A program made the translations under genes and the position numbers. Below are positions 1 to 64,000 of a stretch of 64,000 nucleotides of DNA, piece by piece (the first letter of the stretch is position 1; the number at the start of each line of letters is the position of its first letter). Origin of the DNA: Candidatus Magasanikiibacteriota bacterium (GTDB lineage Bacteria > Patescibacteriota > Patescibacteriia > Magasanikbacterales > GWA2-37-8). The notes below the pieces were generated by a model. It searched no databases and was not told the origin of the DNA. It saw nothing but the letters and a program-made list of their open reading frames with translations. The stretch is taken from the NCBI GenBank assembly GCA_030650025.1, contig JAUSEN010000008.1:1164-65163 (forward strand). Reading direction: 5' to 3'.

Positions 1-126
1 TCCACAAAGCGCACATTGACCACCCCCGCATTTAATTGCCATATCGCGAATCAGTCTTCTTCGCTTTTGGACAGCAATTTTTAAATAGGAGGCCCGATCA
101 GCGTATTTTCGCTTATCTTTGGTCAT
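1..126 (-). CDS. Partial CDS, N-terminal ~42 aa only; the gene continues beyond the window start. Cys-rich, zinc-ribbon-like N-terminus of a hypothetical protein.
   Basis: Minus-strand ATG at 126..124. Translation MTKDKRKYADRASYLKIAVQKRRRLIRDMAIKCGGGQCALCG runs off the window edge. Not in the ORF track because it is truncated. Contains a CGGGQCxLCG motif. Confidence 0.3.
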   Translation of the reverse strand, partial: MTKDKRKYADRASYLKIAVQKRRRLIRDMAIKCGGGQCALCG

Positions 127-149
127 GTGAAGGTCTTTATGTCCACAGC

Positions 150-380
150 CAACTGCGCTACCGCTGCGCTACCCGGGAATAAATACTAATTTTTTTCATC
201 TTCCTGCGCTATCGCGGAGTTTACCCGACTAAAGCCCCGCAGGGGCGAAGGCGGGCTACCCGGGAATACAAATAGTATTTTGTTTACTTGTGTTACGCTA
301 CCGCGGAGTTTACCCGCCGTAGGTCGCCTAAGGCGACCGCAGGTGGGCTACCCGGGAATAAAACTTGTGAAAATAGTATA
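150..380. repeat. About 2.5 tandem copies of a ~92-bp unit (CGCTAYCGCGGAGTTTACCCG ... inner GC hairpin ... GGGCTACCCGGGAATAMAA)
   Basis: GGGCTACCCGGGAATA at ~165, ~255 and ~347. GCGCTAYCGCGGAGTTTACCCG at 207 and 296. Inner hairpins differ between units: GCCCCGCAGGGGC versus GGTCGCCTAAGGCGACC. Confidence 0.6.
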
Positions 381-415
381 CAAAATTAGCCAACAAATGT
401 CAACTCAAAAATGCT

Positions 416-856
416 CTAATTGATCGCCAAAATTCTATAACTGGCCTCCCCGCTCGCTATTTTAAAAACCACTGTCTCGCCTGCTTTATGCCCAAATAAA
501 GCGTGCCCCAGGGGCGAAAGATAGGAAATAACGCCTATTTGTGGATTAGACTCCACCGAACCAAGTATCTGAAACGTTTTCTCTCGCCCCTTAACTTCTA
601 CACTCACCCGAGAACCGATCTGCACGGTATTTCCGCCTGATTTTAAATCTATAACTTCGGCATTATTTATTTGGCTGTCAAGTCGGAGAATGGCATTATT
701 AATACCGCGAAGCCTCCCCTTTGCCAGCTGGTACTCTGCGTTCTCCGAAAAATCCCCCAGTTCCGCCAGCCGCGCCACTTCGCTCGCCGCGGCTGGCCTT
801 TTGGATTTGAGCTTCTCCAATTCAAAATTTAATTCGTTTAACTTAGCCTTGGTCAT
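416..856 (-). CDS. greA: Transcription elongation factor GreA
   Basis: 146-aa product MTKAKLNELNFELEKLKSKRP...AEYQLAKGRL... with GreA N-terminal coiled-coil and C-terminal FKBP-like motifs. Start trimmed to the internal ATG at 856; the track ORF extends to 913. Confidence 0.85.
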   Translation of the reverse strand: MTKAKLNELNFELEKLKSKRPAAASEVARLAELGDFSENAEYQLAKGRLRGINNAILRLDSQINNAEVIDLKSGGNTVQIGSRVSVEVKGREKTFQILGSVESNPQIGVISYLSPLGHALFGHKAGETVVFKIASGEASYRILAIN

Positions 857-992
857 AATGGGGTCAGGCGCGAGCGAACTAAATTTTCCTGGTTTACGAT
901 AAGGAATTTGCACAAAAAATTATAATTACTAGGGGTGAGTCAAAAATAAGTTTACTTATTTTTGCGAAGCCCGACGTAATTTCAAGCTTCGC

Positions 993-2342
993 TTATAATA
1001 AACTATCATCCGCCGTCGGTTCTTTTACGCCACGGAAAACAACATCTATAATATTTTGGACGCCAAACTGGCGGCCATCCAAAAACCCACTCATGGCCGC
1101 TTCCGCTAGCCAGCCAGAGTTAACCCAGTCAAACAGCCACTCGGATGTATAACGAGGGTCGTTTTGGCTAATGCCCGCGCCAATGGTTTTAAGCCAAGTG
1201 CGGTTAAACACCTCCTGGCTACCAAGAGACGGCGCCATGATAATAGGAATGCCCAAGGCCGAATAAAACACCAACTCGCTCGGCTTTGTCCACAGGATGT
1301 CGGTCGAACGAAGGCTCTCGTTAAGAGCGCGGAAATAATCTTCTTTCTGAAGAGCAAAAATAATTTGTAAATTTTTCCCAAAAACTTTTTCTAAGCCATA
1401 ATTGCTAATGGCCTCGCGAAAATAACAATAAACATCATTGCGCGTGCCGGCTACTAAATTCACATTTATTTCGTTGGCTAACAATTTTTGACGCAGACTC
1501 CACAGCATCTGGCGGCCAATCTTTTTTTGCGCGCCCGCGCCGCCGACCGCGAAAGCCAAGGTCAGAGGGTGGTGGTGCCGCTCTTCTATTTTTATATTTT
1601 TCAAAAAATTCTTGATTGTCTCCGCGTACTTGTGGCGGTAACGGTGTTCCGGATCTAAATTAATCAAACGCTCGGCCAAATCACGCTGGAGCGTATCAAG
1701 ACCCGAGCCGCCGTCCAAATTTTCTTCTGGGAGAGGGAACCCGGTTAAAAATATATTATCTGGTTTAACGCCATAAAGCTTAAGGCGCTCTACCACCCGC
1801 CGGCACGGCGCCAGATACTTAATCCGGCTCTTTTTAGGGTGGAGCGGCGCCCAGGTACGGCTAATATCCGAATCGCAAATTACTAAATAAATATCGTTTT
1901 TAAAATCATGCTCCTCGGCCATAAAGGCGGCGGTAAAAAAAGTGGTAATCAGGGGAATGTTTTTAGTATTTAAAAGCTTTATTAAATCTTTGCCCGAGCC
2001 GCGTTTAATAATGTAATAATTCTGACGAATTTGCAAATTGGGGGCCGAGAGATCCCGCCGTGGATAAAACGCCGGCACTTCTTGAAATTTGTCCATTAAA
2101 CCAAACAGCCACCCGCCAATGAAGGGCACGTTGGACAGGCGAGAAAAAGTCTCATACAAGCGCTGGGTGGCTTGCCAGCCGCGGTATTCTTTTTTCGAGA
2201 TGCCTTCGTAATTATTGGCGTTAATAACCTTGCCGGTCGGCGATAAATGCCGGAGCGGGTACGCCGCCCGCTGGTGGCCATAACCCATGTCAACCACCAC
2301 CACCCAGGCTTCGTGATTAGAATTTTTCTGCTCCATATTCAT
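993..2342 (-). CDS. GT-B fold glycosyltransferase, MurG/UgtP/MGDG-synthase-like (GT28-type)
   Basis: N-terminal VVVVDMGYGHQRAA (G-x-G-H nucleotide-sugar loop). C-terminal IPIIMAPSLGSQEVFNRTWL resembles the MurG/UgtP C-domain motif. Family call is by motif only. Confidence 0.5.
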   Translation of the reverse strand: MNMEQKNSNHEAWVVVVDMGYGHQRAAYPLRHLSPTGKVINANNYEGISKKEYRGWQATQRLYETFSRLSNVPFIGGWLFGLMDKFQEVPAFYPRRDLSAPNLQIRQNYYIIKRGSGKDLIKLLNTKNIPLITTFFTAAFMAEEHDFKNDIYLVICDSDISRTWAPLHPKKSRIKYLAPCRRVVERLKLYGVKPDNIFLTGFPLPEENLDGGSGLDTLQRDLAERLINLDPEHRYRHKYAETIKNFLKNIKIEERHHHPLTLAFAVGGAGAQKKIGRQMLWSLRQKLLANEINVNLVAGTRNDVYCYFREAISNYGLEKVFGKNLQIIFALQKEDYFRALNESLRSTDILWTKPSELVFYSALGIPIIMAPSLGSQEVFNRTWLKTIGAGISQNDPRYTSEWLFDWVNSGWLAEAAMSGFLDGRQFGVQNIIDVVFRGVKEPTADDSLL

Positions 2343-2350
2343 AATCTCAG

Positions 2351-2442
2351 TGTCATCTTGAGGCGAAGCCGAAAGATCTAAGCGTTATTAATTTTCGAAC
2401 GTCGCTTAGATTCTTCTCCGCCTGCGGCGGATCAGAATGACA
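2351..2442. mobile_element. 92-bp MITE-like element with TGTCAT...ATGACA terminal inverted repeats and an internal AGATCTAAGCG/CGCTTAGATCT inverted repeat
   Basis: tgtcatcttgaggcgaagccgaaagatctaagcg...cgcttagattc...cagaatgaca. A related fragment is at 38873-38906, and the same TGTCAT termini occur at 21090-21193. Confidence 0.5.
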
Positions 2443-2449
2443 AAAAATA

Positions 2450-3154
2450 TTAAAATTTAACTCTTTTATTTACCGCCCACAAAAAACCCATGCGCTTATC
2501 AAATTTAGAGGGAAAAATTCGCACGCCAAAACCATGCTCTCGCATTTTCCGCTCTATCCACTCGTAATTATTTTGCCCATAATTATGATACTCCATGATA
2601 ATGGCCCCAATATTCCCAAAATCTTCAGGAGTCGCGCCGGCAAAAACTTCATACTCGCCGCCCTCAATATCCATTTTAATTAGCGCCAATTTTCCTGATT
2701 GCGAAAATTTAATCAAATCTGCCAAACTATAAACTTTTACCGGGATCTCGCCCTCATTTAATTTACCGCGCTTGGATAAAAGCAGTTCGTGATTATGGCT
2801 ATCCGGTGAGAGCTTTAAGACGCCCTCCCCGCTGGCGCGCGCCAGCGCGCCCGCCACTATCCTTACACCGCTAATATTATTCTCGTTCAAATGCTTTTTT
2901 AAAAAAATTAAATTATTCGCTTCCGGCTCCAGAGCCGCCACTTCAACAGCCGGATTAATTGCCTTGGCATACAACGTAAAAAAACCCGCGTGCGCGCCCA
3001 CATCCGCGATGGCAAATTTTGCCTTCTCTATCACCGCCGCGCAAATTCGGTATTCCTCTAACTTAAAAATCTCGGCTACAACGCTTTTGTCCGCTTCGTC
3101 TCTTGTGTAAATAACCAAACTTCGGCCTCTAAATTTAATCAGGCTTTTTTGCAT
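2450..3154 (-). CDS. FkbM-family SAM-dependent methyltransferase
   Basis: DVGAHAGFFT (FkbM DiGAniG motif) and MDIEGGEYEVF (KiDvEGaE motif). Start set at the internal ATG at 3154. Confidence 0.7.
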   Translation of the reverse strand: MQKSLIKFRGRSLVIYTRDEADKSVVAEIFKLEEYRICAAVIEKAKFAIADVGAHAGFFTLYAKAINPAVEVAALEPEANNLIFLKKHLNENNISGVRIVAGALARASGEGVLKLSPDSHNHELLLSKRGKLNEGEIPVKVYSLADLIKFSQSGKLALIKMDIEGGEYEVFAGATPEDFGNIGAIIMEYHNYGQNNYEWIERKMREHGFGVRIFPSKFDKRMGFLWAVNKRVKF

Positions 3155-3189
3155 ATTAGTATTATAGCAGAATAACAAAAACAAAAAAA

Positions 3190-3227
3190 GACCGCCGGTT
3201 AAGGTGGTCTTTTGTGATAATTCTAGT
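3190..3227 (-). terminator. Intrinsic terminator after rpsI
   Basis: Minus strand: AAGACCACCttaaCCGGCGGTCTT hairpin followed by TTTTTGTTTTTG. Confidence 0.6.
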
Positions 3228-3635
3228 TTAGCGTTTGCTCCACTGCGGGCCGCGGCGGGCTTTTTTGAGGCCGGGTTTCTTGCGTTCTTTAATGCGGGCG
3301 TCTCGCGTCAAAAACCTCTGCGTCTTCATGGTTTTGCGCCAGTCTTCATTCCAAATCACCAAGGCGCGCGCGATCCCAAGCTGAACCGCTTCGGCCTGGC
3401 CATGCTTGCCGCCGCCCACCACTTTAGCGGAAATATCCAAATCTTTTTCTTTCGCCACTGCTTTTAAAGGCGACATCACTAAACTTTGCAAAGTAAAATG
3501 CGGAAAATACTTGTTCAATTCTTCGCCATTGATAGTAATTTTTCCAGAACCTTTAGTGAGACGCACGCGCGCCGACGCTCGCTTCCGGCGACCGACAGTC
3601 TGCAAACGATCTTTGGATCCAATAATCTTAGTCAT
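3228..3635 (-). CDS. rpsI: 30S ribosomal protein S9
   Basis: Product ends ...LKKARRGPQWSKR; clear S9 family sequence. Confidence 0.95.
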   Translation of the reverse strand: MTKIIGSKDRLQTVGRRKRASARVRLTKGSGKITINGEELNKYFPHFTLQSLVMSPLKAVAKEKDLDISAKVVGGGKHGQAEAVQLGIARALVIWNEDWRKTMKTQRFLTRDARIKERKKPGLKKARRGPQWSKR

Positions 3636-3666
3636 ATTATTTATTCTGATTTATTCGAAATCATCA

Positions 3667-4026
3667 TTATTTAACAAATCGCAAACGCTTCAAACGCGCG
3701 GTGCGGAACTTATTGCGCGGGAGCATTTTAGAAACCGCGTGCTTAATAACAAACTCGGGCTTTTCACGAATAACCATGTTAGCCGGAATTTCCTTAAGCC
3801 CGCCCGGGTGCATGGAATGATGGCGATAAACTTTTTGCGCCGCCTTCTTGCCGGTAAACACCGCCTGGTCAGCATTGGTTACTGTAACGCGGTCACCCAT
3901 ATCCCACTGCGGAACATAGCTAACTTTATGCTTGCCAATTAAAATTTGGGCAATCTGTGTTGCTAAGCGCCCGGGAGTATTACCAGCCGCATCAAGAGCG
4001 ATTGTTTTACGAGAAACTCGAGACAT
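3667..4026 (-). CDS. rplM: 50S ribosomal protein L13
   Basis: MSRVSRKTIALDAAGNTPGRLATQIAQIL...; typical L13. Confidence 0.95.
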   Translation of the reverse strand: MSRVSRKTIALDAAGNTPGRLATQIAQILIGKHKVSYVPQWDMGDRVTVTNADQAVFTGKKAAQKVYRHHSMHPGGLKEIPANMVIREKPEFVIKHAVSKMLPRNKFRTARLKRLRFVK

Positions 4027-4032
4027 AATTAT

Positions 4033-4383
4033 TTAGATAAATTCTATCACGGCTGTCTGGCTGCCATCCCCTTTACGCGGGCCGAGCATGGTCAACCTGG
4101 TGTAGCCGCCTTTCCGATCTTTATAGCGTGGGCCCAAAACTTCCATCAGCTTCTTGACAGCTTTATCAGTATGGAGATCAGCCCGGAGCAGGCGGCGAGC
4201 CGCCAGCGTATTATTCTTGGCCGACGTTACCAGCCTTTCCACTCGGCTCTGCGCGGCTTTCGCTTTCGCCTTGGTAGTTTTAATTTTTTCGTGCAAAATC
4301 AAGCTCTCGGCCAAATTGCGAAGCAAGGCCGTGCGCGGCCCAACCTTCCGATCTAGAGTAATTTTCTTTTTTTGATGCCGCAT
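4033..4383 (-). CDS. rplQ: 50S ribosomal protein L17
   Basis: MRHQKKKITLDRKVGPRTALLRNLAESLILHEKIKTT... matches the L17 N-terminus. Start trimmed to the ATG at 4383; the track ORF extends into the shared leader repeat. Confidence 0.9.
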   Translation of the reverse strand: MRHQKKKITLDRKVGPRTALLRNLAESLILHEKIKTTKAKAKAAQSRVERLVTSAKNNTLAARRLLRADLHTDKAVKKLMEVLGPRYKDRKGGYTRLTMLGPRKGDGSQTAVIEFI

Positions 4384-4430
4384 ACGATTTGACAAAATCG
4401 TGCCGCGCAATGTCCTTTGAAGCGCGGCGC
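4384..4430 (-). promoter_or_regulatory. Conserved two-hairpin 5' leader motif directly abutting the rplQ start codon
   Basis: Minus strand reads GCGCCGCGC-TTCAAAGGACATT-GCGCGGCAC (hairpin 1), then CGATTT-TGTC-AAATCG (hairpin 2), then T-ATG. A near-identical copy is upstream of rpsM and a compensated copy upstream of mraZ. TAAATTAAATAAT lies just 5'. Confidence 0.5.
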
Positions 4431-4442
4431 AAATTATTTAAT

Positions 4443-5288
4443 TTACTTCTTGCTTGCCTTTTTAACCTTGGCTTTCGCTTTCTTTTCCTTTTTTTCTGTT
4501 TTAGCGGCCTCTTCATCCGGGCTAGCCTCTTCAGCGGTTATTTCGGGAATAGCGGCGGCCTCCACTGTTTCGCGCGTGAATACTTCCGTGGCGCTAGCTT
4601 GTTCCACTGACTCGGAAATTACCGTAAAATGATCCATCAATATTTGCGTAGCCTGACGCAAAGCTTCACGCGGGCTGATTGTACCGTTGGTTTCGATATT
4701 AATAGTCAATTTCTCGTAGTTAGTGATGTCGCCAACGCGAGTGTACTCCACGTGATAACCAACATCCTTAACCGGTGTATAGACTGAATCTACCACCATA
4801 GTGCCAAGGTCATAATTCTTGCGATCTTTTTCCTCAACCGGCCTATAACCACGGCCTTTGCCAACCACAATTTCCATTTCGAAAATTTTGTTGCTTGTTA
4901 AATTGCAAATCACTAAATTCTTGTTAGCCACTTCCACGTCCGAATTCTTTTCAATATCCGCGGCTGTCACCGGGCCTGGGCCTTTTTTTACCAAATTCAA
5001 TTTGACCGGCTCGTCCGAAAATACTTTCACTGCCAGTTGCTTTAAATTAAGCATTATTTCCACGATATCTTCCTTCACGCCTTCGGCCGTGGTAAATTCG
5101 TGCTCGACGCCTTTGATTTTAAAATATTCTACCGCCGAACCCGGGAGAGAGGACAATAAAACGCGGCGATAAGCATTGCCAAGCGTCGTGGCGTAGCCAT
5201 GATAACACGGCATCACCACCACGGAACCAAGGCTCGGTGTGTCGCCTTCAAAAAATTCGATTTTAGATGGCAAGAGAAAATTTTCCAT
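4443..5288 (-). CDS. rpoA: DNA-directed RNA polymerase subunit alpha, N-terminal (assembly) domain only; no alpha-CTD
   Basis: Alpha-NTD is conserved through ...ALRQATQILMDHF. The protein then ends in a 45-aa acidic/Lys-rich tail (EEAAKTEKKEKKAKAKVKKASKK) instead of the ~80-aa alpha-CTD. Confidence 0.9.
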   Translation of the reverse strand: MENFLLPSKIEFFEGDTPSLGSVVVMPCYHGYATTLGNAYRRVLLSSLPGSAVEYFKIKGVEHEFTTAEGVKEDIVEIMLNLKQLAVKVFSDEPVKLNLVKKGPGPVTAADIEKNSDVEVANKNLVICNLTSNKIFEMEIVVGKGRGYRPVEEKDRKNYDLGTMVVDSVYTPVKDVGYHVEYTRVGDITNYEKLTINIETNGTISPREALRQATQILMDHFTVISESVEQASATEVFTRETVEAAAIPEITAEEASPDEEAAKTEKKEKKAKAKVKKASKK

Positions 5289-5324
5289 ATGGCTTTAAAT
5301 TTACCCTCCCTAAAATTGGGAAAA

Positions 5325-5933
5325 TTAACGTGAATAAAAACCGATGATGGCGTTCGCATCAAAATTAGGCAATTCCACGGTCGGCAGATTCAAAACTTTT
5401 GCCGAGAGTTTAGTGGCGTCAACATTGACCCAAGCCGGTAAATCTTTTTTAGCGATAGTCTCGGATAAATCCGTAAATAATTTGCTCTTTTTGGCAGGCT
5501 CGGCCACGGCGACAATTTCGCCAACGCGCACTCGGTACGACGGAATATCGAGCTTTTTGCCATTAACCGTGATATGGCCGTGGGAAACGGCTTGGCGCGC
5601 CGCGGCTCGCGAAGGCGCGAACCCCGCGCGATACGCCACATTGTCCAAACGAGATTCCAAATATTGCACCAAAAATTTACTGGTATCACCGGTTTTTTTG
5701 GAAGCCTCGGCCACATAATTAGAAAACTGCTTTTCTAAAATACCGTACAACTTTTTGGCTTTTTGCTTTTCGCGCAACTGCTTGCCAAAAGAAGAGAGTT
5801 TGGCGCGCTTCCTCGCTAAGCCGTGCTGGCCAGAGGGAAAATTGCGTTTCATTACCGGGCATTTTGGGCTATCGCAAAGCTTCTCGCCCCACAGGCGGCA
5901 AAGTTTATGTTTCGGTCCAATTAATCGTGCCAT
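5325..5933 (-). CDS. rpsD: 30S ribosomal protein S4
   Basis: MARLIGPKHKLCRLWGEKL... C4 zinc-type S4 N-terminus; S4 domain ...GHITVNGKK. Confidence 0.95.
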   Translation of the reverse strand: MARLIGPKHKLCRLWGEKLCDSPKCPVMKRNFPSGQHGLARKRAKLSSFGKQLREKQKAKKLYGILEKQFSNYVAEASKKTGDTSKFLVQYLESRLDNVAYRAGFAPSRAAARQAVSHGHITVNGKKLDIPSYRVRVGEIVAVAEPAKKSKLFTDLSETIAKKDLPAWVNVDATKLSAKVLNLPTVELPNFDANAIIGFYSR

Positions 5934-5957
5934 GCAATCTATTAATTATTATTTAAA

Positions 5958-6401
5958 TTAAACGCGCCGTCTCTTCGGCGGGCGGCAACCATTGTGTGGA
6001 ATAGGAGTCACATCCGCAATTCCCAAGATATTCAAACCATTGGCATGAAGCGCGCGGATCGCGGATTCGCGGCCGCCGCCAATACCTTTAACAAATACCG
6101 ACACTTCTTTAACATTATATCCGGCAATCTTGGTGAGCAAATCTTTCACTACCATGCTGGCGGCATACGGCGTGGCTTTCTTCGGGCCTTTAAAACCAGA
6201 GACGCCCGCGCTGGACCAGCCCAAAACATTGCCATTCGGATCAGTAATTGTAATAATAGTGTTATTAAAAGTGGCTTGCACGTAAGCGTTGCCTCGCGGC
6301 ACTTGGCGCGACACTGTTTTCTTTTTCACAACCTTAACCGGAGCGCCGGCCGCGGGCGCAGCGTTATTGCTGGCGGTTGGTTTTAAATTTTGTTCAGCCA
6401 T
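5958..6401 (-). CDS. rpsK: 30S ribosomal protein S11
   Basis: ...[30 protein letters not shown]...KRRRV; typical S11. Confidence 0.95.
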
Positions 6402-6406
6402 ATTTA

Positions 6407-6793
6407 TTAAGTTTTTTGCCCGTCGGGTTTGCGGCCGCTACCCATGGTCTTGCGAACATTGCCCCTAACCGTGCGGGAGTTAGTTTTGGTGCGCTGGCCG
6501 CGAACTGGCAAATGCTTCATGTGGCGAATGCCGCGGTAGCTCTTGGTATCTTTCAAAGTTTTGATATTACTCATTATTTCGCGGCGCAAATCGCCTTCGG
6601 TCTTAAAATTCTTCTCAACATATGCCCGCAGGGTATCTTCTTGTTCATTGGTCAAATCCTTGGTGCGGATATTGCCGTCAATCTTAGTAGCCACTAAGAT
6701 TTTTTTTGCCAGCGTTGCGCCAATGCCAAAAATATAACGCAGTGAAAACTCGATCTTCTTTTCCTCTGGTATGTTAGTACTGGCAATACGCAT
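6407..6793 (-). CDS. rpsM: 30S ribosomal protein S13
   Basis: [25 protein letters not shown]... Start trimmed to the ATG at 6793; the track ORF extends into the leader repeat. Confidence 0.9.
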
Positions 6794-6840
6794 ACGATTT
6801 AACAAAATCGTGCCGCGCAATGTCCTTTGAGGCGCGGCGC
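6794..6840 (-). promoter_or_regulatory. Second copy of the two-hairpin leader motif, abutting the rpsM start
   Basis: GCGCCGCGCC-TCAAAGGACATT-GCGCGGCAC-GATTTTGTTAAATCG-T-ATG. TTAGATTAAATTAA lies immediately 5'. Confidence 0.5.
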
Positions 6841-6850
6841 TTAATTTAAT

Positions 6851-6964
6851 CTAACCTTGGCGTTGGTTATGTTTTCTAGTTTCGCAAATAACATGCACTC
6901 GGCCTTTGCGGCGCACTATCTTACACTTCATGCAAATTTTCTTAACCGAGGCTTTGACTTTCAT
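6851..6964 (-). CDS. rpmJ: 50S ribosomal protein L36
   Basis: Hand-translated 37 aa [37 protein letters not shown], with the C-x2-C...C-x-H L36 zinc ribbon. Below the ORF-track length cutoff. Confidence 0.85.
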
Positions 6965-7183
6965 GTGATTTTATAAATGATTCTTCTGCAACCAAGTTAT
7001 CCGCCTTCGGCGGATTCATAACTGACAAGAAATTTTATTCGCCCACTACGTGGTCTCTAAAATTTCTGTCGTTATGAAAAAATACCAACCACTGCCGCGA
7101 TATCGTAGCCCGCGCAGCGCTGCCACAGACCAATTATCATTGGGCAGACGTTCGCCGTGCTCCACCGCACTGGTTGATATTAT

Positions 7184-7399
7184 TTAGTAACGAAATGTAA
7201 TCCTTCCTTTGCTCAAGTCGTAGGGCGTCATCACAACTTTTACCTTATCACCTACCGCGAGCCGAATGCGATTCAAACGCATTTTACCGGCCAAGTGCGC
7301 GATAATCATTTGGCCACTTTCGAGCTGTACTCGAAATGTCCCGGCTGGCAACATTTCTTCTACCACGCCCACTAATTCTATTACGTCTTTGTTCGACAT
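7184..7399 (-). CDS. infA: Translation initiation factor IF-1
   Basis: 71 aa, S1-like OB fold: ...[36 protein letters not shown]... Confidence 0.95.
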
Positions 7400-7592
7400 T
7401 CAAGAAAATTTAACTGGACACTATTTTAAACTAAATCCTGGGTTCTGTCAAGGGCGTGCCTTTTTTTACATTGGCAGCTTTTGAGTAACCACAAAATTTC
7501 GCTTATTTTAGCCTAAATAAATAAAAAACTAACATAGCCGCTAGCGACTTTTTGATAAATACATCATACCACAAGCATGACTTATTCACAAC

Positions 7593-7629
7593 GTAGGGGC
7601 ATGGTCGCATGGGGCGACCTTGCCCCTAC
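7593..7629. repeat. Palindrome GTAGGGGCATG...CATGCCCCTAC overlapping the alaS stop; member of a recurring palindrome family
   Basis: gtaggggcatggtcgcatggggcgaccttgcccctac. The same arms flank GGGGCATGATATATCATGCCCC at 28788-28817 and 37235-37260. Confidence 0.5.
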
Positions 7630-9557
7630 TCAACAATCGCTTTAATGCGCCGGACTCCAGCCGAAACCGCTTCTTCTTTAATAATTTTAAATTTACCAAT
7701 CAAGCCAGTGTGCTCCACATGCGGACCGCCGCAGACTTCGCGGCTAAAAGTCGGGCTAGAGACATCAGCAGTAGCCACATCATTCGGGTCGCCCACAGTA
7801 TAGACTTTAATTTTTGCTTGATATTTATCTTCAAACAAGCCAATCGCCTTCTTGACCTTCGCTTCTTCAAAACTCATCTCTTGATATGAAACCGGGTAAT
7901 CGCGTTTAATAGCCGCGTTTACTAAATCCTCGGCCTGTTTAACTTGTTCTGGCGTCATTTTTTGCGGATGGCTAAAATCAAACCGCATGCGCTCTTGGGT
8001 AATGTTACTCCCCCTCTGCATCGCGTGCGGCCCCAGAATTTTTTGGAGCGCGGCGTGGAGCAAGTGCGTGGCAGTATGGTATCTTGTCGAAATGGCGCTA
8101 TGATCAGCGAGGCCACCGGCGAATTTTTGTTCCGCGCCCGCGCGCGACTTATCCTGATGCTCTTTAAAAGCCGTTTCAAAACCATTAACATCAACTGTCA
8201 AACTATTCTCGATCGCGAGTTCTTGCGTCATCTCAAGCGGGAATCCGTACGTGTCGTATAATTTAAACGCGTGCTTGCCGGAAATCTCGGTAATACGCTG
8301 ACCCGTTTTCTCAAACGCGGTTTGAAACCCGCCGAGGAGGTGGGCAAATTCTTTTAAGCCTTGTTCGATGGTATTTCTAAATTTCGATTCCTCGGCTGCC
8401 ATTTCGTTCAAAATAAATTCGCGGTTGCGAGAGAGCTCTGGGTAAACTTCGCGAAAAATCTCAATAACTTTTTCTGAAATTATAGAACTAAAATTTTTGT
8501 TTATACCGAGCATTTCGCCATGGCGCACCGCGCGGCGAATTAATCGCCTCACGATATACCCGCGTTCCACGTTACTTGGCGCGATATGCGCGTCGTCTCC
8601 CATGATCATCGTAGCAGTGCGCAGGTGGTCGGCGACGATACGCATCGAGCGAGTAGTTTGACCACCAGCGATATATTCTTTACCGGCTAAATCCTGAATG
8701 GTTTGAATCAGAGGCCAAAAAGTGTCCACTTGGAACACATCAACAAATCCATTGAGCGCTACCAGCGTGCGCTCAAGACCCATGCCCGTATCAACATTTT
8801 TTTGCTTGAGTGGCGCGAATGTTCCGTCTGTATTTTTATTATATTGCATGAAGACATCGTTCCAGATCTCGAGCCAATTGTCTTCATCGTTCGCGGGGTT
8901 ACTGCCCAAGGGCGGGAACTCGGTTTTACCGCTCCAATAAAACATTTCCGTGTCCGGGCCGCACGGACCGGTTTTGCCGGCCGGGCCCCACCAATTATTT
9001 TTCTTGGGCAAACAGCCAATCCGTTCCTCGGGCACGCCGAGAGACTTCCAAATATTAGCCGATTCCTCGTCTTTAGGCGCGTCGCTGTCACCGGCAAAAA
9101 CCGTCACCGCCAATTTTTTTGGATCCAAACCTAGCCATTTTTTGTCTGTTAAAAATTCTAAGCTCCAAGCAATGGCCTCACTCTTAAAATAACCTGATCC
9201 GACCCCATCTGGGGCGTCGGATTCGCCCAAACTCCAGTTCCCGAGCATTTCAAAAAAAGTGTCGTGACGATTATCACCAACTTCATCAATATCTTGCGTG
9301 CGCACGCATTTCTGCACATTGGCTAAGCGCGTGCCCGCCGGGTGCTTCTGACCCATTAAGTATGGAACGAGTGGATGCATACCAGCGGTAGTATACAAAA
9401 CCGTCGGGTCATTATCCGGAATCAAAGAAGCCGAAGGAATAATGGCGTGCCTCTTGGACTCAAAAAACTTCAAATATTTGCTTCGAAGTTCTTGTGAACT
9501 AATCGATATTTTTGTCTGCCCGCCTTTGGCAGGGCGCAATTCTTTAGAAGTCAACAT
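7626..9557 (-). CDS. alaS: Alanine--tRNA ligase, shortened form: catalytic, tRNA-recognition and editing domains, no C-Ala domain
   Basis: N-terminal ...ELRSKYLKFFESKRH... and ...HDTFFEMLGNWSLG.... C-terminal editing-domain motif CGGPHVEHTG. Ends ~40 aa later. Start set at the ATG at 9557, giving 643 aa. Confidence 0.9.
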   Translation of the reverse strand: MLTSKELRPAKGGQTKISISSQELRSKYLKFFESKRHAIIPSASLIPDNDPTVLYTTAGMHPLVPYLMGQKHPAGTRLANVQKCVRTQDIDEVGDNRHDTFFEMLGNWSLGESDAPDGVGSGYFKSEAIAWSLEFLTDKKWLGLDPKKLAVTVFAGDSDAPKDEESANIWKSLGVPEERIGCLPKKNNWWGPAGKTGPCGPDTEMFYWSGKTEFPPLGSNPANDEDNWLEIWNDVFMQYNKNTDGTFAPLKQKNVDTGMGLERTLVALNGFVDVFQVDTFWPLIQTIQDLAGKEYIAGGQTTRSMRIVADHLRTATMIMGDDAHIAPSNVERGYIVRRLIRRAVRHGEMLGINKNFSSIISEKVIEIFREVYPELSRNREFILNEMAAEESKFRNTIEQGLKEFAHLLGGFQTAFEKTGQRITEISGKHAFKLYDTYGFPLEMTQELAIENSLTVDVNGFETAFKEHQDKSRAGAEQKFAGGLADHSAISTRYHTATHLLHAALQKILGPHAMQRGSNITQERMRFDFSHPQKMTPEQVKQAEDLVNAAIKRDYPVSYQEMSFEEAKVKKAIGLFEDKYQAKIKVYTVGDPNDVATADVSSPTFSREVCGGPHVEHTGLIGKFKIIKEEAVSAGVRRIKAIVE

Positions 9558-9565
9558 AAATTTTA

Positions 9566-11857
9566 TTACTCGCAAGTAGCGGCTAGCATATCGTACCAAT
9601 TAGACCCGCTACTAAATACCGAGAGCGGGGTCGTACAGCGGGAATGGTCAGGCGAATACCGCGCCGCCCAAATATCAGCATTATAAGCCGTGGCATCGAG
9701 CCTCACGCAAGTAATTCTAGCGCCGCCTTGGCAACTAATTTCCACTACGTCTTGGCCTTTGGGCGCGAAAGAAATCCGCGGATCGCCATAAAGCAAATAC
9801 GGTTTTTGATTCTTTACCGCTACGCTGGGGCTAAATCGGAACACAACTTGCTCTTCGAGTGGTTTACTGCGAACGATATCAACTTTCCCGCCTTGTCCAA
9901 AAACCCAATTATACAAATATGTCTTATGCTCGGTGGCGGCGCGCAGTAAAACCGAACTGTTGCGCAAAAGCGTATAAGGATAGCTGGCTCCCGAAGCAGT
10001 ATTTGGCGAAACAATCTCCGGGAGCGTGCGCTCAAACCGCTTTACTAATTTGGGGTTTCGGCCGCCGCGCTCGTACTCCCATTGATACAAAAAAACTCTG
10101 GCCTCGTAAGAGGTTACATTTTGGCCTCTCGGCACATCATCGAGTGTGCTGGTTGGCATTATATATTCCAAAACAATCAACCGGTTATTGCCGGCCTCGG
10201 TGAAAGAACAGGCCGCGCTCCGCTCTGCTCGCGCTAGGCGCGGGGCCGTACCGCTAAAATAAGAGTTGCTAATGGCGCAATCTTGGCTCCGGAGCTCGCT
10301 GTAGCTGGCCAAATTCCTCCCCGCCTGAAAAAGACGATCCTGCCGCTCGAGCCCGGCCCAATTAAACGCCCCCTCGCTTGCGAGCGCCACGGCGGCTCCC
10401 TTATAAGCGCTTTGGTTAAACGAACGCGCTGCAGTATGATTTTTCAGATTATAAATAGCCGCGGATCGAATGCTGTTCAGCTTAAGCTTCTGATCAACGC
10501 TTAAACGTGGCAAAACATCTTTAGAAAAAAGCAAAGTGAGCGCCGGCAAACTATCAGTGGAAAGTTCGGCGATATAGTCCAAATCCAAAGGCTGATTCTC
10601 CGCCATAAATCGGCGCACATTCTCGCGCGTAATAATATAATCAACGTTTACTGACGCGACCATTGTTAAAGCGGCCACCCCGGATATTAAAACGATATAA
10701 AAAAACCGGCGAAACGCCACCCGAATCCAAAAACAAGCCGCGGTTAGACTCAAAAGCGCCAAAATAAAATAAATAAACCACTCCACATAGAGCCGCAAAA
10801 CCGTGTAGCCATATTCAAACTGATACAAATTCATGCGCCGCAAAGCCGAGGCCGCGATGGCGCCGACTTGCAATACCAAGAGGGTGGTAAAAACGCTGAC
10901 GATTTTAGACTTCTCCCGCCCCACGAACGCGCGATACACCACTACCAAGAAAAGCGCAGAGAGCCCGATTACCCAGCTCAACTCAAAAAACCCTTGCCGC
11001 GCGTAATCCGCGAACGTCAAACCATTTTTTAAAACAAACTCCGCAGAACCAAATAAATACTTAAATTGAATAAATACGAACGCGCCAAATAAAACATTAA
11101 TCAAAGCCAACACCACGGCCACGATTACCTGGTCGAGCTCCCGGGCCAAGTCGTTAACACTGGCGAGAACGCTATCATGGAGGGCGGTCGCGTAATAAAA
11201 TCCGCCGGCAAAAAGCGCGAGCGCCACGGTGCGCAGAACCCGCCAAGCAAATTCCGGTATCTTCTCAATATTAAATAAATCCGCGAGCCCCTCTGCAAAC
11301 ACCGCGTCGGCCTTGTTAAAAAGCCAGGCAAAAATAATTAAAAACGGAATCGCGATAACAAGCCCGAGCAGTATCCGACGCACTAATTGTTTGCGCGGGT
11401 CATCGTGCCACAAAAAAACATCTTTATACATGTCCGACCACTTCATAAACAAGAGGTCAATCCGGCGCACCACGGGAAACCCGCGAAAATGGAACGTATG
11501 CTTAGCGGGGTTTTGCATGGTAGCGAGTAAGGCAAAGACCGCCGACAAAACCAAAACCATGGCGCCGCCGGCTTGGCGCACAAATTCGTTATTTAACAGG
11601 ACGCGATCCAAGCTAAGGATGACGATCGGAGCCAAGAGCCACCAGGCTTGTCTTTGGCGTAGCACCACGGTCAAGTTAGCGATTATTAAAAACCCGGTCG
11701 TATAAAGTAAAACGTAAATCGCGAACCCAATTCCCGGCTCTTGCTGCCAAAAAAAGAAGTCATACAGAATACTGATAACCGCCGCGAAACCCAGCCAAAT
11801 CAAACGATTATTTCTCGACTTTGAACTCGCGTTTGCATTCACAAAATCTAAATTCAT
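9566..11857 (-). CDS. Large polytopic membrane protein (~450-aa multi-TM region plus ~300-aa C-terminal soluble domain), function unknown
   Basis: Many hydrophobic helices at the N-terminus; no recognisable catalytic motif. Confidence 0.5.
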   Translation of the reverse strand: MNLDFVNANASSKSRNNRLIWLGFAAVISILYDFFFWQQEPGIGFAIYVLLYTTGFLIIANLTVVLRQRQAWWLLAPIVILSLDRVLLNNEFVRQAGGAMVLVLSAVFALLATMQNPAKHTFHFRGFPVVRRIDLLFMKWSDMYKDVFLWHDDPRKQLVRRILLGLVIAIPFLIIFAWLFNKADAVFAEGLADLFNIEKIPEFAWRVLRTVALALFAGGFYYATALHDSVLASVNDLARELDQVIVAVVLALINVLFGAFVFIQFKYLFGSAEFVLKNGLTFADYARQGFFELSWVIGLSALFLVVVYRAFVGREKSKIVSVFTTLLVLQVGAIAASALRRMNLYQFEYGYTVLRLYVEWFIYFILALLSLTAACFWIRVAFRRFFYIVLISGVAALTMVASVNVDYIITRENVRRFMAENQPLDLDYIAELSTDSLPALTLLFSKDVLPRLSVDQKLKLNSIRSAAIYNLKNHTAARSFNQSAYKGAAVALASEGAFNWAGLERQDRLFQAGRNLASYSELRSQDCAISNSYFSGTAPRLARAERSAACSFTEAGNNRLIVLEYIMPTSTLDDVPRGQNVTSYEARVFLYQWEYERGGRNPKLVKRFERTLPEIVSPNTASGASYPYTLLRNSSVLLRAATEHKTYLYNWVFGQGGKVDIVRSKPLEEQVVFRFSPSVAVKNQKPYLLYGDPRISFAPKGQDVVEISCQGGARITCVRLDATAYNADIWAARYSPDHSRCTTPLSVFSSGSNWYDMLAATCE

Positions 11858-11878
11858 AGATCTCTAATCTCTAAAAAA

Positions 11879-13132
11879 TTATTTAATCACTCCCCCGCCT
11901 AAACACGCCCCGTTATTGTAAAACACCGCGAATTGCCCGGGCGTAACCGCGCGCTCTGGCTTTGCAAAATGAACGATAACGAGATTCCTCGTCGGCCTTC
12001 GGCCTCGCTCGGAATGACAACGAACAATGCACTCCTGCAATATCTGGCGATGGCGTAGGCGTACCTGGCATTTTAACGGAAATTGAGGTTTCTGACAAAT
12101 CCAATTAACGCCCGTAACCACAGCTTCTTTGGAAAACAAAAGCAGGTCATCTTCATAGCCAACAACCAATTCATTGGTTCTAATATTTTTAGCGACCACA
12201 TACAAAGGCCGATTCCCCTCTCCTTCGCAAAGGAGAGGGCGAGGGTGAGGACTCGCCAATCCCAAATGCCTCTGACCAATCGTATAAAACGCCAGACCAT
12301 CGTGTTTACCGACAACAATTCGCTGTAGGGGCGGGGTTACCCCGCCCTTACCGTACGACATTATAATCTTTCCCGGTTTATGTTTTATTCTTTTCTCCAA
12401 AAATTCTTTCATCGGCACTTCGCCAATAAAACAAATGCCCATGCTCTCGGCTTTATCCGCGACTGGCAAGCCAAATTTCTTAGCTAATTTCCTGACTTCT
12501 GGCTTAGTATATTCGCCCACGGGAAATAGAGTTTTAGATAACTGCTTCTGGTTTAGCTGGTGCAAAAAATATGTTTGGTCTTTATTTTTGTCTTTGGCTT
12601 CGAGAAGATGAACCAGACCTCCCCCAAACCCCTCCTTTGCGAAGGAGGGGGGTCGAGCTCCCTCTCCATCGCAATGGAGAGGGCGGGGGGTGAGGACTCG
12701 TCTCGCATAATGCCCGGTCGCCAAATAATCAAAACCCAATTCTTCTGCCTTTTTCAGCCAACTCCCAAATTTAATAAATTTATTGCACATCACATCCGGG
12801 TTCGGCGTCCGCCCCTGCCGGTATTCCGCGAACATGTAATCCAAAACATCGCGTTTATATTCTTTAACAAAATTCAGTTTCAAAATCGGAATATTTAATT
12901 GCGCGGCCACGCGCACAGCGTCGCGGTAATCCGGAACATAACAAGACTGCGTCTGTTGTAGTGGCCCGGCATGCCTGGCCACTACGTTTTCGCCGTCATC
13001 ATCGTAATTAATCATAAAAGCCGCCGTGACATTATATCCGGCTTTAACGAGGAGCGCGGCGGCTACGGCCGAGTCCACCCCACCACTAAGCGCCACTAAA
13101 ACTTTTATTTTTTTATTAAACTTTATTTTCAC
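11879..13132 (-). CDS. mnmA: tRNA 2-thiouridine(34) synthase MnmA carrying four in-frame palindromic-element insertions
   Basis: PP-loop SGGVDSAV, ...LATGHYARR..., KDQTYFL, YTIGQR, TPGQFAVFY. At 417 aa it is about 50 aa longer than canonical MnmA. The extra segments map exactly onto DNA palindromes; see findings. Confidence 0.9.
   Translation of the reverse strand: MKIKFNKKIKVLVALSGGVDSAVAAALLVKAGYNVTAAFMINYDDDGENVVARHAGPLQQTQSCYVPDYRDAVRVAAQLNIPILKLNFVKEYKRDVLDYMFAEYRQGRTPNPDVMCNKFIKFGSWLKKAEELGFDYLATGHYARRVLTPRPLHCDGEGARPPSFAKEGFGGGLVHLLEAKDKNKDQTYFLHQLNQKQLSKTLFPVGEYTKPEVRKLAKKFGLPVADKAESMGICFIGEVPMKEFLEKRIKHKPGKIIMSYGKGGVTPPLQRIVVGKHDGLAFYTIGQRHLGLASPHPRPLLCEGEGNRPLYVVAKNIRTNELVVGYEDDLLLFSKEAVVTGVNWICQKPQFPLKCQVRLRHRQILQECIVRCHSERGRRPTRNLVIVHFAKPERAVTPGQFAVFYNNGACLGGGVIK
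11981..12019. repeat. Half MITE-like element (GAGATTCCTCGTCGG-CCTTCGG-CCTCGCTCGGAATGACA) in-frame inside mnmA
   Basis: Encodes CHSERGRRPTRNL in MnmA. A reverse-complement copy is at 15666-15704, and an intergenic copy within 21090-21193. Confidence 0.6.
12215..12257. repeat. Palindrome CCCCTCTCCTTCGCAAAGGAGAGGG plus CGAGGGTGAGGACTCG tail, in-frame inside mnmA
   Basis: Encodes ...SPHPRPLLCEGEGNRPL.... A second, duplicated copy is at 12628-12704. Confidence 0.6.
12321..12344. repeat. Palindrome AGGGGCGGGGTAACCCCGCCC(C)T in-frame inside mnmA; identical in sequence to the intergenic terminator hairpin at 62143-62175
   Basis: Encodes GKGGVTPPLQ, inserted just before the conserved ...HDGLAFYTIGQR. 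Confidence 0.6.
12628..12704. repeat. Tandem palindromes CCCCTCCTTTGCGAAGGAGGGG and CCCTCTCCATCGCAATGGAGAGGG plus CGGGGGGTGAGGACTCG tail, in-frame inside mnmA
   Basis: Encodes RPLHCDGEGARPPSFAKEGFGGG, inserted between the conserved GHYARR and LLEAKDKNKDQTYFL. Confidence 0.6.
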
Positions 13133-13149
13133 AAATAATTAACAACACT

Positions 13150-13782
13150 TTACAAACTTACTGGCTTAATTTCTTTTTTTAATAACTTGACCTGATACTC
13201 ATTTATCGGGCGCATTAAATTTTGATCATTGGCCATTTGGCGGGCCTTATTTGTTATTAGCCAGTTATACATATCATACTTAAACCGAAAATCACTTCTT
13301 AAAGCCAAATAATCATTTTTAAAAAATATTTTCGCTCTTTTCACTCCAATATTTCCTAAGGCGTCTAATTTATCCGCATCACGCAATATAATCGCTTCTT
13401 GGTACTTATCCGCCGCGTTATTATAGTGGTACCGTACCGCATACAACAAAATTATTTTTTCTTCTTTGGTAAGAAGCGAAAAAATTTTATCTTTCCTAAA
13501 CCACTCTCGGCAAAGTTTATACGACAACTCGTGATGAGTATTGGTGGAATTATTTTTCGCGTGCGAGCCCTTTTTTTCTAGAGTTCTGCCCACATCGTGG
13601 AGTACTGCCGCGAGTTCACACAAAAATATATTTGCTTTCACCGCTTTAGCGATGACAATCGCATTTTTTACCACCCGCGCCACGTGGTCATAACCATGCG
13701 CTGGGACTGGAGTAACTTTAAACAAAGCTTTAACTTTAATGTTTACCTCTCTAACAATTTGTTTTTGAATTTTTGTATACAT
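13150..13782 (-). CDS. HD-domain phosphohydrolase
   Basis: HGYDHVARV ... AAVLHDVGR ... RDADKLDALG (H..HD..D motifs). Start set at the ATG at 13782. Confidence 0.7.
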   Translation of the reverse strand: MYTKIQKQIVREVNIKVKALFKVTPVPAHGYDHVARVVKNAIVIAKAVKANIFLCELAAVLHDVGRTLEKKGSHAKNNSTNTHHELSYKLCREWFRKDKIFSLLTKEEKIILLYAVRYHYNNAADKYQEAIILRDADKLDALGNIGVKRAKIFFKNDYLALRSDFRFKYDMYNWLITNKARQMANDQNLMRPINEYQVKLLKKEIKPVSL

Positions 13783-13894
13783 AATAACCAGATTATATAT
13801 GAAACAGCCAAATATTTCAAGATATCCCGCCATAGGCGGATTGTTAACTGACACAAAATTTGCCTCGCTTATGCTCGCAAATTTAGGTCGTTAA

Positions 13895-13930
13895 CAAAAA
13901 AAATCCGGCAGCCTTAGGCTACCGGATCTA
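13895..13930 (-). terminator. Intrinsic terminator after the zinc-ribbon gene
   Basis: Minus strand: ATCCGGTAGCCTAAGGCTGCCGGAT followed by TTTTTTTGTT. Confidence 0.6.
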
Positions 13931-13942
13931 AAATTTTTATTT

Positions 13943-14269
13943 TTAGCCCTGGTTGCGTCGCGCCATCATGCAAGATTTGCAGTAGACGGGGCGATCACCG
14001 GTTGGTTGGAAGGGCAATTCAGTGATTGCCATGCCGCACTGTCCGCAGGTTAAATTAACCTGGAACATTTGGCGCGGGCCGCGGCTCATGCCGCCACCCA
14101 TTCCTCCACCCATACCACCACCGCGGGTTTGGCGGAAAGCCCGATTGCAGTCGCTGCAATAAACGGGGCGGTCGCCAGACGGCTGAAACGGCAGCTGTGA
14201 AATGTGGGCCCCGCACTTAGCGCAGGTTAAATCCACATCGTACATCTGGCGGTCATTGCCATATGCCAT
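13943..14269 (-). CDS. Small protein with two tandem CxxC-x17-CxxC zinc-ribbon repeats separated by a (GGGM)3 linker
   Basis: Two copies of LTC(A/G)xCGxxIxxLPFQPxGDRPVYCxxC; linker GGGMGGGMGGGM. Confidence 0.6.
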   Translation of the reverse strand: MAYGNDRQMYDVDLTCAKCGAHISQLPFQPSGDRPVYCSDCNRAFRQTRGGGMGGGMGGGMSRGPRQMFQVNLTCGQCGMAITELPFQPTGDRPVYCKSCMMARRNQG

Positions 14270-14286
14270 ACGTGTGTGTTCTGTTT

Positions 14287-14366
14287 GGTTCCCAAAATGT
14301 TGTTTGAGATATTTTGATTATTCGACCCCCAGTTTACTTTTAGTAAACCAGGACTATTTTGGGAAC
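14287..14366. promoter_or_regulatory. Nested inverted repeats upstream of the zinc-ribbon gene: outer GGTTCCCAAAAT...ATTTTGGGAAC, inner GTTTACTTTTAGTAAAC
   Basis: 11/11 outer arms about 57 bp apart; 7-bp inner palindrome. Lies in the 158-bp gap between 14269 and 14428. Confidence 0.35.
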
Positions 14367-14427
14367 TTTGTTATTACGCTGTTGCCCAAATTTATTGAGA
14401 TTAGTATAGCATAAAAATCCGGCTTTG

Positions 14428-14880
14428 TCAAATGCCTCTGGCATTCTGAACCGCCTCGGTTACTTCTTGCAGAGCCCCCGTGCCAACACTAGCCAAAACA
14501 GCGGCCTCTTTAACTGCTTTTTTAAGATCATACTTATTAGGAAAAACAGCAAAACTACGCCTTAAAAATATAATTGTGTTCGCGCGCAATGGGTCTTTAA
14601 TTAAGTTACTCTTTAATCCAGTTACTAAATCTCTTACCTTATTAAGCTCGTCTAACAAATCCTGAATTCTCTTCGCCTCTCCGCCCTTAGTATCAGGGAG
14701 AACGTCCAAACCTTGTTGTTGTAAAATTCTTAATTTATGCTCTATCTGTTCCAAAGACGACCCCAAGAATCCCTTCTCTAAAATTTCGCGCGCCGAATGA
14801 GAAAGCATCAACTTGTCTGGAGCGGCCGCGTCTCTTTTTACGCCTGGTTCCCGACCGCCTCCTTGTGTGTGAGTCCTCAT
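14428..14880 (-). CDS. Hypothetical protein
   Basis: 150-aa ORF with no recognisable motifs. The start may be the internal ATG at ~14808. Confidence 0.35.
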   Translation of the reverse strand: MRTHTQGGGREPGVKRDAAAPDKLMLSHSAREILEKGFLGSSLEQIEHKLRILQQQGLDVLPDTKGGEAKRIQDLLDELNKVRDLVTGLKSNLIKDPLRANTIIFLRRSFAVFPNKYDLKKAVKEAAVLASVGTGALQEVTEAVQNARGI

Positions 14881-14920
14881 AGATAAGCAAAGCTTGAAAT
14901 TGCGTCGGTCTTCGCAAAAA

Positions 14921-14948
14921 GAAAACTACAGTTTTCTTTTTGACTCAT
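14921..14948. terminator. Bidirectional intrinsic terminator downstream of the PPDK_N gene
   Basis: GAAAACTACAGTTTTC hairpin flanked by A-run/T-run (caaaaaGAAAACTacaGTTTTCtttttg). Confidence 0.55.
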
Positions 14949-14964
14949 CCCTAGCAATTATAAA

Positions 14965-16032
14965 TTAATTAGTAGTTCGATTTAAAGTCGTAATCGGCCG
15001 GCTCTGGGTGATATAAAATTTACTCCCGACTTTGGCCCATTCAATATCACAGGGGAAGCCATAATGCTTCTCAATATTTATAAAAATCTTAGCCGCTTCG
15101 ATAATTTCTTTGCCCGATAATTTTTGTTTTGTCCCTTCGCTCTCGCTAATATTTCCCCACTCATTGCGCTTCCCCTCTCCGCTATCTACTAACAAATCGC
15201 TTTTGGCGGAACGCGCCAACGCGTTCCCTACAAGTTTTTTTCCTACTAATTTTCGGGTCTGCGTCGCCACATTAATATCAAGAATGCTAAGCTCTGATTT
15301 ACTAACAATATAACTATCAGGAGTAATCTGACCGCCCACAATCGCTTCACCGAGGCCAAAACCGGCTTCTATTATCATCTGATCTCTGTCTTCGGTAACC
15401 GGATGCACGGTAAAAGCAATGCCTGACACTTCAGACTGTACCATAGTTTGCACTACCACCGCAACCGAAACATAGTGGTCGATTAAGTTCTTCTCGTGGC
15501 GGTAAAAAATTGCCCGAGGTGTGAATAGCGAAGACCAGCACTCTTTAACCCGCTCTACTACCTGCTCGGCTGGCGTATTTAAATATGTTTCCAGTTCCCC
15601 GGCCCAGCTCGCGACCGCCGAATCCTCCGCCGTCGCACTGCTCCGGACCGCCACCAAAAAATCATTGTCATTCCGAGCGAGGCCGGAGGCCGACGAGGAA
15701 TCTCCCGAAAGTTTAGCATGAGCTGCCAAAATTTCTACTTCTAAATCTTTGGGCATGGCATGGTCGTGAATCGCGTCCCGAATCACCGCGCTCGCTTTAT
15801 CAATCGAATTTACATCCGCCACGTTCACCTCTTTGAGCCGCGCACTAATTTCAGCATTCAAATCAGTTTCTTCTAAAAATCTATCAAAGGCGCTTGCGAG
15901 CACCACAAACCCGGGCGGGACAGGAATCCCGGTATTCGCCATCTCACCCAAACTGGCGCCTTTGCCACCCGCCTCGGCGACATTGTTTTTAGAAATTTCA
16001 TTGAAGAATTTTAGATGGGGCATACAACTCAA
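14965..16032 (-). CDS. PEP/pyruvate-binding (PPDK_N-type ATP-grasp nucleotide-binding) domain protein with an in-frame MITE insertion
   Basis: GGKGASLGEM ... GIPVPPGFVV ... FLVAVRSSATAED ... AG. The inserted segment SGDSSSASGLARNDND is encoded by the element at 15666-15704. Confidence 0.75.
   Translation of the reverse strand: MSCMPHLKFFNEISKNNVAEAGGKGASLGEMANTGIPVPPGFVVLASAFDRFLEETDLNAEISARLKEVNVADVNSIDKASAVIRDAIHDHAMPKDLEVEILAAHAKLSGDSSSASGLARNDNDFLVAVRSSATAEDSAVASWAGELETYLNTPAEQVVERVKECWSSLFTPRAIFYRHEKNLIDHYVSVAVVVQTMVQSEVSGIAFTVHPVTEDRDQMIIEAGFGLGEAIVGGQITPDSYIVSKSELSILDINVATQTRKLVGKKLVGNALARSAKSDLLVDSGEGKRNEWGNISESEGTKQKLSGKEIIEAAKIFINIEKHYGFPCDIEWAKVGSKFYITQSRPITTLNRTTN
15666..15704. 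repeat. Half MITE-like element (TGTCATTCCGAGCGAGGCCGGAGGCCGACGAGGAATCTC) in-frame inside the PPDK_N gene
   Basis: Reverse complement of the 11981-12019 family. Encodes SGDSSSASGLARNDND immediately before the conserved FLVAVRSSATAED. Confidence 0.6.
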
Positions 16033-16043
16033 AAATTAAAACC

Positions 16044-17459
16044 CTAAACCTTTTTTGCAGTACCCTTTACTGGATCAATCTCTACCAAATCTCCATTTTT
16101 AAATACTGTGGTCACGGTTTTCGTTCCAACAATGCATGGAATGTTTAATTCTCGGCTTGTAATAGCCGCATGCGAGGTGAGCCCACCGGTATCTGTTAAA
16201 ACTGCACAGGCCTTTTTCATAGCAAAAACATATTCCGGGCTAGTCATCGGCGCCACCAACACCTCACCTTCCTTAAAACTTTCTACCTTAGTTGGATCAA
16301 ATAAAATATGCACGACCCCCTTAATCATGGCGCCACTACCTTTACTCGCCACCGCCCCCCTTACTTCCGACGCTCCAACCGCAGATTTTTCTGTGCCATA
16401 CAAATTCCAATAAAAATCTACTTCCTGTGAGGATAATTCCCGGCAATCGTGGAAAAACCAAACGCCAAAACCATTGGCTCGTTTTTTTAATTCCTCGTGC
16501 AAATCTTGACCACTTATAATTTCGGCAATTTGATTATGCCACAAATTGTGTAACTCATCAAAACTATATTTATAACGACGCGCCACTTCGCTGGTCAAAA
16601 CATCAATATAATGCAAAATAATGAATATACTTTTTTTGCGTTCATCTTGCCACTCGATACCATACGTAATCGCCTTAGCTATAGCCATAATCTCTGGCGG
16701 TAAATTATATTGTGCTTGAAAACTGGCCTTGCGTTTAGCCGTTTCTGCTAATTTTGTTTTAACGTTACTTTCAAAATCAGTCGGGATTTCTTTTTTGTGT
16801 TCAGCAAACCAGGACTCAGACAAAATTTGGGTACCAGCATAGCTATTTTTTAACCAGTAAAATTGTTCAACGTGCTTTTTAAGATCGCTCGTGTTAACTA
16901 GGGCAATTTCTTCTTCCTGATAAAAAGAAATTTGCTCTGGCGCGGTTAACACTTCAAGAGCCGAACGCAATTCATCTTGGTCCGTAATAATAGGCTTTAA
17001 TTTTTCTGTCAGATACTCGGTCGAACCGTAATTTGCTAATTCGGGAATCGACCCAGCCACCCAAAATTTAAGATATAAATCATTAAAATTATTCCACAAC
17101 TTTAACAGCTCGCTATCGCTAGCAGCTGATAGTTTAAGCGAACCAATATGCTTTTCTAAGCTAGCGATCTCCCGATCATAACCCTGCCATTCTTTATATA
17201 TGCCCTCACGAGAAATCGAGGGTAACATGTACTTAACAAAAACTCGCTGCCCGGCCGCGACTACGTCTGGTGTGTTGTTAACCCAAAACGAACGACCGTC
17301 CTTAAACATCCATAAAGTCTCCGACCAATTTTCAGCAAACTTGGCACGAAAGGCTTGGTAGTGAGTCTCCACAAACGTAGAAACATACAAAAATTTGCCT
17401 GGCACTGGCCCCCAACGAAAAATATCGCCTTTGGAATCAAACGGAGTTTTATTTTGCAT
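16044..17459 (-). CDS. Protein with an unknown ~370-aa N-terminal domain and a C-terminal PEP-utilising-enzyme mobile (phosphohistidine swivel) domain
   Basis: C-terminus ...VLVAPMTSPEYVFAMKKACAVLTDTGGLTSHAAITSRELNIPCIVG carries the PEP-utilizers catalytic His motif. Overlaps the upstream HD gene by 11 nt. Confidence 0.7.
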   Translation of the reverse strand: MQNKTPFDSKGDIFRWGPVPGKFLYVSTFVETHYQAFRAKFAENWSETLWMFKDGRSFWVNNTPDVVAAGQRVFVKYMLPSISREGIYKEWQGYDREIASLEKHIGSLKLSAASDSELLKLWNNFNDLYLKFWVAGSIPELANYGSTEYLTEKLKPIITDQDELRSALEVLTAPEQISFYQEEEIALVNTSDLKKHVEQFYWLKNSYAGTQILSESWFAEHKKEIPTDFESNVKTKLAETAKRKASFQAQYNLPPEIMAIAKAITYGIEWQDERKKSIFIILHYIDVLTSEVARRYKYSFDELHNLWHNQIAEIISGQDLHEELKKRANGFGVWFFHDCRELSSQEVDFYWNLYGTEKSAVGASEVRGAVASKGSGAMIKGVVHILFDPTKVESFKEGEVLVAPMTSPEYVFAMKKACAVLTDTGGLTSHAAITSRELNIPCIVGTKTVTTVFKNGDLVEIDPVKGTAKKV

Positions 17460-18057
17460 ATGATTTATTAATTAATTCTATACTATTCCATTGTGGGTCG
17501 TGTGGTAAACCCATTTCCTGTCTGACCGCTTGCACCCGCTCGAAATATTTTCGGCAGGCCTCTAGAGTTTTTTCGTAAGCATAAGCATCATGGGTCCCTT
17601 CGTATGTAGAACAATCAAGAACATCGGCGTCTTTTACTAATTCCGCATATGGATTAGTCGAAACCACATGCTTATCGCTATGCTCATAAATCGCCTCGAC
17701 TATAATTTTGATTTCTTCTCCACTAAACTTATTAATCGACCGCAGATACTCTTCGGCAATTACAGCGCCTTTATGCGCGTGATCTTTGGCATCTCCCGAA
17801 ACATTTACGGCAATGTCATGCATCACACACACAATTGCTCCGATTTCGGGTCTTAAACCTCGCTTTTCTGCTAGCACCCGACCAAATTGGGCAACCGACG
17901 AACTGTGTTTAAGCTCAAATACTTTCCCCCAAACACGGCTCTCATCCGGAATTTTACTACAGCTTTCGAGTATCACTTCAACAACGTGGCGCTCTACCCG
18001 CTCAGCGCGCGACACGTTCTCGCCTTGAAAATGGGTGTAGGGGTTGGTGTTAGACAT
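17449..18057 (-). CDS. HD-domain protein
   Basis: H-x(n)-HD-x(n)-D pattern: ...HSSSVAQFG...VCVMHDIAVNVSG...KDADVLD. Confidence 0.55.
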   Translation of the reverse strand: MSNTNPYTHFQGENVSRAERVERHVVEVILESCSKIPDESRVWGKVFELKHSSSVAQFGRVLAEKRGLRPEIGAIVCVMHDIAVNVSGDAKDHAHKGAVIAEEYLRSINKFSGEEIKIIVEAIYEHSDKHVVSTNPYAELVKDADVLDCSTYEGTHDAYAYEKTLEACRKYFERVQAVRQEMGLPHDPQWNSIELINKSYAK

Positions 18058-18185
18058 ATTAAAAGATAAATTATTTTACACTCTAGAATAGCATTTTTTG
18101 GGTATTTCGTAAATCATCCGGCCACTCTCCGGTTGATTATAATCAAACTATTGGCTAACGCTAAGCTAAAATTTATAAAAAAAAT

Positions 18186-18206
18186 GTTGTAAGAGTCTTA
18201 CAACAT
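18186..18206 (-). terminator. Intrinsic terminator after the TrmB-like gene
   Basis: Perfect hairpin GTTGTAAGAgtTCTTACAAC followed on the minus strand by TTTTTTTTATAAATTTT. Confidence 0.6.
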
Positions 18207-18217
18207 TACCTGAAAAG

Positions 18218-19036
18218 CTACTTTTTAAAATTTCTCTGATCAGGTGGATATGGCTTATTTTTAATCTCATCTTTGGCATGCAACCACCCAAACTCAAAAA
18301 TTCGACGTTGTGACTCGGCAATCAGTGGGTCAACTACCGTAACTGCTCTATTTTCCTCTGGCAAAGCAATGCTAAAACTATTGTCAAAAATAGCCATAAA
18401 AGCGAACGAGGAAAATTCTTTAGGATCAATAAAACGCGCCTTCATGGGCGATGCTTTAGGATTTTTAATATACTTCATTTCCACATATTTTCTGGCTTCA
18501 GAAGTATCCATGAAAATAAACCGGGTCGGAATTTGTTTAGCAAATTTTTGAGGAAAATAAAAATTTTCTAAATAATCCTCAAACGGTTTAGCAAAAGCTT
18601 CGATTTTGGTCCACTCTAAAACTTCGGTTTTAGTATCTAACACAGCCGAAGCCCAATTCCGCAGTCCTTCTACTCCTTCATAATATATAACGTTAGTTTT
18701 AACAGGCTTTGGATTTTTACTAATTTCTTTAAGCTCCGGTACCAAAAATTCCAAAGCCCGCTCTTCGCGTTTTACTTGCTCCCCATGTTTACTAACGATA
18801 TCGTAAAGTTTAAATGGCGGGAAAGCCGCAAAACATCTTTTATTTTTTACAAATTCTTCATGCAAAAAACCTTTATCAATCAAGGATTTTATTAACCCAT
18901 AAGCACTCACACGCTTCTGCTTAGCTCTGCCTGCAATTTTTTGCACCGACTCAGGCCCTAATTCTAAACAAGCGACGTATACTTTAGCTTCAGCCAAAGT
19001 CAAATTAAATTTTTCCAATTCTTTAAAAATATTCAT
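18218..19036 (-). CDS. TrmB-family transcriptional regulator (N-terminal winged HTH)
   Basis: LTLAEAKVYVACLELGPESVQKIAGRAKQKRVSAYGLIKSLIDKGFL matches the TrmB HTH pattern. Confidence 0.65.
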   Translation of the reverse strand: MNIFKELEKFNLTLAEAKVYVACLELGPESVQKIAGRAKQKRVSAYGLIKSLIDKGFLHEEFVKNKRCFAAFPPFKLYDIVSKHGEQVKREERALEFLVPELKEISKNPKPVKTNVIYYEGVEGLRNWASAVLDTKTEVLEWTKIEAFAKPFEDYLENFYFPQKFAKQIPTRFIFMDTSEARKYVEMKYIKNPKASPMKARFIDPKEFSSFAFMAIFDNSFSIALPEENRAVTVVDPLIAESQRRIFEFGWLHAKDEIKNKPYPPDQRNFKK

Positions 19037-19066
19037 GAAAATGGCCGTAATTAATTCCGAACCAAA

Positions 19067-20998
19067 TTACCCACCAACATTCGCCACTGTATTCGGAGGC
19101 AAGTTCTGCGGCGGGCGGGGCGGTTTAGACGGCTCGGGCACAAACCCCAAATCTAATGGCGCTGGCACATCGACTGGCGGGGACGGAGTTGTTGATTTTT
19201 GGGCACTGACAATATCAATTGATATTGGCTTTTGAACAAGTGGCGCGGGCGCTGTCAAAGTACGCAAAGAAACGCCGGGCGCGGCCGGGTTGCCGAGTAA
19301 TACCGGAGTCCCTCCGCCTGGCGGCATACCCCCGCCCCCTCGGTTCCTTTTACGCTTACGCTTTTTTTCTTGACCAGGCCCACCTGGTACGCTGGGAGCA
19401 GAGTTAAATTGAGGTGGGCGAGAGAAACTAGCGAGCGGCTTAGGTGTTGCAACAGGGGGCTTAGGCAGAGACGAATTCAGCGATTTTTGGGTTATTGGCA
19501 AAGGCGCCGGAGCCGATCTCACCGCCACCGGCAGACTGGCTGTTGACTTATTATTAGTAGAAGCAGAATTAGAAACAGGCAGAGAGGCAAGCGCGGCGAC
19601 TTTGGGTGGAATGTCACCAAACATCGCTTCGTCTTCATCAACTTCTAAATTACCAGCTTCGTCCCCACCCGTGACTAGCATGCCGCTCCAACGCGCGATT
19701 TTATCTTCAATCTTCTCGCGCGGCAGGGCATAGCGCTCGCGCGATACTCGAATCACCTTTTCCGTACTGTCAGTCGGGGTGCCAATTGGCGGCAGGGTCA
19801 AGGCGCTAAACGGCCGCGAAGCCACGCCATCAATCATCAGTTTTAAATAAACATGGTACTTAGGCAAATTAACTAAATCTTCTTCTATAAACGTCGGCGC
19901 GAATTCTTTGGCTAAAATTTCGGCGTCACTCGAACCCACTCTAAAAGTAATCATGGTGCCAACGTTGCCAACCACCGCGGCCAACACTTCCTCTTCCAGC
20001 TGTTCCATGTACTGGTGCGCCATGGTTAAGTCCAGCCGATACTTACGCGCTTCGGACAAAATATTCGCGAAGCTTTCGTTGGCAAAATTTTGGAACTCGT
20101 CTACATACATAAAAAAATCTTTGCGCTCGGTCTCGGGGATATCCACCCGCTCCATAGCCGCCAGCTGGATCTTGGTAATCAGCATACCGCCGAGGAGCCG
20201 AGAATTATCCTCGCCGATCCGGCCTTTAGAAAGATTCATTATAAAAATTCTTTTATTATCCATTATCTCGCGAATATCGATGCGAGATTTAACTTGCGCC
20301 ACAATGTTGCGAATAACCGATGCCGACAAAAACTGACCGATTTTATTTTGGATCGGCGCCACGGCCTCGGTCCGAAACTTCTCGGCATAATTAGCGAACT
20401 CCGTGGTCCAAAAAGCTTTCACGACCGGGTCCTTGGAATTATTAACCACGCGGCGGCGATAGTCCGCGTCCGCTAGCATTCGATTAATGCCAAGTAATGT
20501 CGTCCCCGGGAAATCTAAAAGCGCGAGTATTGTGTTATTCAAAATATATTCCATACGTGCGCTCCACACATCCGGCCAGATTTTTTTAAACACGCCCATG
20601 AGGCCACTCGCCACCAAATGCTTTTGCTCGGGCCGGACAGTTTCTAAAATATTAAACCCAATCGGAAAATCAATGTCCGCCGGATTAAAATAAACCACGT
20701 CATTAATGCGGTTCGCCGGAATGTAATTAATAATTTTTTCCGCGAAGTCCCCGTGCGGGTCTACCAAGCCCACCCCATGCCCGGCGTAAATATCGTTCAA
20801 AACCATATTTTCCAAAATCGTGGTTTTGCCCATGCCGGTTTTACCCACCACATAAACATGCCGGCGGCGATCGTCGATTTTAATGCCAAACTTCCGATTT
20901 TGATTCCGAAAATTAGTTAAACCAAAAAAATTAATCTCTGGGTTAGATTTTATAGTGCCTGCTTGCGGCTCCAAGCCACCACCTTGTTCTTCACTCAT
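19067..20998 (-). CDS. VirD4/TraG/TraD-like type IV coupling-protein ATPase with a Pro-rich low-complexity C-terminal tail
   Basis: Walker A VVGKTGMGKTT; Walker B FFMYVDEFQNF; RKYRLDLTMAHQYMEQL (TraG-D_C-like motif). C-terminal ~200 aa is P/S/A-rich with KKRKRKRNRGGGG. Confidence 0.6.
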   Translation of the reverse strand: MSEEQGGGLEPQAGTIKSNPEINFFGLTNFRNQNRKFGIKIDDRRRHVYVVGKTGMGKTTILENMVLNDIYAGHGVGLVDPHGDFAEKIINYIPANRINDVVYFNPADIDFPIGFNILETVRPEQKHLVASGLMGVFKKIWPDVWSARMEYILNNTILALLDFPGTTLLGINRMLADADYRRRVVNNSKDPVVKAFWTTEFANYAEKFRTEAVAPIQNKIGQFLSASVIRNIVAQVKSRIDIREIMDNKRIFIMNLSKGRIGEDNSRLLGGMLITKIQLAAMERVDIPETERKDFFMYVDEFQNFANESFANILSEARKYRLDLTMAHQYMEQLEEEVLAAVVGNVGTMITFRVGSSDAEILAKEFAPTFIEEDLVNLPKYHVYLKLMIDGVASRPFSALTLPPIGTPTDSTEKVIRVSRERYALPREKIEDKIARWSGMLVTGGDEAGNLEVDEDEAMFGDIPPKVAALASLPVSNSASTNNKSTASLPVAVRSAPAPLPITQKSLNSSLPKPPVATPKPLASFSRPPQFNSAPSVPGGPGQEKKRKRKRNRGGGGMPPGGGTPVLLGNPAAPGVSLRTLTAPAPLVQKPISIDIVSAQKSTTPSPPVDVPAPLDLGFVPEPSKPPRPPQNLPPNTVANVGG

Positions 20999-21089
20999 AT
21001 AAATACCTTAAAATAGCGTTAGGACTTAACACTTTTATTATACGCTAAAACTAACCCTCCGACAACAACGAACATATGTAACAATTTGC

Positions 21090-21193
21090 TGTCATTTCGA
21101 CCCCGCCTCTGGCGGGGAGAAATCTCTATCACAATTGTGAAATGGACAGAGATTCCTCGTCGGTCGCCATAGGCGACCTCGCTCGGAATGACA
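21090..21193. mobile_element. About 104-bp MITE-like element with TGTCATT...AATGACA termini and two internal GC hairpins
   Basis: tgtcatttcgaCCCCGCCtctgGCGGGGagaaatctct...gagattcctcgtcGGTCGCCataGGCGACCtcgctcggaatgaca. Intergenic, between the coupling-ATPase and AMMECR1 genes. Confidence 0.55.
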
Positions 21194-21197
21194 GCGC

Positions 21198-21773
21198 CTA
21201 ATCTTCAGAGAATACTTCTACCTGGTAAGTATAAACCGTGAGCCCTGGTTTTTTCCACTCCTCCGGTTCCAAACCTGCCTTCATACAAAGCGCCGTCAAA
21301 AAATTGCTTTTCTCGAGCATTTCATCCCAGACTTGGGGCAGAAACGTCGCGTTCTTCTCCCCTCTTTCCACCACCACGCCGTCCACCCCCACTCGGAGTT
21401 TATTAAACAAATCTTCCGGGGAATCAAACTCCAAAACTTTCGGATCGGTCAAAACCGAAATTTCAATATTGACATCTGGCAGTTCCTCTTTAGTAACCGG
21501 AAAAAATCGCGAATCCTCAAACGCCGCCGCGTAAGCATTTTCTAAAATATCCAAATACAGCGGACGCCGCGCCTCTAAACTGCCCATACACCCTCTTAAT
21601 TCCACTAAATCTTTTTTAAGCGTCACAAAACACGCCCGCTTGATTTTTACGCTCTCCCCGCTCGCCTCGATCTCGCTCTCTTTAAGTTTCAATTTTTTTC
21701 CAGTTTCTAAAAAATGCGCAATACTCTCGCGCGCTAATTTTAAAAGCCAGGTTTGTTCTTCCCGAGTAAACAT
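21198..21773 (-). CDS. AMMECR1-domain protein
   Basis: ...RACFVTLKKDLVELRGCMGS... is the AMMECR1 signature. Confidence 0.8.
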   Translation of the reverse strand: MFTREEQTWLLKLARESIAHFLETGKKLKLKESEIEASGESVKIKRACFVTLKKDLVELRGCMGSLEARRPLYLDILENAYAAAFEDSRFFPVTKEELPDVNIEISVLTDPKVLEFDSPEDLFNKLRVGVDGVVVERGEKNATFLPQVWDEMLEKSNFLTALCMKAGLEPEEWKKPGLTVYTYQVEVFSED

Positions 21774-21807
21774 TTTTCTGTAAATCTATACCAAAATAAA
21801 ACTTTTT

Positions 21808-22518
21808 TTAAATATTAAAATATTCTTTCCACCGCAAATACAACTCGCCGGTAGATTTTAAATCACCCACGTTATATTTCGCGATCTCGAGGCACTTACC
21901 GGCTTTAAATAGCCCGGCTACATCTTCGCCAGTCACGCCGCCGGCTTTGGGGCTCTCTATTCCAAGCGCGCGGCACCACAAATGCAGACTGCCCTTCTTC
22001 CTAACTGTTCCGTAAAAACTTAGCTGATCCATTAAATCATAATGCTTCGCGTCCTGGGGCATATAATTTAAATACCGATTCGAGAGCAAATTTTTTGACG
22101 GCTTTATTTTATGCACAGCCGAACGCACCATCATATAGGGAACATCGAAACCACGGCCATTATAAGTTACAAAGTCATTATATTTTTTGGCGAGTAACCA
22201 AAACTGTTCCAGCATTTCTGGTTCCGTATGCTGTTTAAATATTATTCCATCTTCCTCAAATTCCTTATTATTTTGCCCAGGAGCATTATAGTACACGGCG
22301 CCTTTTAATCTCTCTAAATCCCAAACACCGAGCGCGACAATTTCGCCGGTGAGAGGGCTAAACCCGAGTCCGGTTTTTACGTCCTCCATCGCTTTCTCAT
22401 ACTCACCCTCATCATAACTCTCGCGCTTCAGCCACTTAGTCATGAGCGTTTGCGTAGTTTCGTCCATCGCTCCCCACTCCTCCCCCACAGTCTCGACGTC
22501 AAATATTAATGTTGGCAT
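21808..22518 (-). CDS. Predicted 3'-5' exonuclease of the RNase H-like / PolB-exonuclease-like (DEDDy) family
   Basis: IFDVETVG (Exo I D,E); TYNGRGFDVPYM (Exo II D); HYDLMDQL (Exo III Y..D). Confidence 0.6.
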   Translation of the reverse strand: MPTLIFDVETVGEEWGAMDETTQTLMTKWLKRESYDEGEYEKAMEDVKTGLGFSPLTGEIVALGVWDLERLKGAVYYNAPGQNNKEFEEDGIIFKQHTEPEMLEQFWLLAKKYNDFVTYNGRGFDVPYMMVRSAVHKIKPSKNLLSNRYLNYMPQDAKHYDLMDQLSFYGTVRKKGSLHLWCRALGIESPKAGGVTGEDVAGLFKAGKCLEIAKYNVGDLKSTGELYLRWKEYFNI

Positions 22519-22581
22519 ATAAGTAAAATCTCACTAATAATATCTTAAAGGCTGCCGACTATTCGTAAAATCCTAGATGTA

Positions 22582-23004
22582 CTAAATTCCATCGGTAAAC
22601 ATCATGGCAACTTCCGGCACATCAATCGCCTCTTTAGGGGCCTTAATAATCGAATGCATACTGCCGCCGCCGTCCCCTTCCCAGCGCGGAATAATGTGCC
22701 AATGGACGTGCGGCACCGCTTGCCCGGCGGCCGCGCGCTCGTTAATGCCAGCGTTGAGGCCCTCCGGAGCCAACACCTGTTCGATCCGGTTACGGGCGGC
22801 ATTAAGCCCGCGCATAAAATCCCGCCATTCACTGTCACTCATATCTTTTAAAGATTCGTAGTGTTGTTTGGGGATCACTACCGTATGACCTTTGGCGCAG
22901 GGGTGAATATCCAGAAACGCCAATACATCGCTATCTTCATATACTTTATAAAACGAAACCTCTTTACGAAGTATTTTACAAAACAAACACGAATCTTTTA
23001 GCAT
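22582..23004 (-). CDS. HIT-family (histidine triad) hydrolase
   Basis: CLFCKI... N-terminus; HVHWHIIPR histidine triad. Confidence 0.85.
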   Translation of the reverse strand: MLKDSCLFCKILRKEVSFYKVYEDSDVLAFLDIHPCAKGHTVVIPKQHYESLKDMSDSEWRDFMRGLNAARNRIEQVLAPEGLNAGINERAAAGQAVPHVHWHIIPRWEGDGGGSMHSIIKAPKEAIDVPEVAMMFTDGI

Positions 23005-23025
23005 AGATTTTTGTTAGTTTAACAA

Positions 23026-24714
23026 TTATTTATAAAACCAGCAAATGCCCTGCGGCGTTGGTAATTGTACCGCAGTATTGTTCTTAATTACAAGTTCGCG
23101 CGAATATTTCTCAAACAACGCCACGCGCTCACTCTGGCCAAAATTAGCATCAATCGGAAAGCCTCCCCCGATAATTTCTTTTCCGGAAATTGCTTCGAGC
23201 GCGAGAAGCGGATAAGTGTCGGCGATGACACAATGTTTATCTTGATCTTTCTCTTGCGACCACACGTACTCCATAGCGCGGTATTCGTCCACGCTGACGG
23301 CGCGCGCATCCGGGCCCAAGGAATACGAGGCGGTGATGGCGATGGACGCAATGATAACGAGGGGAGTAGTAATAAGTAGTGAGTAGTGAGTAGTGAGTAG
23401 TAACGATTTTTTGGTGATATGAGAAAAAAGCTCTTGGAGAGCCAGAGCGAATAACAAAACTGAAAAAAGCGCGAGCGTAGCGTCCAACCGGCGCGACAAC
23501 ACCTGTTCGCCCGTCAAAAAATAACGGGAAATGAAGTAAGAAATAAATAGGCCCAGAGTAAAAATTGCGAGCCACAAGTTCTCTCGCTTGCGCCAGCTAA
23601 TTACCACCCCACTCGCTACCCCGCCCCAAAACACCAGCGCGAACACGGGCAACCACCAACGCCACGTTGTAAACAGATTGGAAACAAACGCGTAACTTGG
23701 CACTTGATTAAATAAAATATTACCGGTCGCGATGTCGTGCGGCCGCGGACCGGCGGCAACGTACCAGCCGAGCAGATTCCCAATAAATTGTTTAATGGCG
23801 GAGAATGCGGCCACGGGAACAAAATGACTGTATCCGGCCGCGATTTCTAGCGCCGGAATAATCAGCGCCACCGGAATAATCAGCCAGGCCAGACTTTGGA
23901 CTTTGGACTTTGGATTTTGGACTGCCAACACTCCCCACGCGAGCAGAAACAAAACTAAAAATAATAAATAATTAACGGCCAGTACCGCCGTATAGATAAA
24001 CAAAATTTTACGCGTCGCCCAGACAGCGCCGCGCGCTCGCGCCGCGAGAATGACCAGCCCGCCGAGGAAAAACAAAAATCCAAAATTTACCGGCAAGCTA
24101 AACGCGCCGGCGGCTTGCAGAGCAAACGGCAAATTGCTGAACCAAATGGTAAACAGCCGCGCCCGGGACGAAAATCCCAGATATTCCGTCAATTTCCAAA
24201 GCAAAAACGGAAACGCGATAGAAAACAAAACCGGCTGAAACCATTTGGTAACCGCGATTAAACTTATTCCGAGGAGCTTGCTAATTCCAGCGCTCACCAG
24301 CCAAAATAATCCATAAGACAAATCCCCCGCCCCAAACCCGGTTTGCGTGCCATCGGCAAGCGTCGGGTGCGTTGGCCAATGGCCTTGGAGTATTTGCGCC
24401 TCGCTCGCCATGTGCCGCCAACCATCGGCTCCGTAGATTAGTTGGTGTGACAGAGGCAGAAGACTGTGTACTACTAACGCGTATAAACATAACACAACCA
24501 ATTTTACGGGGAGCGACCAACGCGTAAATAAAACCACTAGTCCTATGACTAGAGTATAAATATAAAAAATATTGATATAATACGAGGGCACTACTTGCCA
24601 AGGGGTATTAATTGCCGCTATATTTTGGTGAGAGAACACTACCCACATTAATATGCCCGACCAAACCAAAATACCGAACAAGCCGCACCATTCTAAATAA
24701 TTTTTTTTTATCAT
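23026..24714 (-). CDS. Polytopic membrane protein of unknown function, containing two short in-frame tandem DNA repeats
   Basis: >10 predicted TM helices. Contains (AGTAGTG)x3 at 23385-23405 and (CTTTGGACT)x~4 at 23883-23916. Confidence 0.5.
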   Translation of the reverse strand: MIKKNYLEWCGLFGILVWSGILMWVVFSHQNIAAINTPWQVVPSYYINIFYIYTLVIGLVVLFTRWSLPVKLVVLCLYALVVHSLLPLSHQLIYGADGWRHMASEAQILQGHWPTHPTLADGTQTGFGAGDLSYGLFWLVSAGISKLLGISLIAVTKWFQPVLFSIAFPFLLWKLTEYLGFSSRARLFTIWFSNLPFALQAAGAFSLPVNFGFLFFLGGLVILAARARGAVWATRKILFIYTAVLAVNYLLFLVLFLLAWGVLAVQNPKSKVQSLAWLIIPVALIIPALEIAAGYSHFVPVAAFSAIKQFIGNLLGWYVAAGPRPHDIATGNILFNQVPSYAFVSNLFTTWRWWLPVFALVFWGGVASGVVISWRKRENLWLAIFTLGLFISYFISRYFLTGEQVLSRRLDATLALFSVLLFALALQELFSHITKKSLLLTTHYSLLITTPLVIIASIAITASYSLGPDARAVSVDEYRAMEYVWSQEKDQDKHCVIADTYPLLALEAISGKEIIGGGFPIDANFGQSERVALFEKYSRELVIKNNTAVQLPTPQGICWFYK

Positions 24715-24715
24715 A

Positions 24716-26893
24716 TTATTTGATTGGTTCGACAGTTGGCATGCCCCCGGCAGTATTTATTTTATAACGGATACCATTTTTAGTTCCTATAAAATAATTT
24801 AAATTATCATGGTCCGGTCTTAACTCGCTAAAACCGCCGAGCAAGACTTTATCGTTTTTATTAATTATGACCCATTCATTATCAATTTGCGCGCCAGTTA
24901 AACCATTTCTAAAATTCCAAACTTTTTCATAGCCGCGCGTTATCAAGCGTTGTTTAGCCAGGTCAAAAAAATGCCATTTATAATCGGGCGACAATACCGC
25001 GGCTAAACCGTCATGAAGTTCTGATACTACGAAAAATGGCCCGCCAATAATTCTAAAATTTTCATTTACTAAGAACCGATTGTAATGTTTATCCCGCACC
25101 AGACTAATCCCTTGTTGTAAATATTGCGGAGTTCCAATACTTTCAAATCCATCGGAACCAATTAGATCGGCTGCATTAACAATATTTGCATTAATAAAAA
25201 AATATTTATCCCCGATTTTATGCAAGGTACTCAGTATTTCATTTTCATCTAAATCAACTTTAAAACGCCGTCCATTTTTTTCTACCACAGCCGTGCCATC
25301 CGGGTAAGCCTCGGCCCAGTCATATTCACCCGCGGCCTGCCGCATAAAATTACGATACACAAAAAACCACTTTTTGCCATTGCGTACCGCCGCCCGACCG
25401 CCATTAAAATCTTTAATCTCATCAAAACCATTTCTAAAACCAAAAGTTTCAATACCTTTAAGGCGTTTATCAAAAAAATACCAACGCTTACCTATTTGCA
25501 CTTTATTCATCCCCTCAAATGAACGAGCGCCAACGGCATCAAATGAATTTTTTCCCTCATCATCACCACCAACAAAAAAAGTTTGTGAAAAATTTTCATC
25601 TAGAAAAACCCATTTACCTTTGCTCTTAATTGCCACCATTCCATCGCTAAATTCCCCTACCTTTTCAAAATTTGGGCTCACTCTCTTCCCGGCATTATCT
25701 ACAAAATAATAGCGTTCACCAATTTTTACGGATCTATATTTGCTGGATTTGCTGGTTGCAATCTCAATTTCTATAGTGTGCGCGCTGGCTCGCCTGTCTT
25801 CGGCTTGTTCATACGTCATTGTCACTGGTGGCAATTTTCCGCCCGGCGGAAGATATACATCAGAATCCTTGGGCGAACCGGCTGGCTCTACCCCATCAGG
25901 AAGCAGCGCGTCTTCAAAACCATCGGTAATGGACGGCGCCGGAGAATCAAGTGGAGTTTCATCGGCATAGCCAACGCCAGCCTTGGCCTCGCCCCTTCTG
26001 GCAATATCGAGGTGCGCCGATAAATAATTCGTGGCTGGCACAAATACCGTGCCATCGGTTTCTTTAGGGTCAAGCGGCAACAAAGTATTTTCTAGAGAAT
26101 ACCAAATGCCACCAATTTGCGCCACCACCCGCCGATGGCCAAATTTATTTTTCTTGTTACGCTTAAATACTTGCAGTTTAACCGGCAATTCCGGATACAC
26201 CGCGGTAATAAACGCCAAATGGTGCTTTTCGCGGAACCAGCAGTCGCCCTCCTTCTCCTTGCCTAATTTTTTTTCGCGGGAAGTTAAAATACCGCCGGAT
26301 AAAAACGGCTGATCGTAATGATAAGCGCCCTTGCTATTAAGAATTTCCTGAATAACACGAAATATATTTGCGTCTTTTTTGGCCAACTCTTGATAGCGAG
26401 CGGCCTCGGCTTGCAGGACATCCATTTTTTCCTCCGCCTCCTTCGGAGATAGTACGCCACGCGCTACTTCGGACTGTAAAAAAAACCTGCCCCATTCAAC
26501 TTTGGATTCTTGTCCTTCCTTAACTTCAACTCTACCATCTTTAGTTCTTACCAGCTCCAAGCCATTAATTCCCAAACCTTTATCTGTCAGAGGCTTACCC
26601 TCGCGGAGCGCTTCGGCCATTTTTTGCTGAGCCGTAGCCTTGAGTTGATCTGGTGTTTTACTTCCAAACCTATTCCAACCCCGCTCTACCATGCTCCCAA
26701 GCGATCGTAAGTGGGGAGCGCCTTGCGACGCTTCGTACGCCGCGCCGTGGAACGCGCCTGACAAACCAACTGCCCCCAGAAAAAGCTTCTGCCGACGCAA
26801 AAACCCACCTGGCCGAGGGGCTTTAGACTCGGCCGGAGCGACGGTTGGAATTTCGCCATGTGGTTGTTCTTTCATAATCGCTAATTTTGCCAA
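24716..26893 (-). CDS. Membrane-anchored protein with C-terminal WG-type (KWGFID-like) beta repeats
   Basis: N-terminal TM anchor GGFLRRQKLFLGAVGLSGAF. Repeated GKW(V/Y/F)F(L/F/V)D motifs, e.g. KGKWVFLDENF, GKRWYFFDKR, NGKKWFFVYRN. Confidence 0.5.
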   Translation of the reverse strand: MAKLAIMKEQPHGEIPTVAPAESKAPRPGGFLRRQKLFLGAVGLSGAFHGAAYEASQGAPHLRSLGSMVERGWNRFGSKTPDQLKATAQQKMAEALREGKPLTDKGLGINGLELVRTKDGRVEVKEGQESKVEWGRFFLQSEVARGVLSPKEAEEKMDVLQAEAARYQELAKKDANIFRVIQEILNSKGAYHYDQPFLSGGILTSREKKLGKEKEGDCWFREKHHLAFITAVYPELPVKLQVFKRNKKNKFGHRRVVAQIGGIWYSLENTLLPLDPKETDGTVFVPATNYLSAHLDIARRGEAKAGVGYADETPLDSPAPSITDGFEDALLPDGVEPAGSPKDSDVYLPPGGKLPPVTMTYEQAEDRRASAHTIEIEIATSKSSKYRSVKIGERYYFVDNAGKRVSPNFEKVGEFSDGMVAIKSKGKWVFLDENFSQTFFVGGDDEGKNSFDAVGARSFEGMNKVQIGKRWYFFDKRLKGIETFGFRNGFDEIKDFNGGRAAVRNGKKWFFVYRNFMRQAAGEYDWAEAYPDGTAVVEKNGRRFKVDLDENEILSTLHKIGDKYFFINANIVNAADLIGSDGFESIGTPQYLQQGISLVRDKHYNRFLVNENFRIIGGPFFVVSELHDGLAAVLSPDYKWHFFDLAKQRLITRGYEKVWNFRNGLTGAQIDNEWVIINKNDKVLLGGFSELRPDHDNLNYFIGTKNGIRYKINTAGGMPTVEPIK

Positions 26894-27041
26894 AAGCGTA
26901 TTTTACCAAAAACGTAAGTTCTAAACAAAAAAATATGCACACTCTGCCCACATTTTAGGCCATTACCTCTCTTGTTTATTTTCACTGGTTAGTTTAACAT
27001 AACCTGGCTTTTAATTCTACCTAATTTTACAACCACTGCTT

Positions 27042-28469
27042 ATGCCGCCCCTCTCCGAAATAGACAAAATCCCCCCCCAGAGCCTGGACGCGGAAATGTC
27101 CCTTCTAGGCTCAATTCTTCTTGACAAAGAAGCGATGCTTAAAGTAGCCGACATTGTTACTGCCGAAGATTTTTATAAAGACGCGCATAGTAAAATTTTT
27201 GAATCAATTTCCGAACTCTACTCCAAAAATGAGCCTTTAGACCTCTTGACGCTAAGTAACCGGCTCGAAGAAAAGAACCAGCTAGAAGCCATCGGCGGCC
27301 GCAGTTACCTAGCCAGCCTCACCAACGCCGTGCCCACCGCCTCGAACGTGGTTCATTACGCTCATATCGTGCACCGCAAAGCCACGCGCCGGCGCTTGTT
27401 AACGGCTTCCCACAATATCGCGCAACTGTCTTACGAAGAAGGAGTGGACGACATTGAACAAATTTTAGACAACGCCCAAAAACACTTATTTGGCGTCTCC
27501 AATATTTATTTCAAACAGGGTTTTACCCCTATTCGTGGCGTTTTGGCCGATGCGTTTGACCGCATTGACGAACTCCACAAAAATAAAGGGCAATTACGCG
27601 GCCTCGCGACCGGTTTTAGAGCGCTTGATAATTTATTAGCCGGTTTCCAAAAATCCGATCTTATTGTTATTGCCGCGCGCCCGTCCGTTGGTAAAACTTC
27701 GTTCGCTCTGGATATTGTCCGCCACGTGGCCACCAAAAGCCGCGTACCAGTGGGGCTCTTCTCTCTCGAAATGAGCAAAGAACAGCTGGTGGACCGCTTG
27801 CTCTGCTCCGAAGCTAATGTCGACCTCTGGCGCATGCGCACCGGCCGCCTCAATGACCGGCCCGAAGCCGACGACTTCCCCAAAATCGGCCACGCCATCG
27901 GCGTCTTATCCGAATCGCCTATTTTTATCGACGATTCTCCTAATATCAACATTATGCAAATTCGCACCAAAGCGCGCCGTTTGCAAGTGGAACATGGCTT
28001 AGGAATGATCGTGGTTGATTATTTACAACTCATGGAATCGCGCGGCAGTATTGAAAACCGCGTGCAAGAAGTGGCCGAAATTACCAGAGGTTTGAAAGGC
28101 ATTGCCCGCGAACTGAACGTGCCGGTCGTGGCTCTCTCCCAGCTATCGCGCGTCGTGGAGCAAAGCAAGCCGGCGATCCCCAAACTTTCTCACCTGCGCG
28201 AGTCTGGTTCTATCGAGCAAGACGCGGACGTGGTATTATTTATTTACCGCAAAGCCGCGGATCGCGGCTACCGCGCCGAGGACATTCCGCCCGACGAGCG
28301 TAATATTGCCGAAATCCACATTGCCAAGCACCGCAACGGCCCGACTGGCCTGGTAAAAATGATTTTCAACGAACCACTCGCTTCGTTTCGCAACCTGGAA
28401 AGTAAAATTGTGGATACAGCGGCTGGCTCCGCCCCCCTGAAACCCAAATCCGCCTTTACTAATAATTAA
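27042..28469 (+). CDS. dnaB: Replicative DNA helicase DnaB
   Basis: DnaB N-domain ...PQSLDAEMSLLGSILLD.... Walker A ARPSVGKTSFALD, Walker B MIVVDYLQLM, RecA-like ...ALSQLSR.... No intein. Confidence 0.9.
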   Translation: MPPLSEIDKIPPQSLDAEMSLLGSILLDKEAMLKVADIVTAEDFYKDAHSKIFESISELYSKNEPLDLLTLSNRLEEKNQLEAIGGRSYLASLTNAVPTASNVVHYAHIVHRKATRRRLLTASHNIAQLSYEEGVDDIEQILDNAQKHLFGVSNIYFKQGFTPIRGVLADAFDRIDELHKNKGQLRGLATGFRALDNLLAGFQKSDLIVIAARPSVGKTSFALDIVRHVATKSRVPVGLFSLEMSKEQLVDRLLCSEANVDLWRMRTGRLNDRPEADDFPKIGHAIGVLSESPIFIDDSPNINIMQIRTKARRLQVEHGLGMIVVDYLQLMESRGSIENRVQEVAEITRGLKGIARELNVPVVALSQLSRVVEQSKPAIPKLSHLRESGSIEQDADVVLFIYRKAADRGYRAEDIPPDERNIAEIHIAKHRNGPTGLVKMIFNEPLASFRNLESKIVDTAAGSAPLKPKSAFTNN

Positions 28470-28475
28470 TTTTCT

Positions 28476-28778
28476 ATGTCCATGCTCTCTAAACTCAAAC
28501 AATTCAAAGATCTGCGCAGCCAAGGCAAAAAAATGCAAGGGCTCATGAAGGATGTATCCGCGACCGGCACTGGCGCGGGCAACAAAGTGGTGCTCATCAT
28601 GGACGGGAATTTTAGTATTTCCGGACTTACCATTGACCCCGAACTTTTAAACCCGGACAACAAAAACAAACTAGAAGAAGCCATTAAATCCGCCCACAGC
28701 GACGCCATGCGCCAAATTCAGAAACAAATGATGGCTAAAATGCAAGCTTCTCCCGACATGAAACTGCCGGGGATGTAA
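28476..28778 (+). CDS. ybaB: YbaB/EbfC-family nucleoid-associated protein
   Basis: 100 aa. KKMQGLMKD...GTGAGNKVVLIMDGNFSISGLTIDPELL...EEAIKSAHSDA matches the YbaB pattern. Conserved ybaB-recR pair. Confidence 0.85.
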   Translation: MSMLSKLKQFKDLRSQGKKMQGLMKDVSATGTGAGNKVVLIMDGNFSISGLTIDPELLNPDNKNKLEEAIKSAHSDAMRQIQKQMMAKMQASPDMKLPGM

Positions 28779-28787
28779 TTAACTTGT

Positions 28788-28817
28788 AGTAGGGGCATGA
28801 TATATCATGCCCCTACT
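28788..28817. repeat. Perfect 30-nt palindrome AGTAGGGGCATGATATATCATGCCCCTACT
   Basis: Core GGGGCATGATATATCATGCCCC is identical to 37239-37260. No flanking T-run on either strand here. Confidence 0.6.
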
Positions 28818-28841
28818 CACGCCTAGTCAGCTTCTCGAAAC

Positions 28842-29444
28842 ATGTACTCCCCTGCCATAGACAAATTAATTTTAGCGTTAAAAAAGCTTCCGGGCGTGGG
28901 GCGCCAAACCGCGGAGCGTTATGTTTTTCATTTTTTAAAATCCGGCAAAAAAGAAGTGGCGGAACTGACGCTCGCCCTCAAGGACTTGATGACTACCACC
29001 CAAAGCTGCCAAATTTGCTGGAATTTTAGCGACCAAAACCCCTGCGCGCGCTGCTCTCAACCCAAACGCAATCAAGCAATCATCTGCGTGGTGGCCGAAC
29101 CGCAAGACTTGGCTGTCATTGAAGCGACGCAAGCCCATCAGGGCTCTTACCATGTGCTGCGAGGTTTAATCGACGCCTCGGACGAAGAATCAGTTTTAAA
29201 AACAAAAATCGCGGACTTGCTGGCGCGCTGTCAAATTAACACCAGAATTAAAATATCCGAGGTTATTCTCGCCTTGAATCCCAATCTCGCTGGTGAAACT
29301 ACGATGCTGTATTTAGAAAAGAAATTACGCGAACAAAACCTCACTCTCAAAATTACTCGCCTGGCGCGCGGCCTTCCGCTCGGATCCGACATCCGCTACG
29401 CCGACGAACTGACGCTTCTCTCGGCTATTAAAAACCGGACTTAA
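28842..29444 (+). CDS. recR: Recombination protein RecR
   Basis: HhH ...LPGVGRQTAERYVFH.... C4 zinc finger CQICWNFSDQNPCARC. Toprim ...IICVVAEPQDLAVIE.... Confidence 0.9.
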   Translation: MYSPAIDKLILALKKLPGVGRQTAERYVFHFLKSGKKEVAELTLALKDLMTTTQSCQICWNFSDQNPCARCSQPKRNQAIICVVAEPQDLAVIEATQAHQGSYHVLRGLIDASDEESVLKTKIADLLARCQINTRIKISEVILALNPNLAGETTMLYLEKKLREQNLTLKITRLARGLPLGSDIRYADELTLLSAIKNRT

Positions 29445-29449
29445 AAAAT

Positions 29450-29989
29450 ATGAAAGACAGAATATCATTATCAGAATGGTTTGCGCAAGGAGAAAAAATT
29501 AAACGCGGCGGCGAACCACCGGATAATTTTCGTAAAGAGGTTCAGCTGATAGTGCCGGACGACGCCGGCTGGCAACTACCAGGGGAAGTAGCGCGAAGCA
29601 CTCAAGAATACTCCGGGCCAAGTGAAAGTTTAAGCGTCTCCGATGCTCTAAGACGGCTAGCTGCCGAGATTGAATTGATACGGGAAGATAAAATAACTTT
29701 ACAGTCCGGAGAAACTTTCCCCGGCCATAACGCCCGCTTGCTGTTGGAGAGGATCGGAAATGTGGTCTTCCATAAAACTCGCCGATCTTCAGAATCTCTA
29801 AATGAAGATCTGCAAATACCGCAAGAGATTTGGAACAAACAGGCAACTCTGGCGGAACGACTGGCATATGTTAAGGATATAAAAAAACGACTCAGCAGAC
29901 TACTCGGAGAAATTTCCGCGGAAATTGCCAGGCAGGCGGAATCAAAAGAATCGACGCACAAACCATTCCCCGATATTCTGCCTGATTAA
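29450..29989 (+). CDS. Hypothetical protein
   Basis: 179-aa ORF downstream of recR with a 5-nt gap. No recognisable motif. Confidence 0.4.
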   Translation: MKDRISLSEWFAQGEKIKRGGEPPDNFRKEVQLIVPDDAGWQLPGEVARSTQEYSGPSESLSVSDALRRLAAEIELIREDKITLQSGETFPGHNARLLLERIGNVVFHKTRRSSESLNEDLQIPQEIWNKQATLAERLAYVKDIKKRLSRLLGEISAEIARQAESKESTHKPFPDILPD

Positions 29990-29997
29990 AAATAAAA

Positions 29998-30030
29998 CCC
30001 GCCTCCAGTCTTAACCGAGAGGCGGATTTT
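29998..30030. terminator. Bidirectional intrinsic terminator between the hypothetical gene (+) and rplU (-)
   Basis: aaaataaaaCCCGCCTCcagtcttaaccgaGAGGCGGatttttttat: a GC stem with an A-run 5' and a T-run 3'. Confidence 0.65.
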
Positions 30031-30042
30031 TTTATATTCGCG

Positions 30043-30348
30043 TTATCCTATCTTCACTTCCGTAAAACGTTGGCGCTGGCCGTGGGTTTTGTGATAGCGC
30101 ACTTTGCGTTTATATTTTTCTACTAAGAGCGTTCGTTCTTTACCTTGCTTCATGACAGTGGCTTGCACACTCGCGCCCGCGACTGTCGGCATACCAACTT
30201 TTACGTTAGAACCATCGTCATCAGCCGTTAATAACACCTTATCAAATACAAAACTTCCTTTTTCCTCGGCTAACAACTTCTCGATTTTCAGAGTCTCACC
30301 GGTTTTTACTAAATATTGTTTACCGCCTGTGGCAATAACTGCGAGCAT
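30043..30348 (-). CDS. rplU: 50S ribosomal protein L21
   Basis: MLAVIATGGKQYLVKTGETLKIEKL...; typical L21. No rpmA (L27) follows. Confidence 0.9.
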   Translation of the reverse strand: MLAVIATGGKQYLVKTGETLKIEKLLAEEKGSFVFDKVLLTADDDGSNVKVGMPTVAGASVQATVMKQGKERTLLVEKYKRKVRYHKTHGQRQRFTEVKIG

Positions 30349-30489
30349 ATTAATATGATTTTTTATTTTTTAACAATCAATTCTGCTCCCCTCTCAGCTG
30401 GGTCAGAATCTAAACTAGGGACTAGTATAATAAAATTAGCCAAAAAAGTCAAGGGCATATTATCAACCCACGCCAAACCGTCTGTTCCA

Positions 30490-30984
30490 TTATTTTACAC
30501 TCTTTACAATCTCCCAAGAATCACCAACTTTTAAACTGTTTTTCTTCGCGAAACCAGCTGATAGTTCCAAGACGGCAGTAGAGGGCGCGCGGCCAAAATA
30601 CGGGGTCAGTTCGGCCTCGCTCTTGCTGGCTTCTGGCTCTACACCCGGAGCAATGTCCACCACTGCTTTGCCATTAAGCCAAACAATATCCAGTGGAAAC
30701 TGCATCGCGCGCATTACCATGGCGTGCTGGCCAACCTCGCTAAAAATAAAAAGCATACCGTCTGCCTTCCCCATATTCTTGTAATCACTCCAACCCTGAT
30801 AGCGCAACGCGGGCGTATCCGCCACTAAAACTTTTAGTTCTGTTCCCGCCAGATTAATTGTAACCAAACGCGGACCGGAAAAAAATATTTTAAAAATAAC
30901 CGCCGACCCCACAATAATCAGCAGTAACACAACCTGCCATTTCTTAAATTCCGATTGCTTTTTAGAGCGAAAAATAAAGCTCAT
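30490..30984 (-). CDS. DUF192-domain protein (COG1430-like)
   Basis: N-terminal TM anchor. ...ADTPALRYQGWSDYKNMGKADGMLFIF...MRAMQFPLDIVWLNGKAVV...VLELSAGF... matches the DUF192 pattern. Confidence 0.65.
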   Translation of the reverse strand: MSFIFRSKKQSEFKKWQVVLLLIIVGSAVIFKIFFSGPRLVTINLAGTELKVLVADTPALRYQGWSDYKNMGKADGMLFIFSEVGQHAMVMRAMQFPLDIVWLNGKAVVDIAPGVEPEASKSEAELTPYFGRAPSTAVLELSAGFAKKNSLKVGDSWEIVKSVK

Positions 30985-32000
30985 AACTTGGACTGCGTGC
31001 TTTTAAAACTAAGAGCAACCGCGAATAACAGAAAACCGACCCCCACGAGTAGCAAAGCTACTAATTTTTGATAGCTCTGGAGCCAGAGACCTAACCACCC
31101 AAATAACACCGCTAGGCCAACGAGGAAAGCTAACACCTGCCACTCGCGCCAACCGCGATCAATCAGGACAAAGTGCAGATGGCTCCGATCACCGCCAAAA
31201 ATTGGCTGGTGAGCGCGCCAACGCACGAACATTACCCGGAGCAAATCCAAAACCGGCACCGCCATCACCAAAAGACCGGTCGCTATTTTACTGCCGGCCA
31301 TAATACTTAAGCCCCCGAGCATTAGCCCCACGAACAGGCTTCCCGCTTCTCCCAAAAAAATCCTGGCTGGCGGTAAATTGAATACCAAAAATCCGGCCAA
31401 GGCCGCCGCCAAGCTTAAAGCCACGTACGCCACGTTCGGTTGATAAAATTTAGTTGTTAAAGTAAGCGCCGCGATGCTCAAAGCTCCGACCAAACCAATG
31501 CTCGTGGCCAGCCCGTCAACGCCGTCCAATATTTTTACGCTAATCGTTGTTAGCATTAACCAAAAGAATACCAGCCCGATGCCAAGGAGCGGATCCACCA
31601 AAAAATAACCGCCCGCGGGGTTAGTAATTTTTTCCACGGGGGCAAAAATTGCCACGAGGAGTGTGGCTACTACCAAAAACGGCAGCCGAATGCCAAACGA
31701 TAAAGTCCAAAAATCATCGGCTAGGCCTAGTAATAAATATATTAAACTGGCGATAAAAAGCGCGTACAAAACCGGCCAAAGCAAAAACATGTCCGCGCGC
31801 GGCTCTATAAAATAAACATAAGCTAATGCTCCCCAAAAAGCTAACCAAATCGGCAGGCCTCCCCACAGCGCCACCGGTCGCTGATGGCGCTTGCGGCCTT
31901 GGTCCGGGGTATCCACAATTTTTAAATATAGCGCTAAGCGCCTGACGCCAAAAGTCAAAATCACTGTTAAAATAAATACCGCTACAGAAACTTCATTCAT
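30981..32000 (-). CDS. Polyprenyl-phosphate N-acetylhexosamine-1-phosphate transferase, MraY/WecA family
   Basis: IVDTPDQGRKRHQRPVALWGG; ADDFWTL; VKILDGVDGLATS; FLGEAGSLFVG. These are the characteristic family motifs. Overlaps the DUF192 gene by 4 nt. Confidence 0.75.
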   Translation of the reverse strand: MNEVSVAVFILTVILTFGVRRLALYLKIVDTPDQGRKRHQRPVALWGGLPIWLAFWGALAYVYFIEPRADMFLLWPVLYALFIASLIYLLLGLADDFWTLSFGIRLPFLVVATLLVAIFAPVEKITNPAGGYFLVDPLLGIGLVFFWLMLTTISVKILDGVDGLATSIGLVGALSIAALTLTTKFYQPNVAYVALSLAAALAGFLVFNLPPARIFLGEAGSLFVGLMLGGLSIMAGSKIATGLLVMAVPVLDLLRVMFVRWRAHQPIFGGDRSHLHFVLIDRGWREWQVLAFLVGLAVLFGWLGLWLQSYQKLVALLLVGVGFLLFAVALSFKSTQSKL

Positions 32001-32002
32001 AA

Positions 32003-34792
32003 TTAAGGCTGTTGAATTAAATTACCCTGGCCATCTAAAATCACGGTATCGCGGCGCTTAAGTTGGCCCTTGAGAATTAGCTCGGCCAGCTTATTTTCTA
32101 CTTTGTCCTCTAACGCCCGCCGCATCGGCCGGGCGCCAAACTCGCTGTCAAACCCAATACTAGCTAAAAAATCCAGGGCGCCCGCGCCAATCTCGAGCTT
32201 GATACCCTTGGCGTCTAAGTCATTAATAATACGCTTGAGCATAAAACCCGCCACCTGCTTAATATCCGCCTCGCTAAGCGGTTTAAATAAAACAATGCCG
32301 TCAAAACGGTTGAGAAATTCCGGTTTAAAATAGTCCCGAAGCTGCCCGTGCAGTAATTTGTTTTTAATCTCTTCGCTCGCAACGCCCATACGCATTTGGT
32401 CGCTCACAAAGCTGGTGCCGGCATTAGAGGTCGCGATTAAAATAATGTTGGTTAAATCCACCACTCGCCCCGTGGAATCTGTTAACCGGCCATCGTCCAT
32501 TACCTGCAAGAATAAATTTAAAATGTCTTTATCGGCTTTTTCAATTTCATCAAGCAAGAGGAGCGTAAACGGATTTTGGCGGATCGCTTCGGTTAAAGCG
32601 CCGCTACCGGGTTGGTTCGGAGCGCCAATCAGGCGGTAAATACTGCTCGCGTCTTGATACTCACTCATGTCTAAGCGCGCCATTTTATTCTCGCCGCCAA
32701 AATAAACTTCGGCAATGGTTTTGGCGAGTTCAGTTTTGCCGACACCGGTTGGCCCTAAAAATAAAAAGTTAGCAATCGGCCGGGTGGCGGCTCTAATTTC
32801 CGCTCGCGCCCGGCGCAGAGCATTAGCGACCAAAGCCACGGCTTCGTCTTGCCCCACTACCCGCTCGTGCATTGTTTTTTCTAAATTCAAAAGCTTAGTC
32901 GATTCATTGGCCGTGAGCGCCGCGAGCGGAATATGAGTCTTCTCGGCTACCACGGCGGCTACTTCTTCGCCTAACACCAGAGCGTGCGCGCCTTTATGAT
33001 TACGCGCGTAAGCCGCTGACTCTGTTAAAATTTCTAACGCCGCACCCGGCAAAGTAACATCGTGCAAATAGCGCTTCGCGTACTGAACCGCCTTTTCAAT
33101 GGCTCCGTAAGAAAAAAATACCTGATTCTTATATTCCAAATAACCAACTTTAGATTCTAAAACTTGAATGGCCTGATTTTCATCCATTTCTCGCACCTCT
33201 ACCTTGGTAAAGGCATTGCTCAAGGCCGAACTGCGAATGGTATGCGTAAAAGCTTCGGTCGTGGTGGTGGCTAGTGTCAAAAATCTCCCGCCGCTGATAA
33301 ATTGGCTAAGGCTCGAGGCCACGTCTAAACTCTGCCCCGCGGCGCCGCCGAGAGACACGCCAATTAATTCGTGAATATTATGCACAAACAAAATAATATT
33401 ACGCGCCCGCGCTATTTCATTCATGATAATCATCAAGCGTTCCAGGGCTTCTTCCGGGCGCGCGCCCGAGAGCAAGGCCGAGGTAGAGAGCCTGATGAGC
33501 CTCTTATCGAAAAGGCGGTTCGGCACATCATTCACTATCATGCGCTTGGCGATGCCATCCACAATACTCTTTTTGCCAACACCATAGTCTCCCACTAATA
33601 AAACGCTTTCTACGCCCCCTTCTACCACCCTAAAAATCTCTTCAATCTCCGGCTCTCGCGCCATGCACTCTTCGGTATAGCCTCGTTGCGCCAAAAGTGT
33701 CAGGTCCTCGCTGAAACGGTCTAAATAAGGGGTGGCGAGAGCCGTCATGGCGCGATCCATGCCGTGCTTGCTACGATGGCGCGCGGCCGAGCGGAATTGC
33801 ACGGCTTCGCGGTGGAGCCGCTCCCGAACCCGGGCCCAAACAATGACATTAATTAATTTTTGCCGGTCAATCCCTAAATCAAACAAAATTTCTTGTAGCG
33901 TTTGCGACCAGGCAATGGCCGCTTCTAAAAGTTCTGTCACGCTCACATACTTCTGATGCTCCTCATAAGCGCGGTTATAAGCCAAAAACAGCACCTGCCA
34001 GGTTTCGGCCAAAATGCTCGGGGCGAGCGCCCGGCTTTGGGTGCTATGATTTTTAAATAAAGATTCTAAAGCTTTCTCCAAAGAGGTTGGCGATACTCCG
34101 AGGCGCACAAAAATATTCCCAATCCGCCCCAAAGACAGCAAGCTATAAAACAAATGCAACGGAGAAACTGCTTGGTGGCCGGATTTCTGTGCCAACCGAA
34201 AAGCTAACCCGATGGCTTGCCTGGCTTCGCCGGTAAAGGTATCGGCAATATTGCGTTTTAATTTATGCGGCAACTTAATGGCATCCGCAAAAGTTTGCGC
34301 CAATGCCTCCTCCGGGGCTCCGGGCAGAGTTTGATCCGGCAAATTATTATAATCGAAGCGCTCTACCTCGGCCGCGATCGCTCGCTCGCGCACGCTGCGG
34401 TACCAAGCATAAGTGAAAAAGAGAAGTCCCAGCCAAAACAAGCCCATTACTTGCTTCGGCAAATTAGTAATAAACCAGAGCGGTCCCAAAGCACTCGCCC
34501 CAATATTTTTTAATAACCCGAGCCTCACGATAATAACGCCCGCCCAAACCCAAAAATTTAAACCAATGGCCAAAACTGTAAAAAACCGCAGACGGTTAAA
34601 TATCCGCCGCGCCCTCTCCAGGGCAAAATTATAAGGCGTCAAGGGGTAGCCCCAATATAAAAAATTGCGGCGTTTAAAAAAACCCACGGTCAAGCCATGG
34701 CAGGACCGGCAAAGTTTGCTTCGGATGCGTCCGCGCCCGGCGCAAACCGCGCAGTAAATCAGCGGCAAGTTAATTTGCTTGGCTAGTTCCAT
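32003..34792 (-). CDS. Clp-family double-AAA+ ATPase (ClpC/ClpB-like) fused to an N-terminal zinc-ribbon plus transmembrane segment
   Basis: N-terminus CAVCAGRGRIRSKLCRSCHG followed by ~3 TM helices. Clp_N repeat ...ARQAIGLAFRLAQKSGHQAVSPLHL.... D1 Walker A LLVGDYGVGKKSIV. D2 VVGQDEAVALVANALRRARAEI..., FLFLGPTGVGKTELAKT, and sensor ...GARPMRRALE. Confidence 0.8.
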   Translation of the reverse strand: MELAKQINLPLIYCAVCAGRGRIRSKLCRSCHGLTVGFFKRRNFLYWGYPLTPYNFALERARRIFNRLRFFTVLAIGLNFWVWAGVIIVRLGLLKNIGASALGPLWFITNLPKQVMGLFWLGLLFFTYAWYRSVRERAIAAEVERFDYNNLPDQTLPGAPEEALAQTFADAIKLPHKLKRNIADTFTGEARQAIGLAFRLAQKSGHQAVSPLHLFYSLLSLGRIGNIFVRLGVSPTSLEKALESLFKNHSTQSRALAPSILAETWQVLFLAYNRAYEEHQKYVSVTELLEAAIAWSQTLQEILFDLGIDRQKLINVIVWARVRERLHREAVQFRSAARHRSKHGMDRAMTALATPYLDRFSEDLTLLAQRGYTEECMAREPEIEEIFRVVEGGVESVLLVGDYGVGKKSIVDGIAKRMIVNDVPNRLFDKRLIRLSTSALLSGARPEEALERLMIIMNEIARARNIILFVHNIHELIGVSLGGAAGQSLDVASSLSQFISGGRFLTLATTTTEAFTHTIRSSALSNAFTKVEVREMDENQAIQVLESKVGYLEYKNQVFFSYGAIEKAVQYAKRYLHDVTLPGAALEILTESAAYARNHKGAHALVLGEEVAAVVAEKTHIPLAALTANESTKLLNLEKTMHERVVGQDEAVALVANALRRARAEIRAATRPIANFLFLGPTGVGKTELAKTIAEVYFGGENKMARLDMSEYQDASSIYRLIGAPNQPGSGALTEAIRQNPFTLLLLDEIEKADKDILNLFLQVMDDGRLTDSTGRVVDLTNIILIATSNAGTSFVSDQMRMGVASEEIKNKLLHGQLRDYFKPEFLNRFDGIVLFKPLSEADIKQVAGFMLKRIINDLDAKGIKLEIGAGALDFLASIGFDSEFGARPMRRALEDKVENKLAELILKGQLKRRDTVILDGQGNLIQQP

Positions 34793-34794
34793 GT

Positions 34795-35157
34795 TTAACG
34801 AGCTTTAATAAACAGCTGTACTATTCCCGAGAGAATTAAAAGCGGGAATCCGATCCAAAACAACAGCAAAACCACGCAAAATATCAACCAGACCAGCAAA
34901 GCCAGGCTGCGCATAATAACTTGGAAGAACCGCATCACAAAACTGATGATTCTCCCCTCCCAATCGTATTGCCCAAACATGGGCACAAAAATATTTTTAA
35001 GCCACAAGCCCGGCGCCAAACGCGCGTTCCCCTGCAAAAACCAAACCCAGCAATTTTTGGCCGCGTGCCCAAAACCAAACGAATACCACCACACGGGAAA
35101 ATAAACCAAATCCAAAATAGCTTCTCCTAAAATCTGTTGGAATACCAAAAAATACAT
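34795..35157 (-). CDS. Small hydrophobic membrane protein, hypothetical
   Basis: 120 aa, mostly TM helices. Gap of 3 nt to the Clp gene. Confidence 0.4.
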   Translation of the reverse strand: MYFLVFQQILGEAILDLVYFPVWWYSFGFGHAAKNCWVWFLQGNARLAPGLWLKNIFVPMFGQYDWEGRIISFVMRFFQVIMRSLALLVWLIFCVVLLLFWIGFPLLILSGIVQLFIKAR

Positions 35158-35226
35158 ACTAAATATAGTATATCATAAAATCAACCAGGCGTCTTGAGAC
35201 GCCTGCCTAAATAACATAACTGAATA

Positions 35227-35589
35227 CTAACGTTGCGCCACTAAACTGGGCGCCGCGGCCTTCAGGCGCGTTACCTTGCCTGCCGACACCATATTAACCG
35301 CGCTAAGCCTAACAGAAATCGCCGTGAGTGACTCGGCCGCGGCCAATTCTGTCTCGATCTTTTTATTGCTAGAATTAAGTTCCGCGATTTTTAACTCTAA
35401 TTTTTGCACTTCGTACCCGGCCGTAGAAACATTACTGACCCCGACTATATACAAAACCGCCATCGCGCCAACGCTCGCTAAAATCGCTACTCGCGCCGGG
35501 AGTAAGCCAAGCCAGCGGGGCACGCGCCACAGCGACCAGTATGCTCGCCAGCTTCTGAATTGATACTTTAAGCGTAGTTTAATAGACAT
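35227..35589 (-). CDS. FtsL-like small bitopic cell-division protein. Assigned by position (mraZ-rsmH-ftsL) and architecture only.
   Basis: Single TM helix (LLPARVAILASVGAMAVLYIVGV) followed by a coiled coil (EVQKLELKIAELNSSNKKIETELAAAESL). Lies directly downstream of rsmH. Confidence 0.45.
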   Translation of the reverse strand: MSIKLRLKYQFRSWRAYWSLWRVPRWLGLLPARVAILASVGAMAVLYIVGVSNVSTAGYEVQKLELKIAELNSSNKKIETELAAAESLTAISVRLSAVNMVSAGKVTRLKAAAPSLVAQR

Positions 35590-35602
35590 ACATTTTTATT
35601 AT

Positions 35603-36514
35603 TTATATTTTTTCTACCACCCGAAGTTTAGCGCTTTTGGCGCGCGCGTTCTCCGCGACTTCCTCCGCGCTCGCCACGATTGGTTTATTATTTACTAATT
35701 TAATAATCTTATTATTAATCGACTTAAAATATTGTTTGACTATTCTGTCTTCTAAAGAATGAAACGCGATCACGGCCAGCCGCCCGCCTTGCGCGAGTAA
35801 AGCCACGGCTTGAGGTAACGCTTGTCGTAATACCTCAAGCTCGTGGTTTACTTCAATCCGGAGGGCTTGAAAAACTTTAGTGGCGGGGTGTAATCCGCCG
35901 ATCCAAGGCACGGGTGCGTCTGTGCGAAGTTTCGCGCGATAGCTTTGTAAAATAATGTCCGAAAGCTCACCGCTTCTCTCGATAGGGTGGCGCTCTCGAG
36001 CCGCCACAATTGCCCGCGCGATTTCGTTGTAGAGATTTTCTTCTCCATAGGTACGAAATAATTTCGCCAAGGCTTCTTCCGAATAACTATTGACTACGTC
36101 AGCCGCGGTGGATGAATTCTTGTCTTGCTGGCCGCCAAAACGCATGTCAAGCGGCTCGTCTGCTAAAAAACTAAAGCCTCTCCCCCGCTCCCTGAACTGC
36201 GGACTGCTCCAGCCCAAATCCATTAAAATCGCGTCGACCGGACCAAAATGATTTTCAACGACAATTTTTTTTAAATTTATAAAATTGTCCCTCACGCCGA
36301 TTACTTGTTCTTGCCATTTATACAAATATTGTTTAGAGCGCAGGAGCGATTCCGGATCCGCGTCAATCCCAAGCAACTTCCCCTTCGGCCCGATCTTTTC
36401 TAAAATTTTGGCTGCGTGGCCGCCGTCTCCGAGCGTGCAATCAACTACCTGCATTCCGCTTTTAAGCTGTAAATTGTCAACAACCTCGTTTAATAATGCC
36501 GGTACATGGCGCAT
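35603..36514 (-). CDS. rsmH: 16S rRNA (cytosine1402-N4)-methyltransferase RsmH (MraW)
   Basis: ...HVPALLNEVVDNLQLKSGMQVVDCTLGDGGHAAKIL... SAM-binding region; ...DLGWSSPQ...; canonical dcw position. Confidence 0.9.
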   Translation of the reverse strand: MRHVPALLNEVVDNLQLKSGMQVVDCTLGDGGHAAKILEKIGPKGKLLGIDADPESLLRSKQYLYKWQEQVIGVRDNFINLKKIVVENHFGPVDAILMDLGWSSPQFRERGRGFSFLADEPLDMRFGGQQDKNSSTAADVVNSYSEEALAKLFRTYGEENLYNEIARAIVAARERHPIERSGELSDIILQSYRAKLRTDAPVPWIGGLHPATKVFQALRIEVNHELEVLRQALPQAVALLAQGGRLAVIAFHSLEDRIVKQYFKSINNKIIKLVNNKPIVASAEEVAENARAKSAKLRVVEKI

Positions 36515-36515
36515 A

Positions 36516-36965
36516 CTAAACTCCTAGTTCCGCCATTTTTTCCGCGATCGCGTTGCTTTCAGCCTCGGTACGGCTCTTATAATGTTCCCACTCGGGTTTA
36601 GCCCAAATTTCTAAGCGGCTGTACAGCCCGGCAATAACTACTTCTTTTTTTAAACCGGCAAAAACTCGCAAATATTCCGGGAGCATGGCGCGACCCTGCT
36701 TATCAATCGGGATATCCATGGCGCCCGCTAGCATTAAACGCGCAAACGCGCGGCTATTAGCTTGAGCCATAGGGAGTGCGGCCAATTTCTCGGCGAGCTT
36801 ACCCCACTCGGCCTTGGTGAAAACAAACAAGCAATTATCAAGACCGCGGGTCACCACTGCCCCTTTTTTTAAGTCATTCCGGAATTTGGCGGGCAGGGCC
36901 ACACGCCCTTTATCGTCTAGCGTGTGCGAAAATTCTCCTATGAACATATGAATTGACGAATTCAT
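36516..36965 (-). CDS. mraZ: Transcriptional regulator MraZ
   Basis: Two MraZ repeats: ...MFIGEFSHTLDDKGRVALPAKFR... and ...DKQGRAMLPEYLR.... Start at the first ATG after the leader hairpin (36965). An alternative ATG at 36947 gives the canonical MFIGEF N-terminus. Confidence 0.85.
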   Translation of the reverse strand: MNSSIHMFIGEFSHTLDDKGRVALPAKFRNDLKKGAVVTRGLDNCLFVFTKAEWGKLAEKLAALPMAQANSRAFARLMLAGAMDIPIDKQGRAMLPEYLRVFAGLKKEVVIAGLYSRLEIWAKPEWEHYKSRTEAESNAIAEKMAELGV

Positions 36966-37036
36966 GCCCGATTCAACAGAATCGTGCCGAGCAGTGTCCT
37001 TTGAAGCTCGGCTCGCATTCCTTTGAAGCGCGGCGC
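36966..37036 (-). promoter_or_regulatory. Third, compensated copy of the two-hairpin leader motif (plus a partial tandem extra copy) abutting the mraZ start
   Basis: Minus strand: GCGCCGCGC-TTCAAAGGAATGCGA-GCCGAGC-TTCAAAGGACACT-GCTCGGC-AC-GATTCTGTTGAATCG-GGC-ATG. Stem 1 is GCCGAGC/GCTCGGC here versus GCGCCGCGC/GCGCGGCAC at rplQ and rpsM. The loop is conserved. Confidence 0.5.
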
Positions 37037-37234
37037 TAGTGAGTAAAGTAGTAAGACAAGCATTTTCACCACTCTTCCCCACTTATAACCATTTTACACC
37101 ACTTAAAAACACTAGTCAACACTTAAAACCAGAGTTATCCACAGTCCTTCGGTCGCCTAAGGCGACCTTCGGACTGCAAGCGCTTTTTTGCGTGTCTAAG
37201 ACGAATAATATGCGCAGACGATAAAATAAAAAAA

Positions 37235-37260
37235 CAGGGGCATGATATATCATGCCCCTG
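37235..37260. terminator. Bidirectional intrinsic terminator (CAGGGGCATGATATATCATGCCCCTG) downstream of the MBL-fold gene
   Basis: Perfect palindrome flanked by AAAAAAA 5' and TGAATTTTTTTATT 3'. The minus strand reads hairpin plus TGTTTTTTTATTTT. Confidence 0.7.
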
Positions 37261-37296
37261 TGAATTTTTTTATTCTCTAAAACAAGTTAATAATTT

Positions 37297-38715
37297 TTAG
37301 ACCCTAACCTCTAAGCCCACGTTTACCACTGTGGCTTTCACCCCCAAATCCTCGGTTATTCTTTTGGCGAGAGCTTCCGAAGCCACCGGGTCGCCGTGGT
37401 TTAAATAAACCTTTTTTGGAGTCGTAGCGCCTCCGCCAATCCAATCAAGGAGTTTATCCTGATCGCCGTGCGCGGACAGCGCTCCCACCATTTTTACTTT
37501 GCATCTTACCTCGACTCTCTCGCCAAGTATGTCTACAAAACGCTGGCCGTCCACAATTTTCCGCCCCAGCGTCCCTGCGGACTGGTAGCCAATGATGAGC
37601 AAAGTATTTTTGGGGTCTGACAAATAGCGCAGAGCGTGGAACACAATGCGCCCGCCGTTCATCATACCCGCGCCCGCGATAATAATTTTACAACCCGGCG
37701 TGTGGTTAATCTTCATGGATTCTTCGCGCAAATGAGTGAGCGTGAGGCCGGGAAAATTAAATAAATCATCGCCCGCTTTAAAATATTTAGCGGCTTCAGC
37801 GTCGTAATACTCGGGATATTTTTCGTAAACTTTAATAGCATCAATTGCCAAAGGCGAATCTAAAAAAATCGGAACCCGAGGCAGTTTCTTCTTACGGTCA
37901 ATCAAATCATTTAATTCATATAATAACTCTTGAGTGCGCTCGAGCGAAAAAGACGGAATCATAACCACGCCACCCCGCTCTATCCCCTCGCGAATCATAT
38001 TTTCGATTACTTCTTGCCGCTCGTGCACACTCTCGTGCAAGCGATTGCCATATGTCGATTCGCAAATCAGGGCGTCTAGCCCCCCGGGCAATTTTTCGGT
38101 ATCACGGAGTATCGGCACCTCAACGTTGCCGACGTCCCCACTAAACACAATTCGCTTCCCCTCACCGGCAATTTCAATAAACGCCGAACCAAAAATATGC
38201 CCCGCGTCGTGAAACTTAACGACAACCTCACCACTAGTGTCATTCCCGCGTAAGCGGGAATCTAACTCTCTTGACTTCAAGATCCCCGCTTTCGCGGGGA
38301 TGACAATCTCCTCTCCATATTCCACTCCCACAAACATGCTCATCACGCTAGCGATGTCGCTCTCTGCATACAAAATTGGCGTCTTTAATTTGCGATTGTT
38401 ATAAGTCATGACGTTGAGCGCGTCGTCCAAAATTAGCTGCGCCAGCTCCACGGTTGGTTTGGTCGCGTAAATCTTGCCCGCAAAACCATTTTTCGTTAAG
38501 AGCGGCAAACGCCCCACGTGGTCCAAATGCGCGTGGGTCACAAACACGGCCGCGATGGCTTTGTGATCATACCCGAGCGGTTCTGAATTTCTCTTCTCAA
38601 TTTCCGGACTGCCCTGATGCAGGCCACAATCAACCAAAAACTTCTGGCCGCCAACCTCAATCATACTATTAGAACCCGTCACTTCCCGCGCCGCCCCAAA
38701 AAACGTAATTTTCAT
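37297..38715 (-). CDS. MBL-fold metallo-hydrolase (beta-CASP / RNA-metabolising type) with an in-frame MITE insertion
   Basis: HxHxDH motif VFVTHAHLDHVGRLP; ...FHDAGHIFGSAFIEI.... The inserted segment IPAKAGILKSRELDSRLRGNDTSGE is encoded by the element at 38239-38305. Confidence 0.75.
   Translation of the reverse strand: MKITFFGAAREVTGSNSMIEVGGQKFLVDCGLHQGSPEIEKRNSEPLGYDHKAIAAVFVTHAHLDHVGRLPLLTKNGFAGKIYATKPTVELAQLILDDALNVMTYNNRKLKTPILYAESDIASVMSMFVGVEYGEEIVIPAKAGILKSRELDSRLRGNDTSGEVVVKFHDAGHIFGSAFIEIAGEGKRIVFSGDVGNVEVPILRDTEKLPGGLDALICESTYGNRLHESVHERQEVIENMIREGIERGGVVMIPSFSLERTQELLYELNDLIDRKKKLPRVPIFLDSPLAIDAIKVYEKYPEYYDAEAAKYFKAGDDLFNFPGLTLTHLREESMKINHTPGCKIIIAGAGMMNGGRIVFHALRYLSDPKNTLLIIGYQSAGTLGRKIVDGQRFVDILGERVEVRCKVKMVGALSAHGDQDKLLDWIGGGATTPKKVYLNHGDPVASEALAKRITEDLGVKATVVNVGLEVRV
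38239..38305. repeat. Complete ~67-bp MITE-like element (TGTCATTCCCGCGTAAGCGGGAATC...GATCCCCGCTTTCGCGGGGATGACA) inserted inside the MBL-fold CDS
   Basis: TGTCAT/ATGACA termini. Two internal hairpins: ATTCCCGCgtaaGCGGGAAT and ATCCCCGCtttcGCGGGGAT. The host ORF remains open. Confidence 0.6.
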
Positions 38716-38976
38716 GTAAATCTTCGTTATTTAATCTAAAAAATAAACTTAACTCTATATATTAGAGCTCTTTGAATATTATACCAACCGCCATCTCAAA
38801 ACACAATTCGAAACACCTCCTCAAGCCGCCCAGTGTGCATAACTTCACACGTATGTACTTTACGCATAATCCTGTCATCTTGAGCGTAGCGAAAGATCTA
38901 AGCGTTTTATATTTTGGCGAATTGACTTAGATAAACTTAAATCAAGTGATAATTCTGCTATGAGAAATCCATACCG

Positions 38977-39005
38977 GATTCCGGAGCTCCCTTTAGGGGG
39001 AGCTT
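38977..39005 (+). terminator. Orphan intrinsic-terminator-like hairpin in a 415-bp intergenic region
   Basis: GGAGCTCCCtttaGGGGGAGCT followed by TTTTTTCTTATTTTT. No annotated plus-strand gene lies upstream. A MITE fragment sits at 38873-38906. Confidence 0.4.
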
Positions 39006-39132
39006 TTTTCTTATTTTTCTCCTCTATTCAAAACCTAAAAAATCTGGTAAGCTATTCTTTGTAATAAACCACTCTCCCGTGGAAATTTTTGGTTACATTT
39101 AACCACGTTTAGACTTTCTTAACCATCGCGAC

Positions 39133-39831
39133 ATGACGCTTCCTAACTTAGATAAAATTGAAATTGTCGAACCCCCGATTCAAGAACTGACAACCAAGCC
39201 CTCGGTCTGGAAGCGCGCGGCCCTGCTCGGTTGTGGCGGGCTCCTCTTGGTTTTAATTATATTATTCGTGAGCATAAAAATTGCCCTCGGGCCGGGTCCA
39301 GAAACTTTGCGCGCCGTGCCCGCGAGCTTCCCGAGTAACATCCCCATTTACGACAAAGAAAATATTGAAACCATTACCTATATTCCCGGGCGCTATAAAA
39401 ATCGAGCGGTAGAAATCGCCGCCTTATTCCCAAAAATAATTTTAGCGCCGCTTTTTATTAGTTTAGATGATAACGCGGTTGTAAATACCACAACAGTAAA
39501 AACAAACTCCGGATTTTCAGCTAAAAAACTTTGGCGGGTGATAGCCACGCCTGTCAGTAACGCCCATGATACTGTACAAATCGAGTGGCACCGCTCCAGC
39601 GCTGGCCCCAAATTTGTCTACTCTTATTACCAAAGCGAACTAAAAAAGAAAAAATTTACCATTGAATCCGAGACCCACAGCCCAGGCTTTAGGCAATTTT
39701 CTTTTAAAAACGCCACTGTCAGCGGCTTCTTCGCGGTACGCGGAGAGAGCGAAGAAACCGGCGCTGATTACATGGTGTTAACTGTCAACATCGCGCCGAG
39801 CGCTAATTTAAGTTCTCCCGCGCTCAAATAA
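39133..39831 (+). CDS. Hypothetical membrane-anchored protein
   Basis: Single N-terminal TM helix (AALLGCGGLLLVLIILFVSIKIAL) and a ~190-aa extracytoplasmic domain. No recognisable motif. Confidence 0.4.
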   Translation: MTLPNLDKIEIVEPPIQELTTKPSVWKRAALLGCGGLLLVLIILFVSIKIALGPGPETLRAVPASFPSNIPIYDKENIETITYIPGRYKNRAVEIAALFPKIILAPLFISLDDNAVVNTTTVKTNSGFSAKKLWRVIATPVSNAHDTVQIEWHRSSAGPKFVYSYYQSELKKKKFTIESETHSPGFRQFSFKNATVSGFFAVRGESEETGADYMVLTVNIAPSANLSSPALK

Positions 39832-39835
39832 AACT

Positions 39836-41452
39836 GTGATTAAAATTCTCAATTCCATTTCTAAATCAGTCACCGGGGCCGCCTTAATGATATCGGCCGC
39901 TACTTTAGTTAGCCGCCTGATCGGGCTTCTGCGTGATCGCGCCTTTATGCACTATTTTGGCGCCGGGCCCGTCATGGACGCTTATTACGCGGCCTTTAAA
40001 ATTCCGGACTTAATTTATAATCTTTTAATCGTTGGCGCCTTAACTGCTGGTTTTATTCCGGTTTTTACCAAACTATTTTACGAAGCGAGCGACCCCTCTC
40101 CGGCCTGGCGGCTCGCTAGTAACATCGTCAATCTGGCGGCTGTCATTTTACTAATCGTCTGCGTCGCTGGAGTGGTATTCATGCCCGCTTTGGCCAAAAT
40201 CATTGCCCCGGGATTTTCTTTAGCCAACCAAAAAATCATGATAACTTTTAGCCGCATCATGTTCTTTTCGCCATTTTTACTCGGCATTTCCATGGTCATG
40301 GGTGGCATTCTGCAATCCCTGCGGCAATTTGTTTTATATGCCATCGCCCCGATATTTTACAATTTAGGCATAATCTTCGGCACAATTTTTTTAGTCCCGA
40401 CCCGCCTCGGCTTAAACGGCTTGGCGTGGGGTGTGGTTTTAGGCGCCGCCCTGCACGCGGGCATTCAAATTTATGGCGCTCATAAAAATGGCTGGCGCTG
40501 GCAACCCCTCCTTAATTTTAGAGATAAAAACGCCAAATTGATTGGCCGCCTCATGCTCCCCCGCACTTTAGGCTTGGCCATGACTCAAATCAACCTGGTA
40601 GTTATAACCATTCTGGCTTCGCTGTTACCAGCCGGCAGCGTTACTGTATTTAATTTAGCCAACAACTTGCAGGCCGTGCCAAGCGGCCTCATTGGGATTC
40701 CTTTTGCTTTGGCTGTCTTCCCCATTCTTGCTTCGGCCGCTGGCAAAAATCCCGAAGAGTTCCGCCGTTATTTTTCGGCCACCCTCCGCCAAATTATTTT
40801 TTTAATCGCTCCCTGCGCGATCGCTCTTTTAATATTGCGCGCCCAATTCGTGCGCATTTTGTGGGGCACCGGCGAATTTAACTGGGCCGCCACAATCGCG
40901 ACCGCTAACACCGTGGCGTTTTTTGCTCTCGGGTTAGTTAGCCAAGCGGTCATTCCGCTTTTCGCGCGCGGTTTTTACGCTTTTCATAATACCAAAACCC
41001 CATTTGTGATTAGCCTGATTTCCGAATTAATCAGCATTATCGCCGCTCTCGTCTTGATGCGCCCACTCGGAGTCGCGGGGCTGGCTCTCGCGGCAACGCT
41101 CGGCGCCACACTCAATGCTGTCCTGCTCTATTGGCATCTGCGCCCCTTAACCGGCCCCTTAGAAGGAGATAGGCTGTGGCAAACCACGCTCAAAGTTTCG
41201 CTCGCCGCGCTTATTATGGCGATTATTACCCAAACTCTTAAATACCCGCTCGCGCTAATTTTTGATTTAGATAGATTTTGGGGAATATTCTTGCAAGGCC
41301 TAACCACCGGCCTAATTGGCCTAGCCGCTTATTTCTTAATTTGTTACTTATTAAAGCTGGAGGAGATGGTCCACCTCCAAGCCAGCCTGCGGCGCAAATG
41401 GCTACGCCTCTGGAGCATCCCCGCTGGCATTGATGAAGCCGAAAGTTTATAA
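39836..41452 (+). CDS. murJ: Lipid II flippase MurJ (MOP/MVF family)
   Basis: ...TLVSRLIGLLRDRAFMHYFGAGPVMDAYYAAFKIPDLIYNL... canonical MurJ N-terminus; ~14 TM helices. Confidence 0.85.
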   Translation: MIKILNSISKSVTGAALMISAATLVSRLIGLLRDRAFMHYFGAGPVMDAYYAAFKIPDLIYNLLIVGALTAGFIPVFTKLFYEASDPSPAWRLASNIVNLAAVILLIVCVAGVVFMPALAKIIAPGFSLANQKIMITFSRIMFFSPFLLGISMVMGGILQSLRQFVLYAIAPIFYNLGIIFGTIFLVPTRLGLNGLAWGVVLGAALHAGIQIYGAHKNGWRWQPLLNFRDKNAKLIGRLMLPRTLGLAMTQINLVVITILASLLPAGSVTVFNLANNLQAVPSGLIGIPFALAVFPILASAAGKNPEEFRRYFSATLRQIIFLIAPCAIALLILRAQFVRILWGTGEFNWAATIATANTVAFFALGLVSQAVIPLFARGFYAFHNTKTPFVISLISELISIIAALVLMRPLGVAGLALAATLGATLNAVLLYWHLRPLTGPLEGDRLWQTTLKVSLAALIMAIITQTLKYPLALIFDLDRFWGIFLQGLTTGLIGLAAYFLICYLLKLEEMVHLQASLRRKWLRLWSIPAGIDEAESL

Positions 41453-41460
41453 TTTTTCTT

Positions 41461-43275
41461 GTGAATAGCCACATCCGTAACTTCTGTATTATAGCCCACA
41501 TTGATCACGGCAAATCCACCTTGGCGGATCGATTCTTGGAATTCACCAAAACCGTGGCCGCCCGCGACATGAAATCACAACTCCTCGACAGCATGGATCT
41601 GGAGCGCGAACGCGGCATTACTATTAAACTCGCCCCGGTGCGTATGCATTATACCAATTCCGGAACCGAATACATTTTAAATCTCATCGACACTCCCGGA
41701 CACGTGGATTTCAATTACGAAGTTTCACGATCGCTCGCGGCGGTGGAAGGCGCCATACTCCTCGTGGACGCGACCCAAGGCGTGCAAGCCCAGACCATTG
41801 GCAATTTATATTTAGCCTTAGAGCAAAACTTAAGCATTATTCCGGTTATTAATAAAATCGACATGGCTATCGCCAATGTCGAAAAGACCCGGGCCGAAAT
41901 CAAAAGCTTGACCGGGTGCAAAGACCAAGACATTATTCTCGCCTCTGGCAAAACCGGGCAAGGGGTCCCCGAAATTCTGGAAGCTATTATTAAACGCGTT
42001 CCGCCGCCTGCGAACAATATTCAAACTACCCCCCGCGCCCTTATTTTTGATTCCTTGTTCAACGAATATAAAGGTGTCGTGGCCTCGGTGCGCGTAGTGG
42101 ACGGCGTCTTAAAAAAAGGCGATAAAATTATTCTGATGTCTACCCGCGCTCCCGCCGAAATTTTAGAACTGGGCTATTATGTGCCTAAATTCCACCCCGC
42201 GCCCGAACTAAAAAATGGGGAAATTGGTTATATTGTCACTGGCCTTAAAGAAGTACGCGATTGCCGTGTCGGCGACACTATCACTCTCTACGATAAAGCC
42301 CGTGGCGCTTTAAGCCAATCGCCCCTCCCTGGGTATAAAGAAGTCAAACCCATGGTCTTTGCCGGCATCTTCCCCAAAGACGGTTCCGCCTACGAAGAAC
42401 TGCGCGACGCTATTGAGAAGCTTAAACTAAGCGACTCGGCCTTAATTTTTGAACCCGAGCACTCCTCGGCCCTTGGCTTTGGGTTTCGCTGTGGCTTTTT
42501 AGGAATGTTGCATCTAGATATTTTTCAAGAACGCTTAAAACGTGAACACGATCTCGAAGTCGTCATTACCGCGCCGAGCGTAGCCTATCAGGTAACCAAA
42601 ACTAATGGCGCCGTAGTCGTCATCAAAAGCCCCACTGAAATGCCCGAGCAGAATTATGTGGTAGAAGTAGAAGAACCGTGGATGAAGCTTGATATTATCA
42701 CCCCCAAAGATTATGTCGGCGCTGTGATGGGCTTAGTCCAAGAGCGCCAAGGACGTTACCTCACTACCGAATATCTCTCGTCCGGGGCGGACCAAAGAGC
42801 CTTATTACACTACGAAATTCCGCTGGCTTCTCTGATTACTGATTTTTATGATAAACTAAAAACTGTCACCTCTGGCTATGCCTCCATGAACTACGAACTC
42901 AAAGGCTACCACAAAACCGAAGTAGTGCGCCTCGATATTTTAGTGGCCGATGATTTAGTGGAGTCTTTAGCCACTCTGGTTTGGAAGTCAGACGCCCACG
43001 CCGTGGGCAAAAAAATTTGCGCCGCGCTCAAGGACAGTTTGCCGCGCCAGCAATTTGAATTAAAAATCCAGGCCGCGATTGGTGGCAAAATTATTGCCGC
43101 CGAGAGGCTGTCGGCCCTGCGTAAAGATGTTTTGGCCAAGATGAGCGGCGGCGACGTTACCCGCAAAATGAAACTGCTCAAAAAACAAAAACAGGGCAAA
43201 GCCAAAATGAAAGCCGCGGGCTTGAGCAAAGTTAATATCCCGACTGAAGCGTATCTGGCCGTGCTGAAGCGTTAA
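41461..43275 (+). CDS. lepA: Elongation factor 4 (LepA)
   Basis: IRNFCIIAHIDHGKSTLADR (G1); DTPGHVDF (G3); NKID (G4); conserved LepA C-terminal domain. Confidence 0.95.
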   Translation: MNSHIRNFCIIAHIDHGKSTLADRFLEFTKTVAARDMKSQLLDSMDLERERGITIKLAPVRMHYTNSGTEYILNLIDTPGHVDFNYEVSRSLAAVEGAILLVDATQGVQAQTIGNLYLALEQNLSIIPVINKIDMAIANVEKTRAEIKSLTGCKDQDIILASGKTGQGVPEILEAIIKRVPPPANNIQTTPRALIFDSLFNEYKGVVASVRVVDGVLKKGDKIILMSTRAPAEILELGYYVPKFHPAPELKNGEIGYIVTGLKEVRDCRVGDTITLYDKARGALSQSPLPGYKEVKPMVFAGIFPKDGSAYEELRDAIEKLKLSDSALIFEPEHSSALGFGFRCGFLGMLHLDIFQERLKREHDLEVVITAPSVAYQVTKTNGAVVVIKSPTEMPEQNYVVEVEEPWMKLDIITPKDYVGAVMGLVQERQGRYLTTEYLSSGADQRALLHYEIPLASLITDFYDKLKTVTSGYASMNYELKGYHKTEVVRLDILVADDLVESLATLVWKSDAHAVGKKICAALKDSLPRQQFELKIQAAIGGKIIAAERLSALRKDVLAKMSGGDVTRKMKLLKKQKQGKAKMKAAGLSKVNIPTEAYLAVLKR

Positions 43276-43291
43276 AATACCCCGTCATTGC

Positions 43292-43320
43292 GAGCCCCCG
43301 ACGCAGTCGGGGCAAAGCAA
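43292..43320 (+). terminator. Possible intrinsic terminator after lepA
   Basis: CCCCGACgcaGTCGGGG hairpin followed by CAAAGCAATTTTT. Weak T-run spacing. Preceded by a GTCATTGCGAGC MITE-like end. Confidence 0.35.
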
Positions 43321-43356
43321 TTTTTAAAAATTATAATTAATTTCTCAAATTTACTT

Positions 43357-43452
43357 ATGAAGAGAAAAACTATCAAATCACTCTGGACCCTGGTTGCCGT
43401 GATTGGCATTATCGCCATGCTGATGTTTACAGCTTTGCCGGCTTTCCAATAA
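43357..43452 (+). CDS. Possible 31-aa small hydrophobic peptide (MKRKTIKSLWTLVAVIGIIAMLMFTALPAFQ)
   Basis: Hand-translated ORF in the lepA-recJ gap. KRK followed by one TM helix. No SD-like sequence was checked. Confidence 0.25.
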   Translation: MKRKTIKSLWTLVAVIGIIAMLMFTALPAFQ

Positions 43453-43461
43453 AATAAATTT

Positions 43462-45246
43462 GTGACTAAAAATTGGATTTTTTCCGATCCGCCCCCGCCC
43501 GAATTTATTCAGGAATCGGCGGCCGAAAGCGTGCCCGCAATCGCGGCGCGCCTCTTGTGGACCCGTGGCTTAAAAACCAAGCCGGCGATTGACGCTTTTT
43601 TAAACCCTAATTATGAACAAGGCGTTCCAGACCCGTTTTTGTTTAAAGACATGCCCCAAGCCGTAGATTTAATTTTAACTTGCCTAAAAAATAACGCCAA
43701 AATTGTGGTCCATGGCGACTACGACGCCGATGGCGTGGATGCGGCCGCGATCCTGGTGTTAACTCTCCGAAAATTAGGCGGGCAAAATATCGAGGTTTTT
43801 ATTCCCCACCGCGAAACTGATGGTTACGGCCTCAACGAAAAAACTATAAAATATTTGCATGAGCGCGGCGCCAAATTAATCATCACCTGCGACTGTGGCA
43901 TTAGTAATACCAAAGAAATAGCGCTTGCTAGAAAACTGGGCATCAAAACAATTGTCACCGACCACCATGCCATGCCGCCGAAGCTACCGGAGGCCGACGC
44001 CATACTCCATCCGCTTATCCCGGGCGAAACTTACCCCGACAAAACTCTTTCCGGCGGTGGCGTGGCTTTTAAATTGGCACAGGCGCTCTTAAAAAATAAT
44101 GCTTTGACTAACCAGACTCTGCCCGATGGCGCCGCTCATGAAGCTTTTGCCAAATGGCTCTTGGATTTGGTGGCCATTTCGAGCGTCGCTGATATGGTCC
44201 CTCTGCTTGGCGAAACCAGAGTACTGGTAAAATATGGCCTCATGGTTTTAAATAAAACCAGAAATTTAGGCCTGCGCGCGCTCATTGATATTTCTCGTCT
44301 CAACGGCGAAGATGGCAAGCTGAAAAAAAACATTACTACCGAGACCATCAGCTTTCAACTTGCTCCTCGCATCAACGCGGCCGGCCGCATGGATCATGCC
44401 AACGTCGCCTTTGCTTTACTGATTGCCGAAACCGAGGCCGAGGCAAAGGAGCTGGCCGCGCAGCTGCAACAAAATAATCTTGACCGGCAAAAATTAACCG
44501 AAAAATTAACACTCGCCGCGCGCTATCAAGTAGTAGCCACCCAGCAAGAAAATAATCCTCTAATCTTTGTTTTGGGAGAGGGGTGGCCAACCGGAATTTT
44601 GGGTTTGATCGCGGGGCGCGTGCGTGAAGAATTCGGTCGACCGGCTATTGTCATGGGTCAAAATGCCGCCGGCGAAATTACTGGCTCGGGGCGCTCCCAT
44701 CCCGCCTTTAACATGATTGAAGCGATCAAAACCATTCCTGAATGTTTTAATAAATTTGGCGGCCACCCCCAAGCGTGCGGGTTTTCTTTAAAAAACGGAG
44801 AGACTCTTGAAGATTTTAAATCTAAACTGTTGCCCCTCGCCGCCGCCGCTCTTAAAAATACGGATCTCGAACCGGAAGTTAAAGTTGACGCTGTCATTGA
44901 CCTCGATGATATCACCTGGCCGCTTTACGAAACCCTGCAAAAATTCGCGCCTTTTGGCGTCTCAAACCCCGAACCTATTTACGCCGCCCAAAATTTAACT
45001 TTAGTCGCCATGAATCCGGTCGGTAACGATGGCAAACATTTGCGCCTGTTAGTTAAACACAACTCTCACTTGATTAAAAAAACCATTGCCTTTGGTTTTG
45101 GCAATGCCGAACGCCATCCGGCCGACTGGAAACAAAATTTAAAGCCGGGCGACAAAATCGACTTGGCTTTTACCATTGATGTTAACGAATGGAACGGCCG
45201 GCGCGAGCTCCAGCTGGCAGTAAAAGATATCCGGCGCTCTCTTTAA
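43462..45246 (+). CDS. recJ: Single-stranded-DNA-specific exonuclease RecJ
   Basis: DHH motifs: VVHGDYDADGVDAAAIL, ...IITCDCGISN..., TDHHAMP. DHHA1 ...GGHPQACGFSL.... C-terminal OB-like domain. Confidence 0.9.
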   Translation: MTKNWIFSDPPPPEFIQESAAESVPAIAARLLWTRGLKTKPAIDAFLNPNYEQGVPDPFLFKDMPQAVDLILTCLKNNAKIVVHGDYDADGVDAAAILVLTLRKLGGQNIEVFIPHRETDGYGLNEKTIKYLHERGAKLIITCDCGISNTKEIALARKLGIKTIVTDHHAMPPKLPEADAILHPLIPGETYPDKTLSGGGVAFKLAQALLKNNALTNQTLPDGAAHEAFAKWLLDLVAISSVADMVPLLGETRVLVKYGLMVLNKTRNLGLRALIDISRLNGEDGKLKKNITTETISFQLAPRINAAGRMDHANVAFALLIAETEAEAKELAAQLQQNNLDRQKLTEKLTLAARYQVVATQQENNPLIFVLGEGWPTGILGLIAGRVREEFGRPAIVMGQNAAGEITGSGRSHPAFNMIEAIKTIPECFNKFGGHPQACGFSLKNGETLEDFKSKLLPLAAAALKNTDLEPEVKVDAVIDLDDITWPLYETLQKFAPFGVSNPEPIYAAQNLTLVAMNPVGNDGKHLRLLVKHNSHLIKKTIAFGFGNAERHPADWKQNLKPGDKIDLAFTIDVNEWNGRRELQLAVKDIRRSL

Positions 45247-45256
45247 AATTAAAAAA

Positions 45257-45568
45257 TTATTTTTTCTCTAAATCTTTTTTAATCTCGTGCCACTTCTTTT
45301 TAAGTTGGCGCGTCAGTTGCACTTTCATCTCTTCGGCCATTTGGCGCTTCAACGCGTATTCCTCTACCGCCCGCTCGACCAAGGCTTCGTACATTTCGCG
45401 GGTCGGCCCCTCGAGCTGTTTTAAGCTGGCCTTGAGCTCCTCAAACAGCGGATTTAAATGCTCCGCGAGTTTAGCGCGGAATTCTTTACCCCTAGGAGTC
45501 GCGTTCAGCCACGTCAATGCCGCCCCCATTAATCCTCCTAAAATTAGCCCCTTACGAAATCTACCCAT
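45257..45568 (-). CDS. YtxH-like (DUF948) small membrane-associated protein
   Basis: GLILGGLMGAALTWLNATPRGKEFR matches the YtxH GxxxGxxxG...AP.sG.E.R pattern. Confidence 0.6.
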   Translation of the reverse strand: MGRFRKGLILGGLMGAALTWLNATPRGKEFRAKLAEHLNPLFEELKASLKQLEGPTREMYEALVERAVEEYALKRQMAEEMKVQLTRQLKKKWHEIKKDLEKK

Positions 45569-45574
45569 ATAATT

Positions 45575-46213
45575 TTATGTTTTTTTATTAGTTAACTCGT
45601 CAAAAATTTCTTGATAAATCAGCATCAGTTTTACCCCTAAGCGCTCTTCGGGTTTCAGCCGGTAGCCGTTAACCTCCGAGAAATCCCCACCCGCAAATTC
45701 CGGGCCATAATCCATGGGTATATACAACTTAGCCATTCTTTTCAGGCTTTTAGGGACTTCTTCCGGAGAAATTGTGGTTACCAAATCAGCCACTCTAAAC
45801 AATTTTGGCAATACTAAACTATTATACCACCGAACCAAGTAACTGAACAGGTCGGTGACTGGTATTAAATGATAAAAACTCACCACCAAAACAATGTTCG
45901 GATTATTAGCCTTCCACTTTAAAATTTTCTGAATACCGCCAAAAAAGGGGCAGTGCACATGCACTACCTGAAAACCACTAAGCCCAAAGAGGACATCGCT
46001 AAAGCTCATTTTGCCGCTGAATTTACGACTAATAAAGCGCTGTGTACCCTCCCCGGCGCCGTCTAAAGCCGCCACCGACACCCGGCCAAACTGCAACGTA
46101 AAAGCTTCCACCTCCATACCCAAATTACTTTGCGCCTCCACTAACGCGAACGCTTCGCCTTTAATGTCTTCAAAATATTCAAACGAGGCCGGGATTAGGT
46201 GCGCGATTTTCAT
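45575..46213 (-). CDS. Stand-alone GT-B N-terminal-domain-like protein (glycosyltransferase half)
   Basis: MKIAHLIPASFEYF... resembles a GT4 N-terminus. Only 212 aa with no C-terminal nucleotide-sugar domain. Confidence 0.35.
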   Translation of the reverse strand: MKIAHLIPASFEYFEDIKGEAFALVEAQSNLGMEVEAFTLQFGRVSVAALDGAGEGTQRFISRKFSGKMSFSDVLFGLSGFQVVHVHCPFFGGIQKILKWKANNPNIVLVVSFYHLIPVTDLFSYLVRWYNSLVLPKLFRVADLVTTISPEEVPKSLKRMAKLYIPMDYGPEFAGGDFSEVNGYRLKPEERLGVKLMLIYQEIFDELTNKKT

Positions 46214-46216
46214 AAA

Positions 46217-47029
46217 TTATTTTTTAGCAAAAACGTGAACATTGGGTGACGCCACCCGCGTCAGTAAAACCGATTCGCTGTAAACCAAGCTGTTAACAAA
46301 ATCTTTAAACAGCCGCGCCAGGCCGCTAGTATTCTGGCGGGCAAAATATTGTTCGTTATTAATCTGCGATCCGTTCGTTTGGCTTTTAGCTTGCCGCGCC
46401 ATTAAATAAAAAGCCACTACCCCTAATATTTGCCCCAAAATATGCTCGCTGTAACGGCAATTAATATTTTTAAAACCGGCTTTAATCAATAAATTTTGGA
46501 GCGCGCCCCGCGAAAAATACTGAATATGCCCGGCGAACCGCTTGGTCAAATCTTTTTTTAAACCCACCCTATCGAGAATATGCCAGAGCGACAGCCCATC
46601 TCCTTCGCACGGCACAAAACCGTAAAACCTTCCGCCCGGCTTTAATACCCGGTTCGCTCTTAACAAAAAATCCGCGGGGTCAGGCACATGCTCCAACACA
46701 TCAAATATTACCACGGCCTCAAAATAATTATCGCTAAATCCTAAGTCCGTGGCCGTTGAGACCGCGTAAGTAACACCATCAGCAAATTTTGTAGCTTCCC
46801 GAATCGCCTCTTGGCTGATATCAATGCCAAAACAAAGTAAATCCGGGCGCGCTTTTTTAAGGCCACGAATAAACTGGCCCGCCCCGCTCCCAACTTCTAA
46901 AACTTTAGCCCCCGCGGGCAGATTTTTAAGAGCGTGAAGCGCTTGGCGCAACCGGAAGGCCGCCGGGTCCGAGAGTTTTAAGGTCGCGGTCCGCGCCCCC
47001 CAAATGGATTGTTCGTAGTCAAATGACAT
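46217..47029 (-). CDS. Class I SAM-dependent methyltransferase
   Basis: Motif I VLEVGSGAGQF; ...GIDISQEAI...; Methyltransf_11-like ...VIFDVLEHVPDP...LKPGG.... Start set at the ATG at 47029. Confidence 0.7.
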   Translation of the reverse strand: MSFDYEQSIWGARTATLKLSDPAAFRLRQALHALKNLPAGAKVLEVGSGAGQFIRGLKKARPDLLCFGIDISQEAIREATKFADGVTYAVSTATDLGFSDNYFEAVVIFDVLEHVPDPADFLLRANRVLKPGGRFYGFVPCEGDGLSLWHILDRVGLKKDLTKRFAGHIQYFSRGALQNLLIKAGFKNINCRYSEHILGQILGVVAFYLMARQAKSQTNGSQINNEQYFARQNTSGLARLFKDFVNSLVYSESVLLTRVASPNVHVFAKK

Positions 47030-48134
47030 GTTGGCTGAAATAAGCGTTTTCCAATAAATCAACGTGCGCCGCGAGCGAAAATTTGTTTTGAACCGCTGGG
47101 CTAACTTTACTGCCCAGGTTTTTCCGCTCCTCCTCGCTCATGCTAAAAATCAGGCATAATTTTGCAATTAAATCCGTGGCACTACCGGCTAAAAACTTAA
47201 ATATGCCATCGTCTTCACTGGCCTGATTGCCTTCAGAATGGCTTTTAATTACCAATGTTCCGGACGCCATCGCCTCGGCCGCCACCAAAGAAAAAGATTC
47301 ACTGTCGCTTGGCACCACCACGCAGTCCGCCGCCCGATAAAATCGCGACAACTCCGCTCTCGCCATACTGCCAAAAAAATTAATTTTATCACCTATCTTC
47401 AAATCTTCCGCCATTTTTCTAAATTTTTTTTCGCTATAACCACCACCCACTACCGCTAAACGCCAATCGCTATCGCCCTCGGCAAGAGCTCGAAGTAATA
47501 AATCCAGCCTTTTTACCGGCATCAAATTCCCTACAAATAAAATAACCTTCCCTTCTCCGAGCGCTAAATTACCTAAAATTGCTCGGTCTCTTGTTCCCAA
47601 TGTAAATATATTGCTATCGACCGGGTTCGGCAACTCGCTAATTTTATCAGCTCGTAAATTTTTTAAATATGCGCTACGCGCAAAATAAGTTTTGCTGACT
47701 AAAAATACTTGATTGGCATTTCTTAAAATTGTTCCTAAAAAAAATTCGTCACTGATTTTTTTATAAATTTGCCGCATTCCCGTCATCTGGCCTTCCATGT
47801 GCAAAGTTACCACCAAGGGCACTCTGGCTTGGCGTGCCGCCCGCGCCGCTAACCAAGCCGAACCATACCACGGCAAATGCAGATGAACGATATCAAAATC
47901 CTTAAAGCGATCGCCAAACCTGACCACGCCCCCGTCGCCACGGCGCAAGATTGGCTTTAAGCGCTCTACCATAAAACCATCTACCGCCTCGCTCCCCGTT
48001 TCACTGCCATAGCGCATGGTAAAAACACTAACACTGTGGCCGCGTAAAACGAGCGCCTTAGACTCGTCATAAACCACCACTCCCATACCGCCTAGCCGGG
48101 GATAAAAAGTGCTAACCACGTGAGCAATACGCAT
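47019..48134 (-). CDS. Glycosyltransferase family 4
   Basis: MRIAHVVSTFYPRLGGMG... N-terminus. C-terminal EX7E-type region ...VVPSDSESFSLVAAEAMASGTLVI.... Confidence 0.8.
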   Translation of the reverse strand: MRIAHVVSTFYPRLGGMGVVVYDESKALVLRGHSVSVFTMRYGSETGSEAVDGFMVERLKPILRRGDGGVVRFGDRFKDFDIVHLHLPWYGSAWLAARAARQARVPLVVTLHMEGQMTGMRQIYKKISDEFFLGTILRNANQVFLVSKTYFARSAYLKNLRADKISELPNPVDSNIFTLGTRDRAILGNLALGEGKVILFVGNLMPVKRLDLLLRALAEGDSDWRLAVVGGGYSEKKFRKMAEDLKIGDKINFFGSMARAELSRFYRAADCVVVPSDSESFSLVAAEAMASGTLVIKSHSEGNQASEDDGIFKFLAGSATDLIAKLCLIFSMSEEERKNLGSKVSPAVQNKFSLAAHVDLLENAYFSQHVI

Positions 48135-48136
48135 AC

Positions 48137-48469
48137 CTATTTTTTTTCCGCGTTCTTTAAGGCTAATTCTCGAGTCAATTCGGTAACTTCTTTCTTTAAA
48201 CGCTCGACCGCCACGAGCAATCGGAAAACCATAAAAAATAATACGGCCAGCGCCAAATACATTACCGCGTCCGCCCCGCGCGCTACTCCCAAAATTCTAG
48301 CCAAATAAAACGTGCCATTAGGGTTTACCACCACCCACGCCCCCGCGGCCCAAAAAATCAGCCAAAGCGCCACCATGCCAAAAGTAATATCGCGGCTTTG
48401 GTAGCGTTGCCAGGCTTTAAAGGCCGCCCCAGCGAAAAAAATCATTAAAATAATCTGGATAGTGTTCAT
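48137..48469 (-). CDS. DUF2304-family small membrane protein
   Basis: Two TM helices plus a C-terminal coiled coil (RLKKEVTELTRELALKNAEKK). Typical partner of a GT2 Dpm-like gene and overlaps it by 4 nt. Confidence 0.55.
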   Translation of the reverse strand: MNTIQIILMIFFAGAAFKAWQRYQSRDITFGMVALWLIFWAAGAWVVVNPNGTFYLARILGVARGADAVMYLALAVLFFMVFRLLVAVERLKKEVTELTRELALKNAEKK

Positions 48470-49122
48470 ACAAACAAAGATTTAACTAAATCAACCACGA
48501 CTCTAAACCCGCTAATCATTCCTTGGCCATATTCGTGATAATAAACCGTTACCGGCACTTCGGCGAATTTTAAATTGTTCCGCTTTAAACTCCCCACAAT
48601 CTCACTGTTATGCGCCATGCGCGGCTGTTCAATTCTAATTTTTTGTAAAGCCGCGGCTCCAAAAATTCTAAAACCATTTTGCCCGTCTGTCAACTTAACT
48701 CCTGCGAATAAAAAATTAATTAGCCTAGCTAACGGCAAAATTAATAAACGTTTAGAAACTGGCAGGCGATTAGCGCGCATAAAACGCGATCCTAAAACCG
48801 CGTCTAAATTCCCGACTTTTAAAAACTCTAGAGCCGGAGCAATATCCCCTGCGTCGTGCTGGTTGTCCGCGTCAAAATGAACTACCGTGTCAAATCCTTG
48901 GCGGCGCGCGTACTCATTGCCAGTTTCTAAGGCCGCTCCTTGGCCGCGGTTAAGCGCGTGGCGCAAAACCACCGCCCCCTCGCTGGCCGCAATTTCCCCG
49001 GTTACGTCCCCTGACCCATCGTCTACCACTACCACGTCTTTAAATCCGTGTTCAAAAAGGTCGCGGAGCACGCGACCAATCTTCTTGGCTTCATTATAAG
49101 CCGGAATTATAATCAGCGCCAT
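48466..49122 (-). CDS. Glycosyltransferase family 2 (dolichol/polyprenol-phosphate hexosyltransferase-like)
   Basis: ...ALIIIPAYNEAKKIGRVL...VVVVDDGSGD...HFDADNQHD... carries the DxD and GT2 motifs. Start set at the ATG at ~49122. Confidence 0.8.
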   Translation of the reverse strand: MALIIIPAYNEAKKIGRVLRDLFEHGFKDVVVVDDGSGDVTGEIAASEGAVVLRHALNRGQGAALETGNEYARRQGFDTVVHFDADNQHDAGDIAPALEFLKVGNLDAVLGSRFMRANRLPVSKRLLILPLARLINFLFAGVKLTDGQNGFRIFGAAALQKIRIEQPRMAHNSEIVGSLKRNNLKFAEVPVTVYYHEYGQGMISGFRVVVDLVKSLFV

Positions 49123-49141
49123 ACACATCGCGATAGGCCAT

Positions 49142-50173
49142 TTACACTCTCTGTCCTTCGTCGCTAAACAAAAAAGCTTCTTTGTTGGCAATTACAAAAT
49201 CTACAGTTTTGCGGAGGCCATCTTCGAGCCGGACCAACGGGAACCACCCCAAGGTTTCTTTGGCATAATGCACGTTCGGCGTGCCTTTGCTGGTTAAAAA
49301 CAACAGTGGTTTATCTAACACCACTCGCGAAGTGGAATTAGTCAAATTAATAATCATGGCGGCAACATCAGTGTATTTGATCGCTTCTTCGCCGCCTAAA
49401 TTCACAACTTTAACGCTCTCTTCCGCGTCCATGAGGCGCACTAAGCCGTCTACCATGTCTGACACAAAGCAAAGCGAAGTGGAAAAATTCTTATCGCCGT
49501 GAATAACTAAATCTTTATTCTCTAAAGCGTTGATAATAAAATCCGGTATGAGCTGATTTTCAAACAAACGCAAACGCGGCCCATACGTGGTAAACACCCG
49601 GGCAATTTTGGCGTCGAACCCATTTTTCTCCGCGTAAGTGGAAACGCAGGTTTCCGCGAACCGCTTGCCTTCGTCATAGCAAGCCCTCGGCGAGAGCTGG
49701 TTAACTGTGCCCTGCGAATCTTCGGACAAAGCCGACCGCTTCTGAATATCATCGCCATAAACCACCGCGCTCGAGGTAAAGAGATATTTGGCGCGGTGCT
49801 TAGCCGCGAGCTCCAAAGTATTGATCACGCCCAAAGAATTCGCCTTGAGAGTGTCTATTTTAATGGCTTCAAAATTTTTGGGGCTGGTTGGGCACGCCAA
49901 ATGATAAATTTCTTGGATACCCTGAAATTTAATTTTAAACTTGTCGAGGCCTTCGTGTTCTTCCAAATTAAGCGGTTTGGTAATGTCGTAATTAATAAAT
50001 TCGAAATCCGGATACTGCAATAAATGGTTAATATTTTGGGTGTTGGAATTGGAAAAATTGTCAACGCAAATCACCTTGGCTTCGCGCAAGAGCCGTTCGC
50101 ATAAATGCGAGCCAATAAAGCCGGCTCCGCCCGTTACTAAAACATTTTTTTTCTCAAATATGGGGGTATCCAT
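49142..50173 (-). CDS. NAD-dependent sugar-nucleotide epimerase/dehydratase, UDP-glucuronate decarboxylase-like (SDR)
   Basis: VLVTGGAGFIGSHLCERLL; ...YHLACPTSP...; YDEGKR (catalytic YxxxK). Confidence 0.8.
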   Translation of the reverse strand: MDTPIFEKKNVLVTGGAGFIGSHLCERLLREAKVICVDNFSNSNTQNINHLLQYPDFEFINYDITKPLNLEEHEGLDKFKIKFQGIQEIYHLACPTSPKNFEAIKIDTLKANSLGVINTLELAAKHRAKYLFTSSAVVYGDDIQKRSALSEDSQGTVNQLSPRACYDEGKRFAETCVSTYAEKNGFDAKIARVFTTYGPRLRLFENQLIPDFIINALENKDLVIHGDKNFSTSLCFVSDMVDGLVRLMDAEESVKVVNLGGEEAIKYTDVAAMIINLTNSTSRVVLDKPLLFLTSKGTPNVHYAKETLGWFPLVRLEDGLRKTVDFVIANKEAFLFSDEGQRV

Positions 50174-50226
50174 AGGTAATATTAGCGTTTAAATTATATC
50201 ATGCCAGCTAAAAAAACGCAAAAAAA

Positions 50227-52161
50227 CTATTTAACCGCTAAATTCGCTAGATTTAGGGTTGTAACAAAACTGCCATCGGGCTTGACCACGCCAAATTTCC
50301 CGCCACCCGGATGCCAACGCAGTAAGAGAGGCCGCCCGCTGTCCTGGTCGCTACCAAGCAAAATTTTCCAAGCCGGTAGCTTGGCCGCGCCTTTAACAGT
50401 AGCCACAACTTCTTGCCGGTAACTTTGTGAAGGCAAATCTAGAATAAATTGCTTCAGTATTTTACCGCTTAAAACCAGAGCCGCGGCCTGGTCGCTCCCG
50501 CCGCCAAACAAATTCCCCGCTGTAAAATCTACAATTTTATCCACACTCGGGAAGCTCATGGCGCTTAGCTGTTTGCCGCTAATATCAAATTCACGAACAT
50601 TTAAAACCTTTTTGGTCAGCGTAGCCATTGCCAACGATTTGCCATTATTTAATAGCGCCCAGTCAGCCACCGAACCGGCTATCAGCATCTCTCCCTGGCG
50701 TTCGCCCGTTGCCGAAATCGTCACGAATTTAGTTTGCTTAAACCGCGGCGAATAAAACTCCACCATAAATTTTCTCTCCAAATAATCGCTCTGCCAAGCG
50801 ACTCGTCTAGGCTTAAAATCCCCTTCTTTTTCTAAATCCACCGACAATTCTTTAAGCGCGCGGCCATTGCCCCAAAATAAATTTAAATAGTAATAAGAAC
50901 CGCGCCGGAGGAGAGCCACCCCTTCCTCCTGGCGCTTCACCGCCGCTGATTTCACGGCCCAATCTACCAGCGTCGCGCCCGCGAAACTTTTTACCAAAAA
51001 TTTTTCCTCGCTCAAAATGTCGTAACGCCACAGTTGATTTTTACCCGCGTAAAATATGGAACTAAAAGGCAGGATCTCGCCGCCGCTATTTTTGGCCTGC
51101 TTCACAGCCGCTCCCATGTTAAGGCGGCCCGCTAGTTCCGCCTCCCCCTTAGGCGCCAAGAACACTGTCTTTTCCGCCGTATTGACCAAAACATCCGCGA
51201 TTTGCTCTGGTGTCCACGCCGGGCGCAGGGATTTAACCAGCGCGGCCGCTCCCGCCACAATCGGCGTCGCGAACGAAGTCCCATTCCAGGGTCCGCCAAA
51301 TTCTTCGGAAAAACCCTTGGCTAAGTCATACCATTCGGTGCTGTAAATATTCTCGCCCGGCGCGTAAATATCAACACACGATCCAAAATTACTAAAAACG
51401 CTAACGTTATTTTTTTGATCCACCGAACCCACTCCTAAAACTAAATTCTTAATCGTCGGCGTTTTAAAACAAGCCGGGTATAATGGCTTGGCATCAAGGT
51501 TCCCCTCGCTCCTGGGGTCATGATTGCCCGCGGCCGCCACAATTAATACTCCGGCTTGATTAGCGCGAATTAAGGCGCTATATAACTCGGTGCTAAAATT
51601 CTCGCCCACAAAACTCATGCTGATAATATCCGCGCCATTTTGAACGGCGTAATCAACCGCTTGCGCCACCTTGAAAGACGAACCATACCCATAACTATCA
51701 ATAGTGCGCAGGAGCATCATCTTGACTCGCCAGGCCGCCCCTACCCCGTCTCTATTATTATCACCAACTGCCCCGGCGAGGCCGGCTCCGATGGCCGCGT
51801 GGCGAACCGCGTCCGGATCCAGGTCACCATTTCCTAGTTCCCGGGGGTTATTATTATTCTCCACGAAATTCCATCCATGCACATCATCTACATAGCCATT
51901 ATTATCATCATCAATCTCATTAAACGGAGTTTCATAAGGATTCACCCAAATATTAGTGGCTAAATCCGGATGCAAATAATCGCTCCCGGTGTCAATAATC
52001 GCGAGCACCACGGCTCCATTGCCAATCGTTTCGTCCCAAGCGGCCGGCGCCTGTACTTGCTCCCAAAAAGCGGCCTGGCGAGCATATTCCGGATCATTCG
52101 GCAAACGCGCGCTTACCGCTAATGGACTCAAAAATAAAATCACGGTCGTGAGAGCGACCAT
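50227..52161 (-). CDS. Secreted subtilisin-like S8 serine peptidase with a C-terminal extension domain
   Basis: Signal peptide MVALTTVILFLSPLAVSA. Asp motif LAIIDTGSD; His region RHAAIGAGLAG; Ser motif GTSFATPIVAGAAALV. Start set at the ATG at 52161. Confidence 0.8.
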   Translation of the reverse strand: MVALTTVILFLSPLAVSARLPNDPEYARQAAFWEQVQAPAAWDETIGNGAVVLAIIDTGSDYLHPDLATNIWVNPYETPFNEIDDDNNGYVDDVHGWNFVENNNNPRELGNGDLDPDAVRHAAIGAGLAGAVGDNNRDGVGAAWRVKMMLLRTIDSYGYGSSFKVAQAVDYAVQNGADIISMSFVGENFSTELYSALIRANQAGVLIVAAAGNHDPRSEGNLDAKPLYPACFKTPTIKNLVLGVGSVDQKNNVSVFSNFGSCVDIYAPGENIYSTEWYDLAKGFSEEFGGPWNGTSFATPIVAGAAALVKSLRPAWTPEQIADVLVNTAEKTVFLAPKGEAELAGRLNMGAAVKQAKNSGGEILPFSSIFYAGKNQLWRYDILSEEKFLVKSFAGATLVDWAVKSAAVKRQEEGVALLRRGSYYYLNLFWGNGRALKELSVDLEKEGDFKPRRVAWQSDYLERKFMVEFYSPRFKQTKFVTISATGERQGEMLIAGSVADWALLNNGKSLAMATLTKKVLNVREFDISGKQLSAMSFPSVDKIVDFTAGNLFGGGSDQAAALVLSGKILKQFILDLPSQSYRQEVVATVKGAAKLPAWKILLGSDQDSGRPLLLRWHPGGGKFGVVKPDGSFVTTLNLANLAVK

Positions 52162-52250
52162 TGATTTTTTTAAGAATTTAGCGTATAGTAAAAACATAAG
52201 CTACTTAAACTCGTAAGTAGTATATCTTATTTTATAATTTTTTACTACGC

Positions 52251-53639
52251 ATGATGATGCGTTTTAAACAACTCACGCTTCTGTGCGGTGACTTCTTGGC
52301 GCTTTGGGCCGGCCTGTACCTAGCCGCCGCCACCCGGGAGTTCAACCTCACGCCGAATAACTGGCTCGCCTTGAGCGAGTCATTTTTGCCTTTATTCGGA
52401 TTGGCGGTGGTAATTCTGTTTATTATCGGCCTCTACGACGTGGGGCGCGCCAAAAATAGCTGGGGTTTTTTTGAGAGCATATCCCTCACCGCCGCAATCT
52501 GGCTATTGCTCGGCGTTATCTTTTTTTACATAAACCCCAACGCCACCCTCGCCCCCAAAACTATTCTGGCGCTCGGTACAATATTTTGTTTTGGCCTCAT
52601 CGCGCTCTGGCGCTATATTTACAATCGTTTTTTATCGGCTTCTATCTTACGCACTCGGGTTTTATTCATCGGACTGACTCCCGAAGTCAGCGAGCTGGTT
52701 GCTCTCTTTCAAAGAGAACCGGCCCGCGGCTTTGTAGTCTTGGGCTGTATCGCCGCCAACCTGCAAACTACCGGCTTGCCGGGCGCCGCTAATCTTAATG
52801 TCGCTACCGCCGCCACCTTAGAAGAAATTCTCAAGCTCTCTCCTCGCGTCTTTCCCGATATTATTGTCATCGCTCCAGGCGAGGACAGCGCCCTGTTGCG
52901 CCAAGAGCTTTACGCTCTCTTATTCAACCAAATCAGCGTGTTAGACTTAGCGGAATTTTACGAACGGATTTTCCGCCGCGTTCCGCCCTTTACGTTTTCC
53001 GAAAGCTGGTTTTTAACGCATCTCAACGAGCAGGCCAACAAAATATACGACCGCGCGCGCCTGCTGTTTGATTATTTAGTAGCGGCGCTCATGGCCATAA
53101 TTTTTTTAGCTACCTGGCCGCTCTTAGCTCTCTTAATAAAAATTACTTCCTCCGGGACGATTCTTTTTAAACAAATTCGCGTGGGGCGCGGCCAAACCAA
53201 TTTTACCATGTACAAATACCGCACCATGCGTTCTTTAGCGGCGGATGGCAGCGCCGAGGTTTCGGGCCCAGAATTTGCCAAAAACAATGACACCCGGGTC
53301 ACTAAATTCGGGAAATTTTTGCGCCAAACTAGGCTGGACGAACTGCCCCAATGTTTAAATATTCTGCGGGGCGAAATGGGCCTGATTGGCCCCAGGCCAG
53401 AGCGGCCGGAATTTGTCGAGGCTCTCAAGCGCGAGATGCCCTTTTATTCCCTCCGGCACTTAATTAAACCCGGTCTCACCGGCTGGGCGCAATTGCAACA
53501 ATCTTATTATGGGAACATTTCGGAAAATTTAAAAAAATTGGAATACGATTTATATTATATAAAAAATCGCGGGCCCTGGTTAGACCTCGCGATTATATTG
53601 CGGACGTTTAATATCTTATTTCGGATGATTGGACGCTAA
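52251..53639 (+). CDS. Polyprenyl-phosphate hexose-1-phosphate sugar transferase (WbaP/EpsL-like bacterial sugar transferase)
   Basis: C-terminal ...TILFKQIRVGRGQTNFTMYKYRTM...RLDELPQCLNILRGEMGLIGPRP...KPGLTGWAQ matches the Bac_transf domain. N-terminal TM helices. Confidence 0.85.
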   Translation: MMMRFKQLTLLCGDFLALWAGLYLAAATREFNLTPNNWLALSESFLPLFGLAVVILFIIGLYDVGRAKNSWGFFESISLTAAIWLLLGVIFFYINPNATLAPKTILALGTIFCFGLIALWRYIYNRFLSASILRTRVLFIGLTPEVSELVALFQREPARGFVVLGCIAANLQTTGLPGAANLNVATAATLEEILKLSPRVFPDIIVIAPGEDSALLRQELYALLFNQISVLDLAEFYERIFRRVPPFTFSESWFLTHLNEQANKIYDRARLLFDYLVAALMAIIFLATWPLLALLIKITSSGTILFKQIRVGRGQTNFTMYKYRTMRSLAADGSAEVSGPEFAKNNDTRVTKFGKFLRQTRLDELPQCLNILRGEMGLIGPRPERPEFVEALKREMPFYSLRHLIKPGLTGWAQLQQSYYGNISENLKKLEYDLYYIKNRGPWLDLAIILRTFNILFRMIGR

Positions 53640-53641
53640 AA

Positions 53642-55273
53642 TTATTTTTCGGCCAACGCCGCTTTAATTAGCCCCATAAAAAGCGGATGCGGATTCAATG
53701 GCCGGGACTTAAACTCCGGATGGAACTGCGTCCCCACAAAATAAGGATGGTCCTTAAGCTCAATTATTTCCACTAAATCCGACTCGGGGTTAACGCCCGC
53801 GACCTCAAGACCCGCGGCCTCCATTTGCACCCTGAATTCGTTATTAAATTCATAACGGTGGCGATGCCGCTCGCTAATTTCATCCGCCTTATAAAGCTTG
53901 TGGGCGCGGCTACTCTTTTTTAAAACACAGCGGTAAGCGCCGAGGCGCATCGTGCCTCCGTATCTGTCTTCGCGGATATTTTTGGCTTGTGTCGGGTTGG
54001 CGCTGATAATTAAATACGGACTGTCCGGATTGCATTCCACCGTATGCGCGCCCGTAAAATGCAAAACATGGCGCGCGAATTCGATTGCCGCGAGTTGCAT
54101 GCCATAGCAAAGGCCCAGATACGGAATTTTATTTTCTCGAACGTAGCGAATGGCCGCGATTATCCCTTCTATCCCGCGGGTGCCAAACCCGCCCGGAACA
54201 ATCACCGCGTCAAAACTGTTCAGCTCTTTTAATTTGGCCGGGTTAGCCTCGTACTCTTCCGAATCCACCCACGTCAATTCCGGTTTAACGTTATGCGCGA
54301 AGCTGGCGTGTTTGATAGCTTCAATGACGGATATATAAGAATCCGACAACGTATAATTGCCGGTGCCAAAATATTTCCCCACGACCGCGATTTTTACCGG
54401 CTGCTCCGAGGTTTTTACTTTTTGCACAAAATGATTCCAGCGCAAATTCTTTTTATTGCGTAATTTCAATTTTAATTGCTTGGCCAAAAGTTCGCTAAAA
54501 TTTTGCCGCTCCAGCAAAGCCGGAATTTCATAGATACTTTTTACATCCGGAGCCGAAATAACATGATTTTCCGAGCGCATGCCGCAATTAGCTACCAGCG
54601 TTTCTTTGCGCGGCTTATCGAGCTCGTCCGGCCCCCGCGCCACGATAAAATCCGGTTGGAGGCCGCTGTTGTTCATGGTGCGAACGGCATGCTGGGTCGG
54701 CTTGGTTTTCATTTCGCCCAAATGCGATGGCACCGGCAAATAACTCACCAAAACCAAAGCCACATCGTCCGGTTCTTTTAATTTCATCATGCGCGCCGTT
54801 TCCAAAAATAAAATGTTTTGATACTCACCGACGGTGCCGCCGACTTCAATAATCATGACCTTGGCTGCCGAGGCCGCGGCCGCGGCATTAATGCGTTCCA
54901 TTACCTCAAGCGGAATATGTGGCACTACCTCCACGCATTTGCCTTTATATTTCATGGCCCTCTCCTTTTGAATTACATTCAGGTAAATCCGCCCGGTGGT
55001 CATGTAATTGGGCGAGTTAATATCGCAATCCAAAAAACGCTCGTAGTTGCCAATGTCTTGATCAGTCTCGTCGCCATCGTCAGTCACAAAAACCTCGCCG
55101 TGCACAGTGGGGTTCATGGTGCCGGCGTCAACATTAATATAAGGGTCAATTTTAATCGCGGACACTTTAAGCCCGCGATTGATCAAAATGCGCCCGATGG
55201 ACGCGGCGGTAATGCCTTTGCCCACTCCGGACAAAACCCCGCCCACCACAAAAATATATTTTGTTTTCTGCAT
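53642..55273 (-). CDS. pyrG: CTP synthase
   Basis: KYIFVVGGVLSGVGKGITAAS. GATase ...GLCYGMQ... with H/E at ...QFHPEF.... Confidence 0.95.
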   Translation of the reverse strand: MQKTKYIFVVGGVLSGVGKGITAASIGRILINRGLKVSAIKIDPYINVDAGTMNPTVHGEVFVTDDGDETDQDIGNYERFLDCDINSPNYMTTGRIYLNVIQKERAMKYKGKCVEVVPHIPLEVMERINAAAAASAAKVMIIEVGGTVGEYQNILFLETARMMKLKEPDDVALVLVSYLPVPSHLGEMKTKPTQHAVRTMNNSGLQPDFIVARGPDELDKPRKETLVANCGMRSENHVISAPDVKSIYEIPALLERQNFSELLAKQLKLKLRNKKNLRWNHFVQKVKTSEQPVKIAVVGKYFGTGNYTLSDSYISVIEAIKHASFAHNVKPELTWVDSEEYEANPAKLKELNSFDAVIVPGGFGTRGIEGIIAAIRYVRENKIPYLGLCYGMQLAAIEFARHVLHFTGAHTVECNPDSPYLIISANPTQAKNIREDRYGGTMRLGAYRCVLKKSSRAHKLYKADEISERHRHRYEFNNEFRVQMEAAGLEVAGVNPESDLVEIIELKDHPYFVGTQFHPEFKSRPLNPHPLFMGLIKAALAEK

Positions 55274-55289
55274 AACACGAAAGTCTAGC

Positions 55290-55733
55290 TCATTTACTAG
55301 ATTCGATATTTACTGCCACTTCCGCCTCGAGGCCATGGCGCAATTTGATTAAAATCGTGTGGCTCCCAATTTCTTTAATCGGTCTAGTTTTTATTTGACC
55401 TGGTTCTATCACCAACCCTTTAGCGCTAAGCGCCAGAGCGATTTTAACATCTCCCACGGCGGCATATAATTGGCCTTTCTCACTGGCTTTTTCTTTTAAA
55501 TCTAATTCATAGCCGTCGAGTCGGCTCGCCAGCGCCTGCTGCGCCTGAAGATCTTTTTCCGCGTCGCGGCCCGCTTTGGTATGACGCGCTTCAATCGCAT
55601 TCACATTATGCTGATTAGCTTGCACTGCTAAATTTCGCGGAAACAAAAAATTGCGGGCATAGCCATCGGCCACGTCTTTGACATCATCGGGATTGCCTAA
55701 ACCAGTTACCTTTTTTAAGAGTATTACCTTCAT
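55290..55733 (-). CDS. rplI: 50S ribosomal protein L9
   Basis: MKVILLKKVTGLGNPDDVKDVADGYARNFLFP... matches the L9 N-domain. Confidence 0.9.
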   Translation of the reverse strand: MKVILLKKVTGLGNPDDVKDVADGYARNFLFPRNLAVQANQHNVNAIEARHTKAGRDAEKDLQAQQALASRLDGYELDLKEKASEKGQLYAAVGDVKIALALSAKGLVIEPGQIKTRPIKEIGSHTILIKLRHGLEAEVAVNIESSK

Positions 55734-55768
55734 AACACTTGATTTTTACTGATATTTAGTATATCATA

Positions 55769-56686
55769 GTGATTCTAAATAAACAAATTATGAATTCCCC
55801 AGAAAATCAACTTAAAAAAAGCGGGTTAGTAACATTGGTTGGGCGCTCGAACGTCGGCAAATCCACCCTCTTAAATACCATCATTGGCACCAAAATTGCG
55901 GCCGTTACCGACAAACCTCAAACTACCAGAAACGCTATCCATGGCGTTTTAAACCGGCCTGCCTCGCCGGCAGGCGGGCCAGAAGGCCAGGCAGTTTTTA
56001 TTGACACCCCCGGTGTTTTTAAAAACCACTCTTCTCCGCTTTCTGGCGCTCTCCTCGAGCATGTGCAAGAATCTATTAAACACATTGATTTAATTGTTTA
56101 CGTGGTCGACCCTACTAAACCAATTGGCAGTGAAGAGCGTTATATCATGTCTTTAATACGCAACATCGAAGTTCCCAAAATTTTAGTCATCAACAAAAGC
56201 GATATTCATGAAAAGGAAAAAGAATTTCTAGAAGATTACAAAAGCCTTGGCGATGATTTTGCCGCCGTATTTGAATTGTCGGCTTTGCGCGCCCGCCACA
56301 TTGAACCCTTGATTCAAAAAGTTTTAGAATTACTACCAGTAGGCGAACCACTCTACCCGCCGGATCAACTCACTAATATCGACAAGAACTTCTGGGTGGC
56401 CGAACTAATCCGCGAAAAAATATTTCTAGCCTTGCGCAAAGAAGTGCCATATTCTACGCACGTCGAAGTGGAGAACATTGAAGATAAAACTGATATTTTT
56501 GTCGTCAAAGCGCGCGTTTTAACCTATAACAAAAAATATAAAGAAATGATTATTGGTAAAGGCGGCCGCGCCATTAAAGAAATTGGCATCGCCGCGCGCA
56601 AAGAACTGGAACAAGCTTTAGGTAAAAAAGTATATTTAGAGCTCGAAGTGGAGTATGACCGCCACTGGATCGATCGCGTCGCTTAA
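55769..56686 (+). CDS. era: GTPase Era, with a small in-frame GC-palindrome insertion in the G-domain
   Basis: G1 LVGRSNVGKST; G3 DTPG; G4 NKSD; C-terminal KH domain. The extra segment NRPASPAGGPEGQ before DTPG is encoded by the palindrome CCGGCCTGCCtcgccGGCAGGCGGGCC at 55961-55987. Confidence 0.9.
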   Translation: MILNKQIMNSPENQLKKSGLVTLVGRSNVGKSTLLNTIIGTKIAAVTDKPQTTRNAIHGVLNRPASPAGGPEGQAVFIDTPGVFKNHSSPLSGALLEHVQESIKHIDLIVYVVDPTKPIGSEERYIMSLIRNIEVPKILVINKSDIHEKEKEFLEDYKSLGDDFAAVFELSALRARHIEPLIQKVLELLPVGEPLYPPDQLTNIDKNFWVAELIREKIFLALRKEVPYSTHVEVENIEDKTDIFVVKARVLTYNKKYKEMIIGKGGRAIKEIGIAARKELEQALGKKVYLELEVEYDRHWIDRVA

Positions 56687-56728
56687 AAATTATTAAAAAC
56701 AGCTAAAATTAGCCAAAATATAGCAAAT

Positions 56729-56752
56729 AGGCCTTGACAAAAGGCCTTTTTT
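56729..56752 (+). terminator. Intrinsic terminator of era
   Basis: AGGCCTTgacaAAGGCCT followed by TTTTTT. Confidence 0.7.
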
Positions 56753-56762
56753 GTGCTATACT
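56735..56762 (+). promoter_or_regulatory. Near-consensus sigma70-type promoter (TTGACA-16 nt-TATACT) overlapping the era terminator and driving the M23 peptidase gene
   Basis: TTGACA at 56735-56740 sits in the terminator loop; TATACT at 56757-56762. A GGAGG SD lies 7 nt before ATG 56884. Confidence 0.55.
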
Positions 56763-56883
56763 GTTTAGTTAATTAAGATCAAAAATCGTGCCTAAAAATA
56801 CTTGGCGCGCCTAATGGGTAAGGGGAATTCTCCTCGAACCCTGGGGCGCGTCACGCCTCGTCAACCTGCCATGGAGGTGGCCA

Positions 56884-57615
56884 ATGTACGGAGAACACAG
56901 AAAGGCCGTGAGGCAGTTCTACGTGCTTTGCGCCATCCTCCCGGTGGGAGTGTTGGCCAAGGCAATGTGGGACGCCTACCACGAAGCCCCGGAGCGTGTG
57001 TTTACGTACCATGCTCCGCTCGCGCCCGCGGTCGACCTGCGCGATAAGCAGGCCTGGCCGTGGGCGCCCTTCACGGGCGGCCGGGACTCGGTCCCGGTAG
57101 AGCCGAGGCAGGGAGATCAGGACACCGGCCACGCGCTAGCGCTCCCGGCAGCTGCCCTCGCGGCCCTTCATGCCTGCCCCCTCACTGGGGCGGCCTGCCA
57201 GGTCTCGACCAGGCCAAACCTGCTCGTCGGCGCGGATCGCCCCGGGCGACGCCTTCCAAACGGGGACTGGCTCGCGGGGCACGAGCACAAGGGCATCGAC
57301 CTGCCCGGTGCCGGGAACGACGTCCAGGCCACCTGGCCCGGTGTCGTGGACAGCGTCGTAGAGGACCGGGACGGGTCCTCGGGTCTGATGGTCGTAGTCA
57401 GATCCAACCTTGGAGGCCTGGTGCTGTATCACAAGTACATGCACCTCGCCTCTGTCGCTTCCGGCCTTCGGCCGGGAGTGTCCGTCCGGGTCAGAGAAAA
57501 GCTCGGAGTGTCCGGTGCGAGCGGCGTGAAACAAAGCGCCGCGCACCTGCACTACGAGGTTCGGAGTCAGGCCGAGGGTGGGTCGTTCTACGACCCCACT
57601 CCCCTGATCCACTGA
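56884..57615 (+). CDS. Secreted M23-family (LytM/lysostaphin-like) zinc metallopeptidase, encoded in a GC-rich island
   Basis: Signal-peptide-like FYVLCAILPVGVLAKA. HxxxD HKGIDL; ...MVVVRSNLGGLVLYHKYMHLASV...; HxH SAAHLHYEV. Strong SD ccatGGAGGtggccaATG. GC content is far above the flanking DNA. Confidence 0.8.
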   Translation: MYGEHRKAVRQFYVLCAILPVGVLAKAMWDAYHEAPERVFTYHAPLAPAVDLRDKQAWPWAPFTGGRDSVPVEPRQGDQDTGHALALPAAALAALHACPLTGAACQVSTRPNLLVGADRPGRRLPNGDWLAGHEHKGIDLPGAGNDVQATWPGVVDSVVEDRDGSSGLMVVVRSNLGGLVLYHKYMHLASVASGLRPGVSVRVREKLGVSGASGVKQSAAHLHYEVRSQAEGGSFYDPTPLIH

Positions 57616-57621
57616 CCGAGG

Positions 57622-57716
57622 TGGGCAGAGCGGTCGCCTCAAGCGATCGCTCTGCCCCACCTGTAGTATCATCAAAAACAAAATCCCCTGAGCCTAGTCG
57701 AAGGGGAATTTTTTTA
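57622..57716. terminator. Two consecutive hairpins ending the M23 island. The distal one (ATCCCCTGAgcctagtcgAAGGGGAAT plus T-run) is a bidirectional terminator shared with ctpA.
   Basis: GGTGGGCAGAGCGgtcgcctcaagcgatCGCTCTGCCCCACC, then CCCCTgagcctagtcgaAGGGG plus AATTTTTTTATTTT. The minus strand has the same hairpin plus ATTTTGTTTTT. Confidence 0.6.
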
Positions 57717-58979
57717 TTTTAATAATTCTAAAGCTTTTTTGAGAGCCGCGTCTTCCCCGGCCGGCTCGGCATCCAATTTTTCTGTTATCTCAAAATCAGG
57801 CGTAATGCCTTTTTCGTTTATATTATTCCCCGCTGGAGTAAACCACTCGGCCACGGTAATTTTTAAAGCCGAACCATCCGAAAAAGTTTCAAAATCCTGC
57901 ACCGAGCCTTTACCAAAAGTCTTGGCACCCACCACAATCGCGACTTTATTGTCTTGAAGCGCCCCGGCCACGATTTCCGAAGCCGAAGCCGAGCCGCCAT
58001 TGACCAAAACCACGGTTTTAACACCCAGCAAACGATGCTCGCCGCGCGAGATATGCTTGTTCTCCCGGCCAGTGCTGAATTTTTCCGCCACGATTACGTC
58101 GCCTTCAGAAATCCATTCGCCAGCCAAACTCACGGCCGAATCCAGATATCCGCCCGGGTTGCCGCGCAAATCTAAAATGATTTTCTGGCCCTGTTTCTTT
58201 TTAAACTCTTGAATCGCTTTACCAAATTCCGGAACAGTCCGGTCGTTAAACTGCATCACGCGTAGGCGGAGCGCGCCTGGCGCTTCCCACACCATCATCG
58301 TCGCCGGAACATTAATCTTGGCTCTGGTTATTACGTAATCTTGCGCTTTTCCCAAACCATTTCGGCTAATGGTTAGGGTGGTCGTACTGCCCGCCGGACC
58401 CCGGATTAATTGCACCGCCGAAATCACATCCATCCCAAGCGTGATGGTTTTATCAATCGCCAAAATTTTGTCTCCGGGCCGCAAACCCGACCGCTCAGCC
58501 GGTGAACCAGGGAGCGGCGCCACCACGGTTAACTGGTCGTTCTTAAAGCCGATTTCCGCGCCAATGCCTTCAAACTCTCCCGCGAAACTTTTCTGAAATT
58601 CGTCCGCCGCTTTAGGCGGAAAAAATAATGAATACGGGTCGCCGAGAGACCCTACCAATCCCTGAATCGCTCCATAAAACATGTCCACATCTTTTACTTT
58701 GTCTTTTTTAACGTAAGAATCCTTAATTTTGTCCCAAATATCCCAAAATTGGTTAAAATCAGCGGTCTTCGAATTATTTTTAGTCCGGTCAATGTTGACT
58801 AGCGCGGCCATGTCCGTGGTGCTAGAAGCTCCCACTTCTTTTTTTAATTCCGATGTTTTCCCAATTAAAAGGCCAAGCGCAAAAGCGCCGACTACCGCGA
58901 TCAGTGTTAAATAAACTGTGATATAACGCGTGGCTTTAAATTTTGTTGGAGAAATTGGCGCCATAACTGGTTTAATCAT
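57714..58979 (-). CDS. ctpA: Carboxyl-terminal processing protease (S41, CtpA/Prc-like) with a PDZ domain
   Basis: N-terminal TM anchor; PDZ ...GLRPGDKILAIDKTI...; S41 ...VLVNGGSASASEIVAGAL...KTFGKGSVQ.... Confidence 0.85.
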   Translation of the reverse strand: MIKPVMAPISPTKFKATRYITVYLTLIAVVGAFALGLLIGKTSELKKEVGASSTTDMAALVNIDRTKNNSKTADFNQFWDIWDKIKDSYVKKDKVKDVDMFYGAIQGLVGSLGDPYSLFFPPKAADEFQKSFAGEFEGIGAEIGFKNDQLTVVAPLPGSPAERSGLRPGDKILAIDKTITLGMDVISAVQLIRGPAGSTTTLTISRNGLGKAQDYVITRAKINVPATMMVWEAPGALRLRVMQFNDRTVPEFGKAIQEFKKKQGQKIILDLRGNPGGYLDSAVSLAGEWISEGDVIVAEKFSTGRENKHISRGEHRLLGVKTVVLVNGGSASASEIVAGALQDNKVAIVVGAKTFGKGSVQDFETFSDGSALKITVAEWFTPAGNNINEKGITPDFEITEKLDAEPAGEDAALKKALELLK

Positions 58980-60276
58980 TTTTAATTTTTAGGCGCGCGC
59001 CCGCGCTATTCAAGAGAGCGTACAAATTTTCGTATCCGCGGTCAATCTCATAAGGATTGCGCAAAATTGACCGGCCTTTGGCCGCCAGCATGCATAAGAG
59101 CACGTTCACCGCGGGGCGCAGCGCCGGCGGGCAGATCACTTCGTTGGCGACAAACTCCGCCGGCCCTTCCACCCACAAGCGATGCGGGTCGAGTAATGTA
59201 ATTTTAGCTCCCAGTTTCTGAAGCTCAAGCGCGTAAACCGCGCGATTGTCATAGGCCCAATCGTGCACCAGTGTCCGACCGCTGGCGCGCGCCAAGATAG
59301 GAATAAATAAAGGCAAATTATCAATATTTAAACCCGGGAAGGGCCGCCCGTATATTTTATCGGGCAAAGCTTTAAGCGCGCTCGGAATAATTTCGATATC
59401 CACAACTTCAAACCAACCATTCTTGGACAAACGCTTATTTTTTAACTTAAATTTTTGCCCCATGACCGTTAATTTTTCTAATTCCAACTCCAAAAATTCT
59501 AACGGGCAATTAGTAATAGTGAGCCGGGAATTAGTCACAATCGCGGCGGCGAGCAAAGTCATGGACACAATCGGGTCGGGCATGATCGGATAACCACTAA
59601 CGCTTTTTAATTTCGAAACACCTTCGATTATCAGAGTGGCGGTGCCGATTCCAGAAATTTTCGCTCCCGCCGCTACCAAAAAATGGCACAAATCCTGCAC
59701 CATGTAATTGGCCGAAACCATTTTAAGAGTGGTGACTCCCTGGGCCAGAGCCGCCGCCATAATCACGTTTTCCGTGGTGGTATCTCCGGACTCATACATC
59801 ACAATTTTCGCGCCGCGCAACTTGTTGTTCACTGCTTCGTAAAATGTTTCCGTGGAAGTTATATTAACGCCCAATTTTTTAAGAGCGTAAATATGCGGGC
59901 GCACCGTGCGCGTGCCAAGCCTACAGCCGCCCGATTTATAAAGACGAAATTTTTTAACCCGGCCAGCGAGCGCCCCCCAGAGTAGCAGAGACGCCCTGGT
60001 ATTAATCGAAGCGTGCTTATCCAGCTTAGCAGGATTAATTTTTTTAGAAGCATTAACCAGAAGACGGCCTTGGCCTTGCCATTTCACTTCTACTCCCAAA
60101 CTTTTAATAAGATCAATAATTCGTTTAACTTCCTCAATATTCGGCACGTTTTTTAGGGTTGTGACGCCCTGAATGGCCGTGGCCGCGCACAAAATAGCCA
60201 GCGCCGAATTTTTAGTGGGCTGGGTCGCGATTTGGCCATGGAGCTTCCGGCCGCCCTGAATTTCTAAATAGGCCAT
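58972..60276 (-). CDS. murA: UDP-N-acetylglucosamine 1-carboxyvinyltransferase
   Basis: EPSP-synthase fold. MAYLEIQGGRKLHGQI...; active-site Cys region KSGGCRLGTRTVRPH. Confidence 0.9.
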   Translation of the reverse strand: MAYLEIQGGRKLHGQIATQPTKNSALAILCAATAIQGVTTLKNVPNIEEVKRIIDLIKSLGVEVKWQGQGRLLVNASKKINPAKLDKHASINTRASLLLWGALAGRVKKFRLYKSGGCRLGTRTVRPHIYALKKLGVNITSTETFYEAVNNKLRGAKIVMYESGDTTTENVIMAAALAQGVTTLKMVSANYMVQDLCHFLVAAGAKISGIGTATLIIEGVSKLKSVSGYPIMPDPIVSMTLLAAAIVTNSRLTITNCPLEFLELELEKLTVMGQKFKLKNKRLSKNGWFEVVDIEIIPSALKALPDKIYGRPFPGLNIDNLPLFIPILARASGRTLVHDWAYDNRAVYALELQKLGAKITLLDPHRLWVEGPAEFVANEVICPPALRPAVNVLLCMLAAKGRSILRNPYEIDRGYENLYALLNSAGARLKIKND

Positions 60277-60354
60277 AATTTTGACTTTACGATTTTTAGA
60301 GTGTAGTATTAATTATACTGTTTTCACGCCCTCCTGACAAGCCTGCCTGCTATT

Positions 60355-61722
60355 ATGGAATACCCTGGATCTCATTTTAGAAGAGGCTACCGCCTCGCCC
60401 TCTTAGCGGTGGCTATTTTGATTTTTTTTGGACTTTTGCCATTCGTTATTCTTTACAGCGCCGGCTATCGCTTGAATCTAAAGAGCGGTTGGCTGCGCGC
60501 CGCCGGGGGCCTAAGCTTTGACGCCATCAAACCAAATAATACCGAGGTTTTTTTAAACGAGATTAAAATTCAGGACACGTTCCCCATCCGCTTAAAAAAC
60601 ATTACGCCGCGCGCTTATTCCTTGCGCCTTTTTGCTCCCGGCTACCATAGTTTTGAAAAACTAATTGCGGTGCGCGACCAAACCACTGTTTATATTAAAG
60701 AAATCAACTTAATAAAACAAGCTGAACCAAAACTAATCTTCAGTGGCGACTTGGCTTATTTGACTGGCTCGGCCGATGGTAAGTGGCTAGCTTACGTGGA
60801 CAATTCCTCTCGGACTAGCTCCAAACTAATGCTCGCTAATGCCGCTGACCGAACCGCGCGGCTACTTTATAAACTGCCTAAAAAAATTGAAATCAAACTT
60901 AGCTGGTCTAAAGCCCACTCCGCTCTCGCCCTGGCGACCGGCACTCTCCCTTACAAAAACTTAACAATCGTGAGCGCCGCTCCGAGCGGCTCGCCCTTTA
61001 ATCTGGGTGCGTTAGTAGGGGCGCCCGTTGAAAAATTTGCCTGGAACGACGAGCTAAATCCGGCGTTGTATATCGCCACTGCCAAAAATTTATTCTTTTT
61101 TTCTCTCTCCACCAAACAACTTATCAAAATCGGCCCGAAAAATTTTGGCGACTGGTACGTGGCCGAAACAAAACTTTGGACTGTCAACGAAATTTTTACT
61201 ACCAGCACCGGAAAAAAAATCATCCTCACCAAAGATGCTCTAGGGTTTAGTTCTCAAATTGCGCTACCCGAGAACGACCCGAGCAGTGGCCTTAAGTCTT
61301 GGCGGTTTTTAGACGCGAATGGCGATACCGCCTTGGTGCGAGCTACCTCCAGCAACTTCGCCTGGATAGTAAACCACCGTGGCGCGAGCCGGCTCGATGC
61401 ATTGTTCGCCACCCGCTCTCGGTTTAATAATCATTCTATCCTCTGGAGCCCTTCTGAAGCTTGGCTTTACGCGCCTGGCACCCCACCCATGCTTTTAAGC
61501 CGCACCGGCGACAGACTCCTAGATCTTTATTTTTTAGATAAATTTGATACTCTCGCTCTAATGTGGGATAATAAGATTTCTATTTTTTTCCCGAGCTACC
61601 TAGTAGCCACCGACATCGCGATTGGCCAATTTACCGGCCTCACGCCCGACTTAAATAATAAAATTTTATACTTCACCGGCACCATCAATAATCAAACCGG
61701 ACTCTGGTCGCTAGCTTATTAA
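60355..61722 (+). CDS. Membrane-anchored PEGA-domain protein with a C-terminal beta-rich (propeller-like) region
   Basis: TM anchor LALLAVAILIFFGLLPFVIL. The PEGA-like segment EVFLNEIKIQDTFPIRLKNITPRAYSLRLFAPGYHSFEKLIAV. Confidence 0.5.
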   Translation: MEYPGSHFRRGYRLALLAVAILIFFGLLPFVILYSAGYRLNLKSGWLRAAGGLSFDAIKPNNTEVFLNEIKIQDTFPIRLKNITPRAYSLRLFAPGYHSFEKLIAVRDQTTVYIKEINLIKQAEPKLIFSGDLAYLTGSADGKWLAYVDNSSRTSSKLMLANAADRTARLLYKLPKKIEIKLSWSKAHSALALATGTLPYKNLTIVSAAPSGSPFNLGALVGAPVEKFAWNDELNPALYIATAKNLFFFSLSTKQLIKIGPKNFGDWYVAETKLWTVNEIFTTSTGKKIILTKDALGFSSQIALPENDPSSGLKSWRFLDANGDTALVRATSSNFAWIVNHRGASRLDALFATRSRFNNHSILWSPSEAWLYAPGTPPMLLSRTGDRLLDLYFLDKFDTLALMWDNKISIFFPSYLVATDIAIGQFTGLTPDLNNKILYFTGTINNQTGLWSLAY

Positions 61723-61728
61723 TTATTT

Positions 61729-62133
61729 ATGAAGTTGACAACTTTCACGGACGGCGGCGCCCGCGGCAACCCCGGGCCAGCCGCTCTCGGCGTCGTTATT
61801 AAAAATGAATCTGGCGTCATTCTCTCCGCCTATGGCGAATATTTGGGCTCCCAAACTAATAACTTTGCCGAATATAGCGCTCTGCTCTCGGCCTTAAACC
61901 GGGCGCACCAGCTGGGCGCTACCGAGGTGGCTTGCGTATTGGACAGCGAACTCATCGTCAAGCAAATGAACAGAATATACAAAGTAAAAGAACCCACGCT
62001 CCAAAAATTATTTATTCAGGTTTATAACGCCGCCGCCAAATTTAAACGCGTCTCTTATCGCCATATATTGCGCGCCGGTAATTACGAAGCCGACGCTGAA
62101 GTCAACAAAGCTATCGATAATCATGTAAAATAA
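61729..62133 (+). CDS. RNase H-like (ribonuclease HI family, short type)
   Basis: TDGGARGNPGPAALGVV (D); NNFAEYSALLSAL (E); ...VLDSELIVKQ (D); ...NYEADAEVNKAID (D). Confidence 0.75.
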   Translation: MKLTTFTDGGARGNPGPAALGVVIKNESGVILSAYGEYLGSQTNNFAEYSALLSALNRAHQLGATEVACVLDSELIVKQMNRIYKVKEPTLQKLFIQVYNAAAKFKRVSYRHILRAGNYEADAEVNKAIDNHVK

Positions 62134-62142
62134 ATATAGGGG

Positions 62143-62175
62143 CGGGGTTACCCCGCCCCTATATTTATTTTAAAA
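62143..62175. terminator. Bidirectional intrinsic terminator between rnh-like (+) and metK (-)
   Basis: TAGGGGCGGGGTTACCCCGCCCCTA followed by TATTTATTTT. The same palindrome occurs inside mnmA at 12321-12344. Confidence 0.7.
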
Positions 62176-62176
62176 A

Positions 62177-63325
62177 TTATTTTATAGCCTCTTTCAGGGC
62201 GTCCACTTTATCTACCCGCTCCCACGGGAATTCGATCCTGCCAAAATGCCCATAAGCCGCCGCGGCGCGGTAAATGGGGCGAAGCAAATCAAGATACTCT
62301 ATAATTTTACCAGGCCGAAAATCAAATGTCTTTTTAATGACTTCAATTAATTTTTCGTCGCTGACCTTTCCAGTTCCATAGGTATTGACATTAATACTGG
62401 TCGGTTCCGCGCGGCCGATCACATAGGCAACTTGCAGTTCACAGCGCTCCGCGAGGCCCGCCGCCACAATATTTTTGGCAACATAACGGGCCATATAAGC
62501 GCCCGAACGATCTACTTTGGAAGGGTCCTTGCCCGAGAAGCACCCGCCGCCATGCCGCCCCATGCCGCCATAAGTATCCACGATTATTTTACGGCCGGTT
62601 AAACCCGTGTCCCCTTGCGGCCCTCCTACCACAAATTTGCCGGTCATATTAACGAAAAATTGCGTGTCTTTATCAATATATTTCGCGCAAATTGGTTCAA
62701 TAACTTGCGAAATTATATCTTGGCGGAGTGTTTCCAATTCAACGTTATCGTCATGTTGAGCCGCTACTACCACGTTTTGGAGTCGCGTGGGTTTGCCATT
62801 CACATATTCGACAGCGACTTGGGTTTTACCGTCCGGGCGTAAATACGCTAATTGATCGGTTTTACGCACCACTGCCAAGCGCTCGGCCAGATGATGCGCG
62901 AGCATTATCGGAAGCGGCATCAATTCCGGTGTTTCCGTGCAAGCATAACCAAACATCAGGCCCTGGTCTCCCGCGCCCTGTGTTTCGAGGCCGGCGCGAT
63001 TAACGCCTTGAGCAATATCCGGCGATTGTTCGTGAATAGAAACTAAAATCCCCGCGTGATCAGCGTCTATGCCATACGCTGGGTCAGTATAACCAATATC
63101 TTGTAAGACGCCGCGCGAAATTTTCTGCACATCAACATAGCCTTTAGTTGTGACTTCTCCGCCCACAATCAGAAGGCCCGTAGTAGTAAAGCATTCCACC
63201 GCGACATGCGAATTAGGGTCCTGCTCGAGCAACGCGTCCAAAACCGCGTCCGAAATTTGATCGCAAATTTTATCCGGGTGCCCCTCGGTTACCGACTCTG
63301 AAGTAAATACAAAGTTCTCTGCCAT
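62177..63325 (-). CDS. metK: S-adenosylmethionine synthetase
   Basis: [31 protein letters not shown]...; GAGDQG; GGGAFSGKD-like ...[16 protein letters not shown].... Start trimmed to the ATG at 63325. Confidence 0.95.
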
Positions 63326-63472
63326 ATGATATAAATACTTTAATTGATTTATACAGAAGATAGACTTGTCCGCCGACGAGGCGGAAGAAAGTTGTTGATT
63401 AGTAATCATTCTATCGACCAAGAACGATAAACCAGCCAACAACCAGCACCATCTTCGCTTAATTAAATTTAT

Positions 63473-63958
63473 TTAATAAAACAATTTAACGCCAATATCA
63501 TACAGGCTTACGCCTAAAACCGCAAGATATGTTATTAACACCACTCCGGTAAAAAATATGGCGTGCGGCAGGCGAAAATACTTAGGCTTGATATCGCCTT
63601 GTAATCTGGCCTTATAAAAAACCAAGGCCATAATAATATTTTCGGTCGCTATAAAAATGCCGCCCACTACTTCTAAAATAAGAATAAACGAGCGCAACCC
63701 CAAAACAAACAGTCCAATTGGCACCACTGCCACCAAAAATGCCGCCGTTAATTTTTTTATTTTATAATCCCAAATAAACGTTTCCTTAAGAGCGGTGCCG
63801 ACGCCCATATAGGCTGTGCTCATGGCCAAAATCGCAAAAATATTAGCAAAGAGTAGCATGCCAGCGCCAAATTTATTGCCTAGAGCCACCGTGGCCACTT
63901 CAGTAACAGTATCGCCGAGCACCCCGACTACCGCTACCGCGAATAAAATATAAACCAA
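63473..63958 (-). CDS. Hydrophobic membrane protein, hypothetical (possibly the C-terminal part of a longer transporter-like gene near the window edge)
   Basis: 161-aa ORF with ~5 TM helices and no motif. The in-frame region continues toward the window end. Confidence 0.35.
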   Translation of the reverse strand: MVYILFAVAVVGVLGDTVTEVATVALGNKFGAGMLLFANIFAILAMSTAYMGVGTALKETFIWDYKIKKLTAAFLVAVVPIGLFVLGLRSFILILEVVGGIFIATENIIMALVFYKARLQGDIKPKYFRLPHAIFFTGVVLITYLAVLGVSLYDIGVKLFY

Positions 63959-64000
63959 AGTAGAGAGTAATGTCCCGATAATCAGAGCGCGCCGAAAACG

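Follow-up and report, generated by a model that had tools for sequence, protein, structure and literature searches.

A single M23 peptidase gene, set between era and ctpA in the 64-kb stretch of Magasanikbacteria DNA analysed here (the window), probably belongs to a small self-contained accessory cassette that was inserted once, long ago, and has since been inherited vertically, with its high GC content maintained and with an mRNA that would gate the synthesis of a potentially lytic enzyme. This reading departs from the preliminary description of the locus, which regarded the island as a likely horizontal acquisition, and it draws on two new observations: the composition of the gene has remained unchanged through heavy sequence turnover, and the half of its mRNA that encodes the M23 domain carries a conserved sense-strand structure that the preliminary description had missed. 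The features of the locus are listed below; L001, L003 and L004 are sequences carrying orthologues of the gene.

55769–56686, + strand: era, the upstream host gene, encoding GTPase Era (Pfam MMR_HSR1 and KH_2; 78% amino-acid identity to the L001 orthologue)
56729–56752, + strand: intrinsic terminator hairpin of era from a terminator scan, AGGCC-TTGACAAA-AGGCCT plus a T-run
56734–56762, + strand: putative sigma-70-type promoter, TTGACA-17 nt-TG-n-TATACT (extended −10), with 11/12 matches plus the TG; kept in the window, L004 and L001
56769–56883, + strand: 5′ leader of ~115 nt, its start site assumed from the −10 element (folding z −2.7 to −3.6, 4/4 orthologues)
56884–57615, + strand: M23 (LytM-type) zinc metallopeptidase gene, 243 amino acids (Pfam PF01551, E = 2e-12), the only real gene in the island
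57361–57609, + strand: conserved sense-strand mRNA structure in the M23-domain coding region, with four adjacent hairpins (57361–57480) and a composite stem region (57503–57609)
57619–57662, + strand: GC-rich stem-loop with a 19-bp stem and no U-tract, beginning 4 nt past the stop codon (inverted repeat I2)
57684–57716, no single strand: bidirectional intrinsic terminator, UCCCCU...AGGGGA between A- and T-runs, serving the M23 gene and the convergent ctpA
57714–58979, − strand: ctpA, encoding an S41 carboxyl-terminal processing protease with PDZ (Pfam Peptidase_S41, PDZ and CtpB_N-like; 62% amino-acid identity to the L001 orthologue)

A compositional island encoding an M23 peptidase

The island, previously placed at 56795–57685, does exist, with a measured extent of about 56803–57665, and it is the sole stretch above 60% GC in the window. 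The abrupt compositional shift and the high GC at third codon positions (GC3) noted earlier are likewise borne out. In 300-nt segments, GC rises from 0.37–0.42 (56350–56800) to 0.65–0.72 (56800–57550) and returns to ~0.47–0.50 by 57550–58000; all segments above 0.60 lie within 56801–57700, compared with a mean of 0.468 (s.d. 0.047, maximum 0.59) outside the island, where no 1-kb bin exceeds 0.52. The tetranucleotide distance between the island and the rest of the window corresponds to a z score of 13.5. The M23 open reading frame itself has a GC of 0.672 and a GC3 of 0.795, as against 0.466 ± 0.032 and 0.491 ± 0.058 in the 47 other long ORFs of the window (z about 6 and about 5, respectively), and its product is rich in GARP (0.37) and poor in FYMINK (0.12) relative to 12 other proteins of the window (0.26 and 0.28). 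The flanks are not AT-rich as had been stated: the era and ctpA genes have 43–48% GC, and only the short spacers are AT-rich.

The gene encodes, by its sequence, an M23 peptidase with intact catalytic motifs. Pfam Peptidase_M23 matches residues 134–230 (57283–57573; profile positions 2–91 of 96) at 47.4 bits, above the gathering score of 28.7, there are further matches to PHROG metallo-endopeptidase families (E = 1e-11), and the M23 chains matched by sequence in the PDB include TagE (5j1l), 6jmx, 5kqb and lysostaphin (4qp5). The catalytic residues H135-KGI-D139 (HxxxD), H187 (in YMHLAS) and H221-L-H223 (HxH) are invariant in a six-sequence alignment, in agreement with the intact active site reported earlier. 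The signal-like segment was also recovered, as a basic N-terminus followed by a hydrophobic, putative membrane or signal helix at about residues 12–29. Between this helix and the catalytic domain lies a family-specific region (about residues 60–130) with TGGxDSVPxE and HACPLxGAAC motifs. An AF2 model from six sequences, with a mean pLDDT of only 48.9, contains a helix (residues 3–33) and a beta-rich core (residues 114–227). Among orthologues, dN/dS is 0.24–0.62. An identical protein is present in NCBI, annotated as an M23 peptidase from a Candidatus Magasanikbacteria MAG.

The description of the enzyme as ‘lysostaphin-like’ could not be upheld. Pfam detects no SH3b, LysM, coiled-coil accessory or other wall-binding domain, the protein ends 13 residues past the M23 domain, and lysostaphin chains match at E = 1e-4 only, over the catalytic core. 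A lysostaphin-type bacteriolysin, which requires a C-terminal wall-targeting domain (SH3b or other), was accordingly rejected, as Pfam gives the M23 domain alone. The overlapping ORFs at 57060–57722 (+) and 57136–57681 (−) are artefacts, as already supposed: both are without Pfam match, and the orthologues do not consistently keep these frames open. Overlapping genes were rejected in general, since alternative-frame ORFs are not conserved and do not exceed in length those of synonymous shuffles. No paralogue or repeat source of the M23 gene was found within the window.

Insertion into the era/ctpA spacer

In the nine closest GTDB relatives (era 65–72% identical) the gene order is pyrG-rplI-era/ctpA-murA, with era and ctpA directly convergent across an AT-rich spacer of 17–150 nt from which both the M23 gene and the TTGACA-loop promoter are absent. 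Because era and ctpA stand back-to-back in these relatives, gene order identifies the M23 gene as an insertion into the era/ctpA spacer; the adjacency without the insert that the preliminary description had proposed to check is thus seen in all nine. No mobility gene (integrase or transposase), target duplication or flanking direct repeat was found at the island, and the window contains no tRNA gene. A 10-nt repeat, AAGGGGAATT, is located near both cassette ends; L001 does not have it in this form.

More distant relatives (L015–L020) carry unrelated genes between era and ctpA, namely ORFs of no assigned family and a membrane protein; in L015, L017 and L018 a small ORF (114 amino acids) is conserved beside ctpA. 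An insertion hot spot at era/ctpA was rejected, the unrelated genes in L015–L020 being ascribed to ordinary rearrangement.

The family to which this M23 protein belongs consists of four members, the window copy and three orthologues, among ~15 billion proteins. Searches with the protein and with a four-member profile were word-indexed over 5.8e9 protein clusters, and exhaustive with HMMER over 1.84e9 representatives. In the latter set the next-best match outside the family scores 89 bits, versus 420–440 within it, and the N-terminal region of ~110 residues has no homologue outside the family. A scan of metagenome contigs confirmed no further member, and a scan of viral contigs returned only a generic M23 peptidase with 30% identity. 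L001/L002 display the full pyrG-rplI-era-M23-ctpA-murA order, with one 20-kb contig spanning all of it; in L004 the C-terminus of era (89% identical) lies upstream of the M23 gene at the same junction, and L003 shares a homologous leader with the window copy. L003 and L004 come from the sequencing runs SRR22387893 and SRR22387922. The era junction is therefore the same in both orthologues for which upstream sequence was recovered (2/3). The comparison of flanks covers L001 as the one further carrier, together with 36 codons of era from L004. The order of divergence of the M23 copies follows that of the hosts, L003 being the nearest and L001 the most distant, and era shows the same pattern where its sequence is known. 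Taken together with the sequence of the locus, we infer a single ancient insertion.

The protein search proposed in the preliminary description, to examine the taxonomy of the top matches, returned only the three orthologues in close relatives, ahead of the 89-bit match. Two findings on which its proposal of horizontal acquisition had been made to depend point in different directions: the best homologues come from close relatives with a shared locus, yet the GC island is unique in the window. The insertion part of that proposal stands, and a simple or recent transfer does not, given that the only close homologues are orthologues in relatives and that no donor lineage is identifiable in the 1.84e9 representatives. 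Among 20 out-group clusters, the only names were Myxococcales (two) and Polyangia (one), and GARP is high in the closest M23 domains of the out-group (mean 0.40); Myxococcales or Polyangia as a named donor was rejected, because 89 bits is too distant and the match is biased by composition.

Divergence and probable maintenance of composition

The flank genes of the window and L001 are synonymously saturated (pS 0.71–0.80; identity at fourfold sites 0.26–0.41). The M23 proteins of the two share 49% of their amino acids; the protein evolves faster than the neighbouring genes, and its synonymous divergence is, like that of the flanks, near saturation (JC-corrected dS ~1.0–1.5). Codon identity at conserved residues between the window and L001 is 0.486 for M23 (permutation expectation 0.418) and 0.455 for pyrG (0.394); M23 is thus as near its permutation expectation as pyrG, which fits co-divergence with the flanks. 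The four copies are nevertheless all equally GC-rich, with GC3 of 0.74–0.80 next to flanks at ~0.5, and their N-terminal halves, which are only 38–43% identical in the deeper pairs (dN 0.60–0.67), have a GC of 0.68–0.69 and a GARP of 0.39–0.46 in every copy. The equal GC of four copies beside saturated flanks indicates that the composition is not a fresh scar, and the cassette does not appear to be recent, as its divergence is not low relative to the host background. Instead, the high GC of the M23 gene seems to be actively maintained; the argument against amelioration is a quantitative one, drawn from saturated sites.

Structured elements of the transcript

The −35 hexamer of the putative promoter sits in the loop of the era terminator hairpin, the stem of which covaries and the TTGACAAA loop of which is conserved in the window, L004 and L001; the hairpin with the TTGACA loop is absent from the empty-site relatives. 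The element had been described as TTGACA-16-TATACT: it is indeed conserved in three genomes and probably functions as a promoter, with a spacer of 17 nt rather than 16. The strong GGAGG Shine-Dalgarno sequence was found at 56873–56877, 6 nt upstream of the M23 ATG. Within the leader, a three-tier hairpin (56803–56853) ends in an apical stem-loop, GGGGA-AUUC-UCCUC (56822–56835), and this apical stem is retained in 4/4 orthologues with 2 compensatory pairs. The stem-loop beyond the stop codon folds with z scores of −6.0 (window) and −11.8 (L001); in L001, L003 and L004 it occupies the same position and keeps its GGGTG start, and the stem sequence differs. The terminator at 57684–57716 has an equivalent hairpin in L001 and corresponds to the lone hairpin of the empty-site relatives. 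Rfam 15 gave no family match in the island at E ≤ 1, nor any across the window at gathering scores, and neither an antisense promoter nor an antisense RNA was found in the island.

RNAalifold, applied to a codon alignment of the four orthologues with a codon-column shuffle as the null, gave z scores of −10.3 and −11.5 for the M23-domain half, whereas 16 control chunks that included high-GC genes lay between −1.9 and +1.6 (one set, −1.8 to +1.6; high-GC era, −1.9 to +0.15). Under the strictest, protein-preserving null the signal amounts to −6.2, with controls from −3.3 to +1.9, the value of −3.3 belonging to one high-GC chunk. The consensus structure comprises 95 pairs, with 91% of cells paired, and 18 pairs are changed on both sides, compared with 7.8 ± 2.1 in shuffles. 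Covariation occurs at third positions, for example in A5 columns 213/237 and 216/234 (C-G to U-A), and L004 has three consecutive compensatory pairs; four orthologues are too few for R-scape-type covariation statistics. All five orthologue pairs tested display the structure signal (z −2.3 to −7.5), and the minimum free energy of the whole coding sequence relative to synonymous shuffles yields z scores of −7.0, −6.1, −3.3 and −3.3 for the four copies, as against +0.4 to −2.8 for seven control genes. Synonymous divergence is lower in the structured half (dS 0.58 versus 1.01, window–L003). A DNA cruciform or an antisense RNA is disfavoured, since the antisense strand reaches only −4.2, versus −11.5 for the sense strand, and the structure contains many G-U pairs.

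The mRNA structure is thus conserved as a statistical signal. It may have a regulatory role, probably the post-transcriptional gating of a lytic enzyme. RNA structure was rejected as the full cause of the GC-richness: conserved structure is absent from the N-terminal half (z +1.0 to −1.8), which is the GC-richest part, and GC remains at 71% even in third positions that are not paired.

Comparison with known systems

The island protein shares its domain, HxxxD and HxH motifs and third catalytic histidine with M23 endopeptidases of the LytM/lysostaphin/MepM/ShyA type (PF01551, MEROPS M23), and many M23 members also have an N-terminal export or anchor helix. It differs from them in that its family is very isolated, has its own N-terminal region with the TGGxDSVPxE and HACPLxGAAC motifs, and is devoid of accessory domains. 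With classical acquired genomic islets, the cassette has in common a sharp compositional discontinuity and a site that is empty in close relatives; by contrast, it is GC-rich rather than AT-rich, has neither mobility genes nor repeats, and is common to diverged lineages at the same site with its composition undecayed despite synonymous saturation. This last property sets it apart from the amelioration model that Lawrence and Ochman reportedly put forward for horizontally acquired genes.

The mRNAs of hok and other type I toxins are highly folded and translationally gated, and phage lysis-gene mRNAs are rich in structure. The island transcript resembles both in its potentially self-lytic product, structured leader, internal folding and 3′ stem-loop without a U-tract, but differs from hok-type systems in that no antisense RNA was found in the island and that the product is a 243-residue enzyme, not a small membrane toxin. 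A further parallel concerns endopeptidases controlled by CtpA/Prc, because the M23 gene lies tail-to-tail with ctpA (S41 plus PDZ), with murA next. In P. aeruginosa, LbcA-CtpA degrades MepM-type M23 and NlpC/P60 wall hydrolases (PMC8764530, PMC11021448). Given that precedent, the neighbouring CtpA is by analogy a plausible regulator of the island enzyme; the two genes became neighbours when the cassette was inserted between era and ctpA, however, and their proximity may be mere coincidence.

Proposed origin and maintenance of the island

In the reading that we favour, a cassette made up of a sigma-70 promoter within the era terminator, a structured leader of ~115 nt, the M23 gene and a long 3′ stem-loop would have entered the convergent era/ctpA spacer once, in the common ancestor of one small subclade of Magasanikbacteria, and would have been inherited vertically since then. 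Its GC-richness would be a maintained state, found alike in the four known lineages although their synonymous divergence approaches saturation and amino acids have turned over heavily; in the half that encodes the domain, it would coincide with sense-strand hairpins that constrain synonymous sites. The enzyme, membrane-anchored or secreted, would cut peptidoglycan peptide cross-links outside the membrane, in the cell's own wall or in that of a host, and an unusually stable, highly folded mRNA would gate its expression after transcription, thereby limiting or timing a potentially lytic protein. A more far-reaching version, which we regard as tentative and rather doubtful, is that the transcript is dual-purpose, encoding a peptidase and at the same time carrying a selected architecture (leader, 57361–57609 and 3′ stem-loop) that, together with a further GC-favouring force, holds the ~20-point GC excess past synonymous saturation. 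Such an architecture might serve to make the mRNA long-lived and gated in translation, or to provide a processed small RNA embedded in it or a platform for protein binding.

The compositional break, the empty site in relatives and the GARP-rich out-group domains, named only as Myxococcales or Polyangia, are what a recent acquisition from a high-GC donor would leave, with the GC excess as an un-ameliorated scar. This explanation is largely refuted and very improbable: L001, at 49% amino-acid identity, has the same locus and composition next to flanks that are synonymously saturated relative to the window, the synonymous memory of M23 is no greater than that of pyrG, no donor exceeds 89 bits, and mobility genes and flanking direct repeats are lacking. 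Even less credence can be given to an artefact, whether an assembly chimera, contaminant read-through or a non-coding structured RNA with a spurious ORF. High-GC DNA does yield long spurious ORFs and the region folds strongly, but the junctions recur in independent assemblies (the window protein in the NCBI MAG and in Logan, L001/L002 in JGI and in Logan), the L004 sequence spans era into the island, and the Pfam M23 match, the invariant catalytic residues and a dN/dS below 1 are those of a protein-coding gene, with no Rfam family to suggest otherwise.

A transfer long ago from a donor of extreme GC content, such as Myxococcota or Actinomycetota, followed by slow and still incomplete passive amelioration, with hairpins that arise incidentally where GC-rich sequence is constrained by its protein, is unlikely, though it is the strongest of the competing explanations. 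The out-groups are GARP-rich, the dS of M23 is modest at ~1.0–1.5 after correction, one high-GC control chunk reaches z −3.3 under the strict null, and polarised changes run mostly from GC to AT (S-to-W 38, W-to-S 14). These counts are, however, biased and uninformative, as hardly any third position that can be polarised is A or T. Passive decay could leave GC3 near 0.6–0.7 if the donor was extreme (GC3 ~0.95) and divergence as low as the data allow; the N-terminal halves of the four lineages stand at the same GC rather than being scattered along a decay path, and the alifold z scores of −10 to −11 are far outside the high-GC controls and survive the protein-preserving null. Somewhat less likely again is a cassette that moves within the clade, either site-specifically or by homologous recombination from a GC-rich phage or plasmid reservoir, or a recombination hot spot with GC-biased gene conversion. 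The hairpins conserved at both cassette ends, the AAGGGGAATT repeat, the fast protein evolution and the GC excess at unpaired sites and in the unstructured half, as a mutational or conversion bias would give, all fit such a process. Against it are the lack of an integrase, transposase or target duplication, the lack of any relative among viral or metagenome contigs, the absence from L001 of the repeat in this form and the ranking of M23 divergence with host divergence.

Implications

The protein itself is one more M23 wall hydrolase, albeit from a very isolated family restricted to a single small clade within Magasanikbacteria. If the carriers are episymbionts like the cultivated CPR bacteria, the enzyme would be a plausible agent of host contact or of growth of the cell's own wall. 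Compositional islands are routinely taken as recent transfers; here, the same site and the same GC are found beside synonymously saturated flanks, and a GC-rich gene kept at one site next to such neighbours implies that an excess of 20 GC points can last as a stable condition instead of serving as a clock. The coding-region hairpins suggest a concrete reason for part of this excess, and they point to post-transcriptional control in organisms with very few known regulators. Should the dual-purpose reading of the transcript be true, the locus would be among the few documented examples of a bacterial GC island that does not ameliorate, and of folding akin to genome-scale ordered structure in an mRNA of cellular origin, here from a CPR bacterium.

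A GC-rich island carrying one M23 peptidase gene

Between era and the convergent ctpA, GC content (300-nt windows) climbs from 0.37–0.42 just upstream to 0.65–0.72 at about 56800–57550 and returns to about 0.47–0.50; at fine scale the GC-rich stretch spans about 56803–57665. This island is the sole 1-kb region of the 64-kb window with GC above 0.52, values above 0.60 are confined to it among all 300-nt windows, and its tetranucleotide profile lies 13.5 s.d. away from other 860-nt windows. It holds a single credible ORF:

56884–57615, + strand: M23 metallopeptidase gene, 243 aa

GC and GC3 of this ORF are 0.672 and 0.795, versus 0.466 ± 0.032 and 0.491 ± 0.058 in 47 other long ORFs, so that by every one of these measures the island recognized in the preliminary description is real and unique within the window. 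The protein has the amino-acid make-up usual in high-GC organisms (GARP 0.37, FYMINK 0.12; the corresponding values for 12 other window proteins are 0.26 and 0.28). Deviation in the opposite direction is seen in three AT-rich ORFs (GC 0.36–0.41; 300-nt minimum 0.29 at 13101), encoding an HD-domain protein (13150–13854, − strand), a PEP-utilising mobile domain protein (16044–17459, − strand) and a TrmB-type regulator (18218–19036, − strand).

The peptidase assignment made earlier, with its HxxxD...HxH site, is supported by a Pfam match to PF01551 (47.4 bits; cut-off 28.7) and by the invariance of H135xxxD139, H187 and H221xH223 in the orthologue alignment; PHROG metallo-endopeptidase families and, by sequence, solved M23 chains are also matched. 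Because these residues are invariant, the protein should be an active enzyme rather than a degenerate LytM-type activator. Its N-terminus consists of basic residues followed by a hydrophobic helix of ~18 residues; AlphaFold2 (AF2) places a helix at residues 3–33 in a model that is poor as a whole (pLDDT 49). The ~100-residue region between helix and catalytic domain carries the family-specific motifs TGGxDSVPxE and HACPLxGAAC and has no homologue beyond the four-member family among 1.84e9 50%-identity representatives. Residues ~60–130 (window 56884–57243) include two invariant cysteines, in HACPLxGAAC, and AF2 gives no confident fold there; the region bearing both motifs might be a pro-region or a segment occluding the active site.

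Two overlapping ORFs, 57060–57722 (+) and 57136–57681 (−), were considered as genes and rejected: neither has a Pfam match, their frames are not consistently open in the orthologues, and their length does not exceed that in synonymous shuffles. They had been put down to GC-rich sequence, and that reading stands.

An identical protein is already recorded as an M23 peptidase from a Candidatus Magasanikbacteria MAG. Only three further family members, with identities of 68, 58 and 49%, turned up among 5.8e9 protein clusters and 1.84e9 representatives clustered at 50% identity; the next-best match scores 89 bits, versus 420–440 within the family, and covers the catalytic domain only. These comparisons make it a new and isolated addition to a known family.

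An old, probably single insertion between era and ctpA

The 49% member lies on L001/L002, two assemblies of one 20-kb contig, in the same pyrG-rplI-era-M23-ctpA-murA order as in the window. At L004, the end of era is directly upstream of the M23 gene and 89% identical over 36 residues; the third locus, L003, has leader sequence in common with the window. All four copies are GC-rich relative to AT-richer surroundings (gene GC 0.65–0.67, GC3 0.74–0.80). Two gene calls at these loci are doubtful: a 29-aa gene in L001 (10834–10923), across the 3′ stem-loops past the M23 stop, is almost certainly spurious, and era of the window (305 aa, versus 283 aa in L001) begins at a GTG 16–22 codons upstream of its relatives' similarity (55769–55816), its true start probably being further downstream.

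An era-based scan of GTDB species representatives gave 19 Magasanikbacteria-type loci. In all nine closest relatives (era 65–72% identical), the M23 gene is absent between era and ctpA, which are directly convergent across a 17–150-nt AT-rich spacer containing, in most of the nine, a single hairpin. These empty sites indicate that the cassette was acquired on the branch from which the window, L001, L003 and L004 descend. Between the window and L001, flanking proteins are 56–79% identical and flank synonymous sites are saturated (pS 0.71–0.80, fourfold-site identity 0.26–0.41). M23 codon identity at conserved residues is 0.486 (0.418 expected by permutation), an excess not greater than that of pyrG (0.455 versus 0.394), and M23 dN is 0.48, compared with 0.15–0.36 for the flanks. 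Most simply, these data are read as a single insertion that predates the divergence of the carrier lineages, the gene having since been inherited vertically while its protein evolved fast.

The cassette comes with no integrase, transposase, tRNA or target duplication, and neither tRNA nor tmRNA genes occur anywhere in the 64-kb window (1–64000). Among out-group M23 domains the nearest ones have a high GARP content, the three with names being from Myxococcales or Polyangia; their composition fits a high-GC source, but they are too distant and composition-biased to identify a donor. Of the horizontal transfer initially proposed, the insertion itself is borne out by the nine empty sites, whereas the event is old and shared by four lineages.

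An exact 10-nt direct repeat, AAGGGGAATT, is present near both cassette ends (56820–56829 and 57701–57710), one copy falling in the leader hairpin and the other in the 3′ arm of the ctpA terminator; L001 shows no obvious counterpart of identical form, and the repeat may be due to chance. In more distant relatives, unrelated genes lie between era and ctpA (L015, 1778–2701; L017, 4727–5414; L018, 6861–8990; L020, 5856–7634), with a 114-aa ORF conserved beside ctpA in three of them; the junction has therefore been remodelled more than once. Seven loci (L007, L009, L012, L013, L014, L017 and L018) have GTDB records labelled 'uncultured Gammaproteobacteria bacterium', labels that look wrong given their Magasanikbacteria pyrG-rplI-era-ctpA-murA order and era 56–68% identical to that of the window.

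Conserved expression signals

Three genomes share a fused element, and all four copies share a leader stem-loop:

Window 56729–56762 (+ strand), L001 9795–9832, L004 ~146–176: era terminator fused to the predicted M23 promoter
Window 56822–56835 (+ strand; in hairpin 56803–56853), L001 ~9913–9926, L003 ~53–66, L004 ~221–234: apical 5-bp stem with 4-nt loop

In the fused element, the terminator stems covary around a conserved TTGACAAA loop, followed by a T-run and TG-n-TATACT/TATTAT at 17-nt spacing (an extended −10). This arrangement places the −35 TTGACA of the downstream promoter inside the loop of the era terminator, and none of the nine empty-site relatives has such an element. Compared with shuffles, the leaders (~115–170 nt) fold more stably (z −2.7 to −3.6), and their apical stem-loop (window, GGGGA-AUUC-UCCUC; L001, CCGGA-AUUC-UCCGG; two compensatory pairs) may act either as an RNA element or as a DNA operator with an inverted repeat. 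Four nucleotides past the stop codon, all copies have a long GC stem-loop lacking a U-tract (z −6 to −12), with differing stem sequences and similar starts; a canonical bidirectional terminator common to the M23 gene and ctpA lies downstream of it. No Rfam family reaches its gathering score anywhere in the window, and none matches the leader, the terminator/promoter or the 3′ stem-loop.

Apparent persistence of the GC excess

Under a two-state mutation model, GC excess decays approximately as exp(−2 × GC-changing substitutions per site). If the synonymous saturation of the flanks is taken to mean about one or more substitutions per site in each lineage, passive decay should leave no more than roughly a quarter of the starting excess, and even with a donor at 0.95 GC3 would not exceed about 0.62; GC3 in the four lineages is 0.74–0.80. 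N-terminal halves are only 38–43% identical in the deeper pairs (dN 0.60–0.67), yet every one has GC 0.68–0.69, GC3 0.74–0.81 and GARP 0.39–0.46. Composition that holds steady through such heavy sequence change speaks for a maintained state, kept up by selection or by a local bias, for example GC-biased gene conversion. A count of polarised substitutions is uninformative here, as nearly every third position that can be polarised is a G or a C.

Conserved RNA structure in the coding region

RNA structure did not figure in the preliminary description. Folded against synonymous-codon shuffles, the four orthologue CDSs score z −7.0, −6.1, −3.3 and −3.3, versus +0.4 to −2.8 for seven control genes of the window. 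RNAalifold was applied to a protein-guided codon alignment, with codon columns shuffled within conservation classes and the structure re-optimized each time. The M23-domain half (123 codons, 57244–57612) scored z −10.3 (−11.5 on repeat) and the N-terminal half +0.3; across four genomes, 12 control chunks taken from era, pyrG, ctpA and murA ranged from −1.8 to +1.6, and high-GC era genes from −1.9 to +0.15. Each of the five orthologue pairs examined shows the signal (z −2.3 to −7.5), which is much weaker on the antisense strand (−4.2). Under a strict null that keeps all protein sequences and permutes codon columns only among those with identical residues, the domain half retains z −6.2 (controls −1.0 to +1.9, one high-GC chunk −3.3). 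Dinucleotide-preserving shuffles give −5.2 (sense) and −4.0 (antisense) for the domain half, and −3.4 for the N-terminal half.

In the consensus, 13 helices contain 95 pairs, and 91% of cells are paired; the clearest elements are:

57361–57480, sense: four adjacent hairpins
57503–57609, sense: composite stem region

Both sides have changed in 18 pairs, versus 7.8 ± 2.1 in shuffles and 1–9 in slid controls. Within the clearest elements, covariation is wobble-to-wobble at A5 columns 213/237 and 216/234, and swapped Leu and Arg codons give L004 three consecutive compensatory pairs. Paired columns have higher GC at all three codon positions and more conserved third positions, and dS (window–L003) is 0.58 in the structured half versus 1.01. 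This evidence comes from four sequences only, the same ones from which the structure was derived, and RNA structure leaves the GC of the N-terminal half and of unpaired sites unaccounted for.

Proposed role

The gene, as these comparisons show it, encodes an intact M23 endopeptidase, predicted to be exported or anchored, with its own conserved expression signals. From family knowledge, the enzyme would cleave peptidoglycan peptide cross-links outside the membrane. In Pseudomonas aeruginosa, CtpA degrades M23-type hydrolases (PMC8764530, PMC11021448), which makes the convergent ctpA a plausible post-translational controller, although the site of insertion may have made the two genes neighbours by chance. 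Together, the folded leader, the internal hairpins and the stem-loop at the 3′ end suggest an mRNA that is stable and hard to translate and that would gate production of a dangerous enzyme, as with type I toxin and some lysis-gene mRNAs; this gating is the weakest step of the proposed mechanism. An accessory role, in host-wall attack or competition, or in specialised remodelling, rather than in core growth, is favoured by the restriction to one small clade, by the fast-evolving N-terminal region and by the fact that sister lineages do without the gene. On evidence from only four sequences, the combination of a persistent GC excess and conserved coding-region RNA structure marks this M23 gene as an unusual variant worth follow-up.
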